From Bacteroidota bacterium (lineage in GTDB: Bacteria; Bacteroidota; Bacteroidia; Bacteroidales; SZUA-534): a DNA stretch of 64,000 bases. Made by a program: the position numbers and the translations under genes. The notes beneath the pieces were generated by a model. That model worked only from the letters and a program-made list of their open reading frames with translations. It had not been told where the DNA came from and searched no databases. Below, one piece after another: positions 1 to 64,000 of this stretch (positions are counted from its first letter, which is position 1; each line of letters starts with the position of its first letter). Location: the NCBI GenBank assembly GCA_003250355.1, contig QKGS01000087.1, positions 1,608 to 65,607 on the forward strand, in the 5' to 3' direction.

Positions 1-513
1 TTTGCTGATAAGAAATGGGTTATGTGCAGAGGCTATAATTTAGCTGATTATTGGAATCAAGGATTTATTAATCAAGCTCCACACGGTCATTTAATACATG
101 AATTAGGGCATAGTTTTGGATTATATCATTCTTTTAGCTCTTCTAAATGTGAAAAATTTCAAGAGGGTTCATCAAATAATTATATGGATTATGGCAATTG
201 GGAAAATCTTGTAGCTTTCACTGAATGTCAAATTTATGGAATGCATAAAAATCTTACTGGAGAGAGTTGGCATTATGGTAGTGATATTCATGACGCAGTG
301 TTGGAAAATTGTTTTATTCAGAATGAGTCAATAGCGAGTGATATGAATTATAATTGTGGTAATATATATGCCGGCACAAACGTAACAACATCAAAACCGC
401 AAGGCAATGTTGTAATTAAAAACGGAACCTGCGTAATATTTGAAGCCGAAAATGAAACTCTACTTCACAATGGCTTTAAAGTAGAACTAGGAGCCGAGTT
501 TGAAGTAAAATAG
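1..513 (+). CDS. Secreted zinc metalloprotease (metzincin, M43/pappalysin-like), C-terminal part, with a 3-coathanger-stack-like tail; 5'-truncated by the window edge
   Basis: Frame 1 is open from base 1 (FADKKWVMCRG...). It has the HELGHSFGLYH (HExxHxxGxxH) zinc motif and an NYMDY Met-turn. The C-terminus NIYAG..GNVVIKNG..VIFEA..LHNGFKVELGAEFEVK resembles the Bacteroidota 3-coathanger-stack domain. Confidence 0.75.
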   Translation, partial: FADKKWVMCRGYNLADYWNQGFINQAPHGHLIHELGHSFGLYHSFSSSKCEKFQEGSSNNYMDYGNWENLVAFTECQIYGMHKNLTGESWHYGSDIHDAVLENCFIQNESIASDMNYNCGNIYAGTNVTTSKPQGNVVIKNGTCVIFEAENETLLHNGFKVELGAEFEVK

Positions 514-529
514 AGTAACGTAACATAAC

Positions 530-564
530 AAAAGACTGCATTCCTAAGGTTTGCAGTCTTTTTT
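530..564 (+). terminator. Rho-independent terminator (copy 1 of a repeated element)
   Basis: Stem AAAAGACTGCA / TGCAGTCTTTT around loop TTCCTAAGGTT, followed by a T-run, 17 nt after the stop at 513. Confidence 0.8.
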
Positions 565-638
565 ATTATGTGCATTCAAGCGAATAATGCAGATCGCTTA
601 TTTAGAATGAGAATAAATTATGGGGGGGGTAAATTCTA

Positions 639-669
639 TTGTTTTGAAATAAATTTTACAATATATTTG
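639..669 (+). promoter_or_regulatory. Bacteroidota sigma-70-type promoter
   Basis: TTG (639-641), N20, TATATTTG (662-669); matches the -33/-7 consensus TTG-N19-21-TAnnTTTG. Confidence 0.45.
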
Positions 670-780
670 CATTGTTAAATAACCGGTTTTAACTCGTGAA
701 CTTATGCCGCTTAGACGGTATTGTAGAATTTACAATTACAAAAACACAACAAATTACAGTAAGCATTATTATGCTTAAAA

Positions 781-912
781 CCTATCAATATAACAGAACT
801 CGGCACCGGGGCAATAAAAATATCGGGTTCGGAACTTAACCCCGGAATGTACCTGCATGCATTGGTAGCCAACGGTAAAGAGATAGATACTAAACGAATG
901 ATTTTAACTTAA
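781..912 (+). pseudogene. Remnant 3' end of a T9SS-cargo gene (type A C-terminal sorting domain fragment)
   Basis: Frame 1 reads PINITELGTGAIKISGSELNPGMYLHALVANGKEIDTKRMILT*, a typical T9SS CTD ending. There are upstream in-frame stops, so it is absent from the ORF track. The stop at 910-912 lies 2 nt before the ATG at 915. Confidence 0.65.
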
Positions 913-914
913 TT

Positions 915-1805
915 ATGAAGAATTTACTTAAAACAATTTTGATGGCAATAATATTTTTTAGCAGTATTATTTCTAAAGCCCAATTTCAATCAATTATTAA
1001 TTCCGACTCAGTATCATGGCTAGTGAAACATGAAATAGCAGATGCCTGGTTTGAGAAGTATGTATTTGTAAATAAGAAAGATTCTATAACAATTGATTCT
1101 AAAAAATACTATGAGACTTATATAAATTATGATTATAGCAGTACTAGTGATTTGGTCGGTTATTTCAGAGAAGATACAACAGTAGGCCGGGCTTGGTTTA
1201 AAGGGAAAAACGATAGTATTGAGCAATTAGTTATGGATTTAATGCTTAAAATAGGCGATACAGTATGGATTGATACTGACTATTCTTATAGTAGCAATGG
1301 ATATGAAATTGTTTCAGATGTATATTATTCAAACGGTCGTAAGATAATTGGAACAAAGATTAATTTTGGAGGTGGTTATATTAGCGACTCTCTGAGTTTT
1401 ATTGAAGGAGTTGGTCCAAATGCTTCAATATTATTTATGATAGAATTTGCTACAGGGAACGATATTAACTTCCAACTTGGATATGGAGTTTGTGAAAAAT
1501 ATGCAGGCGATAATATTGTTTATGAGCGCGACCCTATTAATCATGAGTGCTACTATAATGGTACGCATTCAATTGATGCTGACGGTGCAACATTACAAAT
1601 ATACCCTATTCCTGCCTATGACCAATTATATATTAGTTCCAATTTCTTATCTATTGAAAGAGCATACATATACAATATTGATGGTAGTTTTATGGAGTCG
1701 CTATCTATAAATTCAAATACGCACACCATTGATATAAGTGAATATACAAGTGGTTTGTATTTTATAAAAATGGGCAATAGTATAACTAAATTTATTAAAG
1801 AGTGA
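915..1805 (+). CDS. T9SS type A sorting domain-containing secreted protein
   Basis: Signal peptide ending ...SKA-Q; C-terminal IYPIPAYDQLYI...IDISEYTSGLYFIKMG...FIKE matches the T9SS CTD. Confidence 0.8.
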   Translation: MKNLLKTILMAIIFFSSIISKAQFQSIINSDSVSWLVKHEIADAWFEKYVFVNKKDSITIDSKKYYETYINYDYSSTSDLVGYFREDTTVGRAWFKGKNDSIEQLVMDLMLKIGDTVWIDTDYSYSSNGYEIVSDVYYSNGRKIIGTKINFGGGYISDSLSFIEGVGPNASILFMIEFATGNDINFQLGYGVCEKYAGDNIVYERDPINHECYYNGTHSIDADGATLQIYPIPAYDQLYISSNFLSIERAYIYNIDGSFMESLSINSNTHTIDISEYTSGLYFIKMGNSITKFIKE

Positions 1806-4246
1806 TGAGGAATTATCTATTAATAATTGTGACTTTATTTGCACACATCAATATTTATTGTTAAAGTATAAATAATTGGTTTTTCGAAGATTATCATTTT
1901 GATGATACCTCAAGCTATTCGTACAGTAAAGGAGGAGACCAATATTCATATTATGGTAAGTGTTTTACACCTAAAGGCGATATAAGAGTTCTCATAATAT
2001 GTGCAGGTTTTGGTGAACCTTATAATAATTACGATTGTGATGGATGGGAAAAAGGTGCAAACACATTACCCGATTGGGCTAAAGACAATAGTAGCTTTTA
2101 CTCCGACACAGCAGATTTTGAAGCTTCTGCCAATAGTGATCATGTCAACAATATATCGAAGTTTTACTATGAAATGTCGCAAAAGAAATTTCGATTAACT
2201 GCTGATGTATATCCAAAGCGGATTAATATTGATCCTACGGGTTCAAAATCATGGAGTTCTTTATCAAATAAAGTATTTGAAAAAATGAAAAGTGAGGATC
2301 CATATTTTGATTGGTCGAAGTATGACTCCAGGACAAATTATCCTAATTATGTATTTGATAATTCAAATACAATACCTGACAGTATAGCTGATTATGTAGT
2401 AGTTGTATTTCGTTATAGAGGTGGTTGGGCTTTGCCGCCTGTTTTGGGTATGGATTCATGGGATGGTTCAGGTGGTGGTTTAGCAGGTATTTCTGTTTAT
2501 CCTAAGTTTAGCTACAATGGCTATAGATTTAACTGTGGCTATACTCATTGTGCTGCAAATGTTGGCTTATACGGACTTTTTATTCATGAAATGGCTCATA
2601 CTCTCTTTGCAGGGCCACACTATACAAATGCAAATAGTGTTCACGGAAAGTATTTCTATGGACAAGGAGGCTATAGTATGATGAGTCTTGGATTAACCCG
2701 TAACTGTGCTTTAGGTTGGGAACGATGGTATTTGGGCTGGATTGATATAAAAGCATCGGGTGTAAGTTCTGATATAACTACCATAGATGATTTACCTGCA
2801 AATGGTGAGTTTATTCTAAGAGATTTTATTACTACCGGCGATGTAGTAAGAATTAAAATTCCCAATGGAACAATTGACGATCAGTACCTTTGGCTTGAAA
2901 ATCATCAAAGCAAATCAGTATTTGATAATAGAGGATGGAAAACTGATGGGTGTGGAAATGGTTTTCCTAAGCTAAGAGATGGTATTATTGCGTATATTGA
3001 ATCAATTGATGGAGACAGAGAAACTCCTTTAAATTCAATATATCTCAAATATGATGCAAATGGAATTAAATTTATCCATTCTAAAGGTAACTATGATTAT
3101 TTACTAGGGTCAAAATCTAATCCTTGTCATTACTGGGGAAATAATATATATAATGTTCAGGAAATTGAGGCAAATGCAATTTCGGGTCAAAGCAGGTCAG
3201 ATTATTTGAGATTTGATATTGATGGCGATCAACAAATATTTGTCAATACAGAGCAAAACTCAATGAAACAAAAAAATGAATCGATATGGCTTGCACAAAG
3301 GAATAATGAATATACATTAGATTGTTCCGGTTCTGAATTAGCATTTGAAACAGGTCAGAAAATAGGTTTATCGACAAATCCTCCACTGCTAAATAGGCCT
3401 GTTTACGATGACATTACATCAAAAACTCTTACACCTTTCTATTTAAATGGGATATCTGTAACAATTATTGAACAATATTTGAATGGTGACGTGAAAATTA
3501 AAGTTAGTTTTAATGACATTAATATTGATAATAGCATTCGTTGGTGTGGCAATATACATTTGCCAAATATTACTAACAATTCACTTCCTGATTTAATAGT
3601 GAATTCAAATAAATGTCTGACCCTTAATAAAAGTGGAACTCCTAATAGGCATACTTTATTGAATGGAAAATTTGTGAATCCTACAGAGTTTTATTTAAAT
3701 GATAGTTCTTACATGATATTAGAAGCTAACTCTAAAATGATTATTGAAGATGATAGCAAATTAATATTAGAAACCGGCAGTAAATTAGAAATAGGTGACG
3801 GCGCAATTCTTTATATTAAGTCAAATGCACATTTGAAGCTTAATAAAGCAGAAGTTATTGTTAATGGATCAGGGAAAATTATTGTAGAATGTAATGGCAG
3901 TTTGGCGATGGAGAATGGTTCATCTGTAACGCTTACCGATGCGAATAGTAAAATATTGTTCATGTCGGGTCATTTAGTGCATCCTTCAACTCAATATGCG
4001 ATATATATGTCAAATACAGGAGATGGTTCAATGTTTACTGCTGTAGATAGATCTCTTTCTAGTATTATATACTCAAGCGATACATATGTTTTTGGGAAAA
4101 GTATATCTTCGCAGAATTTAAAAATAATTGGTTTAGAAACTAATGTTACAATTGAAGCAGAAGAGGTTTATTTAGGAGCCGGTTTTGAAATTGAAAAAGG
4201 TTCTACTCTTGATATAGACATATATAAAAATAGTTGTTTAGAATAG
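1805..4246 (+). pseudogene. M6/immune-inhibitor-A-like secreted zinc metalloprotease with a 3-coathanger-like tail, interrupted by one in-frame TAA at 1862-1864 (ORF track shows only 2174-4246)
   Basis: The ATG at 1805 overlaps the upstream stop (TGATG). MRNYLLIIVTLFAHINIYC is signal-peptide-like and is followed by TAA, then 103 stop-free codons in frame with ATG 2174, including FTPKGDIRVLII. HEMAH zinc motif, ALGWERWYLGWI, and YLWLENHQ are typical of M6-like proteases. Confidence 0.7.
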
Positions 4247-4262
4247 CGATTTAATAAATAAC

Positions 4263-4296
4263 AAACGGCTGCATTCCTAAGGTTTGCAGCCTTTTT
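4263..4296 (+). terminator. Rho-independent terminator (copy 2 of the repeated element)
   Basis: GGCTGCA-TTCCTAAGGTT-TGCAGCC followed by a T-run, just after the stop at 4246. Its 21-bp core is identical to the hairpin at 536-556. Confidence 0.8.
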
Positions 4297-4315
4297 AGTA
4301 TTAAATATTTTTATA

Positions 4316-4342
4316 GAGAGTGCCACTCACAGCGGCACTCTC
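4316..4342 (-). terminator. Hairpin, probable terminator of nifJ
   Basis: Perfect 9-bp stem GAGAGTGCC / GGCACTCTC, 16 nt downstream of the nifJ stop. Confidence 0.6.
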
Positions 4343-4357
4343 AATAATAAGTTAAAT

Positions 4358-7300
4358 CTATTCAGCAGAATAATCCATAGCTGCCAAACGCTTGTAAGTG
4401 TTATATCTCCACTTAGCGTTTTCTTCAGCAGCTGCAAATAATTCAGCAGCTTCGTCAGGATAAGCTTTCATTAATTTAGTATAACGAATCTCACCTTTAA
4501 GGAAATCTTGGAATTTGCTCCAATCAGGCTCTTTTGAGTCTAATTCAAATGGGTTTTTACCTTCTGCTTCTAACATTGGGTTATAACGGAACATATGCCA
4601 GTAACCACACTCAACAGCTTTCTTCATTTCTTGCTGCGATTTACCCATACCACCGCGTAATCCGTGGTTGATACAAGGAGCGTAAGCAATAATTAACGAA
4701 GGACCATCGTAAGCTTCTGCCTCTTTAAGAGCCTTGAAGTATTGAGCCTGGTTAGCACCCATACTTACCTGAGCTACATATACATAGCCGTAAGTAGTAG
4801 CCATAAGACCAAGGTCTTTTTTACGTATTCTCTTACCCGAAGCGGCAAACTGAGCAACAGCACCTACCGGAGTAGCTTTAGAGCTCTGACCACCGGTATT
4901 AGAATATACCTCAGTATCCATTACAAGTACGTTCACATTTTTACCTGTTGCAAGTACATGATCAAGACCACCGTAACCTATATCGTAAGCCCAACCGTCG
5001 CCACCAAATATCCAGTTCGAACGTTTTGGCATCCAGTCTTTGTACGAAAGTATTTCTTTCGCCACAGCCGATGAATCTTTCTCAAGAGCAGCAATAGCAG
5101 CTTCTGAAGCTTTAGCCGAAGCTAATGTATCGGTTAACGTTGCTTTCCATGTCTCCATTGCTTCAACTGTTGCTGCAGCAAATGAACCTTTGTTTTCGTT
5201 GTATAAACGAGCAACTCTCGATTGTAGTTTTTGAGCAGCCATTTGCATACCTAAACCGTATTCAGCGTTATCTTCAAATAGCGAGTTAGCCCAAGCCACA
5301 CCTTTACCGTTTTTGCTTTCGCAATATGGAGTTGAAGGAGCTGAACCACCATAAATTGAAGAACAACCGGTTGCGTTAGCTACTGTCATACTCTCACCGT
5401 AAAGCTGAGTAATTGTTTTAATGTATGGAGTTTCGCCACAACCTGCACAAGCTCCCGAGAACTCGAACAATGGCTGAGCAAACTGTGAATTTTTAACGTT
5501 GATTGTTTTGTCTGCAATTTCTTTAATAGTAACTTTTGCAGCCATATAATCCCAACGAGGTATTTCTACTTCTTGAGAAGCAAGAGGCTTCATTTCAAGA
5601 GCTTTAGTTTTTGCAGGACATACATCGGCACAGTTACCGCAACCTGTACAGTCTAAAGTTGAAACCTGAATACGGAATGCAAGCCCTTCATAACCCTTAC
5701 CGTTTGCTTTAATTGTTTTTGTGCCGGCAGGAGCTGCAGCCAATTCTTTTTCATCTAATAAGAATGGACGAATAGCAGCGTGAGGACAAACGTAAGCACA
5801 TTGGTTACACTGAATACAGTTGCTTTCTAACCACTCCGGTACGTTTACTGCAATACCGCGTTTTTCGTATTGCGATGTACCTGCCGGGAATGTACCGTCT
5901 TCACGTCCGTTAAATGCTGATACAGGTAAATCGTCACCTGCAAGGTTGTTAATTGGGTCTACAACATCGGCTACAAAGTCAGGAACATTCTTACGACGTT
6001 TAGCACCTGCTTTTACTTCAAGTGAAGCCCATGTCGGGTCAATAGCAACCTTAATAACTGCACTTCCTGCATCAACAGCAGCGTAGTTCATTTTAACAAT
6101 ATCTTCACCTTTAGCTCCGAACGACTTAACAATCATTTTCTTCATTTGCTCAACAGCCTTGTCATAAGGAATTACCTCAGCAATTTTGAAGAATGCAGCC
6201 TGCATTATAGTGTTTGTACGGTTACCTAAACCTATCTCCTCTGCAATTTTAGTTGCATTTATAATGTACATACTTATTTCATTTGCAGCTAAGTATTTTT
6301 TTACATCATCGGGTAAATAATTTTTAACCTCGTTCTCGTCCCAAATAGAGTTTAACAAGAATGTACCACCCTTTTTAAGACCTTTTAACATATCGTATTT
6401 TCCTAAATAAGCAGGAACGTGACAAGCAACAAAGTCAGGAGTAGTAACTAAGTAAGGCGACTGTATTTTTTTATCACCAAAACGAAGGTGAGAAGCAGTA
6501 AAACCACCCGATTTTTTAGAGTCGTAAGCAAAATAAGCCTGACAATATTTATCGGTAGTATCACCTATAATTTTAATAGAGTTTTTGTTAGCACCAACAG
6601 TACCATCAGAACCTAAACCATAGAATTTAGCCTCAAAACGTCCTTTAGGAGCTAACGAAATTTCAGGTAATAATGGTAACGATGTGAATGTAACATCGTC
6701 AACAATACCTAAAGTGAAACGATTTTTAGGCTCAGCCAGTTTTAAGTTATCGTAAACACTCATAATCATAGCCGGAGTAGTATCTTTTGACGATAAACCA
6801 TAGCGTCCGCCTACAATAATAGGGGCATTTTCTTTGCCGTAGAAAAGGTCTTTAACATCAAAGTACAATGGTTCACCATTAGCTCCTGGCTCTTTTGTGC
6901 GGTCAAGTACAGCAATACGCTTAACTGTTTTAGGCATAGCAGCCATAAAATGTTTAGCAGAGAAAGGGCGATATAAGTGAACAGCAACAACACCAACTTT
7001 TTCGCCTTTAGCTGTTAAATTTTCAACCACTTCGCGAATAGTATCGTTGATAGAACCAATAGCTACAATTACATTTTCAGCATCAGCAGCACCATAATAC
7101 ATAAATGGCTTATATTCACGACCTGTTATTTTAGTAATTTCAGCCATATAACCCGCTACAATATCAGGAATAGCATCGTAGTATTTGTTAGCTGCTTCAC
7201 GAGCCTGGAAGTAAATATCAGGGTTCTCAGCCAAACCGCGAGTTACAGGGTGATTGGGGCTTAAAGCTCCGTTACGGAATGCCTGTAAAGCTTCCATATC

Positions 7301-7891
7301 AATAAGTGGCTTAAGATCTTCCTGATCAAGAATTTCAATTTTTTGAATCTCGTGCGATGTACGGAAACCATCGAAGAAATGACAGAATGGCACACGACCT
7401 TTAATTGCTGCTAAGTGAGCAACACCTGCAAGATCCATAGCCTCTTGTACTGAACCCGAAGCTAAGAAAGCAAAACCTGTTTGACGAGCACTCATAACAT
7501 CAGAGTGGTCACCAAAAATAGAAAGTGCCTGAGCTGCCAAACTACGAGCCGATACGTGGAATACTCCCGGTAATAATTCACCGGCAATTTTATACATATT
7601 AGGAATCATAAGTAATAATCCCTGTGAAGCTGTATAAGTCGATGTTAAAGCACCTCCCTGAAGCGAACCGTGTACTGTACCTGCAGCACCGGCCTCACTT
7701 TGCATCTCAATTACTTCTACTGTTTCACCGAAGATGTTTTTACGACCTTTTGCTGTCCAGTCGTCAACGTTCTCCGCCATATTCGACGAAGGAGTGATTG
7801 GGTAAATAGCTGCTACCTCGCTAAACATATAAGCAATGTGAGAAGCGGCATAGTTACCATCACACGTGATAAACTTTTTTTCTTTTGCCAT
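4358..7891 (-). CDS. nifJ: Pyruvate:ferredoxin (flavodoxin) oxidoreductase, homodimeric type
   Basis: 1177 aa. YPITPS, EMQSEAGAAG, two CxxCxxCxxxC ferredoxin motifs (CIQCNQC..C, CTGCGNC..C), FSGACAGCGE, and GGDGWAYDIG TPP-binding motif. Confidence 0.97.
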   Translation of the reverse strand: MAKEKKFITCDGNYAASHIAYMFSEVAAIYPITPSSNMAENVDDWTAKGRKNIFGETVEVIEMQSEAGAAGTVHGSLQGGALTSTYTASQGLLLMIPNMYKIAGELLPGVFHVSARSLAAQALSIFGDHSDVMSARQTGFAFLASGSVQEAMDLAGVAHLAAIKGRVPFCHFFDGFRTSHEIQKIEILDQEDLKPLIDMEALQAFRNGALSPNHPVTRGLAENPDIYFQAREAANKYYDAIPDIVAGYMAEITKITGREYKPFMYYGAADAENVIVAIGSINDTIREVVENLTAKGEKVGVVAVHLYRPFSAKHFMAAMPKTVKRIAVLDRTKEPGANGEPLYFDVKDLFYGKENAPIIVGGRYGLSSKDTTPAMIMSVYDNLKLAEPKNRFTLGIVDDVTFTSLPLLPEISLAPKGRFEAKFYGLGSDGTVGANKNSIKIIGDTTDKYCQAYFAYDSKKSGGFTASHLRFGDKKIQSPYLVTTPDFVACHVPAYLGKYDMLKGLKKGGTFLLNSIWDENEVKNYLPDDVKKYLAANEISMYIINATKIAEEIGLGNRTNTIMQAAFFKIAEVIPYDKAVEQMKKMIVKSFGAKGEDIVKMNYAAVDAGSAVIKVAIDPTWASLEVKAGAKRRKNVPDFVADVVDPINNLAGDDLPVSAFNGREDGTFPAGTSQYEKRGIAVNVPEWLESNCIQCNQCAYVCPHAAIRPFLLDEKELAAAPAGTKTIKANGKGYEGLAFRIQVSTLDCTGCGNCADVCPAKTKALEMKPLASQEVEIPRWDYMAAKVTIKEIADKTINVKNSQFAQPLFEFSGACAGCGETPYIKTITQLYGESMTVANATGCSSIYGGSAPSTPYCESKNGKGVAWANSLFEDNAEYGLGMQMAAQKLQSRVARLYNENKGSFAAATVEAMETWKATLTDTLASAKASEAAIAALEKDSSAVAKEILSYKDWMPKRSNWIFGGDGWAYDIGYGGLDHVLATGKNVNVLVMDTEVYSNTGGQSSKATPVGAVAQFAASGKRIRKKDLGLMATTYGYVYVAQVSMGANQAQYFKALKEAEAYDGPSLIIAYAPCINHGLRGGMGKSQQEMKKAVECGYWHMFRYNPMLEAEGKNPFELDSKEPDWSKFQDFLKGEIRYTKLMKAYPDEAAELFAAAEENAKWRYNTYKRLAAMDYSAE

Positions 7892-7939
7892 TTTATTAAA
7901 TGTTTGAAATTAAATTATATTATTAAAAATTATAATACA

Positions 7940-9121
7940 CTAATAGAGGAAACCAAACAACCACAATGGTATTTTATTCCCTGTACCCACTTCGTGCATA
8001 TCAGTTACTATATAAGTATTATCGGAATCGCCGGTAAGTCGCTTATTATTACCTACCTTAAATATTATATTATCATCAATTAAAAACTCACCCTTTTTAC
8101 CTATCCCCGATACTTTAAAATCCTTATTCATCATATTCAGAAAGAATGTTTCTAACAAAGCTTCTCGTGTTGGCTCGGTATGAGAAATAGCATATATTAA
8201 ATTTGTATTTTGTAAATAAATACGTTCAGGTTTCTTCGACGCATCGGCCTCTCCTTCATAAACCAAATTTATTAACCGTGCATTGCGCAAATAGTTCAAA
8301 TAATTCATCACCGTTGCACGACTGGTTTCTATAGAGTTACTTAACTTACTTACATTTGGTGTGTTAGGCATATCTTCCGACAATTCGTACATAAGCTTTT
8401 TAAGCTTAGGCAAATACTTAAGTTCTATTTGCTGAAGAAATGGAATATCTATTTCAAGTGTAAGATTTGCAATTTTGGTTACTGTTTCATTAAAATTGGT
8501 GGCCTCATCGGAGAATGGATAAAAACCTACCTTCAAGTAATCGTTAAAATAAGCTAAAGGCTTCACCTTAAACAATATATCTTTTGCTATTTTCTCGTGA
8601 TAGTTTAAAATATCTTCGATAGTATACTTTGCAAAACTTTGCGATGTTTTGTAATTAAGATATTCCCTAAACGATAACCCGCGAAGATGATAAGGTGTAA
8701 CTTTATCGAACAAGTCGGTATTCTCCTGTTTTAATCGCATTACCGGACTTCCGGTAAAAATAACCTGCAAATTCGGGAAACGATCATAAATATTGCGCAA
8801 AGCCTTTGACCAACCGGGAAATTTAAAAACCTGATCTATAACTAGTGTCTTACCCCCCATTTTCTGAAACTCATCGGCAAATTCAACAAGTCCGTATTTT
8901 GAAAAATAGAAGTTATTCAGGTTTATATACAAACACGATTTATCGTCGTTTCCATATGCGCTTTTTATGTAATCGAGTAAAAAAACAGTTTTACCAATAC
9001 CTCTGGCACCTTTAATACCAATAAGTCGGTTATTCCAGTTAATTTCATTTTTCAGTTCTCGCTTTATTGTAGAATCTACCGATGAAACTAACTCATTATG
9101 TATTTGATAAAATTGTTTCAT
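7940..9121 (-). CDS. AAA_14/DUF4143-type ATP-binding protein
   Basis: Walker A GARGIGKT, Walker B region LVIDQV, VIFTGS, LRGLSFREYL, a winged-helix segment (NVSKLS..IETSRATVMNYLNYL), and KPERIYLQNTNL. Confidence 0.8.
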   Translation of the reverse strand: MKQFYQIHNELVSSVDSTIKRELKNEINWNNRLIGIKGARGIGKTVFLLDYIKSAYGNDDKSCLYINLNNFYFSKYGLVEFADEFQKMGGKTLVIDQVFKFPGWSKALRNIYDRFPNLQVIFTGSPVMRLKQENTDLFDKVTPYHLRGLSFREYLNYKTSQSFAKYTIEDILNYHEKIAKDILFKVKPLAYFNDYLKVGFYPFSDEATNFNETVTKIANLTLEIDIPFLQQIELKYLPKLKKLMYELSEDMPNTPNVSKLSNSIETSRATVMNYLNYLRNARLINLVYEGEADASKKPERIYLQNTNLIYAISHTEPTREALLETFFLNMMNKDFKVSGIGKKGEFLIDDNIIFKVGNNKRLTGDSDNTYIVTDMHEVGTGNKIPLWLFGFLY

Positions 9122-9425
9122 AATAAAAAATGCAACACAAACTTAGCGATTTTACATTATTAGTTGCTATTTTAATATGGCAAAATTTAGTAAAAATTGT
9201 AATTTATAGGGATTATAAATAGATTTTATCATATACAAATACACTTAACACTCAACAAATAAGTGCTTTATAAAACGAATCTATTTAAAACATCTTGCTA
9301 TAAAACATTCGTTATAATTTGCGAATTAGCGGCTTTAAAACCAGTTCTTAATTCGGTCTTCGTTTTTAATATACGCAAGTTTTATATATAGAAATATAAC
9401 TACGGAACAATCATGCTTTTGCTTA

Positions 9426-9525
9426 TCGGCATTTGCCGAAAGTATGAGAAAGCATAATAATTACGTTTCGGCATTTGCCGGAAGTATGGAAATGCCAAAT
9501 GGTAACCTTCAGCATTTGCCGGAAG
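9426..9525. repeat. Three phased palindromic repeats TC(G/A)GCATTTGCCG(G)AAG
   Basis: Core GCATTTGCC at 9429, 9471 and 9512 (spacing 42 and 41 bp). Copy 1 is the inverted repeat TCGGCA-TT-TGCCGA. Confidence 0.8.
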
Positions 9526-9591
9526 CTATAAGTTTCAAAATTTCATACATCATTAACGAAATTTTATAACAAAAAAACATAAATTACCTCC

Positions 9592-9599
9592 TAAGTTTG
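9592..9599 (+). promoter_or_regulatory. -7 promoter box of the PqqD/ATP-grasp operon
   Basis: TAAGTTTG is a perfect TAnnTTTG match 45 nt upstream of ATG 9644. There is no TTG at the expected -33 position. Confidence 0.45.
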
Positions 9600-9643
9600 T
9601 AATGCAAGATACAATACAGGCTATTTATACAAAATTTTCAATT

Positions 9644-9883
9644 ATGAATATAAAGCAAAACATAAGCATTAGTAAAAACGGGTTTTTATTCGATGCCGAA
9701 ACAGGCGACTCTTATTCCGTTAATAAAACAGCAGCCGAAATACTCAACCTTATGAAAGAAGGGAAAAACGAATCGGAAATAAAAAATGCCATAGTAAGCA
9801 AATTTGAAGTTGACGAACTGGTATTTGAGCGCAACTACTATGAATTTACCAATTTGCTAAAGCATATGAATATTATGTACTAA
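9644..9883 (+). CDS. PqqD-family protein (RiPP recognition element-like); ORF track start is 9602, likely start is 9644
   Basis: 79 aa with the three-strand/three-helix PqqD pattern: GFLFDAETGDSYSVNKTAAEILNLMKEGKNESEIKNAIVSKFEV...F..LL. Confidence 0.85.
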   Translation: MNIKQNISISKNGFLFDAETGDSYSVNKTAAEILNLMKEGKNESEIKNAIVSKFEVDELVFERNYYEFTNLLKHMNIMY

Positions 9884-10025
9884 CGTGTGTTAAATTGTAA
9901 GAAACTTCTCAATGTATTGATATTATAACCTTTGTAATTAGTATCAAGTATCAAGACTTGTATAGTTGTTTTACTTGATATATATCACATATTTTTATTA
10001 ATTGATATAATAATTGTTTTAAACA

Positions 10026-11075
10026 ATGAGTAATAAAAAACAAATAACCATAGCCATAACAGGGCTCAATAACGTAGACAACCCCGGCCCGGGTGTACCT
10101 GTAATACGAGGCATACGTGAATCGAAAGAGATAGATGCCCGAATTATAGGTTTGGCATACGAAAACCTTGAACCGGGCATATATATGGAAGGACTGGTAG
10201 ATAAAACCTACCAAATACCATATCCGTCGGCAGGTAAAGAAGCTGTATGGGAACGAATAATGGAAATACACGCACGTGAACACCTCAATGTAATATTCCC
10301 CAACTTCGATGCCGAGCTGTACACATTTATGCTCATGGAAAACGACCTAAAGGAAAAAGGTATAAATATGTTTATTCCTACCATGCAGCAATTCGAAGAA
10401 CGCCATAAAGCAAATCTCGATAAGTTTGGCGAAAAATACGACATAAAAGTTCCCAAAAGTGTAGCATTAGGCTCACTTAACGACATATCGAAAATACGCA
10501 ACGAATTTGAGTTCCCTGTTCTTGTAAAGGGGAAATACTACGATGCTTTTATAGCCTATAATACCGAGCAAATAATAAACCACTACAACAAAATATCGGC
10601 CAAATGGGGGTTGCCGGTTATAATACAGGAATTTATAAAAGGTACTGAGGTAAATGTTGTTGCACTAGGCGACGGAAACGGCAATACCGTTGGTGCTGTA
10701 CCTATGCGTAAACAATACATAACCGATAAAGGCAAAGCATGGGGCGGCATAGTTATAAACAATGAAAAGCTACTAAAAATAACCCGCGACATGATAGCAA
10801 AAACCCACTGGCGAGGCGGTCTTGAAATGGAAATAATACTTACCTCCGACAATCAATACTACCTTATAGAAATAAACCCCCGTTTGCCGGCCTGGGTATA
10901 TTTAGCAGTAGGTGCCGGACAAAACCTACCCGAAGCTATGGTAAAACTGGCTATGGGACAAGAAGTAGCCCCTTACGAAAATTACACTGCCGGTACTATG
11001 TTTATTCGTTACAGCTGGGATTTAATCGGTAGTATCACCGATTTTGAAAAACTGTCGTTATATGGCGAATTATAG
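10026..11075 (+). CDS. ATP-grasp domain protein (amide/peptide ligase-like)
   Basis: FPVLVKG, PVIIQEFIKGTE and YYLIEINPRL ATP-grasp motifs; N-terminal Rossmann-like IAITGLNNVDNPGPG. Confidence 0.88.
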   Translation: MSNKKQITIAITGLNNVDNPGPGVPVIRGIRESKEIDARIIGLAYENLEPGIYMEGLVDKTYQIPYPSAGKEAVWERIMEIHAREHLNVIFPNFDAELYTFMLMENDLKEKGINMFIPTMQQFEERHKANLDKFGEKYDIKVPKSVALGSLNDISKIRNEFEFPVLVKGKYYDAFIAYNTEQIINHYNKISAKWGLPVIIQEFIKGTEVNVVALGDGNGNTVGAVPMRKQYITDKGKAWGGIVINNEKLLKITRDMIAKTHWRGGLEMEIILTSDNQYYLIEINPRLPAWVYLAVGAGQNLPEAMVKLAMGQEVAPYENYTAGTMFIRYSWDLIGSITDFEKLSLYGEL

Positions 11076-11150
11076 CATTTTTCAAAAACAGTAAATACAT
11101 TATCTTTTAATAAATAATGCCCTAACCGGCTTATAAAAATATACACAACT

Positions 11151-12506
11151 ATGAAAGAGAGATATGAGAAACCGGTAATATCGAGAATAAACGCCGGTAT
11201 ACCCGATAAATTTGGAATGAGCAGCCGAATACGTCAGGTGAGTTCAATTAATAACGTACCTGTTCAACAAATAGTGGAACAATACGGTTCGCCTTGTTTT
11301 GTAATATCGGAACAAACTATACGCAACACTTATAAGGATGCTTACAGAGCCTTTTCAACACGATACCCAAAAGTGCAATTTGCATGGTCGTACAAAACCA
11401 ATTATCTCGATGCTGTATGCCAGGTGTTTCACAACGAAGGTTCATGGGCCGAAGTTGTTTCTATATTTGAATACGAAAAAGCTCTGGCAAATGGTGTTCC
11501 CGGTAACCGAATACTGTTTAACGGCCCCGAAAAATCGGCCGATGACCTTATAAAAGCTGTTCAAAACGGGTCATACATACATATCGACCATTTCGACGAA
11601 TTATATACCCTGATAGGTATAACCCAAAATGCAGATAAAACAGCAAAAGTTGCCATTCGTATAAATATGGATACAGGTGTGTATCCCAAATGGGACCGTT
11701 TTGGTTTTAATCTGGAGAACGGCGAAGCATGGAATGCAATTACCCGCATAATGATGCAGGACAAAATGGAGCTTGTGGGTTTGCACACTCACATAGGCAC
11801 ATATATGATGACACCCGACCCATATGGTGTAGCTGCTGCAAAAATGTCGAAACTGATGATTGACATAGAAAACCGCTTCAACCATACACTAACTTATATT
11901 GACCTGGGCGGTGGTTTTGCATCGAAAAATACCCTTAAAGGGGCTTACTTGCCGGGCAAAGATACCTGCCCATCGTTCGACCAATATGCCGATGCTATTA
12001 CCAATGCCATTATTTCGTCGGGTATTGATATTGACAAACTGCCTACACTTTTCCTTGAAACAGGCCGTGCTCTAATTGACGATGCCGGATACCTGATAGG
12101 TTCGGTAAAAGCAAACAAACGACTATCTGACGGCAGAAAATCACTCGTTATTGATATTGGTGTAAATAACCTGTTTACATCGTTTTGGTACAACCACGAT
12201 ATATTCCCGGCATTTACCGAAAGTAAAGTATTAGAAGACACTACCATATACGGACCGCTGTGTATGAACATTGATATAATTCGTGAAGCTATACTCTTCC
12301 CGCCACTAGAACCAGGCGATAACGTGGTGATTGAACGTATTGGTGCTTACAATATGACCCAATGGCTACAGTTCATTACATTACGACCCAACATAGTGTT
12401 AATAGACACTAAAGGACAAATGCACCTGATACGAAAACAAGAAACTATCGACACATTCAAAGCTCAGGAACAATACCCTGAACATCTGAAACCAAAGGAA
12501 ATTTAA
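11151..12506 (+). CDS. PLP-dependent fold-type-III decarboxylase (diaminopimelate/ornithine decarboxylase family), substrate unknown, with an N-terminal extension
   Basis: WSYKTNY (PLP lysine), ILFNGPEK, KFG-like RFG, LHTHIGT, DLGGGF, LETGRALI, GPLCMNIDI and GAY motifs. Confidence 0.88.
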   Translation: MKERYEKPVISRINAGIPDKFGMSSRIRQVSSINNVPVQQIVEQYGSPCFVISEQTIRNTYKDAYRAFSTRYPKVQFAWSYKTNYLDAVCQVFHNEGSWAEVVSIFEYEKALANGVPGNRILFNGPEKSADDLIKAVQNGSYIHIDHFDELYTLIGITQNADKTAKVAIRINMDTGVYPKWDRFGFNLENGEAWNAITRIMMQDKMELVGLHTHIGTYMMTPDPYGVAAAKMSKLMIDIENRFNHTLTYIDLGGGFASKNTLKGAYLPGKDTCPSFDQYADAITNAIISSGIDIDKLPTLFLETGRALIDDAGYLIGSVKANKRLSDGRKSLVIDIGVNNLFTSFWYNHDIFPAFTESKVLEDTTIYGPLCMNIDIIREAILFPPLEPGDNVVIERIGAYNMTQWLQFITLRPNIVLIDTKGQMHLIRKQETIDTFKAQEQYPEHLKPKEI

Positions 12507-12624
12507 GATATGAGATATGAAATTTAAATAAAGGTGTAAGGAAAACGGAGACAGAAAATAGAAACTTGTAACAGTCTCCGGTCTCCTTGCAACCCTGTAA
12601 CCCTGAAACCTCAACTATTAATTA

Positions 12625-14853
12625 ATGAATATAACAAAACAAAAAATATCAATACTTCTGACATCTGTACTAAACAGCTATTCGCAGGTATTTTTTTCAA
12701 ACAATATATTCCTTGCCATAATACTGCTTACGGTAAGCTTTTTCGATTATGTATCGGGTATTAGCGGCTTACTTTCTGTGGTAACCGGGGTGTTATTGGT
12801 TGAAGCCATGGGTATGGATAAGCGTACTATAAAAAGGGGGTTATACGGATTTAACAACCTGCTGGTTGGACTTGGTATAGGGTTAAATTTTCAGTTGTCG
12901 TTCGAGCTTATAGCAATAGTAATATTTGCTTCGCTGCTTACAAGTTTCTTCACATTTGCCTTACAAGGCATATTAGGAAAATATAACCTTTCGTATTTAA
13001 GTATACCATTTTTGTTTGCTATATGGATATCGCTTTTGGCAACTAACCGTTTTAGTGCCTTGGGGTTAAGTATTAGGGGAATATATTCATACAATGAGCT
13101 ATATTCTTTAGGGGGAGTTAGGCTGCTCAACATATATGAAAGTATAGAGCAGAGCCTGCCATTTGCTGTTGTTGTTTACTTCAAATCGCTTGGAGCTATA
13201 TTTTTTCAATACAGCATATTGGCAGGCATTCTTATTAGTTTAGGCATATTGGTATATTCACGAATAGTGTTTTCACTCTCGGTACTTGGATATTTTATGG
13301 CATATTTATTTTACAAAATATTTGGTGCCGATGTTACTCAACTTAGTTACAGCTATATAGGCTTTAACTACATACTGTCATCAATTGCCATTGGCGGTTA
13401 TTTTCTGTACCCATCGTTATATTCGTACCTTGCATCAATGCTCATAATGCCACTGGTGGTAATGATATCATTTGGCTTTGAGCAAATACTAATACCGTTC
13501 AGGCTGGCATTATATTCACTACCATTCAATATGGTTGTACTTATGTTTTTGTATGCTTTACGTTTCAGAACACACAGAGCCACAAAGCTTCGCGAAATAG
13601 TTGTACAACAAAATACACCGGAGCAAAACCTGTATCTGCAAACCAACTATGTAAACCGAATGCGCTCATCGGGTATAGTGTCGGTATCGCTACCGGTAAT
13701 GGGCAACTGGACAGTTAATCAGGGATACAATGGCAAACACACCCATAAAGGCGACTGGCGTCACGGTTTGGACATGGTAATAACCGACGACAAAGGCAAA
13801 GAATATCAACATGAAGGAAATATACTAACCGACTATTATTGCTACGGCAAAAGTGTTACAGCCCCTGCCGATGGTTATATTGTTGAAGTAGTAAACAATA
13901 TTGACGAAAATGCTGTTGGCGAAATAAATATATTGCAAAACTGGGGCAATACCATAGTTATAGAGCATTATCCGGGGTTATATTCACAGGTTAGCCACTT
14001 AATGAAAAACTCTGTAACAGTTAAAAAAGGCGATTTTGTAAAAAAAGGTCAGAACATAGCCAACGTAGGTAATACAGGGCGTTCGCCCTACCCTCACCTC
14101 CATTTTCAAATGCAGGCTTCACCATATATTGGCAGCAAAACTATTGACTATCCGCTAAGTAACTATATAACCTGTTTTAACAATGAGTGCAGATATCATG
14201 CCCACGGAACACCTGCCGAAGGGCAAATTCTGAGCAATGTAGTAACTACTCCTATTATAGCCAAGGCATTCAAATTTTCGCCCGGGCAGCAATACAGCTA
14301 TTCTATTTCATTCCCCGACGGTAAGCCTGAACGTTTCATTAACCTAGAACCCGAATATACTTTTGAAGTGCACATAGACATATATAAAAACACATACCTT
14401 GAATGTAAACAAACGGGTGCAAAAGCATGGTTCTATACCGACGGGCAAATGCACTATTTCTCAAACTATACCGGCAACAAAAACACATTCCTGTTTTACT
14501 TTATGCTTGCACTATTCAAAGTTGAACTTGGCTATTACAGCAATATTGTAATAAAAGATGAAATACCTGCTCACTTTACTTTTTCAGGATTAAAACTTAC
14601 AATTCAGGACTTTTTTGCACCATTTTTCCGATTTATAAAATCGAATTACACACTTAATTTCCAAAACATTGACGATGAATTTTCACCACAAAAAGTACAA
14701 ATACATTCTGAAATACAAAATATAGTTAACCTAAACAAACTTGAACAACTCACATTCAATACTACTATCGACAATAATGGTATTAAAGAAATTACAGTAA
14801 ATATTAACAGCGATATATTTCAGGCCAAATGCTTAAAAAAGGGACATTTATAA
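12625..14853 (+). CDS. Urea-transporter-family membrane domain fused to an M23 peptidase domain
   Basis: The N-terminal ~315 aa are hydrophobic with urea-transporter signatures (SYSQVFFSNN, GLYGFNNLL, LSIPF, GAIFFQ, IGFNYIL, YSLPFN). The central region has M23 features (THKGDWRHGLD, VTAPADG, WGNTIVIEH, SHL, VGNTGRSPYPHLHFQ). Confidence 0.85.
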   Translation: MNITKQKISILLTSVLNSYSQVFFSNNIFLAIILLTVSFFDYVSGISGLLSVVTGVLLVEAMGMDKRTIKRGLYGFNNLLVGLGIGLNFQLSFELIAIVIFASLLTSFFTFALQGILGKYNLSYLSIPFLFAIWISLLATNRFSALGLSIRGIYSYNELYSLGGVRLLNIYESIEQSLPFAVVVYFKSLGAIFFQYSILAGILISLGILVYSRIVFSLSVLGYFMAYLFYKIFGADVTQLSYSYIGFNYILSSIAIGGYFLYPSLYSYLASMLIMPLVVMISFGFEQILIPFRLALYSLPFNMVVLMFLYALRFRTHRATKLREIVVQQNTPEQNLYLQTNYVNRMRSSGIVSVSLPVMGNWTVNQGYNGKHTHKGDWRHGLDMVITDDKGKEYQHEGNILTDYYCYGKSVTAPADGYIVEVVNNIDENAVGEINILQNWGNTIVIEHYPGLYSQVSHLMKNSVTVKKGDFVKKGQNIANVGNTGRSPYPHLHFQMQASPYIGSKTIDYPLSNYITCFNNECRYHAHGTPAEGQILSNVVTTPIIAKAFKFSPGQQYSYSISFPDGKPERFINLEPEYTFEVHIDIYKNTYLECKQTGAKAWFYTDGQMHYFSNYTGNKNTFLFYFMLALFKVELGYYSNIVIKDEIPAHFTFSGLKLTIQDFFAPFFRFIKSNYTLNFQNIDDEFSPQKVQIHSEIQNIVNLNKLEQLTFNTTIDNNGIKEITVNINSDIFQAKCLKKGHL

Positions 14854-16259
14854 TTCTGCTTTTAATATTTGTTACTAATATAAAAGCTCAGAATACTTAC
14901 AATTATTCTATTGATACTATAACTTACAACCAATACCTTAACGGTAAATGGGAAGAACTTTTTGAATCAGTAACCAAAGCTAATACATCGGGAGTCAGCT
15001 TTTATTACCTTACACTGCGAGGTGCTTTTGCTGCATATTACACACAACACTACAGTAAAGCTGTAACAATGTTCAGGCAAGCCGAACAACAGCAACCATT
15101 AAATTATACAGCCAAAGAAATACACCATTTGTCGGCAATATATGCCGGTATGGAGCTTGAGCAAATTCGAACCTACGACTCATTGCCTGCAACAACAAAA
15201 CCTAATTACAAAAATCCTCACCACAAGCTTTTTGAATCGGTATGTGTAGAATCGGGAATAAATACCAATAACAATTTTAACAATATTATTAATACCAAAC
15301 CAAATGTAAATAATGCCTTGTATGCTGAACGAAATTTGCATAAACAAACACTCTATAACGGTATTATATTAACAAACTCCATAAACAAAAAACTTAAATT
15401 AATACAGTCATTTCAATATATTTATGTGAGCCGGGCAACCAGTTTTTATATTGGAAATACTACACCAGATGTTACAACACCGATAACTCCAACCAACCCA
15501 TATAATCCATTACCTCCTCCACCAAATCAGCCACGTTTAAAAGCGGCTTCGTTAACAACCGGCACCGAAGCACATTTCAATACACAATCAACTCAGATTC
15601 AATACTTTTTAAGTTTAAAATACAACATTAACGACAAAGTACTTATAACCCCTGCTTTTACTTACGTAAATTATAATACAGGTACAGTAAATATTGATAC
15701 CAACAGTACAGGCATTTATTATTCAAACCACTTTAACCAAAAAGGAACTCAAACATATTTAATATTAAATATTGCCGGAGTATTCAACAGAAGTATATTT
15801 GCTGTAAACACAAATTACCTTATAGCAGAATACATTTCCCGATGGCAAAATGGTATTAGTGCAAAATTGTATCCATTTGCGTCAAAAAGGCTTTATACCG
15901 AAGGTGAGTTTTACATAAGTACAGGTAGTAACATATCCACAACACAGGTATTGAAAGGTAGTATCGGATATTATTTTAATAATATTTCGATTGAGGCTAA
16001 CTATACAACCGGTACACTATCAAACTTTGCCGACAATAACGGATTATACATTTACAACACAAAAGAGACAATAAATACAACAAAAGGTGTATCAATAACA
16101 GCTAATATTATCAAAAACAAGCTGTGGTTATCGGCTTATTACAAGTATATTACATATAATTCAGCGTATACTGTATATATAAATTCTACATCAAATAACA
16201 ATATCAATTTTGAACATAACAACCACTCAATAACAGGAGGTATAACATGGAAATTTTAA
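14829..16259 (+). CDS. Hypothetical secreted/outer-membrane protein (helical N-terminus, probable beta-barrel C-terminus)
   Basis: Signal peptide ending IKA-Q, alternating aromatic/polar beta-strand pattern, terminal GGITWKF. It overlaps both neighbouring genes, consistent with an operon. Confidence 0.65.
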   Translation: MLKKGTFIILLLIFVTNIKAQNTYNYSIDTITYNQYLNGKWEELFESVTKANTSGVSFYYLTLRGAFAAYYTQHYSKAVTMFRQAEQQQPLNYTAKEIHHLSAIYAGMELEQIRTYDSLPATTKPNYKNPHHKLFESVCVESGINTNNNFNNIINTKPNVNNALYAERNLHKQTLYNGIILTNSINKKLKLIQSFQYIYVSRATSFYIGNTTPDVTTPITPTNPYNPLPPPPNQPRLKAASLTTGTEAHFNTQSTQIQYFLSLKYNINDKVLITPAFTYVNYNTGTVNIDTNSTGIYYSNHFNQKGTQTYLILNIAGVFNRSIFAVNTNYLIAEYISRWQNGISAKLYPFASKRLYTEGEFYISTGSNISTTQVLKGSIGYYFNNISIEANYTTGTLSNFADNNGLYIYNTKETINTTKGVSITANIIKNKLWLSAYYKYITYNSAYTVYINSTSNNNINFEHNNHSITGGITWKF

Positions 16260-16867
16260 AACAAATCACATTAGTTTCAGTATTGTCAATACTTAGTTTT
16301 ACTATTGTTTCACAAGAAACAGAACCAATGGCAAAAGCTTTTATAAAGAGTTTTGAACTCGAAAATACAGGAAAATACAGCGAAGCTGCCGATATTATTA
16401 TAAGTTCATACAACAAAGAGAGTTATGAGTGCAATATGCGTCTGGGCTGGTTATACTACAAAGCCAACAACTACGATAACTCTGCCAAATACTACTATAT
16501 AGCCGGTAAGCTTATGCCCTATTCTGTTGAAGCAAAACTTGCATTAACCCTTCCACTATCGGAACAAAACAAATGGGACGACATAATGCAAGTATATAAA
16601 GATGTGCTGGCAATAGACTCAAAAAACTACAAGGCATTATATAACCTTGGGCTTATATACTATAACCGCAGCCTGTTTTACGCAGCATTCGACAACTTTA
16701 AAATACTCAACAATCTTTACCCTACCGATTACAGCGCATCGCTTATGTATGCGTGGAGTAATGTAATGCTTGGAAAAAACAGGGAAGCAAAAGTACTGTT
16801 CAACAAAATACTTTTGCTCTATCCGTCCGATAAATCGGCAACTGAGGGGTTGAGTATTTTGGAATAA
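16247..16867 (+). CDS. Tetratricopeptide-repeat protein, exported
   Basis: Signal peptide ending IVS-Q. TPR-like repeats: MRLGWLYYKANNYDNSAKYY, ALYNLGLIYYNRSLFYAA, KVLFNKILLLYPSD. Confidence 0.8.
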   Translation: MEILKQITLVSVLSILSFTIVSQETEPMAKAFIKSFELENTGKYSEAADIIISSYNKESYECNMRLGWLYYKANNYDNSAKYYYIAGKLMPYSVEAKLALTLPLSEQNKWDDIMQVYKDVLAIDSKNYKALYNLGLIYYNRSLFYAAFDNFKILNNLYPTDYSASLMYAWSNVMLGKNREAKVLFNKILLLYPSDKSATEGLSILE

Positions 16868-16951
16868 ATTTAATCCATTATTATTCTTTACTGATGATGC
16901 GTTTACTTTTAAAAAATATATGAAAGTATTCCTAAAAAAACAACAAACCTA

Positions 16952-16981
16952 TTGCAAATTCAAATTTTACAGCTAAATTTG
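16952..16981 (+). promoter_or_regulatory. his operon promoter
   Basis: TTG (16952-16954), N19, TAAATTTG (16974-16981), 30 nt upstream of the His leader ATG. Confidence 0.65.
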
Positions 16982-17010
16982 CATTGCATATTTAAAAATG
17001 AAACAGAACA

Positions 17011-17064
17011 ATGAACAACTTGCATCACTATCATCATTCAATAAATCAACGCAACAGCGCATAA
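17011..17064 (+). CDS. hisL: Histidine operon leader peptide
   Basis: MNNLHHYHHSINQRNSA*, with four His codons clustered, located between the promoter and a terminator upstream of hisG. Confidence 0.8.
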   Translation: MNNLHHYHHSINQRNSA

Positions 17065-17097
17065 CTGATGGTGTAGTAGGTACATATAATATTATCG

Positions 17098-17126
17098 AAA
17101 AGCTCGCAGTAATGCGGGCTTTTTTT
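17098..17126 (+). terminator. Attenuator terminator of the his leader
   Basis: AAAAGCTCGCA-GTAA-TGCGGGCTTTT followed by a T-run, 33 nt after the leader stop. Confidence 0.8.
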
Positions 17127-17461
17127 GTTAAAGCTTAATAGGTTCTAAAATATAAGTTCTAAGTTTTAAGTTTTAGGATATAGGTTCTTTGGGCTGCCGC
17201 CTCAGCTACTGCGCTATTGTATCGCATGGGGTAAGTTAACAAGCCACACAAAAGTTTCGTGCGGCAGCAATAAGTAATGAAATCAAATAAATAAATGAAG
17301 TCATTCCTCCCTACGGTAGGAATCTTTATCTTACAACTTATTATAATAAATAAATATGTAGTAGAAAAAAAATAAATAATTAAATAACCGAGAGTGAAAT
17401 AAGGTGTGAGCATTGAGCAATACTCACTACCTAAATATCACTACTCACATACTAAAAAAAT

Positions 17462-18322
17462 ATGGAAACAGTTTTAAGAATTGCTATTCAAAAAAATGGA
17501 CGCTTAAGCGAAAAAACACTTGAGCTACTTAAAAATTGTGGAATCGACTTTACTACAAGCGGTGCTATACTCAAAGTAAAGGCTTCAAACTTCCCGCTCG
17601 AAATCCTTTTCCTGCGCGACGACGATATTCCTGGTTACGTTTCAAAAGGTGTTGCCGATATTGGTGTTTGCGGTGAAAATGTAGTTGACGAAAAAGGATA
17701 TAAAACAGAGCTTGTTCACCGATTAGGATTTGCAAAATGCCGCTTGTCAATAGCTATACCAAAACGTTTCGACTACCCGGGAACAGAATATCTTGAAGGT
17801 AAAACCATTGCAACATCATACCCTGTTATTTTAGGTAAATACCTTAAAGAAAAAGGGGTAAATGCCGAGGTTCGTGAAATAAGCGGTTCGGTTGAAATAG
17901 CACCCGCAATTGACCTTGCCGATGCTGTTTGCGACATAGTTAGTACCGGAAGTACACTACTTGCCAACGGACTTAAAGAGGTTGAAGCATTTTACAAATC
18001 AGAGGCTTTACTAATTTCAACCCCGCAACTTGCAGGTGAAAAGAAAGCTATTCTTGACCAGTTAATGTTCCGTATTAAAGCGTGCCAAAGAGCTAAAAGA
18101 GCAAAATATATTGTACTAAATGCACCTAACAATAAGGTTCAGGAAATTGCAGATATTTTACCCGGTATTAAAAGCCCTACCGTAACCCCACTAGCACAGG
18201 AAGGCTGGAGCTCTATGAGTTCAGTTATTGACGAGAACGACTTTTGGGATATTTGCGAAAAGCTTCACGAAAAAGGAGCCGAAGGGGTACTTGTAATGCC
18301 TATTGAGAAGATGATTTATTAA
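17462..18322 (+). CDS. hisG: ATP phosphoribosyltransferase (long form)
   Basis: LRIAIQKNGRL, LRDDDIP, IATSYP, GSVEIAP, DIVSTGSTL, and a C-terminal regulatory domain. Confidence 0.97.
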   Translation: METVLRIAIQKNGRLSEKTLELLKNCGIDFTTSGAILKVKASNFPLEILFLRDDDIPGYVSKGVADIGVCGENVVDEKGYKTELVHRLGFAKCRLSIAIPKRFDYPGTEYLEGKTIATSYPVILGKYLKEKGVNAEVREISGSVEIAPAIDLADAVCDIVSTGSTLLANGLKEVEAFYKSEALLISTPQLAGEKKAILDQLMFRIKACQRAKRAKYIVLNAPNNKVQEIADILPGIKSPTVTPLAQEGWSSMSSVIDENDFWDICEKLHEKGAEGVLVMPIEKMIY

Positions 18323-18402
18323 AAGATACAAGATTTGCAGTATCAAGAATCAAGACTTCTTTTTCTTGATTTTTGATACTAAATACTTGATACTTATTAG
18401 AA

Positions 18403-19683
18403 ATGAAAAAATATACCAATCCTCCGAAACAGCAATGGGCTGAGCTGATGCAACGCCCGGTTATGAATTTCGATGAGATAGTACCCTTAGTGCAAAATAT
18501 TCTCGATAAAGTTAAAAACGAAGGTGATAGCGCATTAAAATACTATGCCGAAAAATTCGATAACATTAAGCTTAATGAACTTCGTGTTCAATCATCAGAA
18601 TTTAACGAAGCTCTTGAGCAAATTGATATTGACCTGAAAGATGCAATTAAGCAAGCGGCCGCCAATATTGAGCATTTTCATAGTATACAGCTTCCCAAAA
18701 CCATTAAAACAGAAACAACACCCGGGGTTTCGTGTTGGCAAAAAGCATTGCCCATACAGCGTGTAGGATTATATATTCCCGGAGGAACAGCTCCCCTTTT
18801 TTCAACAGTATTAATGCTTGCCATACCGGCTCGTATAGCTCAGTGTCAGCAAGTGGTACTATGCACCCCACCCGATAAAAACGGAAAAATACACCCGGCA
18901 ATACTTTATGTAGCTAAGCTAACAGGAGTTACCGAAGTATATAAAACAGGTGGAGCTCAAGCTATTGCAGCCATGGCATATGGCACAGAATCGGTTCCCA
19001 AAGTCGATAAAATATTTGGCCCCGGCAACCAATACGTAACCACTGCCAAACAACTGGTAATGGGAAAAAGCGTAGCAATAGATATGCCTGCAGGGCCATC
19101 GGAAGTAATGGTAATTGTTGATAAAAATACTCCTGCAAAATATGCAGCATCCGATTTATTGTCGCAAGCTGAACACGGAGCTGATAGTCAGGTTATTCTA
19201 TTATCTGATTCGCCTGAAAAACTTGATGAAATAGAAAAAGAAACTCTTGCACAGCTCGAAAAACTTCCGCGCAAAGAATTTGCTGCCAAATCATTGGCAA
19301 ACAGCCGTTTAATAAGTTTTACAAGCAAAAAAGAGGCTGTTGAGTTTATGAATGGTTACGCACCCGAACACCTTATATTGGCTGTAGAAAAGCCCGAAGA
19401 GTGGTCGGAACACGTTACTCAGGCAGGTTCGGTATTTATGGGGTATTACACTCCCGAATCGGCAGGCGATTATGCTTCTGGAACTAACCATACATTGCCT
19501 ACCAATGGTTGGGCTAATGCATACAGTGGCGTAAATATGGATAGTTTTTTGAAAAAAATAACTTTTCAGCAAATTTCGAAAGAGGGATTAAAAAACCTTG
19601 GTCCTGCAATTGAAAAAATGGCTGCCGCCGAACAGCTTGATGCTCATAAGAATGCAGTATCGGTAAGACTTGAGGATTTATAA
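18403..19683 (+). CDS. hisD: Histidinol dehydrogenase
   Basis: GLYIPGG, GGAQAIAAMAYG, GPGNQYV, IDMPAGPSE, LSQAEH, APEHL, GDYASGTNHTLPT. Confidence 0.97.
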   Translation: MKKYTNPPKQQWAELMQRPVMNFDEIVPLVQNILDKVKNEGDSALKYYAEKFDNIKLNELRVQSSEFNEALEQIDIDLKDAIKQAAANIEHFHSIQLPKTIKTETTPGVSCWQKALPIQRVGLYIPGGTAPLFSTVLMLAIPARIAQCQQVVLCTPPDKNGKIHPAILYVAKLTGVTEVYKTGGAQAIAAMAYGTESVPKVDKIFGPGNQYVTTAKQLVMGKSVAIDMPAGPSEVMVIVDKNTPAKYAASDLLSQAEHGADSQVILLSDSPEKLDEIEKETLAQLEKLPRKEFAAKSLANSRLISFTSKKEAVEFMNGYAPEHLILAVEKPEEWSEHVTQAGSVFMGYYTPESAGDYASGTNHTLPTNGWANAYSGVNMDSFLKKITFQQISKEGLKNLGPAIEKMAAAEQLDAHKNAVSVRLEDL

Positions 19684-19749
19684 ACAAGACGATTTAAATA
19701 GTTGTTTTATTAAAATAAGATATTGTAATAACTTTTTAAAAAACGCCTT

Positions 19750-19980
19750 ATGGAACTAACAATTAATATAAAGGAACAAAAAAATATTGCAGCATTTCTT
19801 AATATGATAAAAGAATTTAACTATGTTGAAATTGTTGATGTTAAAGAAGGTGACACTGAAATACCAGAAAAACATAAGCAATTATTAGATGAACGCCTTT
19901 CAAGTATAAAAGAGAGTAAAACATCATTTAAAAGCTGGGAATCTGTTAAGCAAAAGTATGAAGGAAAAGCAATATTATAA
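19750..19980 (+). CDS. Addiction-module antitoxin-like protein (orphan)
   Basis: 76 aa. IPEKHKQLLDERL...FKSWESVKQK resembles the TIGR02574-type addiction module component. Confidence 0.6.
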   Translation: MELTINIKEQKNIAAFLNMIKEFNYVEIVDVKEGDTEIPEKHKQLLDERLSSIKESKTSFKSWESVKQKYEGKAIL

Positions 19981-20074
19981 GTAATTATCATCCTACAAAA
20001 GGATTAAACATATTGCCACTGCTACGCCTACCAATGACAACTTTTATAAAACCTGAAACTTGTAACTTATTAAA

Positions 20075-21136
20075 ATGAAAAACTTTAATTTAAATGCTTT
20101 AATTCGTCCCAATGTATTGGAAATGGCTCCGTATTCATCGGCGCGTGACGAATTTGAAGGCGAAGCAAATATTTTCCTTGATGCCAATGAAAACTCAATT
20201 GGGTCAAGTACCATAGAAGGTGATTACAACAGGTATCCTGACCCACGTCAGACTCCTTTACGTAATGAACTGGCAAAGATAAAAGGGATACACCCCGACC
20301 AAATATTCTTTGGCAATGGTAGCGACGAAGCTATCGACCTTATATTCAGAGCATTTTGCATACCCAAAGTTGACCGTGTACTAATACTCCCCCCAACATA
20401 CGGAATGTATAAGGTACAGGCCAATATTAACGAAACACCGGTAGATGAAATACTTCTGAACAGCGATTATTCACTCCCTGTTGATAGAATAAAAAATGAG
20501 ATAAAGCCAAATACAAAAATTATTTTTATTTGCTCGCCTAACAACCCTACAGGAAACCTAATGGCAAAAGCCGATGTGTTTGAGCTGCTTAACTGGTTCA
20601 ATGGCATTGTGGTGGTAGATGAGGCATACATTGATTTTGCCCCACAAGGCTCTTCATTTGCTCAGGAAATAAACAACTACCCTAACCTTATGGTAATGCA
20701 AACATTCAGCAAAGCATGGGGATTAGCCGGTTTGCGCCTTGGTATGGCTTACGCTCAAAAACAAATGATTGATATACTTTGCAAAATAAAGTATCCGTAC
20801 AATGTAAACCTGCTTACTCAAGAAAAAGCAATGGAAGCAGTACTTAACCCGGCTAAAAAAGATGAAATGGTGGCAGAACTTCTTTCGCAGCGCACATGGC
20901 TGAAACAACAGCTTGCAACCATTAAAACTGTAAGTAAAATATATCCCACTGATGCAAATTTCTTCCTTGTAAAGATTGATAATGCAACAGAAATATATAA
21001 AACACTTATTGATAAAGGAATTGTAGTACGTAACCGTAGCAATGTAGCTTTATGCGATAGCAGCCTGCGTATTACCGTAGGAACCGAAGAAGAAAACAAG
21101 AAACTAATTGAAGAGTTACTTTTAATTACCAAATAA
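20075..21136 (+). CDS. hisC: Histidinol-phosphate aminotransferase
   Basis: LDANEN, NRYPDP, GNGSDEAID, SPNNPTGN, DEAYIDF, TFSKAWGLAGLRLG. Confidence 0.97.
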   Translation: MKNFNLNALIRPNVLEMAPYSSARDEFEGEANIFLDANENSIGSSTIEGDYNRYPDPRQTPLRNELAKIKGIHPDQIFFGNGSDEAIDLIFRAFCIPKVDRVLILPPTYGMYKVQANINETPVDEILLNSDYSLPVDRIKNEIKPNTKIIFICSPNNPTGNLMAKADVFELLNWFNGIVVVDEAYIDFAPQGSSFAQEINNYPNLMVMQTFSKAWGLAGLRLGMAYAQKQMIDILCKIKYPYNVNLLTQEKAMEAVLNPAKKDEMVAELLSQRTWLKQQLATIKTVSKIYPTDANFFLVKIDNATEIYKTLIDKGIVVRNRSNVALCDSSLRITVGTEEENKKLIEELLLITK

Positions 21137-21140
21137 AGCT

Positions 21141-21746
21141 TTGAGCAAATATCAAAATAAATATCGTGTTGAATCAACACGCCTTCAAAATTGGAATTAC
21201 GGTTGGGATGGTGCCTATTTTATTACAATATGCACTAAGGAACGCGAACATTATTTTGGAAATATATCAGACAATAAAATGAAATTATCATCTATCGGTA
21301 TATTAGCTGATGTGTTTTGGCATGAAATAAAAAACCATGCAAAAAATATAATATTAGATGAATTTGTTGTTATGCCCAACCATATTCACGGCATATTAAT
21401 TTTAAACGACAATAATTCTGACAATAAAGGAAACGGTGGAAACGGAAACGTAGAGACAAGGCATGCCTTGTCTCTACAATCACAGAAATCACCACAATCA
21501 CAACCAACACAAAAAACAATTGGCCAACAACGTTTTCAAAATCAGGGTAAAAATACCATTTCATCAATTATAGGTTCATACAAATCGGCAGTATCAAAAC
21601 ACGCACACCGATTAGGATATGAATTTGAATGGCAATCAAAATTTTATGACCACATTATTAAAAATGAAAAATCTTTTGAAAATATTCGGTCATATATCTA
21701 TAATAACCCTGAAAACTGGGAAAAAGATAAATTCTATAGTAATTAA
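21141..21746 (+). mobile_element. REP-associated tyrosine (HUH/Y1, RAYT-like) transposase
   Basis: YFITICT, VMPNHIHGIL (HUH), WQSKFYDHII and YIYNNPENW (catalytic Tyr); TTG start; contains the VETRHALSLQ palindrome. Confidence 0.85.
21450..21477. repeat. REP-like perfect 28-bp palindrome inside the transposase gene
   Basis: GTAGAGACAAGGCA-TGCCTTGTCTCTAC. Confidence 0.9.
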
Positions 21747-21758
21747 ATAATTAATACA

Positions 21759-22880
21759 ATGGCGAAAAAAATATTATTCATTGACCGCGACGGAACTATT
21801 ATTAAAGAACCACCGGTTGATTACCAGATAGATAGTTTACAAAAACTTGAGTTTGTACCAAAAGCAATACGCAACCTTTATGAGATACGTAAAAACAGCG
21901 ATTATTTATTTGTTATGGTTAGCAATCAGGACGGATTGGGTACCGACTCCTTTCCTACTCCAACATTTGTGGAACCACACGCAAAAATGAATTGCATACT
22001 TAAAAATGAAGGTGTAGTATTTGATGCCGAACATATTGACCCTTCGCTCCCCGAAGAAAACTCACCAAACCGCAAACCACGCACAGGTATGCTTACCGGT
22101 TATCTGTCGGCCGAATACGATATTAAAAACTCTTATGTAATAGGCGACCGTGTAACCGATGTTGAGCTTGCCAAAAACCTTGGATGTAAAGCTATTTGGA
22201 TAAACAGCAAAAACAACGATGCTGTTGAAATAAACGGTTTAAGCAAGTATTGCGCTTTAACAACTACCGATTGGGACGAAGTAACCGACTTTTTATTAAA
22301 GCCTAATCAATCGTATTCGGTTACCCGAAATACTAAAGAGACAAAAATAAACTTAACACTACACCGCGATAACATAAGCAAAACAAGTATCAACAGCGGG
22401 TTGAAATTCTTTGACCATATGCTTGAACAGCTTGCCCGCCATTCGGGTTGCGGATTAGAACTCCATGTTGACGGCGACCTTGAGGTTGACGAACACCATA
22501 CCATTGAAGATGTGGCAATTGCCCTTGGCGAAGCTTACAATCAGCTACTTGGCGATAAACGGGGTATAAACCGATACGGCTTTTTGCTACCTATGGACGA
22601 AACACTGGCTACCGCAGCTATCGACTTTTCTGGTCGTCCGTGGTTTGTATGGAATGCTGAGTTTAAACGCGAGTATGTGGGCGATTTCCCTACCGAAATG
22701 GCCGAACATTTCTTTAAATCGTTTAGCGATAACGCCAAATGCAACTTACATATAAAAGTTGAAGGTAATAACGACCATCATAAACTCGAAGGGATATTCA
22801 AAGCCGTAGCCCGTGCCATAAAAGATGCCATGACACGTAATGCCGGACATGAACTTCCTAGTACAAAAGGGATGCTGTAA
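21759..22880 (+). CDS. hisB: Bifunctional histidinol-phosphatase / imidazoleglycerol-phosphate dehydratase
   Basis: FIDRDGT HAD motif, [40 protein letters not shown]. Confidence 0.97.
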
Positions 22881-22935
22881 TTATTTATTATTTTTGAATG
22901 ATTATTTATTATTTAAGTAACCTGAAACCTGCAAC

Positions 22936-22966
22936 TTGTAACCTATAACTGTTTTAATTACATTTG
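22936..22966 (+). promoter_or_regulatory. Internal promoter upstream of purU
   Basis: TTG (22936-22938), N20, TACATTTG (22959-22966), 46 nt before the purU ATG. Confidence 0.5.
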
Positions 22967-23012
22967 CAAAAATTTCAAAAGGGTGTAAACCTTTGCCAAC
23001 TATATATTTCAA

Positions 23013-23873
23013 ATGAATAAGAACACAGCAATAATACTTATGCACTGCCCCGACCAAAGGGGTATTGTAACTAATATTACAAAATTTATACACGAAAACA
23101 ACGGTAATATTATTAACCTTGAGCAACATGTTGACCGCGATGGTAACCGTTTTTTTATGCGTATTGAGTGGGAACTCAACGGATTTAATATTCCGAAAGA
23201 CAAAATAGCCGAGTACTTTGAAACACTTATTGCTAAGAATTATCAAATGCGTTGGCGAATTTATTTCTCTGACCATAAGCCAAAAATGGCTCTGTTTTGC
23301 TCCAAGCAGATGCACTGTGCGTACGATATTTTGTCGCGATACCATGCAGGCGAATGGAATGTGGAAATACCAGTTATAATTAGCAATCACGAAGAGGCAA
23401 AGGTTATTGCACGACAAATGAAAATTGACTTTCACCACATAGTTATTACTAAAGATAACAAAGATGAAATGGAAGCCAAACAATTAGAAATACTCAAAAA
23501 GTACGAAATTGATTTTTGCGTATTGGCTAAATATATGCAAATACTAAGCGATGGGTTTGTAAGCAATTATCCTAACAAAATAATAAATATCCACCACTCG
23601 TTCTTGCCGGCTTTTGTTGGCGCAAAACCGTATCATGCAGCATTTGAGCGTGGTGTGAAAATTATTGGAGCTACAGGTCATTATGTTACTTCCGACCTCG
23701 ATGCCGGACCAATAATTGAACAAGATATTATTAGAGTTAACCACTCCGACAGCATTGAAGACCTTATTCGTAAAGGCAAAGACCTTGAGAAAATAGTTCT
23801 GGCGCGTGCCATATACTCGCACCTTAACCGTAAAATTAGTGTATACAATAACAGAGCTGTTGTATTTAGGTAA
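23013..23873 (+). CDS. purU: Formyltetrahydrofolate deformylase
   Basis: ACT-like CPDQRGIV, FFMRIEW, VIISNH, LAKYMQIL, INIHHSFLPAFVGAKPY, KIIGATGHYV, LDAGPIIEQD. Confidence 0.95.
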   Translation: MNKNTAIILMHCPDQRGIVTNITKFIHENNGNIINLEQHVDRDGNRFFMRIEWELNGFNIPKDKIAEYFETLIAKNYQMRWRIYFSDHKPKMALFCSKQMHCAYDILSRYHAGEWNVEIPVIISNHEEAKVIARQMKIDFHHIVITKDNKDEMEAKQLEILKKYEIDFCVLAKYMQILSDGFVSNYPNKIINIHHSFLPAFVGAKPYHAAFERGVKIIGATGHYVTSDLDAGPIIEQDIIRVNHSDSIEDLIRKGKDLEKIVLARAIYSHLNRKISVYNNRAVVFR

Positions 23874-23884
23874 AATATAAAAAC

Positions 23885-24466
23885 ATGGATGTAGCAATTG
23901 TAAAATATAACGCAGGTAATGTACAGTCAGTTGAATTTGCACTTAACCGTTTGGGTATAACCCCTATTATTACCGATAACCCCCAAGTACTAAGGACTGC
24001 CGATAAAGTAATATTTCCCGGTGTAGGCGAAGCCAGCTCGGCAATGAAATATTTACGTGAACGTGAACTCGATATTGTATTAAAAAACCTTACACAACCA
24101 TTTCTGGGTATTTGTCTCGGTATGCAACTAATGTGCAAGCACTCTGAAGAAAACGACACCGATTGCCTGGGAATATTCGATGTGAAAGTAAAGCTATTCC
24201 CTCCCGAAGAGAAAGTACCTCATATGGGGTGGAACAAAATATTCAATTACAACTCACCATTACTGAAAGGAATTGATGAAAACGAATACGTTTATTTTGT
24301 TCACAGCTACTATGCTGAACTTAGCAATGAAACCATAACTACTTCGAACTATATGTTCAATTACAGCTCTGGTTTAAATAAAAACAATTATTACGGATTC
24401 CAGTTCCACCCTGAAAAAAGCGGCGAAACAGGAGCTAAAATATTAAAAAATTTTATTGAATTATAA
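23885..24466 (+). CDS. hisH: Imidazole glycerol phosphate synthase glutamine amidotransferase subunit
   Basis: YNAGN, IFPGVG, LGICLGMQ, VPHMGWN, YFVHSY, QFHPEKSG. Confidence 0.97.
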   Translation: MDVAIVKYNAGNVQSVEFALNRLGITPIITDNPQVLRTADKVIFPGVGEASSAMKYLRERELDIVLKNLTQPFLGICLGMQLMCKHSEENDTDCLGIFDVKVKLFPPEEKVPHMGWNKIFNYNSPLLKGIDENEYVYFVHSYYAELSNETITTSNYMFNYSSGLNKNNYYGFQFHPEKSGETGAKILKNFIEL

Positions 24467-24488
24467 TATTCATTTTCAATATATATAA

Positions 24489-24516
24489 CTAGAGACAAGG
24501 CATGCCTTGTCTCTAG
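24489..24516. repeat. REP-like perfect 28-bp palindrome, intergenic copy
   Basis: CTAGAGACAAGGCA-TGCCTTGTCTCTAG; the 26-bp core is identical to the copy at 21451-21476. Confidence 0.9.
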
Positions 24517-24550
24517 CAAATACCAAAAAAAAATAATTATTGCAAAATAG

Positions 24551-25264
24551 ATGGAAATAATACCGGCAATAGATATGATTGATGCCAAATGTGTTCGTTT
24601 GACACTAGGCGATTTTAATCAGAAAAAAGTATATAACGAAGACCCACTTGAGGTAGCTAAAGAATTTGAAGATAACGGCATTAAGCGGTTACATTTGGTT
24701 GACCTCGATGGTGCAAAATCGGGTAAGATTGTTAACTACAAAACGCTTGAAAAAATAGCATCAAAAACAAAGCTTATTATCGACTTTGGCGGCGGATTAA
24801 ACAGCAACGAAGATTTGCAAATAGCATTCAACTCAGGAGCCGAAATGGTTACCGGCGGTAGCATTGCCGTAAAAAACAGGGAAGTATTTACCCGGTGGCT
24901 TTCAGAATTTGGAGCAGAACGTATTATTTTAGGTGCCGATGTACGCAACAACAAAATAGCAATAAAAGGGTGGCTCGAAGAGGCCGATGTAACTATCGAT
25001 GAGCTAATTACATCATACCAGCCTAACGGAATATCGAAAGTAATATGTACCGATATTTCAAAAGACGGAGCAATGAAAGGTCCTTCGTTTGAACTGTATG
25101 AGCGTTTGCAACAACAATTCCCCCAACAAAAATTTATTGCCAGTGGCGGAGTTACAGTACTAAACGATGTTATTAAGCTAAAGGAGATGAATATGCACGG
25201 CGTAATAATTGGTAAAGCTATATACGAACAAACTATCAAGATCAAAGATCTTGTAGATTTATAA
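24551..25264 (+). CDS. hisA: ProFAR isomerase
   Basis: IIPAIDM, LHLVDLDGAK, DFGGG, TDISKDG, ASGGV, IIGKAIY. Confidence 0.97.
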   Translation: MEIIPAIDMIDAKCVRLTLGDFNQKKVYNEDPLEVAKEFEDNGIKRLHLVDLDGAKSGKIVNYKTLEKIASKTKLIIDFGGGLNSNEDLQIAFNSGAEMVTGGSIAVKNREVFTRWLSEFGAERIILGADVRNNKIAIKGWLEEADVTIDELITSYQPNGISKVICTDISKDGAMKGPSFELYERLQQQFPQQKFIASGGVTVLNDVIKLKEMNMHGVIIGKAIYEQTIKIKDLVDL

Positions 25265-25293
25265 TTTATTATTTTCTATTGATTATTTAGTTG

Positions 25294-25659
25294 ATGGACA
25301 AACAAACTCTGATTAACCGAACCAAAAATTTTGCTCATTCTTGTGTTAGGTTATCAATGAAATTTCCATCAAATAAGCTAGGTAATCATATTCAAGGGCA
25401 ATTAATCAGAAGTTCAACTTCTGTTGCTGCTAATTACAGAGCAGTATGTTTAGCTCAATCCGGCAAAAGCTTTATAGCTAAACTTAGTATTGTTATAAAA
25501 GAAGTTGATGAATCAAATTTTTGGTTTGACTTTGCTGATAACGAAAACTTGATTGATAATAAAGAAGATATTATTAAGCTATTAAAAGAATCTTCAAAAT
25601 TAACAGCAATTTTAGTGTCAACAAGAAAAACAATGCAGCTAAAATTAAATAACAAATAG
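25294..25659 (+). CDS. Four-helix-bundle protein (23S rRNA intervening-sequence protein / bAvd-like family)
   Basis: QLIRSSTSVAANYRAVCLAQSGKSFIAKLSIVIKEVDESNFW is the family signature. Confidence 0.9.
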   Translation: MDKQTLINRTKNFAHSCVRLSMKFPSNKLGNHIQGQLIRSSTSVAANYRAVCLAQSGKSFIAKLSIVIKEVDESNFWFDFADNENLIDNKEDIIKLLKESSKLTAILVSTRKTMQLKLNNK

Positions 25660-25685
25660 ACAATCATAAATATTAAATTGATTAG

Positions 25686-26441
25686 ATGCTTGCAAAACGA
25701 ATAATACCTTGCCTCGATGTAAAAGACGGACGAACCGTAAAAGGGGTAAATTTTAAAGAACTGCGCGATGCCGGCGATCCGGTTGAACTAGGTGCACTAT
25801 ATGCCGAACAGCTTGCCGATGAACTCTGCTTTCTCGACATTTCAGCCACATTAGAAGAACGCAAAACATTTGCCTCGCTGGTAAAAGATATTGCACGTAA
25901 TGTAAACATTCCATTTACTGTAGGTGGCGGTATTAGCGAAGTATCACAGGTAGGTCGCCTGCTCGAAGCCGGTGCCGATAAAATAACAGTTAACTCAGCT
26001 GCTGTGAGTAACCCAATACTTGTTGAAGATATGGCTAACGAATTTGGGTCACAATGCGTTGTAGTTGCTATCGACACTAAGTATAAAGACGGTCAGTGGT
26101 ATGTATATACACACGGCGGAACCAAAGCAACCCCTATCCTAACCATTGACTGGGCTAAACAGGTGCACGACCTTGGGGCAGGCGAAATACTACTTACAAG
26201 CATGAACCACGACGGTACCAAAAGTGGTTTTGCCCTCGATATTACCCGTACTATTTCCGAAATTATCAATATCCCGGTTATTGCTTCGGGGGGGGCTGGT
26301 ACTATGAAGCACTTTAAAGAAGTATTTACCGAAGGTAAAGCCGATGCCGCTTTGGCTGCCAGTATTTTTCACTTTAAAGAAATGGAAATTGGCGACCTGA
26401 AAAACTATTTGAGAGAAGGTGGAATACCAATCAGAAGCTAA
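25686..26441 (+). CDS. hisF: Imidazole glycerol phosphate synthase cyclase subunit
   Basis: [52 protein letters not shown]. Confidence 0.97.
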
Positions 26442-26521
26442 ATACTTATTACTAGTACTTATCAAATAAGAATTGATATATTATTAATGAATCAGAAACA
26501 CACATCAAAAGATAATTAACA

Positions 26522-27136
26522 ATGAACTTAGATTATTCAAAATACGCCGATGGTTTAATACCTGCCATAGTACAAGATGCCAAAACCGACAAAGTGCTTA
26601 TGCTTGGGTTTATGAATCAGGAAGCTCTCAAAATAACTCAAGAAACAGGCAAAGTTACATTCTACTCGCGTACACAGAAAAAACTATGGACCAAAGGTGA
26701 AACATCGGGTCATTACCTCAATGTTAAAAATATATTAGCCGATTGCGATAACGATACTTTGCTTATAAAAGCAAACCCAATTGGACCAACTTGCCATAAA
26801 GGCGATGATACTTGTTTTCAAGAAGTTAACAAGCCGGCACAAGCTAACAACAATGAATTTACGCTCGAATACTTAGAATCGGTGATTGAGCAGCGTTTGA
26901 GCGAGTCGCCCGAAAAGTCATACACCCGCCGACTATTCGATAAAGGTATTAACAAAGTAGCTCAAAAAGTTGGCGAAGAAGCAGTAGAAATAGTTATTGA
27001 GGCAAAAGACAGCAACGACGATTTATTTATAAACGAGGCTGCCGACTTAATGTTCCACTACCTTTTGTTATTAAAAGCTAAAGGATTTAAACTCAAAGAT
27101 GTAATAAATACATTGGAGAGCAGACATAAGAAGTAA
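26522..27136 (+). CDS. hisIE: Bifunctional phosphoribosyl-AMP cyclohydrolase / phosphoribosyl-ATP pyrophosphatase
   Basis: GLIPAIVQD, FYSRT..LWTKGETSG, DCDNDTL, PTCHKG..TCF, SYT..L..KG, KVGEEAVE, EAADLMFH. Confidence 0.97.
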   Translation: MNLDYSKYADGLIPAIVQDAKTDKVLMLGFMNQEALKITQETGKVTFYSRTQKKLWTKGETSGHYLNVKNILADCDNDTLLIKANPIGPTCHKGDDTCFQEVNKPAQANNNEFTLEYLESVIEQRLSESPEKSYTRRLFDKGINKVAQKVGEEAVEIVIEAKDSNDDLFINEAADLMFHYLLLLKAKGFKLKDVINTLESRHKK

Positions 27137-27137
27137 A

Positions 27138-28745
27138 TTATATTTTCAGAACTTTTTTAACTGCACCGTTTATTTTAACAATATAAATACCCGGTGCCCA
27201 GTCCGATACATAAACTCTTTTTATAATATTGGTAATATTATCCGATAATATGATATTACCTTTAGTGTCGTATATATTTAATTCGGAATGGGTTAACGAT
27301 TGATTATTGATATAAATATCAAAATAGTCGGTTGCCGGATTCGGTTCTACATCAAAGTATTTATCAAAATATTGTTCAGGTACATATCCCCCCGAAGGGT
27401 CTAAAGCATTTATATAAGTAAAGCCTGAGTTGTCGGGGTCGAGCCATGCTTTTAACTGTTTTGAGGGGGAAGCATAGTATTTATAAGCTGCGGAGAGCAT
27501 TAAAAAATAATCTTGCGCATCGTATTCGCACGAAGCATACCCACCTACCAAGCTACCTATAACTCTCATATTTTCATTAAATAGCGGACACCCCGACGAA
27601 CCGGGTTGGGTTGTTCCTGTATTCCACGATAAAACCTCCCAAAATACACCTGACATATGTTCATATCCTCTGTAAGTAGCATTCATAACCGGACGCTCTT
27701 TATCAACCGAAACCTTCTTAACATCGCCCCACGGATGATGAACAGCTGTTGTCATTATAGGCATTACGTTTCTGGTATCCCAACCGGCAAATAACGGAAA
27801 ATACTTATCGGGTATTTTCTGTCTTAACTTTATTAATGCAAAATCTAAATACTCAGAGTTATTTTCTTTGGTGGTTGCCAGTAGTTCAGCTCCGGTCAAC
27901 GACTGCAACACAGAACCATCAACACCGCCACATATTTTGCTTTCATAATTAAATACAAAAACTGTATTGTCAGCATCAGAATCACTGCCAATACAATGGT
28001 TTGCTGTTAATATATACGGAGTACTGTCATTACGGGTATTGTTCAATAATACCCCTGTGCCAAGTTCGCTGTTATTAATTATAAGCCTGCATACCGAACG
28101 CTTTATATTCTTTACCGCAGCACCTTCTGCACAGTTTACATCAACATTGCACAAACCAGACTGCCTAAACTGCCCGTCTTTTTGCCCAAACACTCCTATA
28201 AAATCATGCCCTACGGTTCCTATTTCAATATTCCCGGTATATTCAGCATTAGCCGGTTCATTGTATTCTATTATTATTTCATCGCCCTGTATGGGCATCA
28301 CCGGTAATACTTTCTTTTCTGCAACATTCATATTGGTAAAAGCTCCCAATATTACTGTTTTATCTACATTGTAAACAAATACTTTTGCGCCATTAGGTAT
28401 ATCGAACTTTGAAAATGTCAAATTCAAGGAATATGCACCATACGACTTTATTCCAACCCTCCATATCCGGTTGCCACTATCAGTATCGCTCCATGTTCCA
28501 TCTGTATTACTGCTAATATTTACTTTCAATGCTTTTGCAAATACCAATGGTGCGTGTTTATTATCATGAAATTCTGAGAGTTGCTTTCGCTGAATATTAT
28601 TACTTATTGAATGTATTATATACTCACTATCTCCAACATTTGTAAAGCTTTCGGGAGTGCCTCCATAGCTAATTTGCGAATTAGCATTAGTATAAATTAT
28701 AACACATAAAAAAATAACAATATCCTTTATAATTCTGTTTATCAT
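27138..28745 (-). CDS. T9SS-secreted lysyl-endopeptidase-like (S1) serine protease
   Basis: Signal peptide, propeptide, catalytic triad motifs LTANHC / LDFALI / TQPGSSGCPL, HHPWGDVKKVS, and a C-terminal T9SS CTD (VEPNPA...WAPGIYIVKING). Confidence 0.9.
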   Translation of the reverse strand: MINRIIKDIVIFLCVIIYTNANSQISYGGTPESFTNVGDSEYIIHSISNNIQRKQLSEFHDNKHAPLVFAKALKVNISSNTDGTWSDTDSGNRIWRVGIKSYGAYSLNLTFSKFDIPNGAKVFVYNVDKTVILGAFTNMNVAEKKVLPVMPIQGDEIIIEYNEPANAEYTGNIEIGTVGHDFIGVFGQKDGQFRQSGLCNVDVNCAEGAAVKNIKRSVCRLIINNSELGTGVLLNNTRNDSTPYILTANHCIGSDSDADNTVFVFNYESKICGGVDGSVLQSLTGAELLATTKENNSEYLDFALIKLRQKIPDKYFPLFAGWDTRNVMPIMTTAVHHPWGDVKKVSVDKERPVMNATYRGYEHMSGVFWEVLSWNTGTTQPGSSGCPLFNENMRVIGSLVGGYASCEYDAQDYFLMLSAAYKYYASPSKQLKAWLDPDNSGFTYINALDPSGGYVPEQYFDKYFDVEPNPATDYFDIYINNQSLTHSELNIYDTKGNIILSDNITNIIKRVYVSDWAPGIYIVKINGAVKKVLKI

Positions 28746-28930
28746 TTTTAGAAATAGTATTGTAAATACAATTATTATACATATAAAAGTATGATATATA
28801 ATTGATTAAGATTTACTAACCAAACATTATATTTTATACAGCTTAAACATAGTTATTTAAGCTCAAAAAAAGTTAGTTTTGTTATTATATTTGTATATAT
28901 TCATTCATAAATTCAAAATATCGTTATACA

Positions 28931-31732
28931 TTGAAAAAGAAACTAAAATACCGTCTAAAAATTATACTTGCAGGCTTTATTATTCTAACCTCTTTTTCCT
29001 TAAAATCGCAAAACGATATTATTGATATTGGTATCCGATATGAATTTCCTCCCTATAGTTTTATTAGTTCCAATCAGGAATACAATGGCTTTGCTGTCGA
29101 TTTTTTCAACAAAATATTGTCTGATAAGTATAAATTAAAATTCAAACAATATAAAGACCTGAACGAAAGCATTGATTGCAGTATTATAGGTATTATATGC
29201 GATGCAAGAGTACCTTTGGGATACACTTTTATACCAATACCACATAGGCTTGAATATTATGTATTTATGCGAACCAATTCCGAAATACAATCATTGGCTA
29301 ATCTCTATAATAAACGGATAATAGTAACCAAAAACGACCTCCCTTTTGAGGTATTGTATCAAAACCGCACTGCACATATATTACAATTACCTTCGTTTTA
29401 CCAACCTTTAGTACTGTTAAATAAAGGAATCAATGACTGTGCAATACTTCCTTACTATACAGGAACAGAGGTTATTAGAAAAGAAAAACTTGAAAATATA
29501 AGCTATATTTTTACCCCTTATCTTTCGTATCAGGCAGGTATTGGGGTTCGTAGCGATAATAAAGAACTGATAAAAGAAATTAAAATTCGTGTAAATGAGG
29601 CTATCCGAAATAACGACTATCACCAGATAGCTCGAAAATGGTTTGAAGAACCTGTCAATTGTCATACAGAAGAACTTGTATCAAAGCAATGGATTTTTAT
29701 TCCAATATTTTTGATACTAATAATTATTATACTTATTGTTTTTCATATTCTATATAAAAATGAATTGCAAAACACTGTTAGTGAACAAATAAGCTTTACT
29801 AGTATCAATAACCTTACCCCTCTTCTTTTTCCGATTAATGAAAAAATAATTCAGAATGTAATGGGAAAAATGCCTGTTTGGATTCTAATAAATGATTCGA
29901 AAGGTATAATACTGCAAATGAGCAAATCGTTCCTAAACGAAGGTATGAATGCACTTAACTTACCTGTTTCATGCGCTATGAACGAATATTTCGATACTGA
30001 AACCTTATCGAAATTTACACAGTGGGACGAAGATATTTTCAGCTTACGAAAAAAATATGTAGCAGAAAAAACAAAAATCATAATTAATGATGTTGAACTT
30101 GAAAAGTACATAATAAAATACCCTATCCAGTTGGTTGAAAAGGGTGAAGTATATATAATGAACCTGTTTCTTGATCAGGCTATAAGCGGCGAAGCTGCAT
30201 TTAAACAATCGTCGTCTAATATTCTAATAAAAAAGACTATAAATGCTATTCCAGATATAATTCTGTTTAAAAATACAAATGGTAAAATAGTTGACGGAAA
30301 TAAAGCAATGTATTCGTGGCTTGAAAAACCTGAACGAGAGATAAAAGGGAAAACACTTATAGAAATACTTGGTAACGAAACCGGATTAAAATACGATAAA
30401 ACAGACCCCCTTGTTTCAAAAACAGGAATAGCATGGGAAGGAAAAATTATTGATACCATTAATGGAGAAGAGCGTATTTTGATGTGCTATAAAACTCCAC
30501 TAAAAACCGTTAAAAACGAAATAAGCGGATTAATTGTAATACTGAAAGATATAACAGCTATTGAAGCAGCTAAGAAAGAGATGGAAGCAGCCAAAAGTAT
30601 TGTAGCGGAATCGAACCGAATAAAATCATCGTTTTTAGCCAATATGAGTCATGAAATACGTACACCCATGAACTCTATTATTGGTTTTACCGACCTGCTT
30701 GCCGATACTGACCTAACATCAGATCAGCGAAGCGAACTAATAGATATTATTCAACGAAGCGGTTATTCATTAGTCGACCTTATTGACGATATTATTGAAA
30801 TATCGAAAATAGAATCGGGGCAAATAAACCTGAAATACACAAATATTAATCTTAACCAAATTGTAGAAGATGCATTTAACTATGCAAAAATTAAACGCCT
30901 ACAGTTTCATAAAGAAGATGTTGAAATATCGTACCAAATAGGCTCTATAAAAGATGTCTATTTTATAAATACCGACCCTTTCAGAATGAAACAAATTCTG
31001 AAAAATTTCTTCAATACAACCATCGCAAAAAGCTACGATGAAGAAAATATTGATTTTGGATACATTCTGCTCGATGATGAAATAATGTTCTATTATAATA
31101 AGAACCATAATAAAGTTACTAAAGAATTTGCTGTTGAAATAGTTAATAATATTGAGCATTACAACTTTAGTTTCAACGAAGTAGAAGAACATGCCGGGGT
31201 ATCGGTAATTATTGCAAAAAGCCTTATAGAACTGTTAGGCGGTAAGCTTTGGACTATTACCCCCGAAAATGAGAATACCGAGTATTATTTCACTATACCC
31301 CTTAAAACGGTAGATGTAGAACCTCCGTACAGAAATAATCTTATTGATAAAACTCCCGATTGGAAAGACTATTCATTCCTGATAGCAGAAGATGAAGAAG
31401 CTAATTTTTTCATTTTAACAGGACTATTGGGCAAAACCAATGTTCATATAATAAGAGCTTCCAATGGCGAAGAGGCAATAAACTTGTACAAAGAGCATAT
31501 TGATAAAATAGACCTTGTATTAATGGACATAAGAATGCCTGTTCTGAATGGCGTAGAAGCTACCAAGCGTATACTCGATTTAAACCCCGATGCTATTGTT
31601 ATAGCTCAAACAGCTTATGCTATGACCGAAGATAGAGAAATATACGAACGAACAGGTATGAAAGGTCTGCTATCAAAACCTATAGACCCTATTACCCTCT
31701 ATTCACTCTGTAACTCATTTTTAAATAAGTAG
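28931..31732 (+). CDS. Hybrid sensor kinase: periplasmic solute-binding domain, TM, PAS, HisKA, degenerate HATPase, receiver
   Basis: YEFPPYSF..GFAVD (SBP family 3-like), PAS (NAIPDIILFKN..G), H-box FLANMSHEIRTPMNSIIG, receiver LIAEDE..LVLMDIRMPVLNG..AQTAYA..KPID. N/G1/G2 boxes are not recognisable. Confidence 0.85.
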   Translation: MKKKLKYRLKIILAGFIILTSFSLKSQNDIIDIGIRYEFPPYSFISSNQEYNGFAVDFFNKILSDKYKLKFKQYKDLNESIDCSIIGIICDARVPLGYTFIPIPHRLEYYVFMRTNSEIQSLANLYNKRIIVTKNDLPFEVLYQNRTAHILQLPSFYQPLVLLNKGINDCAILPYYTGTEVIRKEKLENISYIFTPYLSYQAGIGVRSDNKELIKEIKIRVNEAIRNNDYHQIARKWFEEPVNCHTEELVSKQWIFIPIFLILIIIILIVFHILYKNELQNTVSEQISFTSINNLTPLLFPINEKIIQNVMGKMPVWILINDSKGIILQMSKSFLNEGMNALNLPVSCAMNEYFDTETLSKFTQWDEDIFSLRKKYVAEKTKIIINDVELEKYIIKYPIQLVEKGEVYIMNLFLDQAISGEAAFKQSSSNILIKKTINAIPDIILFKNTNGKIVDGNKAMYSWLEKPEREIKGKTLIEILGNETGLKYDKTDPLVSKTGIAWEGKIIDTINGEERILMCYKTPLKTVKNEISGLIVILKDITAIEAAKKEMEAAKSIVAESNRIKSSFLANMSHEIRTPMNSIIGFTDLLADTDLTSDQRSELIDIIQRSGYSLVDLIDDIIEISKIESGQINLKYTNINLNQIVEDAFNYAKIKRLQFHKEDVEISYQIGSIKDVYFINTDPFRMKQILKNFFNTTIAKSYDEENIDFGYILLDDEIMFYYNKNHNKVTKEFAVEIVNNIEHYNFSFNEVEEHAGVSVIIAKSLIELLGGKLWTITPENENTEYYFTIPLKTVDVEPPYRNNLIDKTPDWKDYSFLIAEDEEANFFILTGLLGKTNVHIIRASNGEEAINLYKEHIDKIDLVLMDIRMPVLNGVEATKRILDLNPDAIVIAQTAYAMTEDREIYERTGMKGLLSKPIDPITLYSLCNSFLNK

Positions 31733-31826
31733 TTAAATTCAGGGTTTAATTGATATTTTCATTAACAAACCGGATTGCTTCTATTTACCATTACTATATC
31801 AATTCTAATGTAGTTAGGGTTTTAAA

Positions 31827-32462
31827 TCAAGATTTTGAGAAGTGTCTACAAAACTTAAATATACCACACTCTTCGCACTTGGGATTTCTTGCAGTACATA
31901 CATAACGCCCATGTAATATAAGCCAATGATGAGCTATGGGTAAAAGCTCTTCAGGAATATTTGCAACTATCTGCCTTTCGGTTTCCAAAGGTGTTTTTGC
32001 CCTGTAAGTAAGCCCTATCCTATCGGCTACTCTGAACACATGAGTATCAACAGCCATAGCCGGTTTGTTAAATACTACCGAAACTATAACATTAGCTGTT
32101 TTTCGTCCCACTCCGGGTAACTTTTGGAGCTCATTTATATTATCCGGTACATTTCCGTTAAAATCAGTAACCACCATTTTTGCCATACCCAGCAAATGCT
32201 TCGATTTATTATTTGGATAAGAACATGACCGAATCAGATTAAATATCTCCTCTTCTGTCGATTCTGATAATGCAAATACATTGGGAAATTTTTCAAATAG
32301 TGGCGGGGTTATAATATTTACTCTCTTATCGGTACATTGTGCCGATAGAATTACAGCAACAAGCAATTCATAAGCATTGGTATAATTAAGTTCGGTTTCA
32401 GCAACAGGCATATTATGTTGAAACCATTCTATTACTTTCTTATATCTCTCCTTTTTTAGCAT
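31827..32462 (-). CDS. nth: Endonuclease III
   Basis: LLVAVILSAQCTD, HhH LPGVGRKTANV, AVDTHV, Fe-S motif CTARNPKCEEC....C. Confidence 0.97.
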   Translation of the reverse strand: MLKKERYKKVIEWFQHNMPVAETELNYTNAYELLVAVILSAQCTDKRVNIITPPLFEKFPNVFALSESTEEEIFNLIRSCSYPNNKSKHLLGMAKMVVTDFNGNVPDNINELQKLPGVGRKTANVIVSVVFNKPAMAVDTHVFRVADRIGLTYRAKTPLETERQIVANIPEELLPIAHHWLILHGRYVCTARNPKCEECGIFKFCRHFSKS

Positions 32463-32464
32463 AT

Positions 32465-32980
32465 TTATAGCAATTCATAACCATTTATTATTGATACCAA
32501 ATCATGTGCTAAAACAAGAGTCTGTTCATTACACTTTCCTATTTTGCTCTTTACATAATCTACCAATTCACCTTTTCTCTCTTCCGATACTTTTGCTTCT
32601 ACGTTTTCAATAACTGTAAAAGCTTCAAAAGCTAATTGAAATTCACATTCAGTAACAATATCAATAAATGTTTCCAAATAATTTGTAAAATCTAATCTTG
32701 AATTCCATGCTGCCGACAAAAGTATTTCTTGCAATTCATGGTCGGTACTATTTTTTATTTTATTAACAAATATTTCAGCAATACTCTGATCCTTTATATC
32801 ACAAAAAAGGGTATATATACTTTGCTTTACATTTTTATCAAATGACATATACTCGTCTGTCAAAGAACTGAATAACTGAGCATTACCCTTATCTTTCAGC
32901 TCGTTTATAATAGTTTCTGTTTTAGCAATATTTCCGGTTCTGAATGCAGCCAAAATTGAGTTTATCTCCTCTTGTTTCAT
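32465..32980 (-). CDS. Hypothetical helical-repeat (HEAT-like) protein; ORF track start is 33043, likely start is 32980
   Basis: All-helical acidic sequence (ILLSAAWNSRLDF..YLETFIDI..F.LAFEAFTVIEN) directly upstream of nth. Confidence 0.6.
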   Translation of the reverse strand: MKQEEINSILAAFRTGNIAKTETIINELKDKGNAQLFSSLTDEYMSFDKNVKQSIYTLFCDIKDQSIAEIFVNKIKNSTDHELQEILLSAAWNSRLDFTNYLETFIDIVTECEFQLAFEAFTVIENVEAKVSEERKGELVDYVKSKIGKCNEQTLVLAHDLVSIINGYELL

Positions 32981-33113
32981 TTTATTTAACTTAAATATGT
33001 TATGTTGTATTAATAATAAAGTGTTCAAAGGTATTAAATTCACAAAGTGATTTTGAAATTTCTCATATTTTATATTATTTTTATGCTAGTTATAAAATCG
33101 AAACCTAATAGTT

Positions 33114-34019
33114 ATGAATAAATTACTTAAACTAATTCCTGCCATTATAGTAATGGTTTTTTTATACAATTGTTCATCAAATAAAAAACCAAAAGAAGAG
33201 ATGGCAGATAAAATAGATAAAGAACTTGAGATAGACGATGAGTTTATTGATGATTTTCATAAAGCAAAACAAGTATTTTATGCTCTGCCCTCTCCTATAG
33301 AAACAGCTCTGCTTATAAAAAAAGCAGGAACCGATTATAAAGAAGATATACTTAACCCAACCTCAAATGCTGATAAGTACACAACTTCGGTTAAAAAAGC
33401 TTTAAATTTTGGTGTTTATGGTGCCGATATGAGTTATGCAAGCTTATTTGCACAGAACCAAACAGCTATGAAATATATGGGAGTATCAAAAAAACTAGCC
33501 GATGAAATGGGTATGTTAGGTTATATTGATAAAAATCTTGTAGATCGCCTTGAATTAAATATATCGAACCGCGATTCGTGTATGGAAATAATTACAGAAG
33601 GTTTTGTAAATTCTAACTATTATTTAAAAGAAACAGGTCGTCCGCAAATAGCCGCACTTGTAATAGCCGGAGGTTGGATTGAAGGGCTTTACATTGCTAC
33701 AAAACTAGCTCAGGCATCGCCTAATAATAATGAATTAATTGACCGTATAATAGATCAGAAACTTTCGTTAAATACTCTTGTTAGTTTACTTGAAGAATAT
33801 CAAGATGATGCTGAAACTAAAAAGGTACTAAATATGGTATACGAAATTCGCAATGTATATAATAAAGTACAGGTTGTAACTTCAAAAGTAGAGCCTGTGA
33901 CTAATCAGGAATCGAAAGTAACTACCCTTCAGGCAAAAACAGAAATATTTATATCGGAAGAGATATTCCGCGATTTGGTTGAAAAAATTGACAGCATCAG
34001 AAATAGCATAATAGAGTAA
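33114..34019 (+). CDS. Hypothetical lipoprotein
   Basis: Lipobox-like FLYNC after a hydrophobic stretch; helical body (ALNFGVYGADMSY, GGWIEGLYIA). Confidence 0.75.
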   Translation: MNKLLKLIPAIIVMVFLYNCSSNKKPKEEMADKIDKELEIDDEFIDDFHKAKQVFYALPSPIETALLIKKAGTDYKEDILNPTSNADKYTTSVKKALNFGVYGADMSYASLFAQNQTAMKYMGVSKKLADEMGMLGYIDKNLVDRLELNISNRDSCMEIITEGFVNSNYYLKETGRPQIAALVIAGGWIEGLYIATKLAQASPNNNELIDRIIDQKLSLNTLVSLLEEYQDDAETKKVLNMVYEIRNVYNKVQVVTSKVEPVTNQESKVTTLQAKTEIFISEEIFRDLVEKIDSIRNSIIE

Positions 34020-34039
34020 AAGATATATAACTATACAAA

Positions 34040-34069
34040 AAGGGTATCCAAAAACGGATGCCCTTTTTT
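34040..34069 (+). terminator. Rho-independent terminator
   Basis: AAGGGTATCC-AAAAAC-GGATGCCCTT followed by a T-run. Confidence 0.75.
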
Positions 34070-34593
34070 ATTATACATATTTTGCCTGTAATGTCAAGAT
34101 GTAATGACACCACCATATTAAAGCTTTTAGTTTATAATATGTTTACCGCTAATTACTATTTACGATTATTGTACTAAACTGTATTTTACAATAATGTATA
34201 TTATTACATATACTGATATACAGTTAGAAGTTATTGTTTAACTAACTTAATACATTCCGGTTATTACAGTATTTTAACAAGCTATACTGTAAACTATCAC
34301 TATTTAATTAACAATGTGATTAACAATAATTGCACTATGGGATTGTTAATAAAATATTAATCAGTATGCTGTTACATATCAATGTTTTAGAATACATCCT
34401 TTTGTATATTGCTGAATATCAATAATATAAAAAAGTGTATTTTTTTTCAACTGTTAATAAATTGAAAACTAAAGGCATAACGAAATATTCAAAAAATCAA
34501 TAGTATTTTTATTTTTTTTTATCCTTTTTTTTCACAAAATTCGTACACGATTTAGGGATTACATATATAGAATTATTTAAGCCGTTTAACAAA

Positions 34594-36021
34594 ATGATAG
34601 AAAGTCACAAACAGATTTGGGCAAATTGTTTGCGCGTAATTAAAGACAACGTACCACCAATAAGTTACAGGACATGGTTTGAGCCAATAGTACCATTAAA
34701 GGTTGAAAACAGTATATTAACTATACAGGTACCTAGTCCGTTCTTTTATGAGTATTTAGAAGAACAGTATATTGAAATATTGAGTAAAACACTTAGAAAA
34801 GAGTTGGGTGGTACAGCCAAGCTTGAGTATAGCGTAGTAATGGAAAACAACGTATATGCCAGCAACCCACCTTTTACAGTGAAGCTTCCAACAAATGATA
34901 GAAAGGAATTAAAGAACAAGCCTCTTTCACTGCCCATGGAAGAGAAAAAAAGCATTAAGAACCCTTTCATAATTCCCGGAATACAAAAGCTTCATGTTGA
35001 TCCCCAATTAAATCCATCGAAGAATTTCAACAATTTTGTTGAAGGTGAATGTAATCAGCTTGCACGTTCGGCCGGTTTTGCAGTAGCATCGAATCCGGGT
35101 AAAACAGCTTTTAACCCTTTATTTTTATATAGTTCAAGTGGTTTAGGCAAATCGCACCTAGCGCAGGCTATAGGTATAGAAGCAAAAGAGCGTTTTCCGG
35201 AAAAAGTTGTATTATATGTTGATGGTATTAAGTTTCAAACACAATTTGTAGAAGCTATTATCAATAATAATACAAACGATTTCGTACATTTTTATCAAAT
35301 GATTGATATACTGATAATTGATGATATTCATCATTTATCGGGTAAAGAGAAAACGCAGGATATATTCTTCCATATTTTTAATCATTTACACCAAAATAAC
35401 AAGCAGCTGATAATTACTTCAGATATGGCTCCTGTCGATTTGCATGGCTTTGAGCAAAGGTTATTGTCGCGTTTCAAATGGGGATTATCGGCCGATTTAC
35501 AAATTCCGGACTTTGAGACACGCGTTTCTATACTAAAGAAAAAGATATATAACGACGGTATTAGTTTAGATGACGATATTATTGAGTATATAGCTTCGCA
35601 TATAAATACAAATATTCGAGAACTTGAGGGGGCTTTTATATCGCTGCTAGCACAGTCTACACTCAATAAAAAGGATATAACTATTGATTTGGCTAAGAAA
35701 ATGATCGACCGTTTGGTTAAGAATACTAAGCGTGAAATATCAATTGATTATATTCAAAAAGTTGTTTGCGATTATTTTAATATGCCATCTGATATTATTA
35801 CATCGAGAACACGTAAGAGAGAGATAGTACAGGCTCGTCAGATAGCAATGTATTTTGCCAAAGGATTTACTAAATCGTCGCTTGCAACTATTGGCTCGCA
35901 AATAGGCGGTAAAGACCATGCAACAGTACTGCACGCTTGCAAAACAGTAAATAACCTTATTGAAACCGATAAAAGATTTAAAGGTTATATTTCCGATATA
36001 GAAAAGAAACTGAAAATATAA
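34594..36021 (+). CDS. dnaA: Chromosomal replication initiator DnaA
   Basis: WFEPI domain I, NPLFLYSSSGLGKSHL Walker A, LIIDDIH, RLLSRFKWGL, NIRELEGA, domain IV RQIAMYF..SLATIG..GGKDHATVLHA. Confidence 0.97.
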   Translation: MIESHKQIWANCLRVIKDNVPPISYRTWFEPIVPLKVENSILTIQVPSPFFYEYLEEQYIEILSKTLRKELGGTAKLEYSVVMENNVYASNPPFTVKLPTNDRKELKNKPLSLPMEEKKSIKNPFIIPGIQKLHVDPQLNPSKNFNNFVEGECNQLARSAGFAVASNPGKTAFNPLFLYSSSGLGKSHLAQAIGIEAKERFPEKVVLYVDGIKFQTQFVEAIINNNTNDFVHFYQMIDILIIDDIHHLSGKEKTQDIFFHIFNHLHQNNKQLIITSDMAPVDLHGFEQRLLSRFKWGLSADLQIPDFETRVSILKKKIYNDGISLDDDIIEYIASHINTNIRELEGAFISLLAQSTLNKKDITIDLAKKMIDRLVKNTKREISIDYIQKVVCDYFNMPSDIITSRTRKREIVQARQIAMYFAKGFTKSSLATIGSQIGGKDHATVLHACKTVNNLIETDKRFKGYISDIEKKLKI

Positions 36022-36043
36022 AGTTTATCACAGTTATAATAAG

Positions 36044-36075
36044 AACCGTTTGAATAATAATTCAGGCGGTTTTTT
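36044..36075 (+). terminator. Rho-independent terminator
   Basis: AACCGTTTGAA / TTCAGGCGGTT stem (G:U pairs) followed by a T-run after dnaA. Confidence 0.65.
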
Positions 36076-36170
36076 GTTTTGTTTATATAGCTATATCTAT
36101 ATGTTTACTCATTATGGTTTGAGCTATTTTATTACTTTTGTCAGTTGGTGCATTAAACTATTAAACTATT

Positions 36171-38267
36171 ATGAACAACAATAAAACCGGTTCTTTAAAA
36201 TTTATGAAAATAACTGTTACACTGTGTTTTGCAATTTTTACAGCCTTGATATATGCTCAATCGCCTACCGTTGATATTGAGCGTTCAAACAATAAAATTA
36301 CACTTGATGGAGTAAACTATTACATACATATAGTACGTAAGGGTGAATCGTTATTTGCTTTAAGCAAGGTTTATAATGTGCCTGTTGATTCAATTAAAAA
36401 AGACAATAAGCTTATACTGGCTAATGGATTACAACCAAACCAGTATATAAAAATGCGTATCACTGACGATATGGATGATGAACAAAAGTTCAATTATCAT
36501 ACTGTTATTAAGGGTGATACCCCTTTTGGAATAGCAAAAAAATATAATTCATCAATTGATGAAATATATAAAAACAACCCTAATTCCGATATGGGGTTAA
36601 GTATAGGACAGATAATAAAAATTCCAATAAATGAGACTAATAAAACAGCTGTTATTGAGGTAGTTGAATTAACTGAAAATAATGGTTTTATTGTTCATAC
36701 GGTAGAGAAAAAACAAACTCTTTATGGTATTTCGGTTCTTTACAAAACCACAGTTGATGATATTAAAAAAGCCAATCCGGAGATAGAGTCAGGAAATATA
36801 AGTATTGGTCAGCAATTGAAAATACCGGCATCGCAACAAACTATTGAAAGCAATGATGAATACAATATGCATATGGTTGCAAAACAAGAAACCATATATG
36901 GCATTTGTAAAATGTATGATATTAAAAATAAACAACTTACAAAGTTGAATCCTGAAATAGAAACAACCGGATTACAAGTTGGAATGCTTTTGCGTATTCC
37001 TAAAAATAATTTTACAGACAATGTTATTAAAGATAACCAAACTCCAACTTCTGTAAATAATTATATACCTACTACTACTGTTGATAATAAAGCTAATTAT
37101 GACACTATTCAATATATAACTCCGGTTAAGGTCAATAATTTTAATAAGGACAAAATATATAAAGTAGCTTTCTTTTTACCATTATATCTTAATATGGTAG
37201 ATACATCAGTAAATGAAAATACAGGTAAGCGAGAATTAAAAATATATCCTAAAGCTCAGATTTTTCTTGAGTTTTATGAAGGTGCATTGCTAGCTTTAAG
37301 AGAGTTGCAAACCATGGGCGTATCGTTCGATGTTCATGTATTTGATACTAGAAACGATAGTAACACTGTTGCAGAAATTTTGAAAAACCCGGCATTAAAA
37401 GGGTTTAATCTGTTCATTGGTCCTGTTTTTAGCGACAATCTCGATAAAGTTGGTGATTTTGCATGGGAACATCAAATTAATATAGTATCGCCACTTTCAA
37501 TTAAGAGCAGTTTTATTGAGCACAACCCTTATTCATTTCAGGTAAGCCCCCCATTTCATATTCAAATGAAACATGCTTCTGAATTTTTAAATAGCATCGA
37601 TACCAAAAACTATATTGTAATACACGATGGCAATGATTCTGAACAGGAGTATATTTCAAAGTTTAAGGAGCAATTGTTTGCACAAATGACTGATGATAAC
37701 TTTGCACAATTCAAGTACAATGAAGTACACTATTACGATGCACGTGACAGTGTTTTAAAAAATGTATTTTCACCTAATATTGAGAATATTGTAATAGTGC
37801 CTTCACAAAACAGGGCATTTGTAAGTGATGTAATTGGTAAATTGAACGGTTATTCGCATGATTATAATATAATTACATTTGGCCAACCGCGCTGGCTTAC
37901 ATTCGATAATATTGAGCTTGAAAATTTTCATAATACAAAGACTCATATATTCTCAAATTCATATATCGACTATAATAATGAAAATGTAAAGTCATTTGTA
38001 AGAAAGTACCGCAATTACTATAAAAATGAGCCTGACCGATTTGCATTTCAAGGGTATGATATTACGTACTATTTTTGTTCGGCTTTGAATATGTACGGTC
38101 ATGAATTTCGTAGGTCAATTCATTTGCATCACCCTGATTTACTGCAAACTGACTATAATTTTGTACCCTATACCGATCAGGGTGGGTATTTAAATTCATC
38201 GATATATATATTAGAGTTTACCGATGATTACTTACTAAAAAAAGTAGCTTCATATCCGGGAAAATAG
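36171..38267 (+). CDS. LysM peptidoglycan-binding protein with a C-terminal periplasmic-binding-protein-like domain
   Basis: Four LysM repeats (HIVRKGESLFALSK, HTVIKGDTPFGIAK, HTVEKKQTLYGIS, HMVAKQETIYGIC); C-terminal VAFFLPL..FYEGALLA..IGPV..VSPLS..AFQGYD. Confidence 0.9.
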   Translation: MNNNKTGSLKFMKITVTLCFAIFTALIYAQSPTVDIERSNNKITLDGVNYYIHIVRKGESLFALSKVYNVPVDSIKKDNKLILANGLQPNQYIKMRITDDMDDEQKFNYHTVIKGDTPFGIAKKYNSSIDEIYKNNPNSDMGLSIGQIIKIPINETNKTAVIEVVELTENNGFIVHTVEKKQTLYGISVLYKTTVDDIKKANPEIESGNISIGQQLKIPASQQTIESNDEYNMHMVAKQETIYGICKMYDIKNKQLTKLNPEIETTGLQVGMLLRIPKNNFTDNVIKDNQTPTSVNNYIPTTTVDNKANYDTIQYITPVKVNNFNKDKIYKVAFFLPLYLNMVDTSVNENTGKRELKIYPKAQIFLEFYEGALLALRELQTMGVSFDVHVFDTRNDSNTVAEILKNPALKGFNLFIGPVFSDNLDKVGDFAWEHQINIVSPLSIKSSFIEHNPYSFQVSPPFHIQMKHASEFLNSIDTKNYIVIHDGNDSEQEYISKFKEQLFAQMTDDNFAQFKYNEVHYYDARDSVLKNVFSPNIENIVIVPSQNRAFVSDVIGKLNGYSHDYNIITFGQPRWLTFDNIELENFHNTKTHIFSNSYIDYNNENVKSFVRKYRNYYKNEPDRFAFQGYDITYYFCSALNMYGHEFRRSIHLHHPDLLQTDYNFVPYTDQGGYLNSSIYILEFTDDYLLKKVASYPGK

Positions 38268-38293
38268 TACAAACCTAATTTATTATCTATACA

Positions 38294-38331
38294 AAAAAGA
38301 GGATGACCAAAATAGGACATCCTCTTTTTTT
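38294..38331. terminator. Bidirectional terminator between convergent genes
   Basis: AAAAAGAGGATG...CATCCTCTTTTT inverted repeat with A-run and T-run flanks. Confidence 0.8.
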
Positions 38332-38346
38332 ATAAATAAATTACTG

Positions 38347-40341
38347 CTAAAAACTCATTTTGAAAACTATAATATCTCTGGATGTATTACCAAGCGTAAC
38401 ACTTGTAAGTACCTGATTACCTTTTACTGCAATTCCGTTAAGCTTCAACCCTTTAGCTGTTTCAAAAGTTTTGTTGTCGGTTACTTCACCAGAGCTGTTT
38501 ACTTTTATAAAGAATACCTTATTGTCGTAAGTTCCTGCAAGTAATGTAATGCCACCTGGGAGTTCATTTACATTAGTCATATACCCATTAGTTCCGGCAG
38601 GTAAAGTAGTACGCCATTTTTCAGTTCCGGTTTTATCGAAAGCAATAGCAACACTACCTTCCGGTGTGTTGGCACCGAACACTACTAATTCGCCGGCTAA
38701 CCCAACCGATGTTGCATTTACATTTTCAAGCTGAGAGTCCCAAAGCAGATATCCTTTCGAATCAATAGCAAAAACACCATTACCGGCAGCAATATATGCG
38801 GTACCGGCCTGTGTTGCTATATCGAATATTTTAGTACCAAACGTATATGTGCGCGACCACATTTTGTTTCCCTTGGCATTTACTTTAGTAAGTAATGTTG
38901 CATTTTTAGCTGTATCAGCTCCTAATGTATATCCCCCAATAATAGCATCGCCATTATCAAATATATCTAATGCCAATACTTCGGCACCTTCAAGCTTTCT
39001 GTTGTAAATATTATCACCTTTAGCATCGAGTTTGTATAACCATGCTTGTCCCGGGATATTATCGCCTTGGGCATTTGTTTTTCCGGCTACATATATTTCA
39101 TTAGTTGCCGATATTTTCATTTTATTAGCCTGATCGTTGAGCGGGTTTCCAAGCACTTTAGTCCAGTTCATTTTTCCATCGGCTTTAAGGTCGAGAAGCC
39201 ATGTATCGTAGTTTTTTGTATTGGCATTAATAGTGTTAGTAACCAGCAGTATACTTTCATCGGTTCTTAGGGCAATATCACCACCATAGTCGTCGAATTG
39301 TCGGTTATCGAATCCTTTTACAAAAGCATAGTTTTCCATAGGAAAGTCCATAAGTATTTTCTGCCCCATTGCATTCGATTTCAGGTTAAAAATATCGATA
39401 TACATTTCACCTTCGGGATAGAGAGCCACAAATTCGTTAAATGCTTCAATTGTATTAACTGATTTGGCACGTTCAAACAAAAGTTGCTTTTTCAATATTT
39501 TTGCTTCGGGCATTTTGGGTGAGTTTGGATAGCTTATCATGAATGCATCAACAGCATCAATGGTTCTTTTCTTAGCAGCTTCGTCGAAAGCAAGTACTCC
39601 CATAAGCTTTTTAGCCTCTTCAACCTGAACTGCATCGGGGTACGATGTTACGAATTTTTGTAATGCAGCCAAAGAATTGGCGGCATTAGCATTTTTAAAT
39701 GCCAATGCATTACGCTTACGGGTTGCCACTTGTACTTGAGCCGATTCGGGATATTTTTTCAAAAATGAGTCGTAAGCTTCAATTGAATTTGCATCTTCTG
39801 CCAAACGGTATTCAATATAGTTACGTATATGCCTTACATTTTCATAATAACGTGAATCGGGAAATTCACTGATAAAACGTTCAGCATATTCAATATTATT
39901 CTCTTCTCTTACATATTTTATCAAATTATCTTCGACATATTCCCTAGCCCACTCCATATTTTTATCAATAGGACGGTTACGTCGTTTCATATCTACTTTT
40001 GAGAAATAAATATTCAGAACTTCAAGTTGTTCTTGTGTAAATTCCGATTGCTTTTTTTCGGCAACTTGAAAATATTGCCACGCTTTAAAGTAATCTTTGC
40101 CTGTATAAGTATCGTATCCGTATACTACCGATAATCCTAAGTTAGCCATAGCATCTTCAGGTGTTTTTGACAGTATTTTTTCAAAAGCTGCTTTAGCTTT
40201 ATCCATACTACCGTCAATATCGCCCTGAACTTTAGAATCCATTGCTTCAAACACCTCTTTCTCCATTATTTTTTCAGCTTTCTGCGCCATTGTGCAAATA
40301 GAAACAGAAAGTAGAATTACTATATATAATATTTTTTTCAT
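38347..40341 (-). CDS. Hypothetical exported protein with helical F-x3-YP-x-S repeats and a C-terminal beta-propeller-like region
   Basis: Signal peptide ending TMA-Q; repeats FISEFPDS, FLKKYPES, FVTSYPDA, FMISYPNS, FVALYPEG; propeller-like G..NW.K..G / G..LW repeats. Confidence 0.65.
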   Translation of the reverse strand: MKKILYIVILLSVSICTMAQKAEKIMEKEVFEAMDSKVQGDIDGSMDKAKAAFEKILSKTPEDAMANLGLSVVYGYDTYTGKDYFKAWQYFQVAEKKQSEFTQEQLEVLNIYFSKVDMKRRNRPIDKNMEWAREYVEDNLIKYVREENNIEYAERFISEFPDSRYYENVRHIRNYIEYRLAEDANSIEAYDSFLKKYPESAQVQVATRKRNALAFKNANAANSLAALQKFVTSYPDAVQVEEAKKLMGVLAFDEAAKKRTIDAVDAFMISYPNSPKMPEAKILKKQLLFERAKSVNTIEAFNEFVALYPEGEMYIDIFNLKSNAMGQKILMDFPMENYAFVKGFDNRQFDDYGGDIALRTDESILLVTNTINANTKNYDTWLLDLKADGKMNWTKVLGNPLNDQANKMKISATNEIYVAGKTNAQGDNIPGQAWLYKLDAKGDNIYNRKLEGAEVLALDIFDNGDAIIGGYTLGADTAKNATLLTKVNAKGNKMWSRTYTFGTKIFDIATQAGTAYIAAGNGVFAIDSKGYLLWDSQLENVNATSVGLAGELVVFGANTPEGSVAIAFDKTGTEKWRTTLPAGTNGYMTNVNELPGGITLLAGTYDNKVFFIKVNSSGEVTDNKTFETAKGLKLNGIAVKGNQVLTSVTLGNTSRDIIVFKMSF

Positions 40342-40351
40342 CGTATATTCT

Positions 40352-41743
40352 TTACTTTTTTAATACTAAGAATTCAACTCTCCTGTTTTTCGATTTTCCG
40401 GCTTCGCTGTTATTAGTATCGAGCGGACGTGAAGCACCATAACCTTTAGCACGGAACACTACACTTTTTATCCCTTTGGTTTGAGTAAAATAATTTACTA
40501 CTGCTTGTGCTCTGTCCTGACTAAGTTTTTCGTTTATTGGGTCGGAACCTACATTATCGGTATGTCCTCCTATTTCAATCATACTTACAGTACCTTCTTT
40601 AAGAAATTCTACCACTTTATCGAGCTCGGCATACGATTGAGGCAATAGTGTACTTTTGCCTGTTTCAAAGAATATATTATTTAAAATTAATGCTGCTCCT
40701 TCTTCAATACTTCTTAAACCTTCTTTAAATGGGTCGTCGGGAATAGCAGGTTCAACAAATGTAATTGTTCCCGACGCATTACAGTTATTTTGGTCTGAAA
40801 CTTTATATGAGTATTTGCCGGCAGGCAGGTTAGTAAGCTTTTGAACGTTTTTCTTCCCATTGCTCCAATCAATATTATATGGTGGCGTTCCACCGGATAT
40901 ACCAAGACTAATAATACCATCATTCAAAATAGTAGATATTTGTCCGGTAATAGGGTCCAGACCTCCGGTATACGATGAATCTATAACTACTGTTTCCATT
41001 CCTTTGGGAACACAGGCACAAACATTACAGTCAATAAGCGGACGTATTTCAAAATCGTCGAAGAAATAGTATGCATACGACTTACCTCGCTTATTTTTTG
41101 TATCCTTTCCGGTAACTACGTAGTTGGTATTTTCATAGTTTTTAAAATTGCCTATCATAAAAAAGCTTTCGCCCCCTTTGGCGGTATACACCTGGCAAAA
41201 TTGCTCCCACTCTTCGGTATTATCGAGAAAAAGGCCTTCGGTATTATTTAGGTCGGCCTTATAATCGAGATACGTGCCATTGTCGTTGGCCACTATGTCG
41301 CTTGAAAATTTCAGGCTCATTTGGTCAACTGCAAACTTCGACCCTGAGGCAAGTTTGTACCAGTATGAAATGCAATACTTCTGCCCTGCAACCATAGGTT
41401 CTTTTAATTCACCCTGAATATACTCTCTGAAATTTTTGTCGGTTCCGGTAAGTATAGCTCCCATATAGCCGTTACCGGTTTTAGGGTCGCTGTAACCGGC
41501 AAAGTTATCGGGTACTTTGGCCTGACCTTTGCTACACTTATTAAAATAATCGGGAGTGGTAAACGACGGATATGTCCAGTGAGGTATCAACCTGTGGGTT
41601 TTATCCATAAAAGTATAGTCTTGCGGACACTCATTGAACTCCTCAAAACTTGGATTCAATACCATATTAGGTACTTTTTCCTGTGCCCCCCCCAATATAG
41701 GCACACAAATAGCGATAATAAATAATCGTAAACAATACTTCAT
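40352..41743 (-). CDS. OmpA-family protein with an N-terminal carbohydrate-binding-like domain and a SprB-like repeat
   Basis: C-terminal LNNIFFETGKS..IEIGGHTDNVG..N..LSQDRAQAV..GYGASRP..N...NRRVEF; N-terminal NMVLNPSFEE; ISGGTPPY..WSNG..LPAGKYSYKVSDQNNC. Confidence 0.9.
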   Translation of the reverse strand: MKYCLRLFIIAICVPILGGAQEKVPNMVLNPSFEEFNECPQDYTFMDKTHRLIPHWTYPSFTTPDYFNKCSKGQAKVPDNFAGYSDPKTGNGYMGAILTGTDKNFREYIQGELKEPMVAGQKYCISYWYKLASGSKFAVDQMSLKFSSDIVANDNGTYLDYKADLNNTEGLFLDNTEEWEQFCQVYTAKGGESFFMIGNFKNYENTNYVVTGKDTKNKRGKSYAYYFFDDFEIRPLIDCNVCACVPKGMETVVIDSSYTGGLDPITGQISTILNDGIISLGISGGTPPYNIDWSNGKKNVQKLTNLPAGKYSYKVSDQNNCNASGTITFVEPAIPDDPFKEGLRSIEEGAALILNNIFFETGKSTLLPQSYAELDKVVEFLKEGTVSMIEIGGHTDNVGSDPINEKLSQDRAQAVVNYFTQTKGIKSVVFRAKGYGASRPLDTNNSEAGKSKNRRVEFLVLKK

Positions 41744-41851
41744 ATTTCAAAACAATTTGGTAATTAAACCATAAATGTATGAAAAATCAGGAAAAGTAAA
41801 AGAAAACAAATGTCGATTATATTTTGTAGTTTTGTAATAAACTTAACAGGC

Positions 41852-42301
41852 ATGAAACTTGTAGTATCAATAGGATTAATATTTGTGAGTATAATAACTG
41901 CAATTGGGCAAGAAAAGCAGGTAGTAGTACCTTATACACTTGCAGATCGTGACCGAGCAATACGTTCAGAAGCAATTTTGGGAAGTTATGAGGCTCGATT
42001 CAATGATATAGACAAGAGATTTGAGGCTATAGATAAGAGATTTGATGCTATAGATAAAAAATTTGAAGCAGTTGATAATAAGTTTGACAGAATGGAAGAC
42101 AAATTTACACAGTTATTTATGTGGGGTTTTGGTATTGTTCTAATGGCAATTTTTGGTTTAGTAGGTTTCATAATATATGATCGTCGTACTACATTAGCAC
42201 CTGTTGAAGGAAAAACTAATAAATTGATTGAAGCCTTAAAAGAGGCCGCTAAAGAAGATCAAACTCTACGCAAAGCATTAGATAAAGTAGCACTATGGTA
42301 G
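41852..42301 (+). CDS. Small membrane-anchored coiled-coil protein (heptad repeats); ORF track start is 41810
   Basis: Signal-like N-terminus, RF(N/E/D)xIDK heptad repeats, and one TM helix LFMWGFGIVLMAIFGLVGFII. Confidence 0.7.
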   Translation: MKLVVSIGLIFVSIITAIGQEKQVVVPYTLADRDRAIRSEAILGSYEARFNDIDKRFEAIDKRFDAIDKKFEAVDNKFDRMEDKFTQLFMWGFGIVLMAIFGLVGFIIYDRRTTLAPVEGKTNKLIEALKEAAKEDQTLRKALDKVALW

Positions 42302-42311
42302 CTTAGTTTAA

Positions 42312-43877
42312 ATGAAAAATAACTTATATGTTGTAATATTTTTAATGGCCGTATCTTTGCTTGGAATTATTGGCATTCAAATGTTTTGGCTGCAAAAAAC
42401 AATAAAAGAAAAGGAAGAGCAATTTGAGCATTTGGTTAACGATGCTTTAGCAAAATCGGCAATGAGAATTGAACGTAAACAAAATGCTCAATTTTTTTCC
42501 GACAAAGTTCTAAATAATAGTTCACAACAGAATAACCCATCGCTACATAACTTCTCAAACTTTTGGAAACAAACCGACAATTTGAATATTAATAACACAT
42601 CGAATAAAAATGTGGTTGTAAAGGTTGATAAAGAGAGTGGTGCTCAAACGGTTACATATGGTTTCGATACAACAATAATAAATGGCAATTCCCGTCAACG
42701 AATAAAAACATACTCAACTGTTACTAAAACAACACCTAAAAACACCGATGGAAATGTTGAAAATATGCGCAATATGCTCGCTAATGTTATGGAACAAATG
42801 GTTCTTGAATATTCGCTGCACAATGTGCCAATAGAACAGAAAATTGATTTTGAAGGTTTTGAATCAATAATTGATTACGAATTAAAGAACAACGATATAG
42901 ATATACCTTTTGAATATGCTGTGTCTGATGTGTTTGGAAACGTAAAAGATAGTCTTAGGTCTATAAATTTTAACCCTGAAAATGAAGTTGACATATTCAA
43001 TGTTCAACTATTTCCAACAAACATTATGCAGGTTCCTTACAAACTGCACGTTTTTTTTCCCGATAAAAGCCATTTTATAATAAAATCTCTTTCACTACTA
43101 TTAACCATATCATTGGTATTTACTCTTACAATATTATTAACCTTTTACTATACACTACGCACTATTTTTAATCAAAAAAAGGTATCAGAAATAAAGAACG
43201 ACTTTATTAATAATATGACACATGAGTTTAAAACCCCGATAGCCACTATTTCATTGGCAGCCGATGCTATATCGAGTCCTATGGTTTTAAACAATAAAGA
43301 ACAAATAAAACACTTTACTACAATTATTAAAGAAGAGAATAAAAGAATGAACCGTCAGGTTGAAGGTGTGTTGCAAATGGCTTTGCTCGATAAAAAAGAT
43401 TTTAATTTACGCTTAATTACAACTAATGTAAATACACTAATAGAAAAGGCTGTAAAAAACATTGGCATTCAGGTAGAACAGAAAGGCGGGAAAATTGAAT
43501 TTACTAATAATGCTACTGATACTTTAGTAAGTATTGATGAAACGCATTTTACTAACATTGTTAATAATTTGCTCGATAATGCCAATAAATACATAGGCGA
43601 TAATAAACCGCATATAAAAGTAAATACTCAACAATTGAACTATTATTTATATATTTCAATTGAAGACAATGGTATAGGTATGGACAAAGAAACCCTTGAT
43701 AAAATATTTGATAAATTTTACCGTCATACCAGTGGTAATATTCATACAGTTAAGGGGTTCGGATTGGGACTAAGTTATGTAAAAGCAATAGTAGCATCAT
43801 TCAATGGAACTATTAGTGTTACCAGTATAAAAGGCGAAGGAAGTAAATTTACAATTAAACTTCCGGTTGTTACCTAA
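42312..43877 (+). CDS. Sensor histidine kinase (RprX-like)
   Basis: Two TM helices; H-box NNMTHEFKTPIATI; N-box NNLLDNANKY; G1 IEDNGIG; F-box IFDKFYR; G2 GFGLGLSYVK. Confidence 0.93.
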   Translation: MKNNLYVVIFLMAVSLLGIIGIQMFWLQKTIKEKEEQFEHLVNDALAKSAMRIERKQNAQFFSDKVLNNSSQQNNPSLHNFSNFWKQTDNLNINNTSNKNVVVKVDKESGAQTVTYGFDTTIINGNSRQRIKTYSTVTKTTPKNTDGNVENMRNMLANVMEQMVLEYSLHNVPIEQKIDFEGFESIIDYELKNNDIDIPFEYAVSDVFGNVKDSLRSINFNPENEVDIFNVQLFPTNIMQVPYKLHVFFPDKSHFIIKSLSLLLTISLVFTLTILLTFYYTLRTIFNQKKVSEIKNDFINNMTHEFKTPIATISLAADAISSPMVLNNKEQIKHFTTIIKEENKRMNRQVEGVLQMALLDKKDFNLRLITTNVNTLIEKAVKNIGIQVEQKGGKIEFTNNATDTLVSIDETHFTNIVNNLLDNANKYIGDNKPHIKVNTQQLNYYLYISIEDNGIGMDKETLDKIFDKFYRHTSGNIHTVKGFGLGLSYVKAIVASFNGTISVTSIKGEGSKFTIKLPVVT

Positions 43878-43932
43878 ATACTTGATAATTGATACTAAAG
43901 CCCGGAGACTTATAACATATAAAAACTTAAAT

Positions 43933-44631
43933 ATGAGTAAATATAAGATACTGCTTGTAGAAGACGATGTAAATTTTGGGTCAGTAATGAAATCGTACCT
44001 TGAGCTTAACAGTTTTGAAGTAGATTGGGTTAACGATGGGAAAAATGCTGTTGAAACATTTAAAAGCAACAACTATAATTTATGTGTACTCGATGTTATG
44101 TTACCCCATATTGATGGTTTTACTATTGGTACACAAATAAAACAAATATCGGCTGAAACCCCTATTGTGTTTCTTACGGCTAAAACCATGAAAGAAGATA
44201 TGATAAAAGGTTTTAGCATAGGTGCCGACGATTATATAACCAAACCATTCGATTCAGAGGTTCTGATATATAAGATAAAGGCTATACTAAAAAGAACTCC
44301 TGATAATACAATTACTTATAGTGATAATACCCCTTTAGCAATAGGAATATTTAACTATAATTATTCAAAAAGGGAACTAACGGCAGACGGTATAGAAACA
44401 AAGAAGTTATCGCCCAAGGAATCGGAACTGCTAAAACAGCTAATAATAAATAAAAATAAGGTGCTTGACCGCGATTTTGCATTAGAAAACATATGGGGTG
44501 AGAAAGGGTATTTTACAGCCCGTAGTATGGATGTTTATATAACAAAACTACGCAAATACCTAAAACCGGATAATGGTTTAGAAATAGTAAACATTCACGG
44601 AAGCGGGTATATACTAAAAGAGAATATATAA
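43933..44631 (+). CDS. OmpR-family response regulator (RprY-like); ORF track start is 43867, likely start is 43933
   Basis: ILLVEDD, LDVMLPHIDG, FLTAK, GADDYITKPF, and winged-helix ARSMDVYITKLRKYL..HGSGY. Confidence 0.93.
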   Translation: MSKYKILLVEDDVNFGSVMKSYLELNSFEVDWVNDGKNAVETFKSNNYNLCVLDVMLPHIDGFTIGTQIKQISAETPIVFLTAKTMKEDMIKGFSIGADDYITKPFDSEVLIYKIKAILKRTPDNTITYSDNTPLAIGIFNYNYSKRELTADGIETKKLSPKESELLKQLIINKNKVLDRDFALENIWGEKGYFTARSMDVYITKLRKYLKPDNGLEIVNIHGSGYILKENI

Positions 44632-44635
44632 AAAA

Positions 44636-44691
44636 GAGGCTGTCCAAAAACTTCAGATTAGTCACGGGGTGAATTGCTAATTATTTGCAAT
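44636..44691. repeat. Truncated copy of a REP/MITE-like palindromic element
   Basis: GGCTGTCCAAAAACTTCAGATTAGTCACGGGGTGAATTGC matches the left arm of the 46174 copy with one mismatch; the right arm is mostly missing. Confidence 0.8.
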
Positions 44692-44886
44692 ACATTAATT
44701 TTTCAACTTTCATTTTTTATCTTTTACTTTCCAGTTTCTAGCTTCCAGCTTCCAGTATTATAAAACAGAGTACAAAAGTCTTAAATGCTGATATTTATCT
44801 TTTATTCGAATAATGATACATCAAATTAATTTATATTTTTACTCCGATTTTTTCATAAGCTATTTTAACAAATTTACATTATACAA

Positions 44887-46110
44887 ATGAAGGACAATAA
44901 GGAGATAATTCTTTTGAACATATCGGGGCACGACAAGCCCGGTGTAACTGCTACCATGACTGATATACTGGCAAAAAATAATGTAACCATTCTTGATATT
45001 GGACAGGCTGTAATACACGATGATCTTAATTTGGGGATACTATTTGAAGTACCTGAAAAATCGGAATCGTCTCCAATATTAAAAGACCTGCTTTTTAAAG
45101 CTTATGAACTTAACATAAATGTAAAATTTACCCCTATCCCAATTAAAAAATATCAGGATTGGGTAAAGCTGCAGGGAAAAGACCGATATATAGTTACACT
45201 ATTGGCTCGTAAATTAACGGCTACACACCTGGCAAGTGTAACAAAAATTATTGCTGACCAAAATATGAATATCGATTATATATCGCGATTATCGGGTCGT
45301 ATTCCTTTGAACGGATTCAATAAAGAGACCAGAGCAGTAGTTGAGTTCTCGGTTCGCGGTACACCTATCGACGAAGACCGTATGAAAAAAGATATTATTC
45401 ATACAGCCGGAACTATCGGTGTTGACATAGCTTTTCAGGAAGATAATATATATCGCAGAAACCGCCGTTTGGTTTGTTTCGATATGGATTCAACACTTAT
45501 TCAGACTGAGGTTATTGATGAACTTGCATACAAGGCGGGCGTGGGTGAAAAAGTGAGTGAAATAACAGAGAAAGCTATGCGCGGTGAGATAGATTTTAGC
45601 GAAAGCTTTATTCAGCGTGTGTCGCTACTAAAAGGTCTCGACGAAAAGGTAATGAAGCAAATAGCTGAAAATCTGCCCATTACCGAAGGTGCCGAACGAC
45701 TGTTTAAAACACTAAAGCAATACGGTTACAAAACAGCTATTATTAGCGGAGGGTTTACATACTTTGGCAATTACCTAAAAACAAAGCTTGGCGCCGATTA
45801 TGTATTTGCCAATGAGCTTGAGATAATGGATGGCAAACTAACCGGCAAGCACGTGAATGAGATAATTGACGGCAATAAAAAAGCCGAAATACTCAAAATG
45901 CTTGCATTTAAAGAAGATATACATTTGGAACAGGTTATAGCTGTTGGCGATGGTTCTAACGACTTACCAATGCTACGTTTGGCCGGTTTAGGAATAGCAT
46001 TCCATGCAAAACCTAAGGTAAAAGAGTCGGCCAAAAATGCTATTTCAAATATTGGTCTCGATGCAATACTCTATTTATTAGGGTTCAGAGACAGGGAAAT
46101 AAACGGGTAA
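44887..46110 (+). CDS. serB: Phosphoserine phosphatase with ACT domains
   Basis: Two ACT domains (SGHDKPG); HAD motifs FDMDSTLIQTE, ISGGF, AVGDGSNDL, GIAFHAKP. Confidence 0.95.
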   Translation: MKDNKEIILLNISGHDKPGVTATMTDILAKNNVTILDIGQAVIHDDLNLGILFEVPEKSESSPILKDLLFKAYELNINVKFTPIPIKKYQDWVKLQGKDRYIVTLLARKLTATHLASVTKIIADQNMNIDYISRLSGRIPLNGFNKETRAVVEFSVRGTPIDEDRMKKDIIHTAGTIGVDIAFQEDNIYRRNRRLVCFDMDSTLIQTEVIDELAYKAGVGEKVSEITEKAMRGEIDFSESFIQRVSLLKGLDEKVMKQIAENLPITEGAERLFKTLKQYGYKTAIISGGFTYFGNYLKTKLGADYVFANELEIMDGKLTGKHVNEIIDGNKKAEILKMLAFKEDIHLEQVIAVGDGSNDLPMLRLAGLGIAFHAKPKVKESAKNAISNIGLDAILYLLGFRDREING

Positions 46111-46173
46111 CGGTTGAGTAACCCGTTTCTGTTTATTTTCAGTAATTAAAGTGCATATTAAATATTTCAAAAA

Positions 46174-46254
46174 GGGCTGTCCAAAAACTTCAAATTAGTC
46201 ACGGGGTGAATTGCAAATAATTAGCAATTCACCCCGTGACTTTTTGGACACCCC
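46174..46254. repeat. REP/MITE-like nested palindrome, probably acting as a bidirectional terminator
   Basis: Outer stem TGTCCAAAAA / TTTTTGGACA and a 17-bp perfect inner stem GTCACGGGGTGAATTGC / GCAATTCACCCCGTGAC, between convergent genes. Confidence 0.85.
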
Positions 46255-47126
46255 TATTTCCCTCTATATTCCCACACATCATCCGGAGCTATAGTGGTTG
46301 ATTTCGCTATGGTATAAACTTCGAAAAAGCCTTTTACCCCGTTTGAAAAATTCGACTCAATATTAGCCGGAGGGCCTCCAAACATAGGGTTGCTACGAAT
46401 AACCGATTCGTATGCCTGTGAATAAAAATTGAATACCGACTTTGTGGTGTTATACACTCCAAGTGTTATAGTATCGCCGGGGTTAATGTATTCCTTTTTA
46501 TATTCATCGAAAAACACGGTTTGAATACCATTAGTGTAACGACCATTAAATAACATATCGTCGGTAAAAAATACTTCGTAAAGAGTATCGGAAACAAGTG
46601 TGCTATTTTTCCATGCACGGAATAAATAATAATTCTCACTAGGTGAATCCCAAGCGTAACAGTTAACAAACCATCCCGATATTTGTATTTGCGGATATAT
46701 TATTCGCTCTAAACCAATACTATCAAGAGTTATTAAACCGGGCATGGTTTCTTTGGCTTTTGATATATCATTAACCCCATCGGAGTTAAAATCAATGCCT
46801 GAAACAATAATTTCGTAAGTACTACCAGGCTTTCCGCTAAATGCAAATGGCGATAAATATATCCCCTTTACAGAATCTGACTCAATATATGTAATGGTAT
46901 CGGTATTGTTTTCAACCAATTGTACGGTTGCTCCACTTATGTATGGTATATGGGTATTGGTAACTCTTTTCGAACTTGTAATAATAGCTTTGTGAACCAT
47001 ATATTCATTGGTAACAACAGCATCTACTGCAACAATCCAAACCGATTGTTCAGGGTCTAAGTCGAATCGTTCTTTACACGCTCCCATTACTATAATTGCT
47101 GCTGCTATATATAATATTTTTTTCAT
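46254..47126 (-). CDS. DUF4249-family lipoprotein, partner of the TonB-dependent receptor
   Basis: Lipobox MGAC; ISGATV, G..G.TY, WDSPSENYY, PPANIESN..G..GFF motifs; directly downstream of the receptor gene. Confidence 0.8.
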   Translation of the reverse strand: MKKILYIAAAIIVMGACKERFDLDPEQSVWIVAVDAVVTNEYMVHKAIITSSKRVTNTHIPYISGATVQLVENNTDTITYIESDSVKGIYLSPFAFSGKPGSTYEIIVSGIDFNSDGVNDISKAKETMPGLITLDSIGLERIIYPQIQISGWFVNCYAWDSPSENYYLFRAWKNSTLVSDTLYEVFFTDDMLFNGRYTNGIQTVFFDEYKKEYINPGDTITLGVYNTTKSVFNFYSQAYESVIRSNPMFGGPPANIESNFSNGVKGFFEVYTIAKSTTIAPDDVWEYRGK

Positions 47127-47138
47127 TGTTATAAATTT

Positions 47139-49502
47139 TTAGAATCGGAAATTGTATGATATTGAAGGCATAAAAGGGAACAAATATATTTTCTCGGCAT
47201 ATTTTTGCGATGGATTAATTTCATCTTTCACAAAATTGATTGTCCATGCGTTGTGTCGGTTATATAGGTTATAAATGGAAAAATTCCACTCACCTTCCAG
47301 CCTTTTAAGTTTGGTTCTGTTACCGTTTTTCTTAGCCTGCATAGTCATAGCAACATCGAGGCGGTGATAGTCGGGCATACGGTAGGCATTTCGTTTTGAG
47401 TAAATAGGAATTTGCTCATTGCCATGCCAGTAATTTGCTACTTCAAGTGTCATAGGGTTTCCTGTGGCGTATACCCAATTAAGTGAAAAAGCTATACGTT
47501 TATTCAGCTTATAATTTAAAACAATACTTATATCGTTAGGCTTATCGTACCCTGCTCTGTACGGATCACCATTGTTAATTTCAGGTATTATACGTTCGGT
47601 TTTCGACCTGGTATAGCTTACCCAGCCATTGAGTTTTTCCATATTAAGGCGAACCATAAATTCGGCTCCATAGGCTTTTGTTTCACCTACCCGCAGTTCA
47701 CCATCCATTTTCTCATTGAAATATAGCAAAGCAAAATCTTTAAAATCGACACTGTTCTGAACATTTTTATAATAAAGCTCAACTGAAGCTTCGATGGTAT
47801 TGCCCAAAAAATTTCTAAAAAAACCGGCCGAAACCTGATCGCAATACTGAGGTTTAATATTAGGGTTCGAGGTTATCCAAATATCGTATGGGGTACCACC
47901 GGTTGAGTTCGATGCCATATGCAAATACTGAACTGTGCGTGCATAACTGGCTTTAACCGACGAAAAATGGCCAATACGGTAAACAGCACCTACCCTTGGC
48001 TCCCAACCGGTATAAGTATTGAAAAGGTTAAATGAATTATAACGTATGGAATCAGTATTGTTATGATGCTCATCGAAATTGTAAACTGTTTCAGGGCCTA
48101 TGTTGTTAAATACTGAATATCGCAAACCGTAACGTAATGTAAGCTTATCGGTTACTGTTTGCTCATTCGACAGGTATATTCCACTCTCTAACGATTGCTT
48201 GTGCTGCAACTCCAATTTGTTGTATATACTCATACTATTGGTTGGTTTAAACACTCCCGGGTAAAACATATGGTGAGTGGTAGAAATACCAAATTTCAGA
48301 GTATTCCAGTTATTAATAGTCCATGTGTTGTCGAACCTGAAACAGAGGTCGCGCATTTTAGATTTCCAATCGAAACCCGACTCTTCGGTAAATTCCATTG
48401 TAGTAGTATTATCGTATTCGGTTACATAAGCTATAAGCTTAGTTCCAAAATTATCGCCGGCGGTATGAGTATAATTTATAGTTGCTGTTTTATTTCCGTA
48501 TTTACTAACCATAAATTCGCCTGGTTCCATTACATCTCTACCTATGTATCCGCTAAATGTTATGGTATTTTTATTATTTATGCGGTGAAATAGTTTGCCG
48601 TTAACATCCCAAAAATTTAGTTTGGCATCTTTTATTTCTTCATCGGGTATTAACGGGAAAAATAAATCGAAATAACTGCGACGACCGGAGACTAAGAATG
48701 TTGTATTTTCGCTCAATGGCCCTTCAAAAGTAGCACGACTCGAAATTAAACCTATTCCTCCGGTTAAATGGAGTTTTTCGCTATCGCCGTTTTTCATTTT
48801 TATATCAAGCAATGACGACAGACGACCACCATACATTACCGGTATATCGCCTTTATATAGTTCAAGGTTTTCAACAGCATCGTTATTAAAAATGGAGAAA
48901 AAACCCAATAAGTGCGATGCATTGTATACCGAAGCCTGATCAAACAATATAAGGTTTTGGTCAAAGTTACCGCCGCGTACACTAAACCCCGACGACCCTT
49001 CGGAAGTAGCCTGAACACCGGGCAATAACTGTATTGACTTTATTACATCGGTTTCGCCCATAAGTGTAGGTATGCTTTTTATCTGTTCCATTTCCATACG
49101 CTCTACTCCCATTTCGGTTCTGGTAAGGTTTATATCGTTGCGTTCTGCACTAACTATTACATCGTCAATAGTTTCGGTATCGAGCACAAGTGCTATATCG
49201 AGCGAAATGTCATTTTGAAGGTTCAACTCAATACTCTTTGTGGAATAACCAATAAACGATACTTGCAGTTTATATTTTCCTACGGGTAATTTGAATGAAA
49301 ATTCACCATTAAGGTTGGTAGCTGCACCACGTTTTTTTTCTACCACATATATGGTTGCTCCCACTAATGGTTCACCCGAAGCACTATCGAAAACTTTGCC
49401 GGATACTTCAGGGTTTGAAGCACCGGTTGTCTCCTCTGTTCCATTTGCCATTATAAGCAAACCAACATTAATAAATAATAAAAATAAATACTTCTTATAC
49501 AT
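47139..49502 (-). CDS. TonB-dependent receptor
   Basis: N-terminal carboxypeptidase-regulatory-like domain (SGKVFDSASGEPLVGATI), plug (QLLPGV..VRGG..DQNLILFD..N.SHLLGFFSIFN), barrel ending SISYNFRF. Confidence 0.95.
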   Translation of the reverse strand: MYKKYLFLLFINVGLLIMANGTEETTGASNPEVSGKVFDSASGEPLVGATIYVVEKKRGAATNLNGEFSFKLPVGKYKLQVSFIGYSTKSIELNLQNDISLDIALVLDTETIDDVIVSAERNDINLTRTEMGVERMEMEQIKSIPTLMGETDVIKSIQLLPGVQATSEGSSGFSVRGGNFDQNLILFDQASVYNASHLLGFFSIFNNDAVENLELYKGDIPVMYGGRLSSLLDIKMKNGDSEKLHLTGGIGLISSRATFEGPLSENTTFLVSGRRSYFDLFFPLIPDEEIKDAKLNFWDVNGKLFHRINNKNTITFSGYIGRDVMEPGEFMVSKYGNKTATINYTHTAGDNFGTKLIAYVTEYDNTTTMEFTEESGFDWKSKMRDLCFRFDNTWTINNWNTLKFGISTTHHMFYPGVFKPTNSMSIYNKLELQHKQSLESGIYLSNEQTVTDKLTLRYGLRYSVFNNIGPETVYNFDEHHNNTDSIRYNSFNLFNTYTGWEPRVGAVYRIGHFSSVKASYARTVQYLHMASNSTGGTPYDIWITSNPNIKPQYCDQVSAGFFRNFLGNTIEASVELYYKNVQNSVDFKDFALLYFNEKMDGELRVGETKAYGAEFMVRLNMEKLNGWVSYTRSKTERIIPEINNGDPYRAGYDKPNDISIVLNYKLNKRIAFSLNWVYATGNPMTLEVANYWHGNEQIPIYSKRNAYRMPDYHRLDVAMTMQAKKNGNRTKLKRLEGEWNFSIYNLYNRHNAWTINFVKDEINPSQKYAEKIYLFPFMPSISYNFRF

Positions 49503-49852
49503 TTTAAATTAAGGGTTATATAATACCAAAAAGTTACTGTTCACACACTAGACGCAAAAAATGTAATTATGGTTGCAATACAAAGCATTTTTTAACATTA
49601 ACCTAATTTACGGCAACAAATATTAATATAAGAACAGAATATAGAGCTTTAAAATCGGTAAAACAGACCTAATAATAAGGTAAAAACATTAATATACTAG
49701 TTGAAGCCATCTAATAATTCAAAATATACAATTATAAGTATGACTTTAGCAGCGAAAAAATAATATTATCATATTGTAAAAAAAATTGATAATAAACCAC
49801 TCTAATAATATTTAACAAAATATTTTATTATATTTGGTTAAAAGCTCAAAAA

Positions 49853-50347
49853 ATGGAAGAATTTAAAATAGAAATATCTGCCAAGCAATATTCTTCATTA
49901 AATGAATTGGCAGACAATGACCAAACACTTATAAAACAAGCACTTGAAGCTGCTCAAAATGCTTATGCTCCCTATTCTGAATTTCAGGTTGGTGCGGCTG
50001 TTTTACTCCAAAATGGTGAAACAATATGTGGTAACAATCAGGAAAATGCAGCCTACCCTTCGGGCTTGTGTGCAGAACGTGTTGCTATGTTTTATGCTAA
50101 TGCAAAATACCCTGAATCGGATATTACCACTTTAGCCATTACAGCAATACAAAATGGTGAACAAGTTAAAATACCAATATCGCCATGTGGAGCTTGCCGA
50201 CAAAGCTTATTGGAATCAGAAATGCGTTTTAAAACGGATATAAGAGTTTTAATGGTCGGAAAAAATCGGATTATTGAATTTAATAGTATATCTGATTTAT
50301 TGCCATTGAACTTTAGTAGTTTCAATTTGCACAATGTTGGCAAATAA
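49853..50347 (+). CDS. cdd: Cytidine deaminase
   Basis: AYAPYSEFQVGAA, NQENAAYPSGLCAERVA, SPCGACRQ. Confidence 0.95.
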   Translation: MEEFKIEISAKQYSSLNELADNDQTLIKQALEAAQNAYAPYSEFQVGAAVLLQNGETICGNNQENAAYPSGLCAERVAMFYANAKYPESDITTLAITAIQNGEQVKIPISPCGACRQSLLESEMRFKTDIRVLMVGKNRIIEFNSISDLLPLNFSSFNLHNVGK

Positions 50348-50471
50348 AATACACATTTCTGTAAAGATTATAAACCAATATATACTGCAACCAAATTTAA
50401 AGTAATTATTAAATAATAGTTACTTAATTACAAATATAACAACAACTTACATTTAAATATTCATTTGTTTT

Positions 50472-51788
50472 ATGATAAAATTATTTAACAATTTTATAGA
50501 AAAGGAATCATTATGTTCTAAAAGCCAAAAGATATTGTTGGCTGTTAGCGGAGGAGTTGATAGTGTTGTTCTTCTTGACTTGTTTGCCAAGCTGAATTAC
50601 AAAATAGCAATAGCCCATTGTAACTTTCAACTCAGAGGCGAAGAATCGACCGAAGATGAAGAATTTGTAGCCCGACTGGCAGAACACTATAATGTACCGT
50701 TATATGTAAAAAAATTCGATACCATAGCCCATGCCAAGGCCAACAAACAGTCGATAGAGATGGCTGCAAGGGAGTTGCGATACCAGTGGTTCGACGTATT
50801 GCTCGAAAAAAAAGGTTTTGATTTACTTGCTACCGGACACCACATAAACGACTCTATTGAAACATTCTTTTTAAACCTTACACGTGGAACAGGAATAAAC
50901 GGATTAACGGGCATAAAACCCAAAAATAACCGATTAATACGCCCCTTGCTATTTGCTACACGAGAGCAAATAAGCAAGTATGCAAAAGATAACAATATAT
51001 TATTCCGATACGACCAGTCGAACGACTCAACTCAATTTTTAAGAAATTATATAAGGCTCCAAGTAATACCTGCCTTGAAAAAAATAAACCCATCGTTTGA
51101 GCAGGTAATGGAGCGCAATATTCAAAATATTAAAAATGCCTCGGCAGTATTCAATTCTACTATTGATGAAACCAAAGAAAAGCTGGTTAAAGAATACGAA
51201 TCGTCGTACCATATTGATATAGAATTACTAAAACAAGTTAAGCACCATTCAATAGTTTTATTTGAAATAATCAGCAAATGGGGTTTTAACGCAGAGCAAA
51301 CTCTGAGTATATTAAATACCATTGACGAACAATCGGGTAAGGTTTTTTATTCTACTACACACCAATTACTTATAGACAGAAATAGCTTAATAATAGAATC
51401 GATAATTGCAGAAACTAGTGAGAAATGGACTTTTGCCAATGAGGAAGAACTAATAAACTCTCCCCTGTTCAATACTGCTGAAATTATTGTTATTGATAAT
51501 TTTAAAATAAATAAGAGTAAAAATTTCGCCTGCATTGATTATGATAAACTCACCTACCCGATTGAGATACGAAAATGGAAAACAGGCGATTCATTTAACC
51601 CGTTGGGTATGAAACAATCGAAAAAGCTGAGTGATTTTTTTATTGATAAAAAGCTAAACCGTTTCGATAAGAGCAAAGTTCAGGTAATGATATCGGACAA
51701 AAAAATTGTGTGGATTATGGGTATGAGAATCGATAACCGATTTAAAGTAAATTCAAAAACTCAAAGAGTTCTGTTGCTTGGGGTATAA
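50472..51788 (+). CDS. tilS: tRNA(Ile)-lysidine synthetase
   Basis: PP-loop LAVSGGVDS, AHCNFQLRG, ARELRY, TGHHINDSIET, RPLL, RNYIRL, and a C-terminal KKLSDFFIDKK. Confidence 0.96.
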   Translation: MIKLFNNFIEKESLCSKSQKILLAVSGGVDSVVLLDLFAKLNYKIAIAHCNFQLRGEESTEDEEFVARLAEHYNVPLYVKKFDTIAHAKANKQSIEMAARELRYQWFDVLLEKKGFDLLATGHHINDSIETFFLNLTRGTGINGLTGIKPKNNRLIRPLLFATREQISKYAKDNNILFRYDQSNDSTQFLRNYIRLQVIPALKKINPSFEQVMERNIQNIKNASAVFNSTIDETKEKLVKEYESSYHIDIELLKQVKHHSIVLFEIISKWGFNAEQTLSILNTIDEQSGKVFYSTTHQLLIDRNSLIIESIIAETSEKWTFANEEELINSPLFNTAEIIVIDNFKINKSKNFACIDYDKLTYPIEIRKWKTGDSFNPLGMKQSKKLSDFFIDKKLNRFDKSKVQVMISDKKIVWIMGMRIDNRFKVNSKTQRVLLLGV

Positions 51789-51790
51789 TT

Positions 51791-52552
51791 TTATAATTCA
51801 ATGGTAAGACCATCGTAGGCAGAATCGACAAACAAAGGAACATATTTTTTTATTTCACTTTGCGGGTACAATACATGGCTTATATGTGTAAAAAAAGCTT
51901 TAGTCGGTTTTATTCGTTCTATTAGTTCTAATGCTTCGTTAAGTCCTAAATGTGCTATATGAGGTTCAGGACGTATTACACTCAGAATCAATACATCAAT
52001 ATTATTGAGCTTTGTAAACTCCTCTTCGGGAATAGTTTTCACATCGGTTAAATAGGCAACATTACCAAATCTGAAACCGAGTATAGGAAGCTTATTGTGA
52101 TATGCTCGTATTGGTATTATATTTATTCCATTTACTGAAAATTCCTGTTTGCTTATTTCAATTAAATTTAATTCGGGCACACCCGGATAACGATTTTCAG
52201 CAAACACATATTCGTATTCACGTTTTACTGATTCAATTACTCTTTTTTCGGCATAAACATTTACCGGGGCTTTTTGTAAATAGTTGAATGCCCTCAAATC
52301 ATCGATACCGGCAGTATGGTCTTTATGGGCATGGGTAAGTAAAATACCGTTAATGTGTGAAATATTTTCTCGGAGCATCTGTTGTCTGAAATCGGGTCCT
52401 ACATCAATAATAAAGCGGTTATTCTGTATTTCAACCATTAGTGCGCTGCGCAATCTGCGGTTACGAATATCGTCCGATTTGCAAACCTTGCAATTGCAAC
52501 CTATTACAGGTATCCCATGCGAAGAACCGGTTCCAAGGAAAGTTATTTTCAA
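51791..52552 (-). CDS. MBL-fold metallo-hydrolase (PhnP-like)
   Basis: FLGTGSSHGIPVIGCNC..C, IDVGPDFRQQ, LTHAHKDHTAG, YLTD, FTHISH. Confidence 0.92.
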   Translation of the reverse strand: MKITFLGTGSSHGIPVIGCNCKVCKSDDIRNRRLRSALMVEIQNNRFIIDVGPDFRQQMLRENISHINGILLTHAHKDHTAGIDDLRAFNYLQKAPVNVYAEKRVIESVKREYEYVFAENRYPGVPELNLIEISKQEFSVNGINIIPIRAYHNKLPILGFRFGNVAYLTDVKTIPEEEFTKLNNIDVLILSVIRPEPHIAHLGLNEALELIERIKPTKAFFTHISHVLYPQSEIKKYVPLFVDSAYDGLTIEL

Positions 52553-52668
52553 AGCTCAGAGTAAATTTTAATTGGGCAGTAAAAATACAAAGTGAAATTG
52601 TTTTATCCGACAAAAAGGGTGAAAAATTAAACCAAACACCGATATTTGCACTCAAAAATAGAGAAAGC

Positions 52669-53373
52669 ATGAACGGAACAGTATATATGGTACCTGTAAC
52701 TATGGGTGAAAGCAGTGTTGAAAATGTAATACCTTCGGGAGTAATAAGTAATGTTGTTAGGCTCAGATATTTTATAGTTGAAAACACACGAACTGCCCGT
52801 AGGTTTTTGCGAGCTGTTGACAAAACATTTCCGATAGACGATTCTGTATTTTTTGAATTAAATAAGCACACTAAACCCGATGAAATAGAGCATTTTATGC
52901 AACCACTGTATAATGGTAACAATATAGGGGTAATGTCGGAGGCCGGTGTACCTGGAGTAGCCGACCCCGGTGCTCTGATTGTTGAATATGCTCATAGTAA
53001 AGGTATTAAGGTTGTTCCGTATGTTGGACCCAGTAGCATACTTATGTCGCTTATGGCATCGGGACTTAATGGGCAGAATTTTGCATTTAACGGTTATTTG
53101 CCCGTTAAGGGCGGCGAAAGAGTTAAAAGCCTGAAACACCTTGAAAAACGTTCATTGACAGAAAACCAAAGTCAGCTTTTTATTGAAACACCTTACCGCA
53201 ACAATGCTTTGGTTGATGATATAATTAATGCTTGTATGCCTGAAACCAGGCTTTGCATAGCTGCCGATATAAGCCTCGATACTGAATATATAGTTACTAT
53301 GCCTGTTAGATTATGGAAAAAAAATAAGCCGGACTTAAATAAAAGACCGGCTATATTCATTATTCAAGCTTAA
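52669..53373 (+). CDS. SAM-dependent tetrapyrrole-methylase-family methyltransferase (RsmI-like); likely start 52669
   Basis: VENTRTARRFL, MSEAGVPGVADPG, GPSSILMSLMASGLNGQNFAF.GYLP, FIETPYRN. Confidence 0.88.
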   Translation: MNGTVYMVPVTMGESSVENVIPSGVISNVVRLRYFIVENTRTARRFLRAVDKTFPIDDSVFFELNKHTKPDEIEHFMQPLYNGNNIGVMSEAGVPGVADPGALIVEYAHSKGIKVVPYVGPSSILMSLMASGLNGQNFAFNGYLPVKGGERVKSLKHLEKRSLTENQSQLFIETPYRNNALVDDIINACMPETRLCIAADISLDTEYIVTMPVRLWKKNKPDLNKRPAIFIIQA

Positions 53374-53375
53374 TA

Positions 53376-56300
53376 CTATTCTGCTTTTATAAGTTTTTTT
53401 ACTATTTGTTCATTATTGTGAATCCACATTATATAGTATAACCCATCTTGCAGTGCGCTAACATTTAATCGTTGGAAATACTCCCCTTCTAAAGGTTTTA
53501 CTTCCATTACTAAAGCTCCCTGCTGATTCATTAGTACCAACTTATCGGAATTGGCAACAGCCCGGCTAAATGCTATATCGACATAGCTCGATGCGGGGTT
53601 AGGATACATTATATAGTTGGCTCCATTCTCTGTTGTTAAACCAAATACTTCTTTAGCCGATATCTCAAATATTCTGTCATCTGATGTTACTGCCTGCAAT
53701 ATCTCCTTAGTATCTTCGTCTTGCACAAATGCTACTACTACAATGTCGTTGGGTTTATTTTCTGCTGTTAATAGGTAATTGAAGCTTAATGTTTCTGTTT
53801 CATTAGTATTCCAGTTTGTTTTTAAATATGTACCGCTGGCATCGGGTAGCATTTTGCGAACAACATTGTTAAATGTCAGTGTTTTATTATCGGCATTTAC
53901 TATCACGTTATTTTCAACAATGTACACTAGTAAGTGCAGGTTGCGGTTATTTATTGAATCGGGCTTATCTGTTTTTATATTGGCTCTAATATCAATGGAA
54001 GTACCTTTAGTTACTTCAAGTTGAATATCAATAACCGGCTCTTTTAGCGCACGCTTAATAATAGTAGACGATGATAAATTATCGGCTTTAGTATATGCAT
54101 ATTTAACGGTACCATCGTATACAGCATATGGTATTTGGGCTATACTGTAATACGATATTCGGGTATTTGCAGCTCCCGGATAACTCTTATACAATGGGTC
54201 GCCCGCCGGATATCCGGCATGATACTGTAGTTCTATTACATCGTTAGGTATAGTTGCAGTAACGCTGCTAATACCGTTTTCTGTTATTTGGTATATGTTA
54301 TTCATGGCATTGGTAAAGTTTTCAACTATTACCTTGCGTTCCCTGTTTCCAATTCTGATTTTATCTAATGCTACACCTTCATTTTGAACTATATCGTCGG
54401 CACCGAATGCTAAACGGAAGCGAACACTGCTTTGGTTCTTTAAAAAATCGAGGTCGTGCTTGGCTTCAATCCATCCCTTTTGACTTTCTCCATCCCATCC
54501 CTCTCGGTCGCTAATATCTCTCAATCCATTTACACTTAGTGAGTTGTGCCAGTTTACTCCGGCATTGGTTACAAAATCGCCAATGTTTTTCCATCCTGCT
54601 TCTCCAAGTCTTTCATTTGTTCTATACTGAAGAACAACACCATCGCGATTTTTCTCCAAATCTTGCCATAACCCTAAGCTAATCATAGGTCGGGTTAATC
54701 CTGTAAGGTCAAAACACGGGCTTGTTATAGCCGATTGTTCATAAGCGTTGTAACTCCCCGAAAGATTGGTTACATAAGCCTTATTTCCGTCAAGAGCATT
54801 TTTAATCAAAGCCCCGGAAGGTTCTCCTAGCTGCCACGAATATTGTACATTGTTATTAAGGCTTTCAGGAACCCAGCCTCCGTGCATTTCTTCAAATGAC
54901 TGAGTGTACTTATCGGTAACATCGAATTTTACCGACGGACGTATGGTAAGTTCTTTATTTACCTGATGAGCACATTCCGAATTTATTGACTGTATTCTAA
55001 AACTTACATTATAAGTACCTGTATCGGCATAGCTGTGTTGTATACTATGACCATTTTGTATTGAGTTATCGCCAAAGTTCCATATATAGTTGTAAATAGT
55101 AGGGTCATGTGGTGCCGATGGTGTAAACTCGACATTTCCTGAACTCAAACATTCATTTATCCAACTAAAGCTGGCATTAGGAGTTTGCTCGAAATAAAAA
55201 TCCTGTACCTTTTGATTTATACAACCATATTTAGCCTCTTCAACTGTTAGTGATACTGTTCGGCGACCGTCAACTGAGTATTTTACTTTTGGACGTGCCA
55301 CAGAATCGGCTCCCGGAGCAAATTTAGCATCGTTAGGGTCGTTCAGAGCAAAGAAACTCCATTTATACGAAACTATATCGTATTTAGTATTATCGTACCC
55401 TAAAGTAAATTGTACTGAGTCGGCAATACATTTATCGGAAACAGATAAAATCATTGATGGTATACGGTATATATATGCTGAGTCGGATGCTGTATTTTCA
55501 CAACCGTTAAAGTCGGTTACTTCGTAACGGAAATGTACATTATAATCGGGTTGAAACTTATCGGGTTCAAACGAGAAACTGTTTCTTGATTCGGGCAATT
55601 GATTTACATAAAATACCTCTCGCTTACTAACTCCGGTAAAGTTACCAACCAATGGCACCACTTCGGTACTGTTTTCGCAATATACATAGCTTGTGAGTCC
55701 GGAAATTGAAATATCGGGCAGTGGGTGTACTGTTACTGAGGTATCGGTTGTATTAGTACAGCCGTTATTGTCGGTATATGTAAACTGAACTGTATGGCGT
55801 CCTTCAATGGTTGGATTAAAAACTGCTTTACCATCGTTGGCTGTTCCGTTATTTATTACCGGTATATTATTAAAATCGCCTTTTAAAGCAATAGTAGAAT
55901 TATACATACCCTGCAACGAAACTGTACCACTCTCCTTGCAATATGAAGTGTCGGTAAAGCCTATTATTTCCAAATTTGGTATTGCATTTACTGTTATTGG
56001 CAAACTATCGGTATTGGAACATTCTAACACCGGGTCGTAGTATGAATAGTAAATATTATTAATACCCACATTAGTAGTTGTAGGTAAATAAGTTACACTA
56101 TTAGCCGATATTGTGTTTAATAATAAATCGGAGGTAAATGTACCTCCTGAAGGTAAGGCACTAAATGTTTGCAGAGTGCTGTTTGCACAAATTGATGTAT
56201 TTGCCTGTATGTTTATTTCAGGTATCTTTCTTATTTCAATATCTACAATTTTCACTATCTGACTACAAGCTCCGCTAGGATCATCGTAAGTATAAGTAAC

Positions 56301-59300
56301 TCTTGTAGTAGTAGTTACGTTGGTTACTATAAGCTTAGGATTAAATATTCCTATGGTATTTGCAATAGCGTTGCCTGAGAAAACCCCGCCCGAACGTGTA
56401 GCTGAAAGATGAACAGTATCGCCATTGGCACAAAATGATGTGTCGGCAAGATTAAGTATTTCAACATCGCCGTTATTGATTACATAAGCTGTGTCGTGTA
56501 TGTAAAATGTGGTAATATTGTCTCTACCCTTATATTCAAACACCAAAGGTACAGTTACTAAAGTATCGGTTCCGGTGTTGAGAATATTGTATGCTGTTAC
56601 CGGATTAAAAATACCCGCAGCACTTATTCCGGCACCTGAATATAAACCTCCGGCTCCATTCGAGTTCGATGTGTCGGCTATTACTAACTGATAATTGGCA
56701 TCGTAATAACAATACGAACCGTTAGTACCAAATGGCTCAAAATACCCTGTTGCATTTTCTACAACTGTTGTATGAATTACTGTATCGGAGCAACCTGTAA
56801 TTGGATTTGTGTATGCATAACTTACATTTATGGTTTTTTCGCCTGAACCTGAGTTTGCTGTTTTTGGATTAAAAACTGAATCGGCCGTATATATATTTTT
56901 ACCATACAGGTCGAACTTTCCACCCGATGGCAAACCTAATAATGTATCGGCACTTTCTTCTACGTTATAGTTATCGCGGATATTGAATGAAGCAACCGGA
57001 GCATCGTATACTATGAGCATCGCTGAATCGCGTTTTGAGCAGGTACTTACATTGGTGTTAAATATTTTCGGCGAATTGTATGTGAAATATATTTTATTTG
57101 TTTCAGCTATCACATCGGCCGGGTTAATTTTTGCTTTGCCCTTATTGGCATCAATTAGCAAGTACAAACCGTCCTGGTCGTTTCTTCCATCATCGAATGT
57201 GAATAATCCGTTTCTCGATATTTCAGTACTTTTTGCATTGCACCATATAGTATCGGACAAACTATACCTACAATACGATGACTCAAGACCCATAATTTTT
57301 AAATCGCCTATATCGTCAATGTATATTTTCTTATCAATCCAAAATTTTGTTTGTGCATCGGAACCTGTATATACATATTTAATTATATAGTTATTAGCAC
57401 TTTTCAAAACAGTAGGGTCAATTTGTAAAGTATCGCCATAAACGGTATCGCTATTGAAAACAAAATAACCATTTGAGTATGCATATCCTGCTTCTTTAGT
57501 GTAATACACTTTTATTGGTTCTTCATCGCCGCATAATATGCTGTCAGATGGAATTCCTCCAATAGTTCCTCGGTATTTTTCAACTAAAACTTTTCGTACA
57601 GTATCGTTTTTACATACTAAAGTTCCATGTGGTTCATCAAAAGTAAACTTAATATTATGCTCACCTAAACCGGCTTCTTTAGGGTTGAAAGAAGTTTGCA
57701 AATACCCTACTCCTTCGCCTGTAAATACACCACCGGCAGCCGGATTAACAGAAGTAAAACTCACCTCTTCGCCCTGAACAAAAAATGTATCTTTTACATA
57801 GAATCCAACTTCTGGCAATGCATATATTTTTACATTTTGCAAAACAGAGTCTTTACATCCGCTGGTATTATCGGTTAGCAAATATTTTACTGTTGTTGAA
57901 ACTGAATCGGTGGTGTTGAATGTTCCAATATTAAAATCGGCTCGGTTACCTATTGGGTTAAAAATACCTGTACCCGAGAATATACCTGTTTCATTGGTTT
58001 TAACATTTGGCGCTGTTATTTGTAATATACTCAACGATGCACAATATTTACTGCTAAGATCATTTATTTGTGCAGTATTACGCATATCAACAAATCTTAT
58101 CTCTTTTTCAATAGTTAACACCGAAGCATTACTCTTATATTGGAATCGAACTATATATACATCTTCGGTAAAGTCGTTAGGGTCAAATGAACCCGATGCC
58201 GAGTCGGCATATGCTTTCCAAGTAATACGCGATTCGGGAGTACCACTTGCTGTTACATAGCCTATATATTCGGTAACAGTTTCAGTTGGTTGTGCAAATA
58301 TTGATGCACTATCTGCACCTTTACAGAAATATGTTTTTAAAGGGTCACCACCGTCGGTATCGAAAAAAGAACCTGCTCCGGCTACTATCGAAGTATTTGC
58401 GGAATAGCTGTTGGTACAACCATAGCCATTGCCAACGGTGTATTTATAAGTATAGTTAGCTTCGTTTAGTACCATCATATTAATAAACCCACCTGCTGTA
58501 ATTGCCTCGCCGGTAAAAACACCACCCCCGGGAACTATACCCTCTATCTGATGCGAAGTATCAGACTTACTAAGCTTTTCGGGCAAATCGAAATATGGTT
58601 GTGCCGGCTTGGGGTTTATTACTGTCGAATATGTTGCCCCGGTATTCCATTGGCAACCATAGCTGTCGGTATAGTTATATACAACCTGCTTGGTTTGCGG
58701 AGTAACAATTGTACTATCGGTATATAATGAAGGCGAAAAAGTAGCTGTACCGTCGCCATTATCGGTTAAAAAACTGTGTGTACTTGTAAATGAACTCCCT
58801 GCTCCCGATGGCACACCCACAATGTCAATAACCGATTCGTTGTTCTGACAATATGCAGCACCCAAATTAAATACTTTCAACACAGGTTTTGCAACAAAAG
58901 TATATTTAACCTCGTTACTGTAAGCCACGTCGTTATTTGCTTGCACCCTGCGTCTGAACCATGTATCTTTGGTTATTACCCTTCCGGTAAATGTTATCGA
59001 TGCCGAATTAGCCGAAGCTGCATCAACTGTCCATCCGGTCGATGCCGTTTTGGTTTCCCATATATATGTTACTCCGCTGTTTGGAACTCCGCCCGAAGCA
59101 GCAGATACATTTACAAGTTGAAAATCAATAGCTACACCCTGGCAATATGCTGAGTCGGTAACCGAATTTACTATTTCAATAGTTCCTCCCAACAAATCGG
59201 TAGGCTCGGTAACTTTAACTGTATCGGTATATTTACAATTCTTTGAATCCTTTATTTCATAACTGTAAATTCCGGCAGTAAGAGTACCGATAGAGAAAGG

Positions 59301-61364
59301 ATTTGTTCCTGCAATACTTCCTGTTCCTGTCCAGTTTAGTATATATGCACCCGTACCGTTACTTGCAGTTAATGTAACACTACCTGTATTCTGACCATTC
59401 GATAATACATTATTAACCAGTTCACTAACTATTGGCTTAGGATTTATTACTGTAGTATATGGCGAAGCAGTACTCCAAATACAACCGTAATTGTCAATAT
59501 ATGAGTAAGAAACCGATTTTGTTGATGCTCCCGATAAAATAGTATCATTATATAATGCCGGGGTAAAGCTTGCTGTTCCATTGCCATTATCGGTAACAAA
59601 ATTATGCGTACTTGTAAACACTCCGGTATTGAATGTTGGCACTCCCACTAGGTTTACAATAATATCGTTATTCTGACAATACTCTGCTCCCAAATTTTGA
59701 ATTGTTACTGCCGGTTTTGCAACAAAAGTATATTTAACCTCGTTACTGTAAGCCACGTCGCTATTTGCTTGTACCCTGCGTCTGAACCATGTATCTTTGG
59801 TTATTACCCTTCCGGTAAATGTTATCGATACCGAATTAGCCGAAGCTGCATCAACTGTCCATCCGGTCGATGCTGTTTTGGTTTCCCATATATATGTTAC
59901 ACCGCTGTTTGGAACTCCGCCCGAAGCAGCAGATACATTTACAAGTTGAAAATCAATAGCTACCCCCTGGCAATATGCTGAGTCGGTAACCGAATTTACT
60001 ATTTCAATAGTTCCTCCCAACAAATCGGTAGGTTCGGTAACTTTTACAGTATCAGATACTGAACAATCGTTATTATCTATTACCTTATAATTAAAAATTC
60101 CTGCATATAGCAAATTCTTAATCAATGGTGTTACTGTAGTAGTATCGCTACCCCAAATGTATTTGTAAGGTGGTGTTCCGTTCAATGCAGTAAGTGTAAC
60201 TGAACCAGTATTGGTAGCATAACTATTGGCAGATGTTGTTGCCTCAGTAACATTCAATGCCGGAGTATTTGAAATACTAACAGTTTCAACCTCACTACAA
60301 CCATTGGCATCGGTTACGGTAACATTATATGCTCCTGCCAAAAGATTGGTGCGGGTACTGAGTGTCGAAGCATTGGGCCATAAAAATGTAAACCCTCCAA
60401 TACCTCCGGTTGCAGTTACCGTTGCTGCACCATCGGCTTTACCGCTACAAGCATTTTTAAGTAAAGTATTACCTGTTACTATTGCACTATTCTCGGGCGA
60501 TGTTGTAATAGTGTAAACTTTACAACCTCCTGTTCCGGTAACCTGGCACATATATGTTGTTTGGGGATGTAACGACGTTGCTGTATCGCTGGTTGATGCC
60601 GATATATTGTTCCATAAATACGACGTAACTCCCGATATATTATTCACCTTGGCTATACCGTTATTCTGTCCGCCGCTGCACGATATTTTTCGCTCTGTTA
60701 TACTTGCGTTAAATGTTGGATTATCTTCCTGCACTGTTACCGTTTCTTCGTATTTACACCCATTATTATCAATTATCGAGCATACATATACCCCTGACAA
60801 TAAACTTGTTGCATTGTAAGCTGTAGATGTTACAGCAACCTGGCTTCCGTTAATTGAATATGTATAATTAGCAGCTCCATTTGCCGGAGCTATATTAATA
60901 ATACCATTGTTCAACCCTTTACAAGTAATATCAGTTGGTGTAACTGCTGCATTCAGTAATCCTATCCACTCTATTGAATACTCATTGCTTTGAACTGCAT
61001 CGGCATGAACTATTCGTATATATGCATCGGCAGCTCCTACCGAAACTGCGGTATCTAAAAAAAATGAAATATCGTTCGATGCTTTGTGATAAATAGTATC
61101 GCCACTTGCATCGTTTTGCTGAATAGTTATAGTATCGCCTGCCATAATGCCCATATGACGAATATTGAGCATTGCATTGGTTATACCTGCCGGAGCATTA
61201 ATATTTACAATTTTCACTCCTGCTGAAGCTCCATCTTCAATAATAACATTACACTTGTTATTCTGATTAGTAGTGCCCGATGATATATATACTATACCAT
61301 AAGTATTATACATAGCAAAAACAGACAGTATTAGGGCTAATACTTTATAGTAATTTTTTTTCAT
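53376..61364 (-). CDS. Giant (2662 aa) T9SS-secreted multidomain surface protein (SprB-like repeats, Ig-like/PKD domains, jelly-roll domain, Omp28-like domain, type A CTD)
   Basis: Signal peptide; SprB-like GG..P/TF.W...L.AG.Y.V.V.DANGC repeats; many C..YC / SGG.F.G Ig-like units; PKD YIWNFGD..HSYADTGTY.V; C-terminal MYPNPASSY..LNVSALQDGLYYI..KKLIK. Confidence 0.88.
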   Translation of the reverse strand: MKKNYYKVLALILSVFAMYNTYGIVYISSGTTNQNNKCNVIIEDGASAGVKIVNINAPAGITNAMLNIRHMGIMAGDTITIQQNDASGDTIYHKASNDISFFLDTAVSVGAADAYIRIVHADAVQSNEYSIEWIGLLNAAVTPTDITCKGLNNGIINIAPANGAANYTYSINGSQVAVTSTAYNATSLLSGVYVCSIIDNNGCKYEETVTVQEDNPTFNASITERKISCSGGQNNGIAKVNNISGVTSYLWNNISASTSDTATSLHPQTTYMCQVTGTGGCKVYTITTSPENSAIVTGNTLLKNACSGKADGAATVTATGGIGGFTFLWPNASTLSTRTNLLAGAYNVTVTDANGCSEVETVSISNTPALNVTEATTSANSYATNTGSVTLTALNGTPPYKYIWGSDTTTVTPLIKNLLYAGIFNYKVIDNNDCSVSDTVKVTEPTDLLGGTIEIVNSVTDSAYCQGVAIDFQLVNVSAASGGVPNSGVTYIWETKTASTGWTVDAASANSVSITFTGRVITKDTWFRRRVQANSDVAYSNEVKYTFVAKPAVTIQNLGAEYCQNNDIIVNLVGVPTFNTGVFTSTHNFVTDNGNGTASFTPALYNDTILSGASTKSVSYSYIDNYGCIWSTASPYTTVINPKPIVSELVNNVLSNGQNTGSVTLTASNGTGAYILNWTGTGSIAGTNPFSIGTLTAGIYSYEIKDSKNCKYTDTVKVTEPTDLLGGTIEIVNSVTDSAYCQGVAIDFQLVNVSAASGGVPNSGVTYIWETKTASTGWTVDAASANSASITFTGRVITKDTWFRRRVQANNDVAYSNEVKYTFVAKPVLKVFNLGAAYCQNNESVIDIVGVPSGAGSSFTSTHSFLTDNGDGTATFSPSLYTDSTIVTPQTKQVVYNYTDSYGCQWNTGATYSTVINPKPAQPYFDLPEKLSKSDTSHQIEGIVPGGGVFTGEAITAGGFINMMVLNEANYTYKYTVGNGYGCTNSYSANTSIVAGAGSFFDTDGGDPLKTYFCKGADSASIFAQPTETVTEYIGYVTASGTPESRITWKAYADSASGSFDPNDFTEDVYIVRFQYKSNASVLTIEKEIRFVDMRNTAQINDLSSKYCASLSILQITAPNVKTNETGIFSGTGIFNPIGNRADFNIGTFNTTDSVSTTVKYLLTDNTSGCKDSVLQNVKIYALPEVGFYVKDTFFVQGEEVSFTSVNPAAGGVFTGEGVGYLQTSFNPKEAGLGEHNIKFTFDEPHGTLVCKNDTVRKVLVEKYRGTIGGIPSDSILCGDEEPIKVYYTKEAGYAYSNGYFVFNSDTVYGDTLQIDPTVLKSANNYIIKYVYTGSDAQTKFWIDKKIYIDDIGDLKIMGLESSYCRYSLSDTIWCNAKSTEISRNGLFTFDDGRNDQDGLYLLIDANKGKAKINPADVIAETNKIYFTYNSPKIFNTNVSTCSKRDSAMLIVYDAPVASFNIRDNYNVEESADTLLGLPSGGKFDLYGKNIYTADSVFNPKTANSGSGEKTINVSYAYTNPITGCSDTVIHTTVVENATGYFEPFGTNGSYCYYDANYQLVIADTSNSNGAGGLYSGAGISAAGIFNPVTAYNILNTGTDTLVTVPLVFEYKGRDNITTFYIHDTAYVINNGDVEILNLADTSFCANGDTVHLSATRSGGVFSGNAIANTIGIFNPKLIVTNVTTTTRVTYTYDDPSGACSQIVKIVDIEIRKIPEINIQANTSICANSTLQTFSALPSGGTFTSDLLLNTISANSVTYLPTTTNVGINNIYYSYYDPVLECSNTDSLPITVNAIPNLEIIGFTDTSYCKESGTVSLQGMYNSTIALKGDFNNIPVINNGTANDGKAVFNPTIEGRHTVQFTYTDNNGCTNTTDTSVTVHPLPDISISGLTSYVYCENSTEVVPLVGNFTGVSKREVFYVNQLPESRNSFSFEPDKFQPDYNVHFRYEVTDFNGCENTASDSAYIYRIPSMILSVSDKCIADSVQFTLGYDNTKYDIVSYKWSFFALNDPNDAKFAPGADSVARPKVKYSVDGRRTVSLTVEEAKYGCINQKVQDFYFEQTPNASFSWINECLSSGNVEFTPSAPHDPTIYNYIWNFGDNSIQNGHSIQHSYADTGTYNVSFRIQSINSECAHQVNKELTIRPSVKFDVTDKYTQSFEEMHGGWVPESLNNNVQYSWQLGEPSGALIKNALDGNKAYVTNLSGSYNAYEQSAITSPCFDLTGLTRPMISLGLWQDLEKNRDGVVLQYRTNERLGEAGWKNIGDFVTNAGVNWHNSLSVNGLRDISDREGWDGESQKGWIEAKHDLDFLKNQSSVRFRLAFGADDIVQNEGVALDKIRIGNRERKVIVENFTNAMNNIYQITENGISSVTATIPNDVIELQYHAGYPAGDPLYKSYPGAANTRISYYSIAQIPYAVYDGTVKYAYTKADNLSSSTIIKRALKEPVIDIQLEVTKGTSIDIRANIKTDKPDSINNRNLHLLVYIVENNVIVNADNKTLTFNNVVRKMLPDASGTYLKTNWNTNETETLSFNYLLTAENKPNDIVVVAFVQDEDTKEILQAVTSDDRIFEISAKEVFGLTTENGANYIMYPNPASSYVDIAFSRAVANSDKLVLMNQQGALVMEVKPLEGEYFQRLNVSALQDGLYYIMWIHNNEQIVKKLIKAE
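58885..60053. repeat. Near-identical 341-bp intragenic duplication (58885-59225 and 59713-60053, period 828 bp)
   Basis: Manual alignment gives about 9 substitutions in 341 bp. The protein repeat VKVTEPTDLLGG...EVKYTFVAKP occurs twice. Confidence 0.9.
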
Positions 61365-61590
61365 GATATATCTTAATTAATAATACAAAATTCTGCTCTT
61401 AAAATATGCAAGTTATTGAAAAACAATATTATAATCAATAACAGATAAATATCAAACTCAATATTTTTACCGACGTATTATTTTCATAAATGAACATACA
61501 AACCGGCAAATAATTTTACGTACCATAAACAAGTTAAGTTCAATATTTATTAATGATTTAGACTAATAACCAGTATGATGGTACGAACTT

Positions 61591-62766
61591 CTAGTTCGAT
61601 GGTTTAAAAAGTGTAAGCAAACTATTCTCATCGCGGTTCGATGTTCCCAAAATAACAATTTTGCCATTGTCACATACCCCGGCTGTGCCATATTCACTAT
61701 TGTCGGCACCGTAACTTTGTTCGCTAATAATATTTCCACTTATACTACATTTAGTTACCGATATATCGTAACTGCCTAGCTCTGTTTCGTTTGAGCCTAC
61801 CACTGCAATTTCGGAATCATTTAATATTGAAATACATGAAGCATTTTTCGAAAATGCGGTATTTGACTCGGTGTACCAAAACACCTCATCGAAATAAGGG
61901 TTAACCGATGCTATAAAGCGTGCTTTGTTACTTGTACCGCTGATAACACGTTCGCCGCATACATATGTATTGTTGTCGCTAAAAGTAATATCGGTAATAG
62001 TTCCGCTAATATTATATGTAAAATGGTTTGTGAAATTAGCAAACCTGTTTACCGCAAATATTCCTGCTGTTGAAGTAGTACCTATAAAACCGGGAAACTT
62101 TCCTGTAACTATAAAAAAGTCATTCTGCTCATCGTAAATAATTGAATGCACCTCTTGTGGTGAACGCCCGTCTTTCAAGCGGCTTGCTTTTATTATATCG
62201 CCACTTGCAGATACCGATATTGCAAATTTATATACTTCGGTTGCTTCAGGTTCCGAATGCTCACCTACAAGCACAAATGTTCCATCGCTATACTGCCCTA
62301 TGCACTTGCCTGTTTCATTTTGAGTATAATTATATGTTTTATCGAATAGTATTGTACCATCGGTATTCAATACTGCCATATAAAAATCGGTATAGTACAG
62401 TGAATCGTCGGTTTCGTAAGTACCAATAAGAGCCAACCCGTTATTGTTGGTTAGCGGTACAATATCGTATACTTGAAGATTATTCTTTTTTTCAATTCTC
62501 CGCTCCCATATTCTGTTTCCATAATTATCGGTTTTAATTAACAATATGCCGGTTGTTTCCTTATCATCTTTAATATAATTTCCGGTAAGGAAAATATTGT
62601 TATCTAACAAAAACATATCAACAGCACTATTTTCATAAACCCCGCCAAAGAATTTCTGATAGTTATCTTTTTGAAAAGTGCTTGGCTCATTTTTTTTACA
62701 CGACAATAACATAGTTACTAAAAGCAACAACAATACAATATTTTTATTTCCTGTTCGTAAAGTCAT
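61591..62766 (-). CDS. Lipoprotein with beta-propeller-like repeats
   Basis: Lipobox LLSC; repeated LLIKTDNYGNRIW / YMAVLNTDGTILF / VTKCSISGNII units. Confidence 0.75.
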   Translation of the reverse strand: MTLRTGNKNIVLLLLLVTMLLSCKKNEPSTFQKDNYQKFFGGVYENSAVDMFLLDNNIFLTGNYIKDDKETTGILLIKTDNYGNRIWERRIEKKNNLQVYDIVPLTNNNGLALIGTYETDDSLYYTDFYMAVLNTDGTILFDKTYNYTQNETGKCIGQYSDGTFVLVGEHSEPEATEVYKFAISVSASGDIIKASRLKDGRSPQEVHSIIYDEQNDFFIVTGKFPGFIGTTSTAGIFAVNRFANFTNHFTYNISGTITDITFSDNNTYVCGERVISGTSNKARFIASVNPYFDEVFWYTESNTAFSKNASCISILNDSEIAVVGSNETELGSYDISVTKCSISGNIISEQSYGADNSEYGTAGVCDNGKIVILGTSNRDENSLLTLFKPSN

Positions 62767-62770
62767 TATG

Positions 62771-63811
62771 TTATTTCTTTATGTGTCTGTAAAATTCGTA
62801 ATTGTAACTAATATAGAAGTAAACACTCGATAATCGAAAATGGTTATCGCGATAACGATTTACCCACTGCAATCGGTTTACAACATCGGAATTTGCATTG
62901 GTATTAACCATATTATTTAATCCGTACTTATAGCGTAACCCCATTTGCAAATAACTGCGGTTAAGTCGCAATTTCGATGAAATACCTGCCAATGCTGAGA
63001 AGCTTCCTCTTTTTCTTATGGTATTGGTAGTATAAGGCGATTCGGTATAATCGGGGGTACTACCATTTATATAAGTATTGGTAATATCGAGTGTTCCTCC
63101 GGTATAAATACCAAAAACCATTCCTGCTTCTGCAAAAAGCTGAGCATATTTGAAATTCCATATTCCGTAACTTCCAACTACCGGTATATCAATAAAACGG
63201 ATAACCTCTTCGGCTTGAATAAGTTCATTGTCGGTAACAGACTCCGACAATTTAAAATTTGAACTTACAAATGAAGGTTCAAGTGCTAAATCAATTTTAG
63301 GACTAAAATGATAAACCATTCTAATACCACCTGAAATACCTATTGCATTTTTTGAATAGTTGGCATTTATTTCATTAAATGCATTTGACCCTATTGGCTC
63401 AATTAACCCCGGGTATGTATAGTTAAACCCGCCAATACCACCAACTGAAAATAGTGGTTCTGTCTCTATTGAGTTATATATTCTTACGTATTCCAATGGG
63501 TCTACCGATGTGTTTGGCTTGTATTCGGGATCGGTTTTTAATAATTTAAGTAAATACTCCTCAGCCAAAATCTGATTATCTTCATTCAAATACACTAATG
63601 CCAATAAACGATATGCTCGTATTTTTTGTTCCTTACCAAATCCACTCTCAATACAGTTTGTTATTAAGTCGGGAATAAGTTCAATTTTACCATCGTTATA
63701 AAGTATTTCGGCTTCCTGTAAACGAACAACACAATCATCTTGTGAATACAATAGCACAGTATTGAATATAATTGTTGTTACAAATGTTATTATGTGCAAA
63801 TACTTAATCAT
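62771..63811 (-). CDS. Outer-membrane beta-barrel (PorT/porin-family-like) with an N-terminal TPR-like domain
   Basis: Signal peptide ending LYS-Q; helical A..LYNDG..AYRLLALVYL..LLKTDPEY region; barrel with FIDIP and GLRYKYGL; terminal ISYNY. Confidence 0.7.
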   Translation of the reverse strand: MIKYLHIITFVTTIIFNTVLLYSQDDCVVRLQEAEILYNDGKIELIPDLITNCIESGFGKEQKIRAYRLLALVYLNEDNQILAEEYLLKLLKTDPEYKPNTSVDPLEYVRIYNSIETEPLFSVGGIGGFNYTYPGLIEPIGSNAFNEINANYSKNAIGISGGIRMVYHFSPKIDLALEPSFVSSNFKLSESVTDNELIQAEEVIRFIDIPVVGSYGIWNFKYAQLFAEAGMVFGIYTGGTLDITNTYINGSTPDYTESPYTTNTIRKRGSFSALAGISSKLRLNRSYLQMGLRYKYGLNNMVNTNANSDVVNRLQWVNRYRDNHFRLSSVYFYISYNYEFYRHIKK

Positions 63812-64000
63812 TATGTGCCGGAATATTATCTATAGTTTTTTGATATTCAATGTCTTTACCCACATACCTGTTCCACTCCTCTTGAGTCAGATTGTCTTTT
63901 ATCATTGCTTTTATTTTTATAGCAATAGAATCGCTTTCTGTTTGCCACTTTCTAATTTTACCATCGGCATAACCTATAAGCAATTGATTTCCATTATTTA
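63804..64000 (-). CDS. C-terminal end of a WD40-repeat protein (STAND/nSTAND1-WD40-type tail), truncated by the window edge
   Basis: Minus-strand frame from 63998 reads NNGNQLLIGYADGKIRKWQ...KDNLTQEEWNRYVGKDIEYQKTIDNIPAHND*. This is a WD blade plus the NLT.EEW..YVG..I.Y..T tail typical of these proteins. It overlaps the next start by 8 nt and is not in the ORF track. Confidence 0.6.
   Translation of the reverse strand, partial: NNGNQLLIGYADGKIRKWQTESDSIAIKIKAMIKDNLTQEEWNRYVGKDIEYQKTIDNIPAHND

Follow-up and report, generated by a model that had tools for sequence, protein, structure and literature searches.

A six-gene operon (g1-g6, + strand) was identified at positions 9644-16867 of the window, which is the whole 64,000-nucleotide stretch of DNA analysed here. 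The six genes are one conserved unit, and they may together form an inner-membrane module that ligates, decarboxylates and de-acylates, releasing a small product at a urea-type pore. This reading is tentative, with somewhat less than an even chance of being right. We infer the chemical steps of g1-g6 from family membership.

Organization and distribution of the operon

ORF calling re-found the layout of the original prediction, six co-oriented genes with the last three overlapping (25 nt for g4/g5 and 13 nt for g5/g6 in the window copy), bordered on the left by a divergent AAA_14/DUF4143 ATPase (7940-9121, minus strand) and on the right by hisG/hisD (from 17462 onward). The earlier domain calls for g1-g4 and the TPR call for g6 were backed by Pfam/NCBIfam profile matches.

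Table 1. Features of the operon and its upstream region
Feature	Position	Strand	Description
Candidate operator, three direct repeats	9427-9530	+	upstream of g1; read directly in the sequence
g1	9644-9883	+	PqqD/RRE-like protein, stand-alone, 79 aa
g2	10026-11075	+	ATP-grasp carboxylate-amine ligase, 349 aa; subfamily uncharacterised
g3	11151-12506	+	alanine-racemase-fold PLP decarboxylase, conjugate-acting group, 451 aa
g3 N-terminal tail	11151-11243	+	residues 1-31, leader-like motif
g4	12625-14853	+	742-aa fusion: UT-type channel, M23 metallopeptidase and beta-rich C-terminal domain
g4 UT channel domain	12661-13557	+	residues 13-311
g4 M23 metallopeptidase domain	13687-14139	+	~residues 355-505, predicted cytoplasmic
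g4 C-terminal domain	14131-14850	+	residues 503-742, beta-rich fold
g5	14829-16259	+	exported, 476 aa; N-terminal TPR region and putative OM-barrel-like C-terminal ~320 aa
g6	16247-16867	+	exported TPR protein, 206 aa

The comparison sample consisted of 80 loci, all from other species. All six genes were found in the same order in 43 of the 44 loci having both flanks long enough, which bore out the claim of a self-contained conserved unit. g1-g3 were present in 48/49 other-species loci with at least 4.5 kb upstream of g4, and g5 together with g6 in 65/66 loci with at least 2.3 kb downstream, while the g4/g5 overlap was kept in 40/44 loci and the g5/g6 overlap in 42/43. The co-occurrence of the set is far beyond chance. 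A g4 relative was encoded in at least 564 species genomes, and of 400 genomes sampled from the phylum about 30 (~7%) had a full-length g4, with a patchy distribution.

Outside the Fibrobacterota–Chlorobiota–Bacteroidota (FCB) group, the order PqqD-ATPgrasp-decarboxylase-UT::M23-TPR-TPR was observed in a Myxococcales MAG, TPR-PqqD-tandem ATPgrasp-decarboxylase-UT::SIR2 in a Rokubacteria MAG, and TPR-[PqqD::ATPgrasp]-decarboxylase-UT::SIR2::GNAT in a third lineage. The core of PqqD-like adaptor, ATP-grasp, decarboxylase, UT-channel::hydrolase and TPR partner thus recurs across phyla. The first three parts also occur as gene fusions in other lineages: a PqqD::ATP-grasp fusion, with the g1 homologue N-terminal to the ATP-grasp, was found in three clusters from three sources (P0230, P0271, P0272), and an ATP-grasp::decarboxylase fusion in 11 clusters, with records in Logan, ENA, NCBI, JGI and Metaclust. 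In the locus read from the latter clade, no UT::hydrolase gene was adjacent.

Some loci had an inserted Acyl_transf_3 gene, and DUF2202, TonB-dependent receptor and RND genes were located near the operon in some. A T9SS protein was an optional extra of the operon. An AraC-type regulator lay upstream in 27/80 loci, with an HMA-like domain at its N-terminus (weak match, E 0.05); its GMxCxxC was observed in the unlinked copy of this genome and in L011, and the cysteine pair was not conserved among these regulators.

The three direct repeats upstream of g1 are TCGGCATTTGCCG(A/G)AAGTATG-like with a spacing of 41-42 bp, and each contains the dyad CGGCA-TT-TGCCG. The motif was not found upstream of g1 in 57 other loci, nor as a genome-wide repeat in this genome, and it is uncertain whether the repeats are part of the operon system.

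Adaptor, ligase and decarboxylase

g1 matched PF05402 (PqqD) in Pfam with 34.8 bits, and the NCBIfam lasso B1-type PqqD models weakly (28.6 bits against a 70-bit cut-off). Its ORF is readable from 9602, yet 21/21 homologues begin at the Met of 9644. Among 21 orthologues the beta-sheet half (NIAISExGFVFDPxTGDSYSLN) was strongly conserved and the C-terminus variable.

For g2, Pfam matches to ATPgrasp_Ter (PF15632), ATP-grasp_3 (PF02655) and CPSase_L_D2 (PF02786) were obtained, and PRK12767-like NCBIfam matches lay far under the cut-off. No close solved structure was found, the best profile match being the carbamoyl-phosphate synthetase large chain (E 3.5e-12). The mean column identity was 74% in 21 orthologues, and the family comprised 221 clusters at E<=1e-30, tandem and fused forms among them.

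g3 matched Orn_Arg_deC_N and Orn_DAP_Arg_deC in Pfam. Its best solved relative was FigC/FslC (7kh2, 207 bits, against 139 bits for diaminopimelate decarboxylase, DAPDC, and 89 bits for BtrK), and it fell under the cut-offs of both the FslC model (224 bits against 500) and the lysA model. The claim that g3 is not the housekeeping LysA stood when the genome was checked for a second one: a true LysA (407 bits) was located on another contig. g3 is a conjugate-type paralogue.

The predicted PLP lysine of g3 is K82, and its catalytic loop, C371-M372, is the same as that of FigC. The position of the DAPDC arginine R343 is T343 in g3, and I374, Q404, L/M406 and W346 occupy the sites of the FigC citrate binders. 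All these residues were invariant or nearly so in 73 orthologues, and the changes would remove binding of a charged distal group or of free diaminopimelate. FigC has been grouped with SbnH, AcsE, MccE and BtrK, all of which act on conjugated amino acids (PMC7857480). The generalization in the original prediction that fold-III enzymes decarboxylate basic amino acids does not suit g3, which lacks the residues for a free distal amine or carboxylate and groups with FigC, SbnH, BtrK and MccE.

In logic, the nearest known route is the rhizoferrin pathway of Francisella (FigA/FigC, also FslA/FslC), together with SbnH of staphyloferrin B and AcsE, in which the side chain of an amino acid is coupled to a carboxylate before a PLP enzyme of alanine-racemase fold takes off the alpha-carboxyl. 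FigC shares with g3 the Cys-Met of the loop and the loss of the DAPDC arginine. However, the ligase of that pathway is an NIS synthetase, not an ATP-grasp, every citrate-binding residue is replaced in g3, and the siderophore clusters lack the RRE, UT::hydrolase and TPR partners of this operon.

The N-terminal tail of g3 and the precursor question

The tail of g3 carries the motif [FY]5-x-x-P8-x-I10 ... G16-x-P18-x-K20-F21-G22, in general form YxxPx[IL]…[KR], with P8, K20 and G22 invariant in 73/73 orthologues and I10 in 71/73. The N-termini of FigC, BtrK and DAPDC are much shorter, judged from alignment starts. [FY]xxPx[LI] within the first 15 aa occurred in 0.77% of the ORFs of this genome. 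The YxxPx[IL] of the tail, the sole conserved leader-like peptide in the unit, matches YxxPxL, the actinobacterial lasso leader motif read by RREs (PMC6784204).

The ten ATP-grasp::decarboxylase fusions read (P0162 and nine more) all kept the motif within their linker, and it was also present in the decarboxylases of the Myxococcales locus and L091; the Rokubacteria decarboxylase was without it, though PqqD was present. In all ten fusions the FCB-invariant K20 is arginine at the aligned position (…GSRFG, …GNRLP), while YxxPx[IL], the PqqD gene and the active-site signature are retained. This K-to-R exchange would argue against a covalent lysine carrier and fits a binding role rather than a nucleophile. 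Since fusions of ligase and decarboxylase still keep both PqqD and the motif, g1 must do more than simple tethering.

No conserved small ORF (12-75 aa) was found in or beside the operon among loci with g1 and g4, and a profile of the g3 tail gave no other match in the six frames of this genome. A classical RiPP cluster, as the "RiPP-like" part of the original prediction would have it, is not supported because no conserved precursor-peptide gene is nearby.

Channel-hydrolase fusion and envelope partners

g4 matched UT (residues 13-311, 186 bits) and Peptidase_M23 (residues 407-497, 64 bits) in Pfam, and its full-length homologues numbered more than 2,900; in one genome (G016) the two halves were adjacent ORFs. 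The AlphaFold2 model of g4 had pLDDT 88.8 and pTM 0.79, and its UT domain matched the Desulfovibrio vulgaris urea channel dvUT in Foldseek with a target-normalised TM-score of 0.82-0.86. g4 therefore has the fold of the UT/SLC14 urea channels (dvUT, UT-B) and keeps most of their selectivity filter: of the 12 dvUT filter residues, seven are identical, two change from Thr to Ser and one from Val to Ile, while E187 of the outer site (So) becomes A191 and L293 becomes Y297. The filter residues, changed ones included, were conserved within the family, and a working narrow channel is likely since these pore residues are so strongly conserved. Unlike those channels, the channel of g4 is fused to a predicted cytoplasmic hydrolase (M23 and the beta-rich domain here, SIR2±GNAT elsewhere), scores 132 bits with the urea_trans_yut model (cut-off 274.6 bits) and has no urease partner.

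The M23 domain matched LytM/M23 domains in Foldseek, and shares fold and C-terminal catalytic motifs (S-H-L, P-H-L-H-F) with the endopeptidases LytM, lysostaphin, MepM, ShyA and Csd1/2. H374, D383, H458, H491 and H493 were invariant and H380 was kept in 63/71; because the catalytic histidines and aspartate are invariant, the domain is by prediction an active hydrolase and not a degenerate LytM-type activator. It differs from these enzymes in the altered N-terminal HxxxD (H380-x-x-D383, with the invariant H374 upstream), in an extra insert of ~20 aa, and in being predicted cytoplasmic, attached to a channel and swappable for SIR2.

Past residue 320 of g4 no segment exceeded Kyte-Doolittle 1.16, and the linker (RFRTHRATKLR) has a strongly basic character. 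As no membrane segment follows the channel, the M23 domain most likely faces the cytoplasm and not the cell wall. SIR2, an NAD-dependent cytoplasmic enzyme family, stands in its place on the UT channel in other phyla, with or without GNAT. The periplasmic location assumed earlier for M23 is at odds with all three observations, and the swap points to a shared job, N-acyl amide cleavage on the cytoplasmic side. The C-terminal domain was modelled with pLDDT 92.1 and pTM 0.88; its best Foldseek matches (LolA-superfamily, LprF, DUF1849, RseB, CRABP) reached only E 4e-4 and TM 0.27-0.36, a weak likeness to LolA-type hydrophobic-ligand binders.

g5 of the window had no family match in Pfam/NCBIfam, and TPR_1/TPR_2 was detected in the N-terminal ~120 aa of 16/26 orthologues. 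It has a signal peptide and ends in HSITGGITWKF; its C-terminal part, which gave no family or structure match, would form an outer-membrane barrel. g6 matched multiple TPR families and has a signal-like segment at its N-terminus.

Alternative explanations

A genuine RiPP pathway, with the gene for its precursor peptide lying elsewhere or varying too much to be recognised, is an unlikely reading of the operon. g1 would then present the leader, g2 add an amino acid or amide on the peptide as in PGM1 pheganomycin and graspetides, g3 decarboxylate a C-terminal or side-chain-linked residue, and M23 remove the leader at the membrane. To our knowledge, every characterised PqqD-like RRE binds peptides. 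Stand-alone or enzyme-fused PqqD-like domains are shared with RRE-dependent RiPPs (lasso B1 with YxxPxL leaders; PGM1), as is YxxPx[IL], and fusions of the P0230 kind are characteristic of RiPP enzymes; the joining of a peptidase to a membrane transporter is reminiscent of exporters that cleave leaders, and RRE-Finder predicted an RRE in the ATP-grasp-dependent pheganomycin pathway. But besides the missing small ORF and the unmatched tail profile, the motif is part of a full-size enzyme or of a fusion protein, the operon has no lasso cyclase, protease B2, radical SAM or YcaO, a peptide cannot pass the UT pore, and the enzymes (g2 at 74%) are far more conserved than is usual in diversified-peptide clusters. 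Rather improbably, g3 might instead be its own carrier: g2 would load an acidic amino acid by its side chain onto K20, the tail would swing the load into the decarboxylase site, and M23, or SIR2 in other phyla, would free the product from the lysine. The model is butirosin biosynthesis in Bacillus circulans, where BtrK, a g3 relative, acts on BtrI-bound glutamate. There too a small protein, an ATP-grasp (BtrJ) and a DAPDC-like PLP decarboxylase handle a tethered amino acid, and a hydrolase later takes off an amide-linked protecting group. K20 is invariant in the 73 FCB orthologues and shared by the Myxococcales locus, the lysine at position 20 of L091 lies one residue closer to the tyrosine, and SIR2 enzymes, which replace M23 on the channel, are N-epsilon-acyl-lysine deacylases. 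However, g1 has a PqqD/RRE fold without a conserved attachment residue or C-terminus, unlike the phosphopantetheinyl acyl carrier protein BtrI; the candidate lysine is arginine in a clade that keeps motif, PqqD and active-site signature, the Rokubacteria tail lacks the motif, the operon has no aminoglycoside context, and the butirosin module has no membrane channel.

Just as improbable is a system that edits peptidoglycan precursors or some other envelope polymer at the cytoplasmic membrane face, in which a Ddl/Asl-like ATP-grasp would extend the stem peptide, a DAPDC-like enzyme would decarboxylate the free D-centre of stem meso-DAP, membrane-anchored M23 would trim stems, and g5, g6 and the optional T9SS protein would act in the envelope. 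All three enzyme families have members working on peptidoglycan chemistry. M23 and Ddl profile matches were found, the loss of charged-distal-group binders in g3 would fit DAP amide-bonded on both sides, and the envelope partners are conserved, with Acyl_transf_3 inserted in some loci. Yet g3 scores closer to FigC than to any DAPDC, SIR2±GNAT in place of M23 is hard to square with stem-peptide trimming, the RRE and the conserved urea-type pore are given no role, and core wall synthesis does not fit because the operon is patchy (~7% of sampled phylum genomes). A metallophore or secreted chelator would be a specific version of the main reading, with an amide-linked decarboxylated polyamine-type compound and a metal-sensing regulator, comparable to rhizoferrin, staphyloferrin B and vibrioferrin. 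FigC and SbnH, the nearest characterised decarboxylases, belong to siderophore pathways, and the upstream regulators, with their HMA-like domain and occasional GMxCxxC, as well as the DUF2202, receptor and RND genes near some loci, agree with it. It is slightly more doubtful still: neutral or hydrophobic residues replace all FigC citrate binders, the HMA match is weak and the cysteine pair unconserved, the unit conserves neither an NIS synthetase nor a dedicated uptake receptor, and a chelator would not fit through the UT pore. The homologue names "urea transporter", "peptidase M23", "diaminopimelate decarboxylase" and "carbamoyl-phosphate synthase large subunit" would suggest ordinary nitrogen metabolism in chance or loose linkage, with a urea uptake channel, a cell-wall M23 hydrolase and a lysine/polyamine decarboxylase. 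This is very improbable and is already contradicted by the conservation data, since gene order, overlaps and fusions are shared between phyla; moreover g3, beside a true LysA elsewhere, fails both curated cut-offs and lacks the DAP-binding residues, and neither the window nor the fetched loci showed a urease gene.

Proposed function

The peptide- or amine-modification pathway first proposed survives as an amide- or amine-forming pathway with envelope parts, which is the most reasonable reading; the RiPP-like part does not, no precursor having been found. In the ligation-decarboxylation-deacylation module, the g2 ATP-grasp would amidate a carboxylate with the non-alpha amine, or the side-chain carboxyl, of an amino acid. 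g3, whose distal pocket is predicted to be neutral and hydrophobic rather than citrate- or DAP-binding, would then strip the alpha-carboxyl from this conjugate, following the logic of FigA/FigC and BtrJ/BtrK. A putative docking of the RRE-like g1 on the leader-like YxxPx[IL] tail may couple the ligase to g3.

The cytoplasm-facing M23, anchored on the UT-type channel, would cut an amide bond of the product or a protecting group and free a small, uncharged, urea-sized polar compound that could exit via the UT pore, or a larger product beside the pore. A product the size of an amino acid or peptide would not fit through so narrow a pore, and export through it would hold only for a very small neutral one; alternatively, the g4 channel could bring in a substrate (urea, ammonia or an amide) or act as an anchor in trimeric form. 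g5 and g6 may handle the periplasmic and outer-membrane leg.

Radical SAM, pqqB/C, urease and lasso cyclase genes were not seen in the window or the fetched loci, in agreement with the earlier statement that the operon is not PQQ, urease or lasso machinery. No published pathway or literature matching the six genes was found, and the operon is probably an undescribed system.

Organization of the operon

Domain searches of the six products bore out the original assignment of PqqD, ATP-grasp, decarboxylase, UT plus M23 and TPR domains. The start proposed for the PqqD-like gene g1 was also correct, with the same Met beginning all 21 orthologues. From g1 to g4 the genes were separated by gaps of 142, 75 and 118 nt, while g4 and g5 overlapped by 25 nt and g5 and g6 by 13 nt. 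A divergent AAA_14/DUF4143 ATPase gene flanked the operon on one side and hisG/hisD on the other. The window also held a 1177-aa ORF, read from the sequence as resembling pyruvate:ferredoxin/flavodoxin oxidoreductase, which carried a pair of cysteine motifs of the 4Fe-4S type (CIQCNQCAYVCP and CTGCGNCADVCP) and fits an anaerobic lifestyle.

Upstream of g1 lay three copies of a direct repeat some 21 bp long (TCGGCATTTGCCGRAAGTATG), spaced at 41-42 bp and each holding the dyad CGGCA-TT-TGCCG. A role as family-wide operator was rejected, as the motif was locus-specific, absent 5' of g1 in other species and no genome-wide repeat. The scan for sigma-70 promoters and terminators returned background level only, being uninformative for this phylum.

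Coordinates of the operon genes, their surroundings and related features (window positions unless a contig C or a locus L from another species is named)
Feature	Location	Strand	Basis
g1, PqqD	9644-9883	+	Pfam PF05402
g2, ATP-grasp	10026-11075	+	Pfam/NCBIfam-type domain search
g3, Orn_Arg_deC_N + Orn_DAP_Arg_deC	11151-12506	+	domain search
g4, UT (residues 13-311) + Peptidase_M23 (residues 407-497)	12625-14853	+	domain search
g5, no family match in window copy	14829-16259	+	ORF, signal peptide
g6, TPR	16247-16867	+	domain search
Upstream direct repeats	9427-9530		
AAA_14/DUF4143 ATPase	7940-9121	-	
Oxidoreductase-like ORF	4358-7891	-	read from sequence
T9SS-tailed protein, examples	L011:5331-6140; L017:14157-14945; 29 further loci		
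T9SS-tailed homologue, window's genome	C28:10892-11725		
Phage-/mobile-element-like genes	C28:7286-10718		
AraC-type regulator, window's genome	C37:8198-8776		
Protein between PqqD::ATP-grasp and decarboxylase	L091:4980-5852		
SRPBCC + DUF5939 protein	L094:10897-12948		

Conservation and distribution

The six window proteins were used as queries against the ORFs called in 80 fetched loci. The genes g1 to g3 were present in 48 of the 49 loci having at least 4.5 kb upstream, and g5 and g6 in 65 of the 66 having at least 2.3 kb downstream; where both flanks were available, all six occurred in identical order in 43 of 44 loci. The gene overlaps were kept as well (g4/g5 in 40/44 loci, g5/g6 in 42/43). 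The hosts belonged to Bacteroidales, Marinilabiliaceae/Prolixibacteraceae (including a cultured isolate, Mariniphaga sediminis SY21, locus L052), Flavobacteriales, Cyclobacteriaceae, Chitinophaga, Rhodothermaceae, Cyclonatronaceae and Chlorobiota, together with one Neomarinimicrobiota MAG. The g4 fusion had more than 2,900 full-length homologues, and a relative was encoded in at least 564 species-representative genomes. Its distribution was patchy, because full-length g4 was found in about 30 of 400 genomes sampled evenly from the phylum, none of these from the window's own order.

Some neighbours were optional. A gene for a secreted protein of about 265 aa occurred in 31 of the 80 loci, 11 times between g2 and g3 and 18 times after g6. 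The C-terminal sorting domain of this protein was of the T9SS type, and its N-terminal domain was conserved, with no fold assigned. The window operon was without the gene, and a weak homologue existed elsewhere in the same genome, adjoining a group of small genes that resemble those of phages or mobile elements (for a coiled-coil protein and for HTH proteins of the LuxR and Xre types). A regulator of the AraC type, HMA-like in its N-terminal domain, lay upstream of the operon in 27/80 loci. Its orthologue in the window's genome was unlinked, with 60% identity to the L011 copy; the N-terminal 60 aa or so resembled an HMA domain and carried GMICSSC, a cysteine pair conserved in some orthologues and not in all. 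DUF2202 (13/80 loci) and Acyl_transf_3 (about 6/80) were also observed.

Adaptor and ligase

The g1 product scored 34.8 bits against PF05402, above the cut-off of 23.4 bits, and is thus a PqqD-like RRE by domain search. A LysW-like carrier role for its C-terminus is unlikely, because only the beta-sheet half was conserved and the C-terminus was variable. Of the six proteins, the g2 product was the best conserved (mean column identity 74%). By sequence it had no close solved structure, its profile reaching generic ATP-grasp enzymes only. When 1.84 billion cluster representatives were scanned, 221 clusters matched at E<=1e-30, many of them tandem ATP-grasps of about 710 aa. Among them P0230 was a PqqD::ATP-grasp fusion, an architecture shared with P0271 and P0272 from other data sources, and P0162 was an ATP-grasp::decarboxylase fusion; the latter type comprised 11 clusters of 858-934 aa with 60-62% identity to P0162, from Logan, ENA, NCBI, JGI and Metaclust records. 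As Rosetta-stone evidence, these fusions show that g1, g2 and g3, the cytoplasmic members of the set, work jointly.

Active site of the decarboxylase

The possibility, left in the original prediction, that g3 was the genome's only LysA did not hold: a true LysA on contig C36 scored 406.8 bits, above the equivalog cut-off of 297.9, and g3 scored 220 bits, below it. Against the model of FigC/FslC (N-citrylornithine decarboxylase) g3 was also below the cut-off, with 224 bits against 500. In a score ranking of solved relatives, FigC/FslC was best (207 bits), followed by diaminopimelate decarboxylase (DAPDC, 139) and BtrK (89).

The positions discussed in PMC7857480 were placed on the alignment and then on 73 orthologues, where they were invariant or nearly so. 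The PLP lysine K82, H214, the G253-255 loop, R306 and C371 were retained. In DAPDC, L/ODC and ADC an acidic residue after the catalytic Cys binds the distal amine of the substrate (PMC7857480); in g3 this residue was replaced by M372, as it is by Met in FigC. T343 took the place of DAPDC Arg343, which binds the distal carboxylate of DAP, and the FigC citrate contacts T330, H357, R387 and N389 corresponded to W346, I374, Q404 and L/M406. Because of these replacements, the pocket would suit an amino acid whose side chain terminates in an uncharged, rather hydrophobic group, probably in amide linkage. It would not suit free DAP, Lys or Orn, nor a citryl conjugate. FigC itself has been grouped with SbnH, AcsE, MccE and BtrK, all of which are active on conjugated amino acids (PMC7857480).

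Precursor search and N-terminal tail

All ORFs of 12-75 aa in and around the operon were clustered over the loci carrying g1 and g4. No conserved precursor-peptide ORF was found in this set, the recurring small ORFs being shadows of conserved genes. The N-terminus of g3 was about 20 residues longer than those of FigC, BtrK and DAPDC, as judged from the alignment starts, and this tail carried the motif [FY]5-x-x-P8-x-I10 ... G16-x-P18-x-K20-F21-G22, in which P8, K20 and G22 were invariant in 73/73 orthologues. The motif matched YxxPxL, the leader motif of actinobacterial lasso peptides that is read by B1-type RREs (PMC6784204). Within the first 15 residues, [FY]xxPx[LI] occurred in 0.77% of the ORFs of this genome, and a search with the tail profile recovered g3 only and no second copy.

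The motif was also present on the decarboxylases of Myxococcales and of locus L091, and inside the linker of all ten ATP-grasp::decarboxylase fusions read (for example YERPSIVRHHSGVGSRFG); the Rokubacteria decarboxylase was without it despite a PqqD gene in the locus. Since both motif and PqqD gene were retained where ligase and decarboxylase form one polypeptide, g1 must have a role beyond tethering the two enzymes. The K20 that was invariant in the Fibrobacterota-Chlorobiota-Bacteroidota (FCB) group was arginine throughout the fusion clade, which argues against a covalent acyl carrier and speaks for a binding role at this position.

Channel fusion and envelope proteins

The AlphaFold2 model of g4 had a pLDDT of 88.8 and a pTM of 0.79, and its first 330 residues took the fold of urea channels, with a target-normalised TM-score of 0.82-0.86 against dvUT, the Desulfovibrio vulgaris channel. 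By UT fold and conserved selectivity filter, this part of g4 falls within UT/SLC14. Of the 12 residues listed for the dvUT filter (PMC4357013), seven were identical in g4 and three conservatively replaced (T130 and T294 by Ser, V188 by Ile); at the outer site E187 was changed to Ala (70/71) and L293 to Tyr or Phe. Because the filter positions were strongly conserved, a functional, narrow pore of the urea type with an altered outer site is likely; with Ala in place of E187 and Tyr in place of L293, its selectivity may differ from that of urea channels.

The domain after the channel matched LytM/M23 domains in a structure search of the model. H374, D383, H458, H491 and H493 were invariant and H380 was found in 63/71, so that the zinc-ligand and catalytic histidine set of M23 was in place; the first motif was HxxD rather than HxxxD, an atypical spacing, followed by an insert of about 20 aa. 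No membrane segment was detected in g4 after the channel, no window past residue 320 exceeding 1.16 on the Kyte-Doolittle scale, and the linker there was basic (RFRTHRATKLR). The termini of UT proteins are cytoplasmic in the solved channels. For these reasons the M23 and C-terminal domains are predicted to be cytoplasmic, which would keep the peptidase away from the cell wall. The fold of the C-terminal domain (residues 503-742) was predicted with confidence (pLDDT 92.1); its weak resemblance to hydrophobic-ligand binders (LolA superfamily, LprF, DUF1849, RseB and CRABP; E 4e-4, TM 0.27-0.36) is a hint of a LolA-like identity. In one genome the channel half and the M23 half were adjacent ORFs.

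The g5 product had a signal peptide and ended in GGITWKF, and 16 of 26 orthologues carried N-terminal TPR repeats. Searches of its C-terminal part gave no family or structure match; it may form an outer-membrane barrel.

Related loci in other phyla

The genomic contexts of distant ATP-grasp relatives revealed the same core in other phyla. A Myxococcales MAG encoded PqqD, ATP-grasp, decarboxylase, UT::M23 and two TPR proteins in this order. In a Rokubacteria MAG the order was TPR lipoprotein, PqqD, tandem ATP-grasp, decarboxylase and UT::SIR2, and in a third contig TPR, PqqD::ATP-grasp, a degenerate grasp, decarboxylase and UT::SIR2::GNAT. The degenerate grasp, a 290-aa protein without Pfam match whose C-terminal part resembled an ATP-grasp C-terminus (GFGSWISLAAAAGQDLALEYVRLALG), is probably a second grasp module, comparable with the tandem ATP-grasps of other lineages. 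The fusion clade had PqqD followed by ATP-grasp::decarboxylase and no adjacent UT. Its next gene, in place of UT::hydrolase, encoded a 683-aa protein with SRPBCC (Polyketide_cyc) and DUF5939 domains at L094; SRPBCC is another hydrophobic-ligand-binding fold adjoining the enzymes.

From these contexts, the channel can bear either an M23 or a SIR2 head at its cytoplasmic end, the latter with or without GNAT. Either enzyme type breaks N-acyl amide bonds: M23 hydrolyses them, and SIR2 deacylates substrates of the N-epsilon-acyl-lysine type in an NAD-dependent reaction. The requirement of SIR2 for cytoplasmic NAD supports independently the cytoplasmic placement of the head. The decarboxylase signature differed slightly between the head types (GAYN[MV]TQW[ML]QF and GAYT[ID]S[NQ]S[ML]QF), so the products of M23-type and SIR2-type systems may differ.

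Comparison with known systems

By analogy, the mode of action would be closest to FigA/FigC and BtrI/J/K, and the operon belongs to neither. It differs from FigA/FigC in the sub-threshold scores and lost citrate contacts of g3 and in lacking an NIS synthetase, none being found in the window operon or the 80 loci, where the ligase was an ATP-grasp. Unlike the butirosin system BtrI/J/K it has no phosphopantetheinyl carrier, g1 having the PqqD fold and no PP-binding match. RRE-dependent RiPP clusters share the RRE, whereas a precursor gene was not found here; no class-defining tailoring enzyme (lasso cyclase, radical SAM, YcaO, LanB/C etc.) occurred among the six products or the conserved flanks. 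In contrast to the MvdC/D type of graspetides (microviridin-type), which also have a precursor, g2 matched ATPgrasp_Ter and CPSase-like models only. For UT/SLC14 and M23, to which g4 belongs by fold and, for M23, by catalytic residues, the present context was undescribed. A full-text literature search aimed at the system found no publication on the operon; the graspetide phylogenomic survey (PMC8939145) mentions neither urea transporter nor M23, and the RRE-Finder paper mentions no ATP-grasp or decarboxylase contexts.

Proposed function

The operon is tentatively read, at a little short of even probability, as a module to ligate, decarboxylate and de-acylate. What the analysis establishes is the gene association, the fusions, the residue patterns and the folds, whereas the chemistry is inferred throughout. 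The ATP-grasp g2 would join an amide onto an amino acid, and g3 would take off the alpha-carboxyl of that amino acid, with g1 coupling the enzymes through reading of the tail motif. The channel-borne hydrolase would then cleave an amide, and the small product would be freed at or through the UT-type pore, while g5 and g6 would handle the outer leg.

Several other explanations were weighed. The RRE would suit a RiPP whose precursor is unlinked; no precursor ORF was found around the operon and no further tail in this genome, and this explanation is improbable. If the tail lysine itself carried the acyl group, the invariance of K20 in the orthologues would be accounted for, but the arginine across the fusion clade weakens this account, which is now quite unlikely. 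Editing of peptidoglycan precursors or of the envelope, to which the conserved proteins g5 and g6 could be related, is as unlikely as the lysine carrier. A metallophore version, recalling the rank of FigC among the relatives of g3, is set beside the missing citrate contacts and NIS synthetase and has a still slighter chance. Association of ordinary nitrogen genes by chance is contradicted by the gene order kept across the loci and is scarcely credible.

Beyond the ligate, decarboxylate and de-acylate reading, the unit could represent a new class, a membrane-docked biosynthetic machine in which an interchangeable amide-cleaving head on a urea-type channel frees the ligase-decarboxylase product at the pore and an RRE reads an enzyme-borne YxxPx[IL]. 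The head would be M23 in the FCB group and Myxococcales and SIR2, with or without GNAT, in other phyla, and the hosts would be hundreds of diderm species. Taken together these propositions are doubtful, although far from negligible. To our knowledge, RREs have so far been known solely as readers of ribosomal precursor peptides.

The system is widespread, with the FCB-type channel fusion in at least 564 species genomes and the core in Myxococcota, Methylomirabilota and other lineages. As Mariniphaga sediminis SY21 is cultured, it is directly testable by genetics and metabolomics. The unit probably stands for a metabolite and for a mode of coupling cytoplasm to envelope that are both new to science. 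If the proposal is true, RRE domains would act outside RiPP biosynthesis on a motif within an enzyme, UT/SLC14 channels would serve as platforms for hydrolases, and M23 peptidases would be at work in the cytoplasm.

Follow-up and report, generated by a model that had tools for sequence, protein, structure and literature searches.

Gene content of the locus

The window (the whole stretch of 64,000 nucleotides that was analysed) contains an operon in which a gene encoding a PqqD-like RRE is accompanied by genes encoding an ATP-grasp ligase, a PLP decarboxylase with an N-terminal tail, a membrane domain fused to a peptidase, and two further proteins. The features, in positions of the window, are as follows:

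9644–9883, + strand: PqqD-like RRE of 79 aa, counted from the Met at 9644 (longest ORF from 9602), with a Pfam PqqD match of 2.1e-8
9722–9724 (N27), 9833–9835 (N64), 9842–9844 (E67) and 9845–9847 (F68), + strand: contact-equivalent residues of PqqD
10026–11075, + strand: ATP-grasp ligase, PF15632/PRK12767-like, the likely enzyme partner of the RRE
11151–12506, + strand: PLP decarboxylase of 451 aa with an alanine-racemase fold, closest to FslC and LysA
11151–11216, + strand: N-terminal tail of the decarboxylase, a proposed built-in RRE recognition sequence, which translates to MKERYEKPVISRINAGIPDKFG
11163–11180, + strand: core motif of the tail, Y5-E-K-P8-V-I10, an instance of [Y/W]xxPx[L/V/I/F/A]
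11205–11219, + strand: second conserved block of the tail, D19-K20-F21-G22-M23
12625–14853, + strand: membrane domain like a urea transporter, joined to an M23 peptidase (UT-M23), an operon member syntenic in 80 loci
14829–16867, + strand: two operon genes further downstream, one for a putative outer-membrane protein (476 aa) and one for a TPR protein (206 aa)

Matches to the operon were found in more than 597 species-representative genome stretches, and the operon was present in 31 of the 401 genomes sampled from the phylum and in 42 of the 301 genomes from a second phylum. Strains of Algoriphagus, Chitinophaga and Draconibacterium are among its cultivable carriers. No description of this combination of genes was found in the literature searched. 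The ATP-grasp gene often overlaps pqqD in syntenic loci, and the best structural match of its product is 2pn1, an uncharacterised protein. In a single lineage, L098, SIR2 takes the place of M23 (UT-SIR2), and the L098 counterpart of the outer-membrane protein has a weak match to Alginate_exp.

The best characterised relatives of the decarboxylase are FslC (7KH2, 5.5e-60) and BtrK. Its scores against the curated models for LysA (TIGR01048, 220 bits) and for FslC (NF041039, N-citrylornithine decarboxylase, 224 bits) lie below the respective cut-offs, which are 297.9 for the LysA equivalog and 500 for FslC. A separate LysA-like paralogue that lacks the tail is present in related genomes, such as L113. 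In profile and structure searches, the regions that match LysA, FslC and the Orn/DAP/Arg decarboxylase domains of Pfam start at residues 29–63 of the protein, and in the AlphaFold model (mean pLDDT 87.7) the ordered fold begins at about residue 31, so that the earlier note is correct in describing an extension of about 30 residues before the fold.

The PqqD-like protein

The Pfam PqqD match exceeds the family cut-off, and the alignments with homologues begin near residue 14–15 of the long ORF. The sole significant PDB matches of the window PqqD were TbiB1 (5.9e-5) and TfuB1. In RREs of the lasso B1 type, the leader Tyr is bound by an Asp or Asn, the kink at the Pro is held by an Asn, and the cleft is divided by a Phe (PMC13381572). 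In a gap-free alignment, N64 of the window PqqD falls on D70 of TbiB1, F68 on F74, and N27 on residue 33, and all three leader-contacting residues of lasso RREs are kept. Among 111 homologues N27 is present in every one and F68 in 106. In the model of the PqqD orthologue from L065, strands occupy residues 14–17 and 22–26 and helices occupy residues 28–38, 43–53 and 58–74, with pLDDT values of 81–97. By its fold match and its contact residues, the window PqqD is assigned to the lasso B1 type of RRE.

The N-terminal tail of the decarboxylase

An in-frame TAA is located 12 codons upstream of the ATG of the decarboxylase gene, and between this TAA and the motif the ATG is the sole start codon. In a comparison of 91 distinct loci, positions 1 and 2 of the codons for P8, G16, K20 and G22 were nearly invariant while position 3 was near random, with an entropy of 0.8–2.0 bits, and because of this pattern the tail stretch is judged to be translated. 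A start codon downstream of the motif as the sole start was rejected because codons 1–22 show selection at the amino-acid level. It is possible that M23 serves as an additional internal start, in this clade only.

The discrete RREs of lasso and LPP systems read the motif [Y/W]xxPx[L/V/I/F/A] (PMC13381572, PMC10368454), and Y5-E-K-P8-V-I10 of the window tail fits it. Its register is unchanged in 120 of 120 close homologues, of which two are truncated at the N-terminus and keep the DKYG block only. The register is also held in representatives at 34–47% identity, and the motif is present in a natural fusion of ATP-grasp and decarboxylase (P0129). More broadly, the core [Y/F/W]-x-x-P-x-[I/L/V] was found in more than 200 homologues from Bacteroidota, Ignavibacteria, the second phylum and several metagenomic lineages. 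The first position is F or W in other lineages, Phe being as common as Tyr, and the second phylum has W-type variants (WxKPTLTPH and WEPPMIQP). Across these sequences the conservation of the tail is far beyond what chance would predict, and the resemblance of the decarboxylase N-terminus to an RRE-binding leader, which the earlier note had pointed out, was borne out.

The second block is distributed differently. In the loci of the codon-position comparison, the K and G of KFG are about 98% conserved. Several lineages that have the system, among them L138, L142, P0122, P0128 and P0160, carry T, P or H in place of the Lys, and the most distant motif-bearing lineages have retained YEPPx[I/L/M/V] and lost KFG. 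Tail peptides alone gave no match to Pfam and NCBIfam, a scan that is uninformative for such peptides, and the tail profile gave a single chance thioredoxin match among the PDB sequences, where leader chains are either too short or have diverged too far.

Co-occurrence with pqqD and search for a free precursor

A pqqD gene is present at every motif-bearing gene with enough flanking sequence, which includes about 75 loci from Bacteroidota and Ignavibacteria, about 35 loci from the second phylum, and P0124, P0126, P0131, P0137 and P0145. Motif, PqqD and ATP-grasp are all absent from seven homologues that are not part of the operon. It had been proposed earlier to check whether both conserved blocks of the tail are found only where pqqD is adjacent; this was true of the YxxPxI core, whose co-occurrence is strict, and only partly true of KFG.

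PqqD might instead serve a free precursor that is encoded elsewhere or is too small to be seen, in which case the tail would be a competing mimic or would be unrelated to PqqD. Small precursor genes are often missed, and in one lineage, P0142, PqqD is present with no recognisable motif on the decarboxylase. However, about 70 syntenic loci contained no conserved small ORF ahead of pqqD, the genome contains one PqqD gene, and a search for the strict motif at N-termini found no intergenic motif-bearing ORF in the genome. The genome's only other ORF with the strict motif at its N-terminus, an unannotated frame of 28 aa on contig C30 that starts MYDKPSIIRLMPG, was rejected as a precursor candidate because a 364-aa ORF encloses it on the opposite strand. 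A search with PF08042, the PqqA model of Pfam, was uninformative, as neither this genome nor any of the control genomes gave a match. The motif of the window forms the N-terminus of a folded enzyme of 451 aa, with no free small ORF in the operon or the genome that would resemble a RiPP precursor, and the earlier statement that no convincing free precursor is visible holds. With co-variation also linking the RRE to the enzyme's own tail, as described in the next section, a free precursor is considered highly improbable.

Co-variation of the tail and PqqD

The aromatic residue of the tail and residue 64 of PqqD vary together. A tail Tyr was paired with D, N or H at PqqD 64 in 63 of 63 pairs, and a tail Phe with Y, S, T or F in 46 of 47 pairs, the exception being one Phe–His pair in L153. 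In the first 85 pairs, the normalised mutual information for PqqD 64 was 1.0, compared with 0.53 for the next PqqD column and 0.745 for the highest-scoring control column among about 1,410 from three other operon proteins, which places PqqD 64 first among the approximately 1,490 columns compared. The tail aromatic residue and PqqD 64 were also the top APC-corrected pair of 1,738, and in an additional sample of 26 genomes the rule held in 25. A further association was seen at tail position +2, where Lys or Arg was accompanied by an acidic residue at PqqD 67 in 99 of 99 pairs, and where Pro or Leu was accompanied by G, N or V in nine of ten.

The Y/F switches number approximately 5–6 on the ATP-grasp tree and all are concordant, with just 2–3 on well-supported branches, a number that was unchanged by the 26 further genomes. 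Because the switches are so few, an independent-pairs sign test is underpowered and cannot reach 0.05. The co-variation with the neighbouring pqqD gene suggests that PqqD grips the enzyme itself and not a free peptide.

Structural models of the tail

In the AlphaFold model of the enzyme alone, tail residues 1–24 have pLDDT values below 50. At locus L065, natural read-through joins PqqD, ATP-grasp and tail in one concatenation, in which the tail is tethered to ATP-grasp via a 19-residue linker, and in the model of this concatenation the pLDDT values of tail residues 1–15 rise to about 80–90. The tail strands in this model are at −2/−1 and +5 to +8 relative to the Tyr, which is the canonical leader register (geometry as in PMC13381572). 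Judged from the strand positions only, the tail would be docked on PqqD rather than on ATP-grasp. The KFG block has pLDDT values below 50 in both models and is modelled outside the ATP-grasp site.

A different explanation sees the tail as an arm intrinsic to the decarboxylase, such as an active-site lid or a dimer clamp, which makes no contact with PqqD and resembles a leader by coincidence. N-terminal arms occur in the alanine-racemase-fold family, a monomer model is blind to packing of the tail on the second subunit of a dimer, and the sign test has too few independent switches for adequate power. Nevertheless, an intrinsic arm leaves unexplained that, of approximately 1,490 columns, the one which co-varies best is the position where the RRE binds the Tyr, that the tail is missing from homologues outside the operon, and that the modelled tail becomes ordered only with PqqD and ATP-grasp, and this explanation is regarded as very unlikely.

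Proposed role of the tail

Four independent computational lines, namely the motif, its co-occurrence with pqqD, the ordering of the tail in the model, and the co-variation at residue 64, support the predicted docking of PqqD on the N-terminus of the enzyme, which had been suggested in the earlier note, either as a leader joined to an enzyme or as an RRE serving as the adaptor of a complex. Residues 1 to about 15 of the decarboxylase are probably a built-in RRE recognition sequence, bound by the PqqD of the operon in the way that a lasso B1 protein binds its leader. By homology to the solved RRE–leader complexes, Y5 would occupy the first pocket and be read by PqqD residue 64, the equivalent of Asp70 of TbiB1/LppB, P8 would lie against F68 and have its kink fixed by N27, and I10 would enter the second pocket, while tail residues +5 to +8 would add a strand to the RRE sheet. 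We infer that PqqD binds the tail, that the ATP-grasp ligase is its second partner, and that channelling is the purpose. Since RREs normally hold a partner enzyme as well, PqqD is likely to bridge the ligase and the decarboxylase in one complex, in which the amide product of the ligase would be handed directly to the decarboxylase.

FslA/FslC (rhizoferrin) and BtrI/BtrJ/BtrK (butirosin side chain), to whose decarboxylases the enzyme of the window is nearest, are ligate-then-decarboxylate pairs, in which FslC and BtrK both take an amino acid already joined to something else and BtrJ is an ATP-grasp enzyme. Unlike these systems, the operon has no NIS synthetase and no acyl carrier protein, and neither of them has an RRE or a tail on the decarboxylase.

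Alternatively, the tail docked on PqqD may be worked on covalently, either by the ATP-grasp ligase loading a carboxylate on the Lys of KFG or by the tail being cut off like a leader. Modification or cleavage of the N-terminus, for which ATP-grasp and M23 would be the candidates, was also raised in the earlier note. After such loading the decarboxylase would act on the tethered group, and the M23 peptidase (SIR2 in the variant), which is fused to the channel, would free the product; LysW and BtrI are carriers to which a Lys-loaded tail can be likened. The high conservation of the KFG block in the codon-comparison loci is consistent with this possibility, as are the conjugated or carrier-bound substrates of FslC and BtrK and the replacement of M23 by SIR2 in L098, sirtuins being N-epsilon-acyl-lysine deacylases. 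It is weakened by the lineages in which the Lys is Thr, Pro or His, by the absence of KFG from the most distant motif-bearing lineages, by the low pLDDT of the block and its location outside the ATP-grasp site in the model, and by the restriction of UT-SIR2 to one lineage. A Lys tether as the general mechanism was downgraded because the Lys is not universal, and covalent work on the tail appears unlikely. It is quite doubtful that the tail is a covalent carrier in the full sense, with the RRE presenting the tail, ATP-grasp linking a substrate to the Lys as an amide, the decarboxylase processing its own cargo, and M23 or SIR2 cleaving the product at the urea-channel-like mouth for export; if it were, the enzyme would at the same time be its own carrier protein, recognised by a chaperone of the RiPP type.

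Comparison with known systems

A decarboxylase with a built-in recognition sequence gripped by PqqD would resemble the lasso B1–leader pairs (TbiB1–TbiA, TfuB1/FusB1–FusA and PbaB1–PbaA) and LppB–LppA of the system of linear polyphosphorylated peptides. The common elements are a stand-alone PqqD-fold protein of about 80 aa, the [Y/W]xxPx[L/V/I/F/A] motif, the Tyr-reading Asp/Asn, Pro-kink Asn and cleft-dividing Phe in their places, and residues after the motif that form a beta strand on the RRE sheet, here in the model. The arrangement differs in that the motif is carried by a 451-aa PLP enzyme, whereas theirs is on a short precursor with a modifiable core, and in that Tyr and Phe occur equally often at the start of the motif, the RRE being changed to match. 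Furthermore, the operon genes include neither the B2 transglutaminase-like protease nor the asparagine-synthetase-like cyclase that mark a lasso cluster, nor a kinase or signal peptidase.

The spacing WxxPx[F/V]xx[L/I]xxG of PqqA is the same as that of the tail. In PQQ biosynthesis, the small PqqD binds both an N-terminal recognition stretch and the modifying enzyme (PMC10906245). The operon is like PqqD–PqqA–PqqE in having a small PqqD chaperone and an N-terminal recognition stretch, and unlike it in having no radical-SAM enzyme and no free peptide. In engineered fusions, a leader placed in cis on a lanthipeptide synthetase or a cyanobactin heterocyclase engages the recognition domain and activates its own enzyme. 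Those are laboratory constructs, whereas the arrangement described here is natural and widespread and would link two different proteins.

An RRE gripping a leader motif that is built into an enzyme was not found in the literature searched. RREs are treated as markers of RiPP pathways, and genome-mining tools use them in this way. If the RRE reads a motif in a full-size enzyme, some 'orphan' RRE clusters that lack a precursor would not be RiPP clusters, and the RRE–leader interaction would have been reused in nature as a general protein–protein docking module. A handle on how the enzymes of the operon assemble would also be a useful first step towards its function, and the co-variation predicts specific swap mutants, in which a Tyr tail is matched with D/N at PqqD 64 and a Phe tail with Y/S.

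Docking of the PqqD-like protein on the N-terminus of the operon's decarboxylase, which the earlier note had proposed, was supported by four independent computational lines, namely a conserved motif, its co-occurrence with pqqD, the ordering of the tail in an AlphaFold model, and co-variation of the two partners. The known interaction between an RRE, a PqqD-like domain that binds leader peptides, and a leader is here predicted to have been transplanted onto an enzyme. Full-text literature searches found no description of this gene combination; the closest known concept is that of engineered fusions between a leader and an enzyme.

Operon organization

The following six genes are co-oriented in the window:

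9644-9883 (longest ORF from 9602), + strand, gene 1, PqqD-like protein
10026-11075, + strand, gene 2, ATP-grasp ligase
11151-12506, + strand, gene 3, decarboxylase, 451 aa
12625-14853, + strand, gene 4, urea-transporter-like/M23 peptidase fusion
14829-16259, + strand, gene 5, putative outer-membrane protein, 476 aa
16247-16867, + strand, gene 6, TPR protein

The Met codon at 9644 is a likelier start of the PqqD-like protein than 9602, giving 79 aa, because alignments with homologues set in only near residue 14-15 of the ORF from 9602. The six-gene order was retained in essentially all of the 80 Bacteroidota and Ignavibacteria loci with a contig long enough, and the genes of about 70 syntenic loci overlap or stand 10-50 bases apart, pqqD being coupled to, and frequently overlapping, the ATP-grasp gene.

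About 70 syntenic loci contained no conserved small ORF upstream of pqqD or between operon genes. A single PqqD gene is present in the genome (99.98% complete), and among 42,200 ORFs scanned in six frames the strict motif was N-terminal only on the decarboxylase and on one 28-aa frame, which was rejected as a free precursor, being antisense within a 364-aa ORF on contig C30. The view that no convincing free precursor gene is present thus held.

Several loci depart from the common arrangement. An extra 0.8-1 kb separates ATP-grasp from decarboxylase in L015, L027, L028, L030 and L071, and pqqD from ATP-grasp in L077 and L083. The rearranged operon L109:261-8259 encodes TPR, PqqD, ATP-grasp, an 818-aa TPR protein, a 325-aa protein without family match, and a decarboxylase with the motif YEPPRM. 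In one distant lineage (L098:6051-7922) the urea-transporter-like domain is fused to SIR2 (1.9e-40) in place of M23, which suggests that the fused domain faces the cytoplasm, because SIR2 requires NAD; an additional 350-aa protein without family match is encoded there between ATP-grasp and decarboxylase. In a second phylum, one reading of the PqqD of L095:6090-6851 (same DNA as L096:6570-6851) makes it the C-terminal portion of a 253-aa ORF that starts with a TetR-type HTH (2e-9), which may be a regulator-RRE fusion; the alternative gene call is the 93-aa PqqD part alone. A double-length ATP-grasp (710-715 aa) follows PqqD in L107:416-2563 and on the contig of the decarboxylase P0142, where an unassigned 455-aa protein is encoded upstream of PqqD.

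The decarboxylase and its N-terminal tail

The product of gene 3 is a PLP decarboxylase of alanine-racemase fold (Pfam Orn_Arg_deC_N and Orn_DAP_Arg_deC). It falls short of the curated cut-offs for both LysA and FslC; its nearest solved structure is 7KH2, an N-citrylornithine decarboxylase. The tail sequence read in the earlier note, MKERYEKPVISRINAGIPDKFG, is the exact translation of codons 1-22. An N-terminal extension of about 30 residues is indeed present, because alignments to LysA, FslC, the Pfam domains and 7KH2 all start within residues 29-63, and order in the AlphaFold model begins at about residue 31. Between the motif and the in-frame TAA that lies 12 codons upstream of ATG 11151, this ATG is the sole start codon. 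The tail codons are under selection at the protein level, since at P8, G16, K20 and G22 codon positions 1 and 2 were almost invariant and position 3 near random among 91 distinct homologous loci. The residue Met23 (11217-11219), directly after the KFG block (K20-F21-G22), is >90% conserved in close Bacteroidota homologues and not in other phyla; it could be a second start yielding a tail-less enzyme.

The pattern Y/F-E-K/R-P-x-I-x-K/R-I-x-A-G-x-x-D-K-F/Y-G-M was in the same register in every one of the 120 nearest homologues in the database (65-76% identity), two of which have a truncated N-terminus with the DKYG block alone left. Cluster representatives at 34-47% identity retain [Y/W]-E-x-P-x-[I/L]-x-[K/R]-h-x-x-G-x-x-N-K-F-G, and the most distant ones Y-E-P-P-x-[I/L/M/V] alone, while in the second phylum (that of GCA_001872725.1) the motif is W-x-K-P-T-L-T-P-H, W-E-P-P-M-I-Q-P or Y-Q-K-P-T-I. 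Because these distant representatives and the second phylum retain that part, [Y/F/W]xxPx[I/L/V] is the deepest-conserved core. The motif is not tied to the extreme N-terminus, since the representative P0129, a natural 871-aa ATP-grasp-decarboxylase fusion, bears it in its linker, weakened to AYVRPSISRH.

The motif had been expected only where pqqD adjoins, and this was borne out for the YxxPxI core. Motif-bearing decarboxylases lie behind PqqD and ATP-grasp genes in five distant representatives (P0124, P0126, P0131, P0137 and P0145) and in about 35 loci of the second phylum. In a small sample, all seven out-of-operon homologues, L143 (45% identity), P0138 and P0140 (39%) and four LysA-like paralogues (25-33%), lack the tail, PqqD, ATP-grasp and the urea-transporter gene alike; P0149, although next to an ATP-grasp gene, lacks both the tail and a PqqD immediately upstream. 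The exception is P0142, the sole PqqD-linked decarboxylase seen with no recognisable motif. The expectation applied only partly to the KFG block, which is lost in the most distant lineages.

Probable recognition residues of the PqqD-like protein

Discrete lasso-peptide RREs, and those of a second RiPP family with precursors of 35-200 aa, read the motif [Y/W]xxPx[L/V/I/F/A] (PMC13381572; PMC10368454). The only two significant matches of the window PqqD among solved structures were the lasso RREs TbiB1 (5V1U/5V1V, 5.9e-5) and TfuB1 (6JX3). It aligns to TbiB1 without gaps, N64 corresponding to D70, which hydrogen-bonds the leader Tyr, F68 to F74, which splits the binding cleft and packs on the Pro, and N27 to residue 33, the position of the LppB Asn that keeps the kink at the Pro (PMC13381572). 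Among 111 operon PqqD homologues, N27 was invariant, F68 was present in 106, and G13, F16, G21 and S23 were invariant or nearly so. Since contact-equivalent residues are conserved in these homologues, the peptide-binding apparatus is under strong selection, though no peptide gene is present. Pfam has no recorded match for the L096 PqqD and weak ones for the L095 and L109 copies, so that enzymes counted as lying outside the operon on this basis could be too many.

Recognition of the tail would work like that of leaders by lasso B1 RREs and LppB, and the membership tests for that RRE type place the window PqqD within it. The operon differs from lasso and other known RiPP clusters in having no short precursor, B2 protease or cyclase, the partner that bears the motif being a folded enzyme.

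Co-variation of the tail with PqqD

Each PqqD was paired with the tail of its own decarboxylase, the first sample comprising 85 distinct Tyr/Phe pairs.

Table. Co-variation of the tail's first motif residue (Tyr/Phe) with PqqD residue 64
First sample, tail Tyr: PqqD 64 is D, N or H, 41/41
First sample, tail Phe: PqqD 64 is Y, S, T or F, 44/44
Normalised mutual information, column 64: 1.0
Normalised mutual information, next best PqqD column: 0.53
Best of about 1,410 control columns (same tree shared; a partial answer to phylogeny, no formal test): 0.745 (ATP-grasp), 0.60 (decarboxylase), 0.68 (UT-M23)
APC-corrected rank: first of 1,738 tail-by-PqqD position pairs
New sample, 26 genomes of other classes and families: 25/26 obey the rule; one Phe-His
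Pooled: Tyr with D/N/H 63/63; Phe with Y/S/T/F 46/47

This co-variation is what the solved complexes predict chemically, an acceptor holding the Tyr hydroxyl; where the tail loses the hydroxyl (Phe), the RRE would supply a hydroxyl-bearing or bulky residue at position 64. Counting from the Tyr, Lys/Arg at tail +2 was paired with an acidic PqqD 67 in 99/99 pairs, and in 9/10 pairs with Pro or Leu at +2 residue 67 was G, N or V. PqqD 26, whose counterpart lines a second pocket (PMC13381572), is coupled to tail +5 and +8. On the ATP-grasp tree the Tyr/Phe state switches only 5-6 times and residue 64 switches along each time, the His case aside; only 2-3 switches are on well-supported branches, so that an independent-pairs sign test cannot reach 0.05.

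The best control column, ATP-grasp (10026-11075) alignment column 187, has Met with tail Phe and Glu/Lys/Gln with tail Tyr; ATP-grasp might touch the tail or PqqD at this position.

Structure prediction

The decarboxylase alone, modeled from a 72-sequence alignment, had a mean pLDDT of 87.7, with residues 1-24 below 50; a near-invariant stretch for which the monomer model predicts no place is characteristic of segments that take up their fold on a partner. In L065 (Labilibaculum sp.) the pqqD, ATP-grasp and decarboxylase genes share one reading frame, and the read-through translation, with stop codons read as Gly and ending after decarboxylase residue 32, was modeled from 108 rows of in-frame pairs and unpaired homologues. 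In this model, where a 19-residue linker tethers the tail to ATP-grasp, tail residues 1-15 reached about 80-90 pLDDT, the linkers and KFG block remaining below 50, and new tail strands appeared at -2/-1 and +5 to +8, with a two-residue strand at PqqD 54-55. In LppB and the lasso RRE PbaB1, backbone bonds anchor the N-terminal part of the leader at the loop that precedes helix 3, and the RRE sheet is extended by residues past the motif (PMC13381572). The predicted strand register is that of LppB and PbaB1, the partner of the tail strands being deduced from strand positions.

Possible role of the proposed docking

The nearest characterised relatives of the decarboxylase are FslC and BtrK, whose substrates are amino acids already attached to another group. 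As a rule an RRE holds peptide and partner enzyme alike, examples being PqqD-PqqE (PMC10906245) and the LppB-LppS model (PMC13381572). As the simplest reading, we infer that PqqD would bridge the ATP-grasp ligase and the decarboxylase in one complex, in which an amide-linked intermediate would pass from the former to the latter.

A bolder alternative, that ATP-grasp loads a tail Lys and the channel-fused amidase frees the product, is consistent with the replacement of M23 by SIR2 in one lineage and with the carrier dependence of BtrK. However, several in-system lineages have Thr, Pro or His in place of the tail Lys, the most distant lineages lack the KFG block, and the L065 model does not put this block in ATP-grasp. 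Modification or cleavage of the tail, which the earlier note had also considered, is less likely as a general mechanism. A sequence search of solved structures gave no match for the ATP-grasp ligase, whose closest structural counterpart was 2pn1, an uncharacterised protein.

Follow-up and report, generated by a model that had tools for sequence, protein, structure and literature searches.

A widely conserved UT-fold membrane protein fused to an M23 peptidase domain is the membrane component of an undescribed six-gene operon in diderm bacteria

Channels of the urea transporter (UT) family are passive and bidirectional, and their bacterial members serve uptake. The published topology places both termini in the cytoplasm (N-in/C-in; PMC9097623), the solved pores are 2-3 Å wide at the constriction (PMC10541013), and cryo-EM structures have revealed which motif positions form the cytoplasmic and the extracellular urea pockets, with a recognition motif consisting of Q-V-Y/F-T (Pa, 3a, 5a) and Q-V/I-F/Y-T (Pb, 3b, 5b) in which replacement of the Pb Gln by Ala significantly lowered urea transport in human UTs (PMC11589576). 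M23 peptidases rely on a catalytic set with an HxH motif and a further catalytic His some 30 residues ahead of it; every bacterial M23 enzyme characterised works outside the cytoplasm, and in degenerate LytM factors catalytic residues or zinc have been lost (PMC9662197). While UT channels are regarded as urea conduits and M23 peptidases as extracytoplasmic cell-wall enzymes, the protein described here (UT-M23) joins both folds. A full-text search of the literature found no paper on this fusion or on its operon.

UT-M23 is encoded by a single ORF in the window, that is, the whole stretch of 64,000 nucleotides that was analysed, and is organised as follows:

12625..14853, + strand: whole ORF, 742 aa; UT-fold membrane domain, linker, M23 domain and C-terminal domain
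12652..13563, + strand: UT-fold domain, residues 10-313; 10 TM and 2 pore helices, predicted N-in/C-in
13564..13689, + strand: basic juxtamembrane linker, residues 314-355; RFRTHRATKLR, then the conserved Q328..P332-E333-x-N335-x-Y337
13690..14124, + strand: M23 metallopeptidase domain, residues 356-500
14125..14850, + strand: C-terminal domain, residues 501-742; beta-rich and confined to the UT-M23 architecture

The union of a UT-signature domain and an M23 domain, as stated in the original prediction, was confirmed by the two Pfam families on this ORF. The UT profile (PF03253) matched residues 13-311 (E 8.8e-55, 186.4 bits against a cut-off of 25) over positions 2-290 of 292, a full-length family match, and Peptidase_M23 (PF01551) matched residues 407-497 (E 1.3e-17, 64.2 bits against a cut-off of 28.7), with the motifs THKGDWRHGLD and PHLHFQ starting at residues 373 and 490. 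The tail, previously put at about 200 residues, actually comprises ~245 (498-742). The AlphaFold2 model of the protein was confident, having a mean pLDDT of 87.1 and a pTM of 0.80, with linker helices at 332-338 and 342-349. Because 2,405 homologues of ~730 aa carry both Pfam domains and relatives of the protein occur in at least 544 species genomes, the fusion is neither a chance event nor a misassembly. The gene is present as a single copy in 65 of the 151 genomes sampled from the same order, and the carriers are diderms, encompassing hundreds of species of Bacteroidota, Chlorobiota/Ignavibacteria-type bacteria, Rhodothermaceae and Marinimicrobia. At least one carrier is cultured, Mariniphaga sediminis SY21 (locus L043), which makes the questions raised by UT-M23 testable.

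The UT domain aligned end to end with dvUT (3K3F residues 14-313), showed Foldseek TM scores of 0.82-0.86 to dvUT and 0.75-0.79 to the human, bovine and zebrafish UTs, and had AlphaFold2 helices that fit the inverted repeat of 10 TM and 2 pore helices. No further hydrophobic or TM helix was found after residue 313 in the sequence or in the AlphaFold2 model. Moreover, the predicted cytoplasmic loops were richer in Lys+Arg than the periplasmic loops in 34 of 34 family members (mean of 9.9 versus 2.5), with a mean net charge of +6.9 versus -4.0 in the same 34 sequences, and the urea-pocket positions defined by cryo-EM (PMC11589576) land on the matching sides of the predicted topology. Since the UT fold has both ends in the cytoplasm, these data consistently support the prediction that both termini, hence the M23 and C-terminal domains, lie on the cytoplasmic face. 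The mapping on dvUT, the lack of a later TM helix and the positive-inside bias therefore speak in favor of the earlier proposal that the peptidase faces the cytoplasm, and in this predicted location UT-M23 departs from the extracytoplasmic position typical of the M23 family. An inverted or atypical topology, in which a periplasmic M23 domain would act as an ordinary membrane-anchored peptidoglycan endopeptidase, appears very improbable. It would agree with the site of action of all characterised bacterial M23 enzymes (PMC9662197) and with the fact that both downstream genes encode exported proteins, but it is difficult to reconcile with a UT fold whose TM helices are even in number and are followed by no other, and with a charge bias seen in every sequence. 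Besides, at least five canonical M23 proteins are already encoded elsewhere in the source genome (an Hx3D-type first motif was present in the two that were read), and the M23 subtype of UT-M23 was not found outside the fusion.

The first motif of M23 peptidases, H(x)nD, supplies two zinc ligands and takes the form Hx3D in subfamily M23B. In UT-M23 this motif reads H374-x5-H380-x2-D383, with no Hx3D. Across 195 sequences spanning several phyla, H374, D383, H458, H491 and H493 are invariant; H491-L-H493 and H458, located 33 residues upstream of it, reproduce the HxH and catalytic His arrangement of the family, and the x8 spacing from H374 is equally retained in all 195. The residue at the canonical first zinc-ligand position, H380, is kept with its x2 spacing in 169 sequences (87%), and the other 26 (13%) have Y, Q, N or F there. 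The variant zinc motif noticed originally is thus real, with the qualification that its canonical ligand is the replaceable residue while H374 and D383 are not. The domain also has an insert of about 18-20 residues that is peculiar to the family; C406 in it is invariant, and at least 98% of the sequences retain Y404 and K409. The Foldseek matches of the domain include DipM, EnvC, StM23 and EnpA (TM ~0.7). Judging from these residues, the M23 domain looks like an active peptidase, although the metal site may be atypical, or absent in some members, because H380 is lost in 26 of 195. This loss, the absence of the canonical Hx3D spacing and the presence of the degenerate LytM domains of DipM and EnvC among the top fold matches would be compatible with a non-catalytic LytM-type docking module (like EnvC, NlpD and DipM) that recruits the PqqD-like protein, the ATP-grasp ligase and the decarboxylase described below to the channel. 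However, such a role seems quite improbable, considering that D383, H458, H491 and H493, together with H374, are invariant across several phyla, whereas loss of catalytic residues or of zinc is seen in degenerate LytM factors (PMC9662197).

The urea-recognition positions of UT-M23 are occupied by Q21, V22, F76 and S126 in the cytoplasmic pocket and by A191, I192, F247 and S298 in the periplasmic pocket. Six of these eight positions are kept or conservatively changed, and the published motif is nevertheless broken, as the Pb Gln is gone and both Thr are changed. The Pb-helix Gln/Glu position holds Ala (A191) in 194 of 195 sequences, and the position of S298 holds Ser in 172 and Ala in 23. At the same time, the pore-motif positions had a mean conservation of 0.89 (30 of 64 invariant) compared with 0.63 for the other UT positions (23 of 240 invariant), a pattern that indicates a pore under constraint yet modified in relation to urea channels. 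By analogy with the solved UT pores, a width of 2-3 Å would limit the cargo to urea-sized molecules (PMC10541013). The protein scored below the cut-off of the NCBIfam equivalog urea_trans_yut (TIGR03441; 132.2 bits versus 274.6). The earlier observation that the window contains no urease genes holds and extends to the whole source genome, which is 99.98% complete and whose best urease-alpha match reached 19.6 bits against a cut-off of 680; urease was also absent from all 65 carrier genomes and was detected in 3 of the 151 genomes of the order, all non-carriers. It is hence most unlikely that UT-M23 is a normal urea channel with accessory domains, moving urea out or in. The strong Pfam UT match, the six recognition positions kept or conservatively changed and one arginase-fold gene in the source genome, which could make urea, speak for this interpretation; against it stand the lack of urease in the source and carrier genomes, the score under the equivalog cut-off, and the practically invariant Ala in place of the Pb Gln whose Ala mutant cut urea transport in human UTs (PMC11589576), and the arginase-fold gene itself sits on another contig.

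UT-M23 supplies the constant membrane component of a previously undescribed operon of six genes, in which it is almost always the fourth gene, after genes for a PqqD-like protein, an ATP-grasp ligase and an FslC/BtrK-like PLP decarboxylase and before those for a TPR and outer-membrane barrel protein and a TPR protein. In the window, its partners are:

9602..9883, + strand: PqqD-like (RRE-type) small protein, Pfam PqqD E 2.1e-8; first gene of the operon
10026..11075, + strand: ATP-grasp ligase, 58-79% identical across 69 of 80 loci
11151..12506, + strand: PLP decarboxylase of the Orn/DAP/Arg fold; closest solved relative FslC (N-citrylornithine decarboxylase), E 5.5e-60
14829..16259, + strand: secreted TPR and outer-membrane barrel protein, 476 aa; N-terminal TPR, probable beta-barrel
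16247..16867, + strand: TPR protein, 206 aa, presumed periplasmic; signal-peptide-like N-terminus

The barrel gene starts 25 nt before the end of the UT-M23 gene, and the last TPR gene overlaps its predecessor by 13 nt. Across 80 loci, the neighbours were the decarboxylase in 76, the ATP-grasp ligase in 69, the TPR protein in 68, the PqqD-like protein in 63 and the barrel protein in 61, and the missing neighbours mostly correspond to contig ends. The decarboxylase also matches BtrK, more distantly than FslC, and has a conserved N-terminal tail, [YF]ERPxIxK[IL]xAG[MV]PxKFGM, while the barrel protein has a conserved C-terminus, ..GG[IL]xWxF, with an aromatic last residue. A promoter and terminator scan of 9100-17500 gave counts equal to those of shuffled sequence. 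With a view to polyamines, SpeA was counted and found in 9 of 65 carrier genomes versus 28 of 86 non-carrier genomes (odds ratio ~0.33, kinship ignored). Since the odds ratio takes no account of phylogeny and the source genome carries both SpeA and UT-M23, no polyamine link is claimed.

The original prediction also suggested that the peptidase could process a peptide coupled to export, in the manner of peptidase-containing transporters (PCATs). In 59 loci, all ORFs of 12-90 aa that start with ATG in the 700 bp preceding the PqqD gene were clustered, and no conserved precursor-like peptide was seen in the clusters inspected; what recurred was the C-terminal end of an upstream AraC-type gene or low-complexity ORFs resembling its frame shadows. 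Because the solved UT pores are only 2-3 Å wide (PMC10541013) and no precursor was found, the analogy with peptide export is unsupported, and the pore-lining motifs are, in addition, the most conserved part of the UT-M23 family. Membership of the PCATs, which combine ABC transmembrane and ATPase domains with a C39 peptidase and a double-glycine precursor encoded nearby, was likewise rejected, as the protein has only the UT and M23 domains, with no ABC TM domain or ATPase, no C39 domain and no conserved small upstream ORF in the 59 loci.

The ~245-residue tail had no Pfam match even at E<=10. Modelled separately, the C-terminal domain reached a pLDDT of 91.1 and a pTM of 0.87, and its best Foldseek matches were lipid or lipoprotein carriers such as LolA, LprF, RseB and Rv2717c, the resemblance to LolA/LolB/LprG/lipocalin-like folds, of which the LolA/LolB/LprG type is an open beta-barrel around a hydrophobic cavity, being weak (best E 8.4e-4, probability <=0.99, TM 0.26-0.44, rmsd 9-14 Å). 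Searches for either the M23 or the C-terminal domain on its own, restricted to short proteins, returned 10 and 222 matches, all of them fragments; the two that were checked, on long contigs (P0131 and P0159), lie within the same operon, where neighbours including the ATP-grasp gene are also broken up. Among 1.84 billion representatives, no stand-alone C-terminal domain was found, and the domain occurs solely at the C-terminal end of full-length proteins or in fragments. These searches indicate that neither the C-terminal domain nor this M23 subtype ever occurs alone and that the fusion is obligate. The fold matches also raise the alternative, which we consider unlikely, that the UT domain serves mainly as a trimeric membrane scaffold and that the M23 and LolA-like domains act at the inner leaflet on a membrane-bound, lipid-linked peptide or lipo-amino compound, a candidate substrate being the stem peptide of the lipid-linked cell-wall precursor, with its lipid held by the C-terminal domain. 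Relatives that act on peptidoglycan peptides are known for ATP-grasp ligases, DAP-decarboxylase-like enzymes and M23 peptidases alike, which would suit such an arrangement; nonetheless, the fold similarity is weak, and a mere anchor would have no need for pore-lining motifs so much better conserved than the remainder of the UT domain.

Overall, UT-M23 is a widely conserved inner-membrane protein that is most unlikely to serve as an ordinary urea importer or as a hydrolase of the cell wall. The best explanation, which we hold tentatively and at somewhat less than an even chance, is that a UT-type channel with a cytoplasmic M23 domain and a cup-like, beta-barrel-like C-terminal domain forms the membrane hub of a biosynthetic operon and that an amide is cleaved beside its pore; the most likely role is to cleave amides where a channel for small molecules opens. 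In this mechanism, the ligase and the decarboxylase would make a small compound with an amide linkage and an amine group, possibly while it stays bound to a carrier or scaffold, the tethered M23 domain would hydrolyse one amide (peptide or isopeptide) bond next to the cytoplasmic pore mouth, and the small uncharged product would cross the inner membrane through the modified UT pore toward the TPR and barrel proteins. We infer the M23 activity and its target as well as pore conduction, the conducted solute and its direction. Some observations run counter to amide cleavage beside the pore: a TPR and outer-membrane barrel pair is more typical of the export of polymers than of a tiny solute, the H380 residue is lost in 26 of 195 sequences, and the cargo would be restricted by pores like those of the solved UTs. 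It is conceivable, though rather doubtful, that the cassette constitutes an unrecognised envelope-spanning make-and-release system, in which the RRE-type adaptor assembles the ligase and a conjugate-acting decarboxylase into a complex, possibly on the leader-like tail of the decarboxylase itself, and a scaffold-built amine or amide is released by the M23 domain, passes the UT pore and exits through the TPR and barrel proteins.

The opposite direction of flow would make the protein a channel with a sink, as a small amide or urea-like compound entering through the barrel and the UT pore would be hydrolysed at once by the tethered M23 domain, and this hydrolysis would maintain an inward gradient, as urease does for UreI/Yut, while the ligase and the decarboxylase process the pieces. 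Such uptake would fit the passive and bidirectional nature of UT channels, whose bacterial examples serve uptake, the obligate fusion of the hydrolase to the cytoplasmic end, and a cytoplasmic pore half that keeps the polar Q21 and S126 when the periplasmic half has lost them. Nevertheless, we regard it as unlikely, given that a ligase that consumes ATP and an adaptor of the RRE type are hallmarks of biosynthesis rather than of catabolism and that no catabolic genes are conserved in the operon across the 80 loci.

The predicted position of the UT-M23 peptidase puts the membrane between it and the cell wall, and the channel has no urease partner. If cleavage truly takes place beside the pore, the protein would represent a new coupling of a chemical release step to passive membrane passage, and the operon would mark a widespread pathway. 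The make-and-release system, if true, would provide the first cytoplasmic metabolic role for an M23 domain and the first role other than urea transport for a UT channel.

Among known systems, the UT/SLC14 channels (dvUT 3K3F, Yut, UT-A, UT-B) share with UT-M23 the 10 TM and 2 pore helices, the inverted repeat and the predicted topology, together with the signature motifs SQVFF, GFN (twice), LSxPF and SLPF. UT-M23 differs from them in having ~430 additional residues that are predicted to be cytoplasmic, Ala at the Pb Gln/Glu position, and Ser or Ser/Ala in place of the two pore Thr, as well as a score below the Yut equivalog cut-off, no co-occurrence with urease in 65 genomes and a biosynthesis-like operon. 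The M23B endopeptidases (LytM, lysostaphin, MepM, ShyA, Csd3, Pgp3) have the same M23 fold (TM ~0.7), with HxH, the upstream catalytic His, the Asp and the NWGN/GNSGRS core in common, but the M23 domain of UT-M23 is predicted to be cytoplasmic, has H374-x5-H380-x2-D383 instead of Hx3D and the ~18-20-residue insert (C406, Y404, K409), bears no signal peptide or cell-wall-binding domain, and is found only in fusion with the UT and C-terminal domains.

The rhizoferrin (FslA/FslC) and butirosin (BtrI/BtrJ/BtrK) pathways resemble the operon in the ligate-then-decarboxylate logic proposed for it, and their enzymes FslC and BtrK are, in that order, the solved decarboxylases nearest to that of the operon. 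The substrate that FslC and BtrK decarboxylate is an amino acid previously linked to another moiety, and BtrJ is an ATP-grasp enzyme. Unlike the UT-M23 operon, these pathways have no UT channel, M23 domain, PqqD-like protein or outer-membrane components. The likeness to PCATs lies in a membrane transport protein with a peptidase at its cytoplasmic face, encoded beside maturation enzymes; however, UT-M23 has no ABC fold, ATPase or C39 domain, no precursor peptide was found in 59 loci, and a peptide would by far exceed the pore width of its homologous channels (PMC10541013). Finally, UreI/Yut with urease offers the parallel of a passive channel for a small neutral solute combined with a cytoplasmic metallo-amidohydrolase, whereas in UT-M23 the putative hydrolase is of an unrelated fold, is covalently fused to the channel and would act on a substrate other than that of the urea-plus-urease pair.

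The UT-M23 protein belongs to a real and widespread family. A plus-strand ORF with exact bounds 12625 to 14853 encodes 742 residues, and Pfam matches to both domains confirmed the predicted fusion of a UT domain and an M23 domain in one ORF:

Residues 13-311: UT domain (Pfam E 8.8e-55, profile positions 2-290 of 292)
Residues 407-497: Peptidase_M23 domain (Pfam E 1.3e-17)

Both strings quoted in the original prediction were located, THKGDWRHGLD at residue 373 and PHLHFQ at residue 490. The residues after the M23 domain indeed lacked a known family, with no Pfam match even at E<=10, but this tail comprises approximately 245 residues and not about 200. Among 5.8 billion proteins searched, 2,405 homologues were found, and nearly all of the 120 listed were about 730 aa long with both Pfam domains. 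Moreover, relatives were found in at least 544 genomes in a scan of one genome per species, under record titles naming Bacteroidales, Marinilabiliaceae, Prolixibacteraceae, Flavobacteriales, Cyclobacteriaceae, Rhodothermaceae, Chlorobiota, and Neomarinimicrobiota. Among 151 genomes evenly drawn from the window's own order, the gene was present in 65, single-copy in every carrier and with an open frame of approximately 700-780 aa in nearly all. The window's genome carries no second UT domain, and at least five other M23 proteins in it match the Pfam profile nearly full-length.

The M23 domain, as originally inferred, and the C-terminal domain with it are consistently predicted to be cytoplasmic. 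The family profile aligned over its full length with dvUT, the urea channel of Desulfovibrio (3K3F residues 14-313), and the AlphaFold2 model (mean pLDDT 87.1, pTM 0.80) superposed on it with TM 0.82-0.86. [quoted passage not shown] In 34 family members, with loop sides assigned from the model helices, mean Lys+Arg was 9.9 in predicted cytoplasmic loops vs. 2.5 in periplasmic loops, the cytoplasmic side being higher in 34/34 sequences, and net loop charge was +6.9 vs. -4.0. Lastly, of the urea pockets resolved by cryo-EM, Pa, 3a, and 5a are cytoplasmic and Pb, 3b, and 5b extracellular (PMC11589576), and both residue sets lie on the matching sides of the predicted topology. A periplasmic cell-wall hydrolase, which would place the peptidase on the opposite side, is therefore highly improbable.

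M23 enzymes are defined by the motifs H(x)nD and HxH, in which two His and one Asp bind zinc; water is activated by the leading His of HxH together with a further His some 30 residues upstream (PMC9662197). In the family, D383, H458, H491, and H493 are invariant (195/195 sequences), H458 stands 33 residues before H491, and alignment with Csd, Pgp3, zoocin, and DipM is clean over the second half of the domain. The first motif, H374-x5-H380-x2-D383, is unlike the canonical H-x3-D form of two M23 proteins from the same genome (MHEGID, MHDGVD). By alignment, H380 occupies the canonical ligand position, where other members have Y (17), Q (4), N (3), or F (1); H374 is invariant in the 195 sequences. 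In LytM, the oxyanion-stabilising Tyr204 lies six residues before the ligand H210; judged by spacing only, H374 may stand in the same relation to H380. An insert of about 18-20 residues after D383 contains C406, which never varies, and Y404 and K409, each conserved in 98% or more of sequences. This residue pattern suggests an active enzyme rather than a degenerate LytM factor, and a non-catalytic docking module, for all the departure of the first motif, seems improbable beside the invariant residues.

The M23 subtype is exclusive to the UT-M23 architecture; the short matches checked on long contigs lay within the same operon, in assemblies with neighbouring genes fragmented too. In two long ENA contigs (L090, contig_43382; L091, contig_103806), gene calling breaks the entire operon into many small pieces, which we read as frameshift errors of long-read assembly; the apparent stand-alone M23 and C-terminal-domain database proteins stem from such contigs. 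The C-terminal domain, too, occurs only in this architecture: among 1.84 billion representatives scanned there were 617 matches, and all 150 of those listed carry it at the very C-terminal end of a full-length protein or fragment. A search restricted to short proteins gave 10. Modelled separately (pLDDT 91.1, pTM 0.87), it consists largely of beta-strands and has four short helices. The top PDB matches were LolA-superfamily proteins, LprF, Rv2717c, RseB, DUF1849, and retinoic-acid-binding proteins, none of them strong (best E 8.4e-4, TM 0.26-0.44, rmsd 9-14 A), so that a ligand-holding cup may be taken as a lead only.

The urea recognition motif has a cytoplasmic half, Q-V-Y/F-T, and an outer (periplasmic) half, Q-V/I-F/Y-T, and Ala substitution at several of its residues, including the outer Gln, significantly reduces urea transport (PMC11589576). 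Residues tallied in 195 distinct family sequences were:

Pore, cytoplasmic side: Q21 (190), V/I22, F76 (187), S126 (193)
Pore, outer side: A191 (194), I192, F247 (195), S298 (172 Ser, 23 Ala)

Thus, the outer position that is Gln in the motif and Glu in dvUT is an invariant Ala in this family, and both pore Thr positions are altered. Besides, the protein scored 132 bits against the NCBIfam Yut model, under the cut-off of 274.6. The reported lack of urease genes in the window was borne out across its genome (99.98% complete), and urease occurred in 3/151 order genomes, none of them among the 65 carriers. An ordinary urea channel, despite the shared fold, is hence scarcely credible. One arginase-fold gene lies on another contig of the window's genome, which may thus have a urea source; no link to the operon was found. 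SpeA, the biosynthetic arginine decarboxylase, was rarer with UT-M23 (9/65 carriers vs. 28/86 non-carriers, raw counts ignoring phylogeny), and both occur in the window's genome.

Pore-motif positions are the most conserved part of the membrane domain (mean conservation 0.89, 30/64 invariant, against 0.63 and 23/240 at other UT positions), which argues that the UT domain is more than a mere membrane anchor. The same conservation weighs against the idea that it is a scaffold bringing the M23 domain and the putative cup to a lipid-linked substrate, which we consider unlikely.

One gene order is fixed across loci: PqqD-like protein, ATP-grasp ligase, PLP decarboxylase, UT-M23, a secreted protein of about 450 aa, and a TPR protein of about 200 aa. 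In 80 fetched loci searched with the window's neighbouring proteins, we found the decarboxylase in 76, ATP-grasp in 69, TPR protein in 68, PqqD in 63, and secreted protein in 61, absences being mostly at loci interrupted by contig ends. Both genes downstream of UT-M23 in the window start before the preceding gene ends, with overlaps of 25 and 13 nt. The secreted protein, 476 aa in the window, begins with a signal-peptide-like stretch, matches TPR close to its N-terminus, and has a conserved C-terminus (..GG[IL]xWxF), with an aromatic last residue in most of the 60 loci printed. Such an ending is the usual mark of outer-membrane beta-barrels, and the protein is probably one. The decarboxylase is closest to FslC, an N-citrylornithine decarboxylase (E 5.5e-60), and also matched BtrK, a decarboxylase of carrier-bound glutamate. 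The N-terminal tail of the operon's decarboxylase, [YF]ERPxIxK[IL]xAG[MV]PxKFGM, is strongly conserved (45 loci printed). Features of the operon and related loci (L numbers) are:

Window 11151-11240: decarboxylase N-terminal tail, residues 1-30
L013:4744-5574 and L001:4618-5427, plus L014, L018, L019, L027, L032, L035, L045, L050, L073, and L076: seventh gene
L013:2583-3377 and many other loci: AraC-family regulator, upstream of the PqqD gene

The seventh gene lies between ATP-grasp and decarboxylase in 12/69 loci holding both. Its products (about 260 aa) are mutually homologous (27-70% identity), 10/12 recovered ORFs begin like a signal peptide, and the one tested (L013) carries a T9SS C-terminal sorting domain (Pfam Por_Secre_tail, E 3.3e-10). 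It is present in L001 and L050, the window's two closest relatives, and absent from the window, whose genome has a 29%-identical paralogue elsewhere (G000:C28:11078-11689, locus L093). The AraC-family regulator (Pfam HTH_18 and HTH_AraC) is the usual upstream neighbour in related loci, and an AraC-type C-terminal peptide recurs among ORFs upstream of PqqD; the window instead has an AAA_14/DUF4143 ATPase (7940-9121, strand opposite to the operon).

Taken together, we tentatively favour, with somewhat less than even confidence, a reading in which ligase and decarboxylase would produce a small compound that is amide-linked and bears an amine, and the tethered M23 domain would cleave one of its amide bonds at the cytoplasmic mouth of the pore. 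A small neutral product would then cross the modified pore in the direction of the TPR and barrel proteins. Uptake with hydrolytic trapping, which would use the same pore and peptidase, appears rather doubtful. The original analogy with a peptidase-containing transporter, processing a peptide coupled to export, fails because the constriction of homologous UT channels is 2-3 A wide (PMC10541013), the region upstream of PqqD shows no conserved small ORF across 59 loci, and UT-M23 lacks the ABC machinery of those transporters. A full-text literature search found no paper on the fusion or its operon. Overall, the UT and M23 folds are each known, but not in this combination, nor with the peptidase at such a predicted site or in this genomic context.
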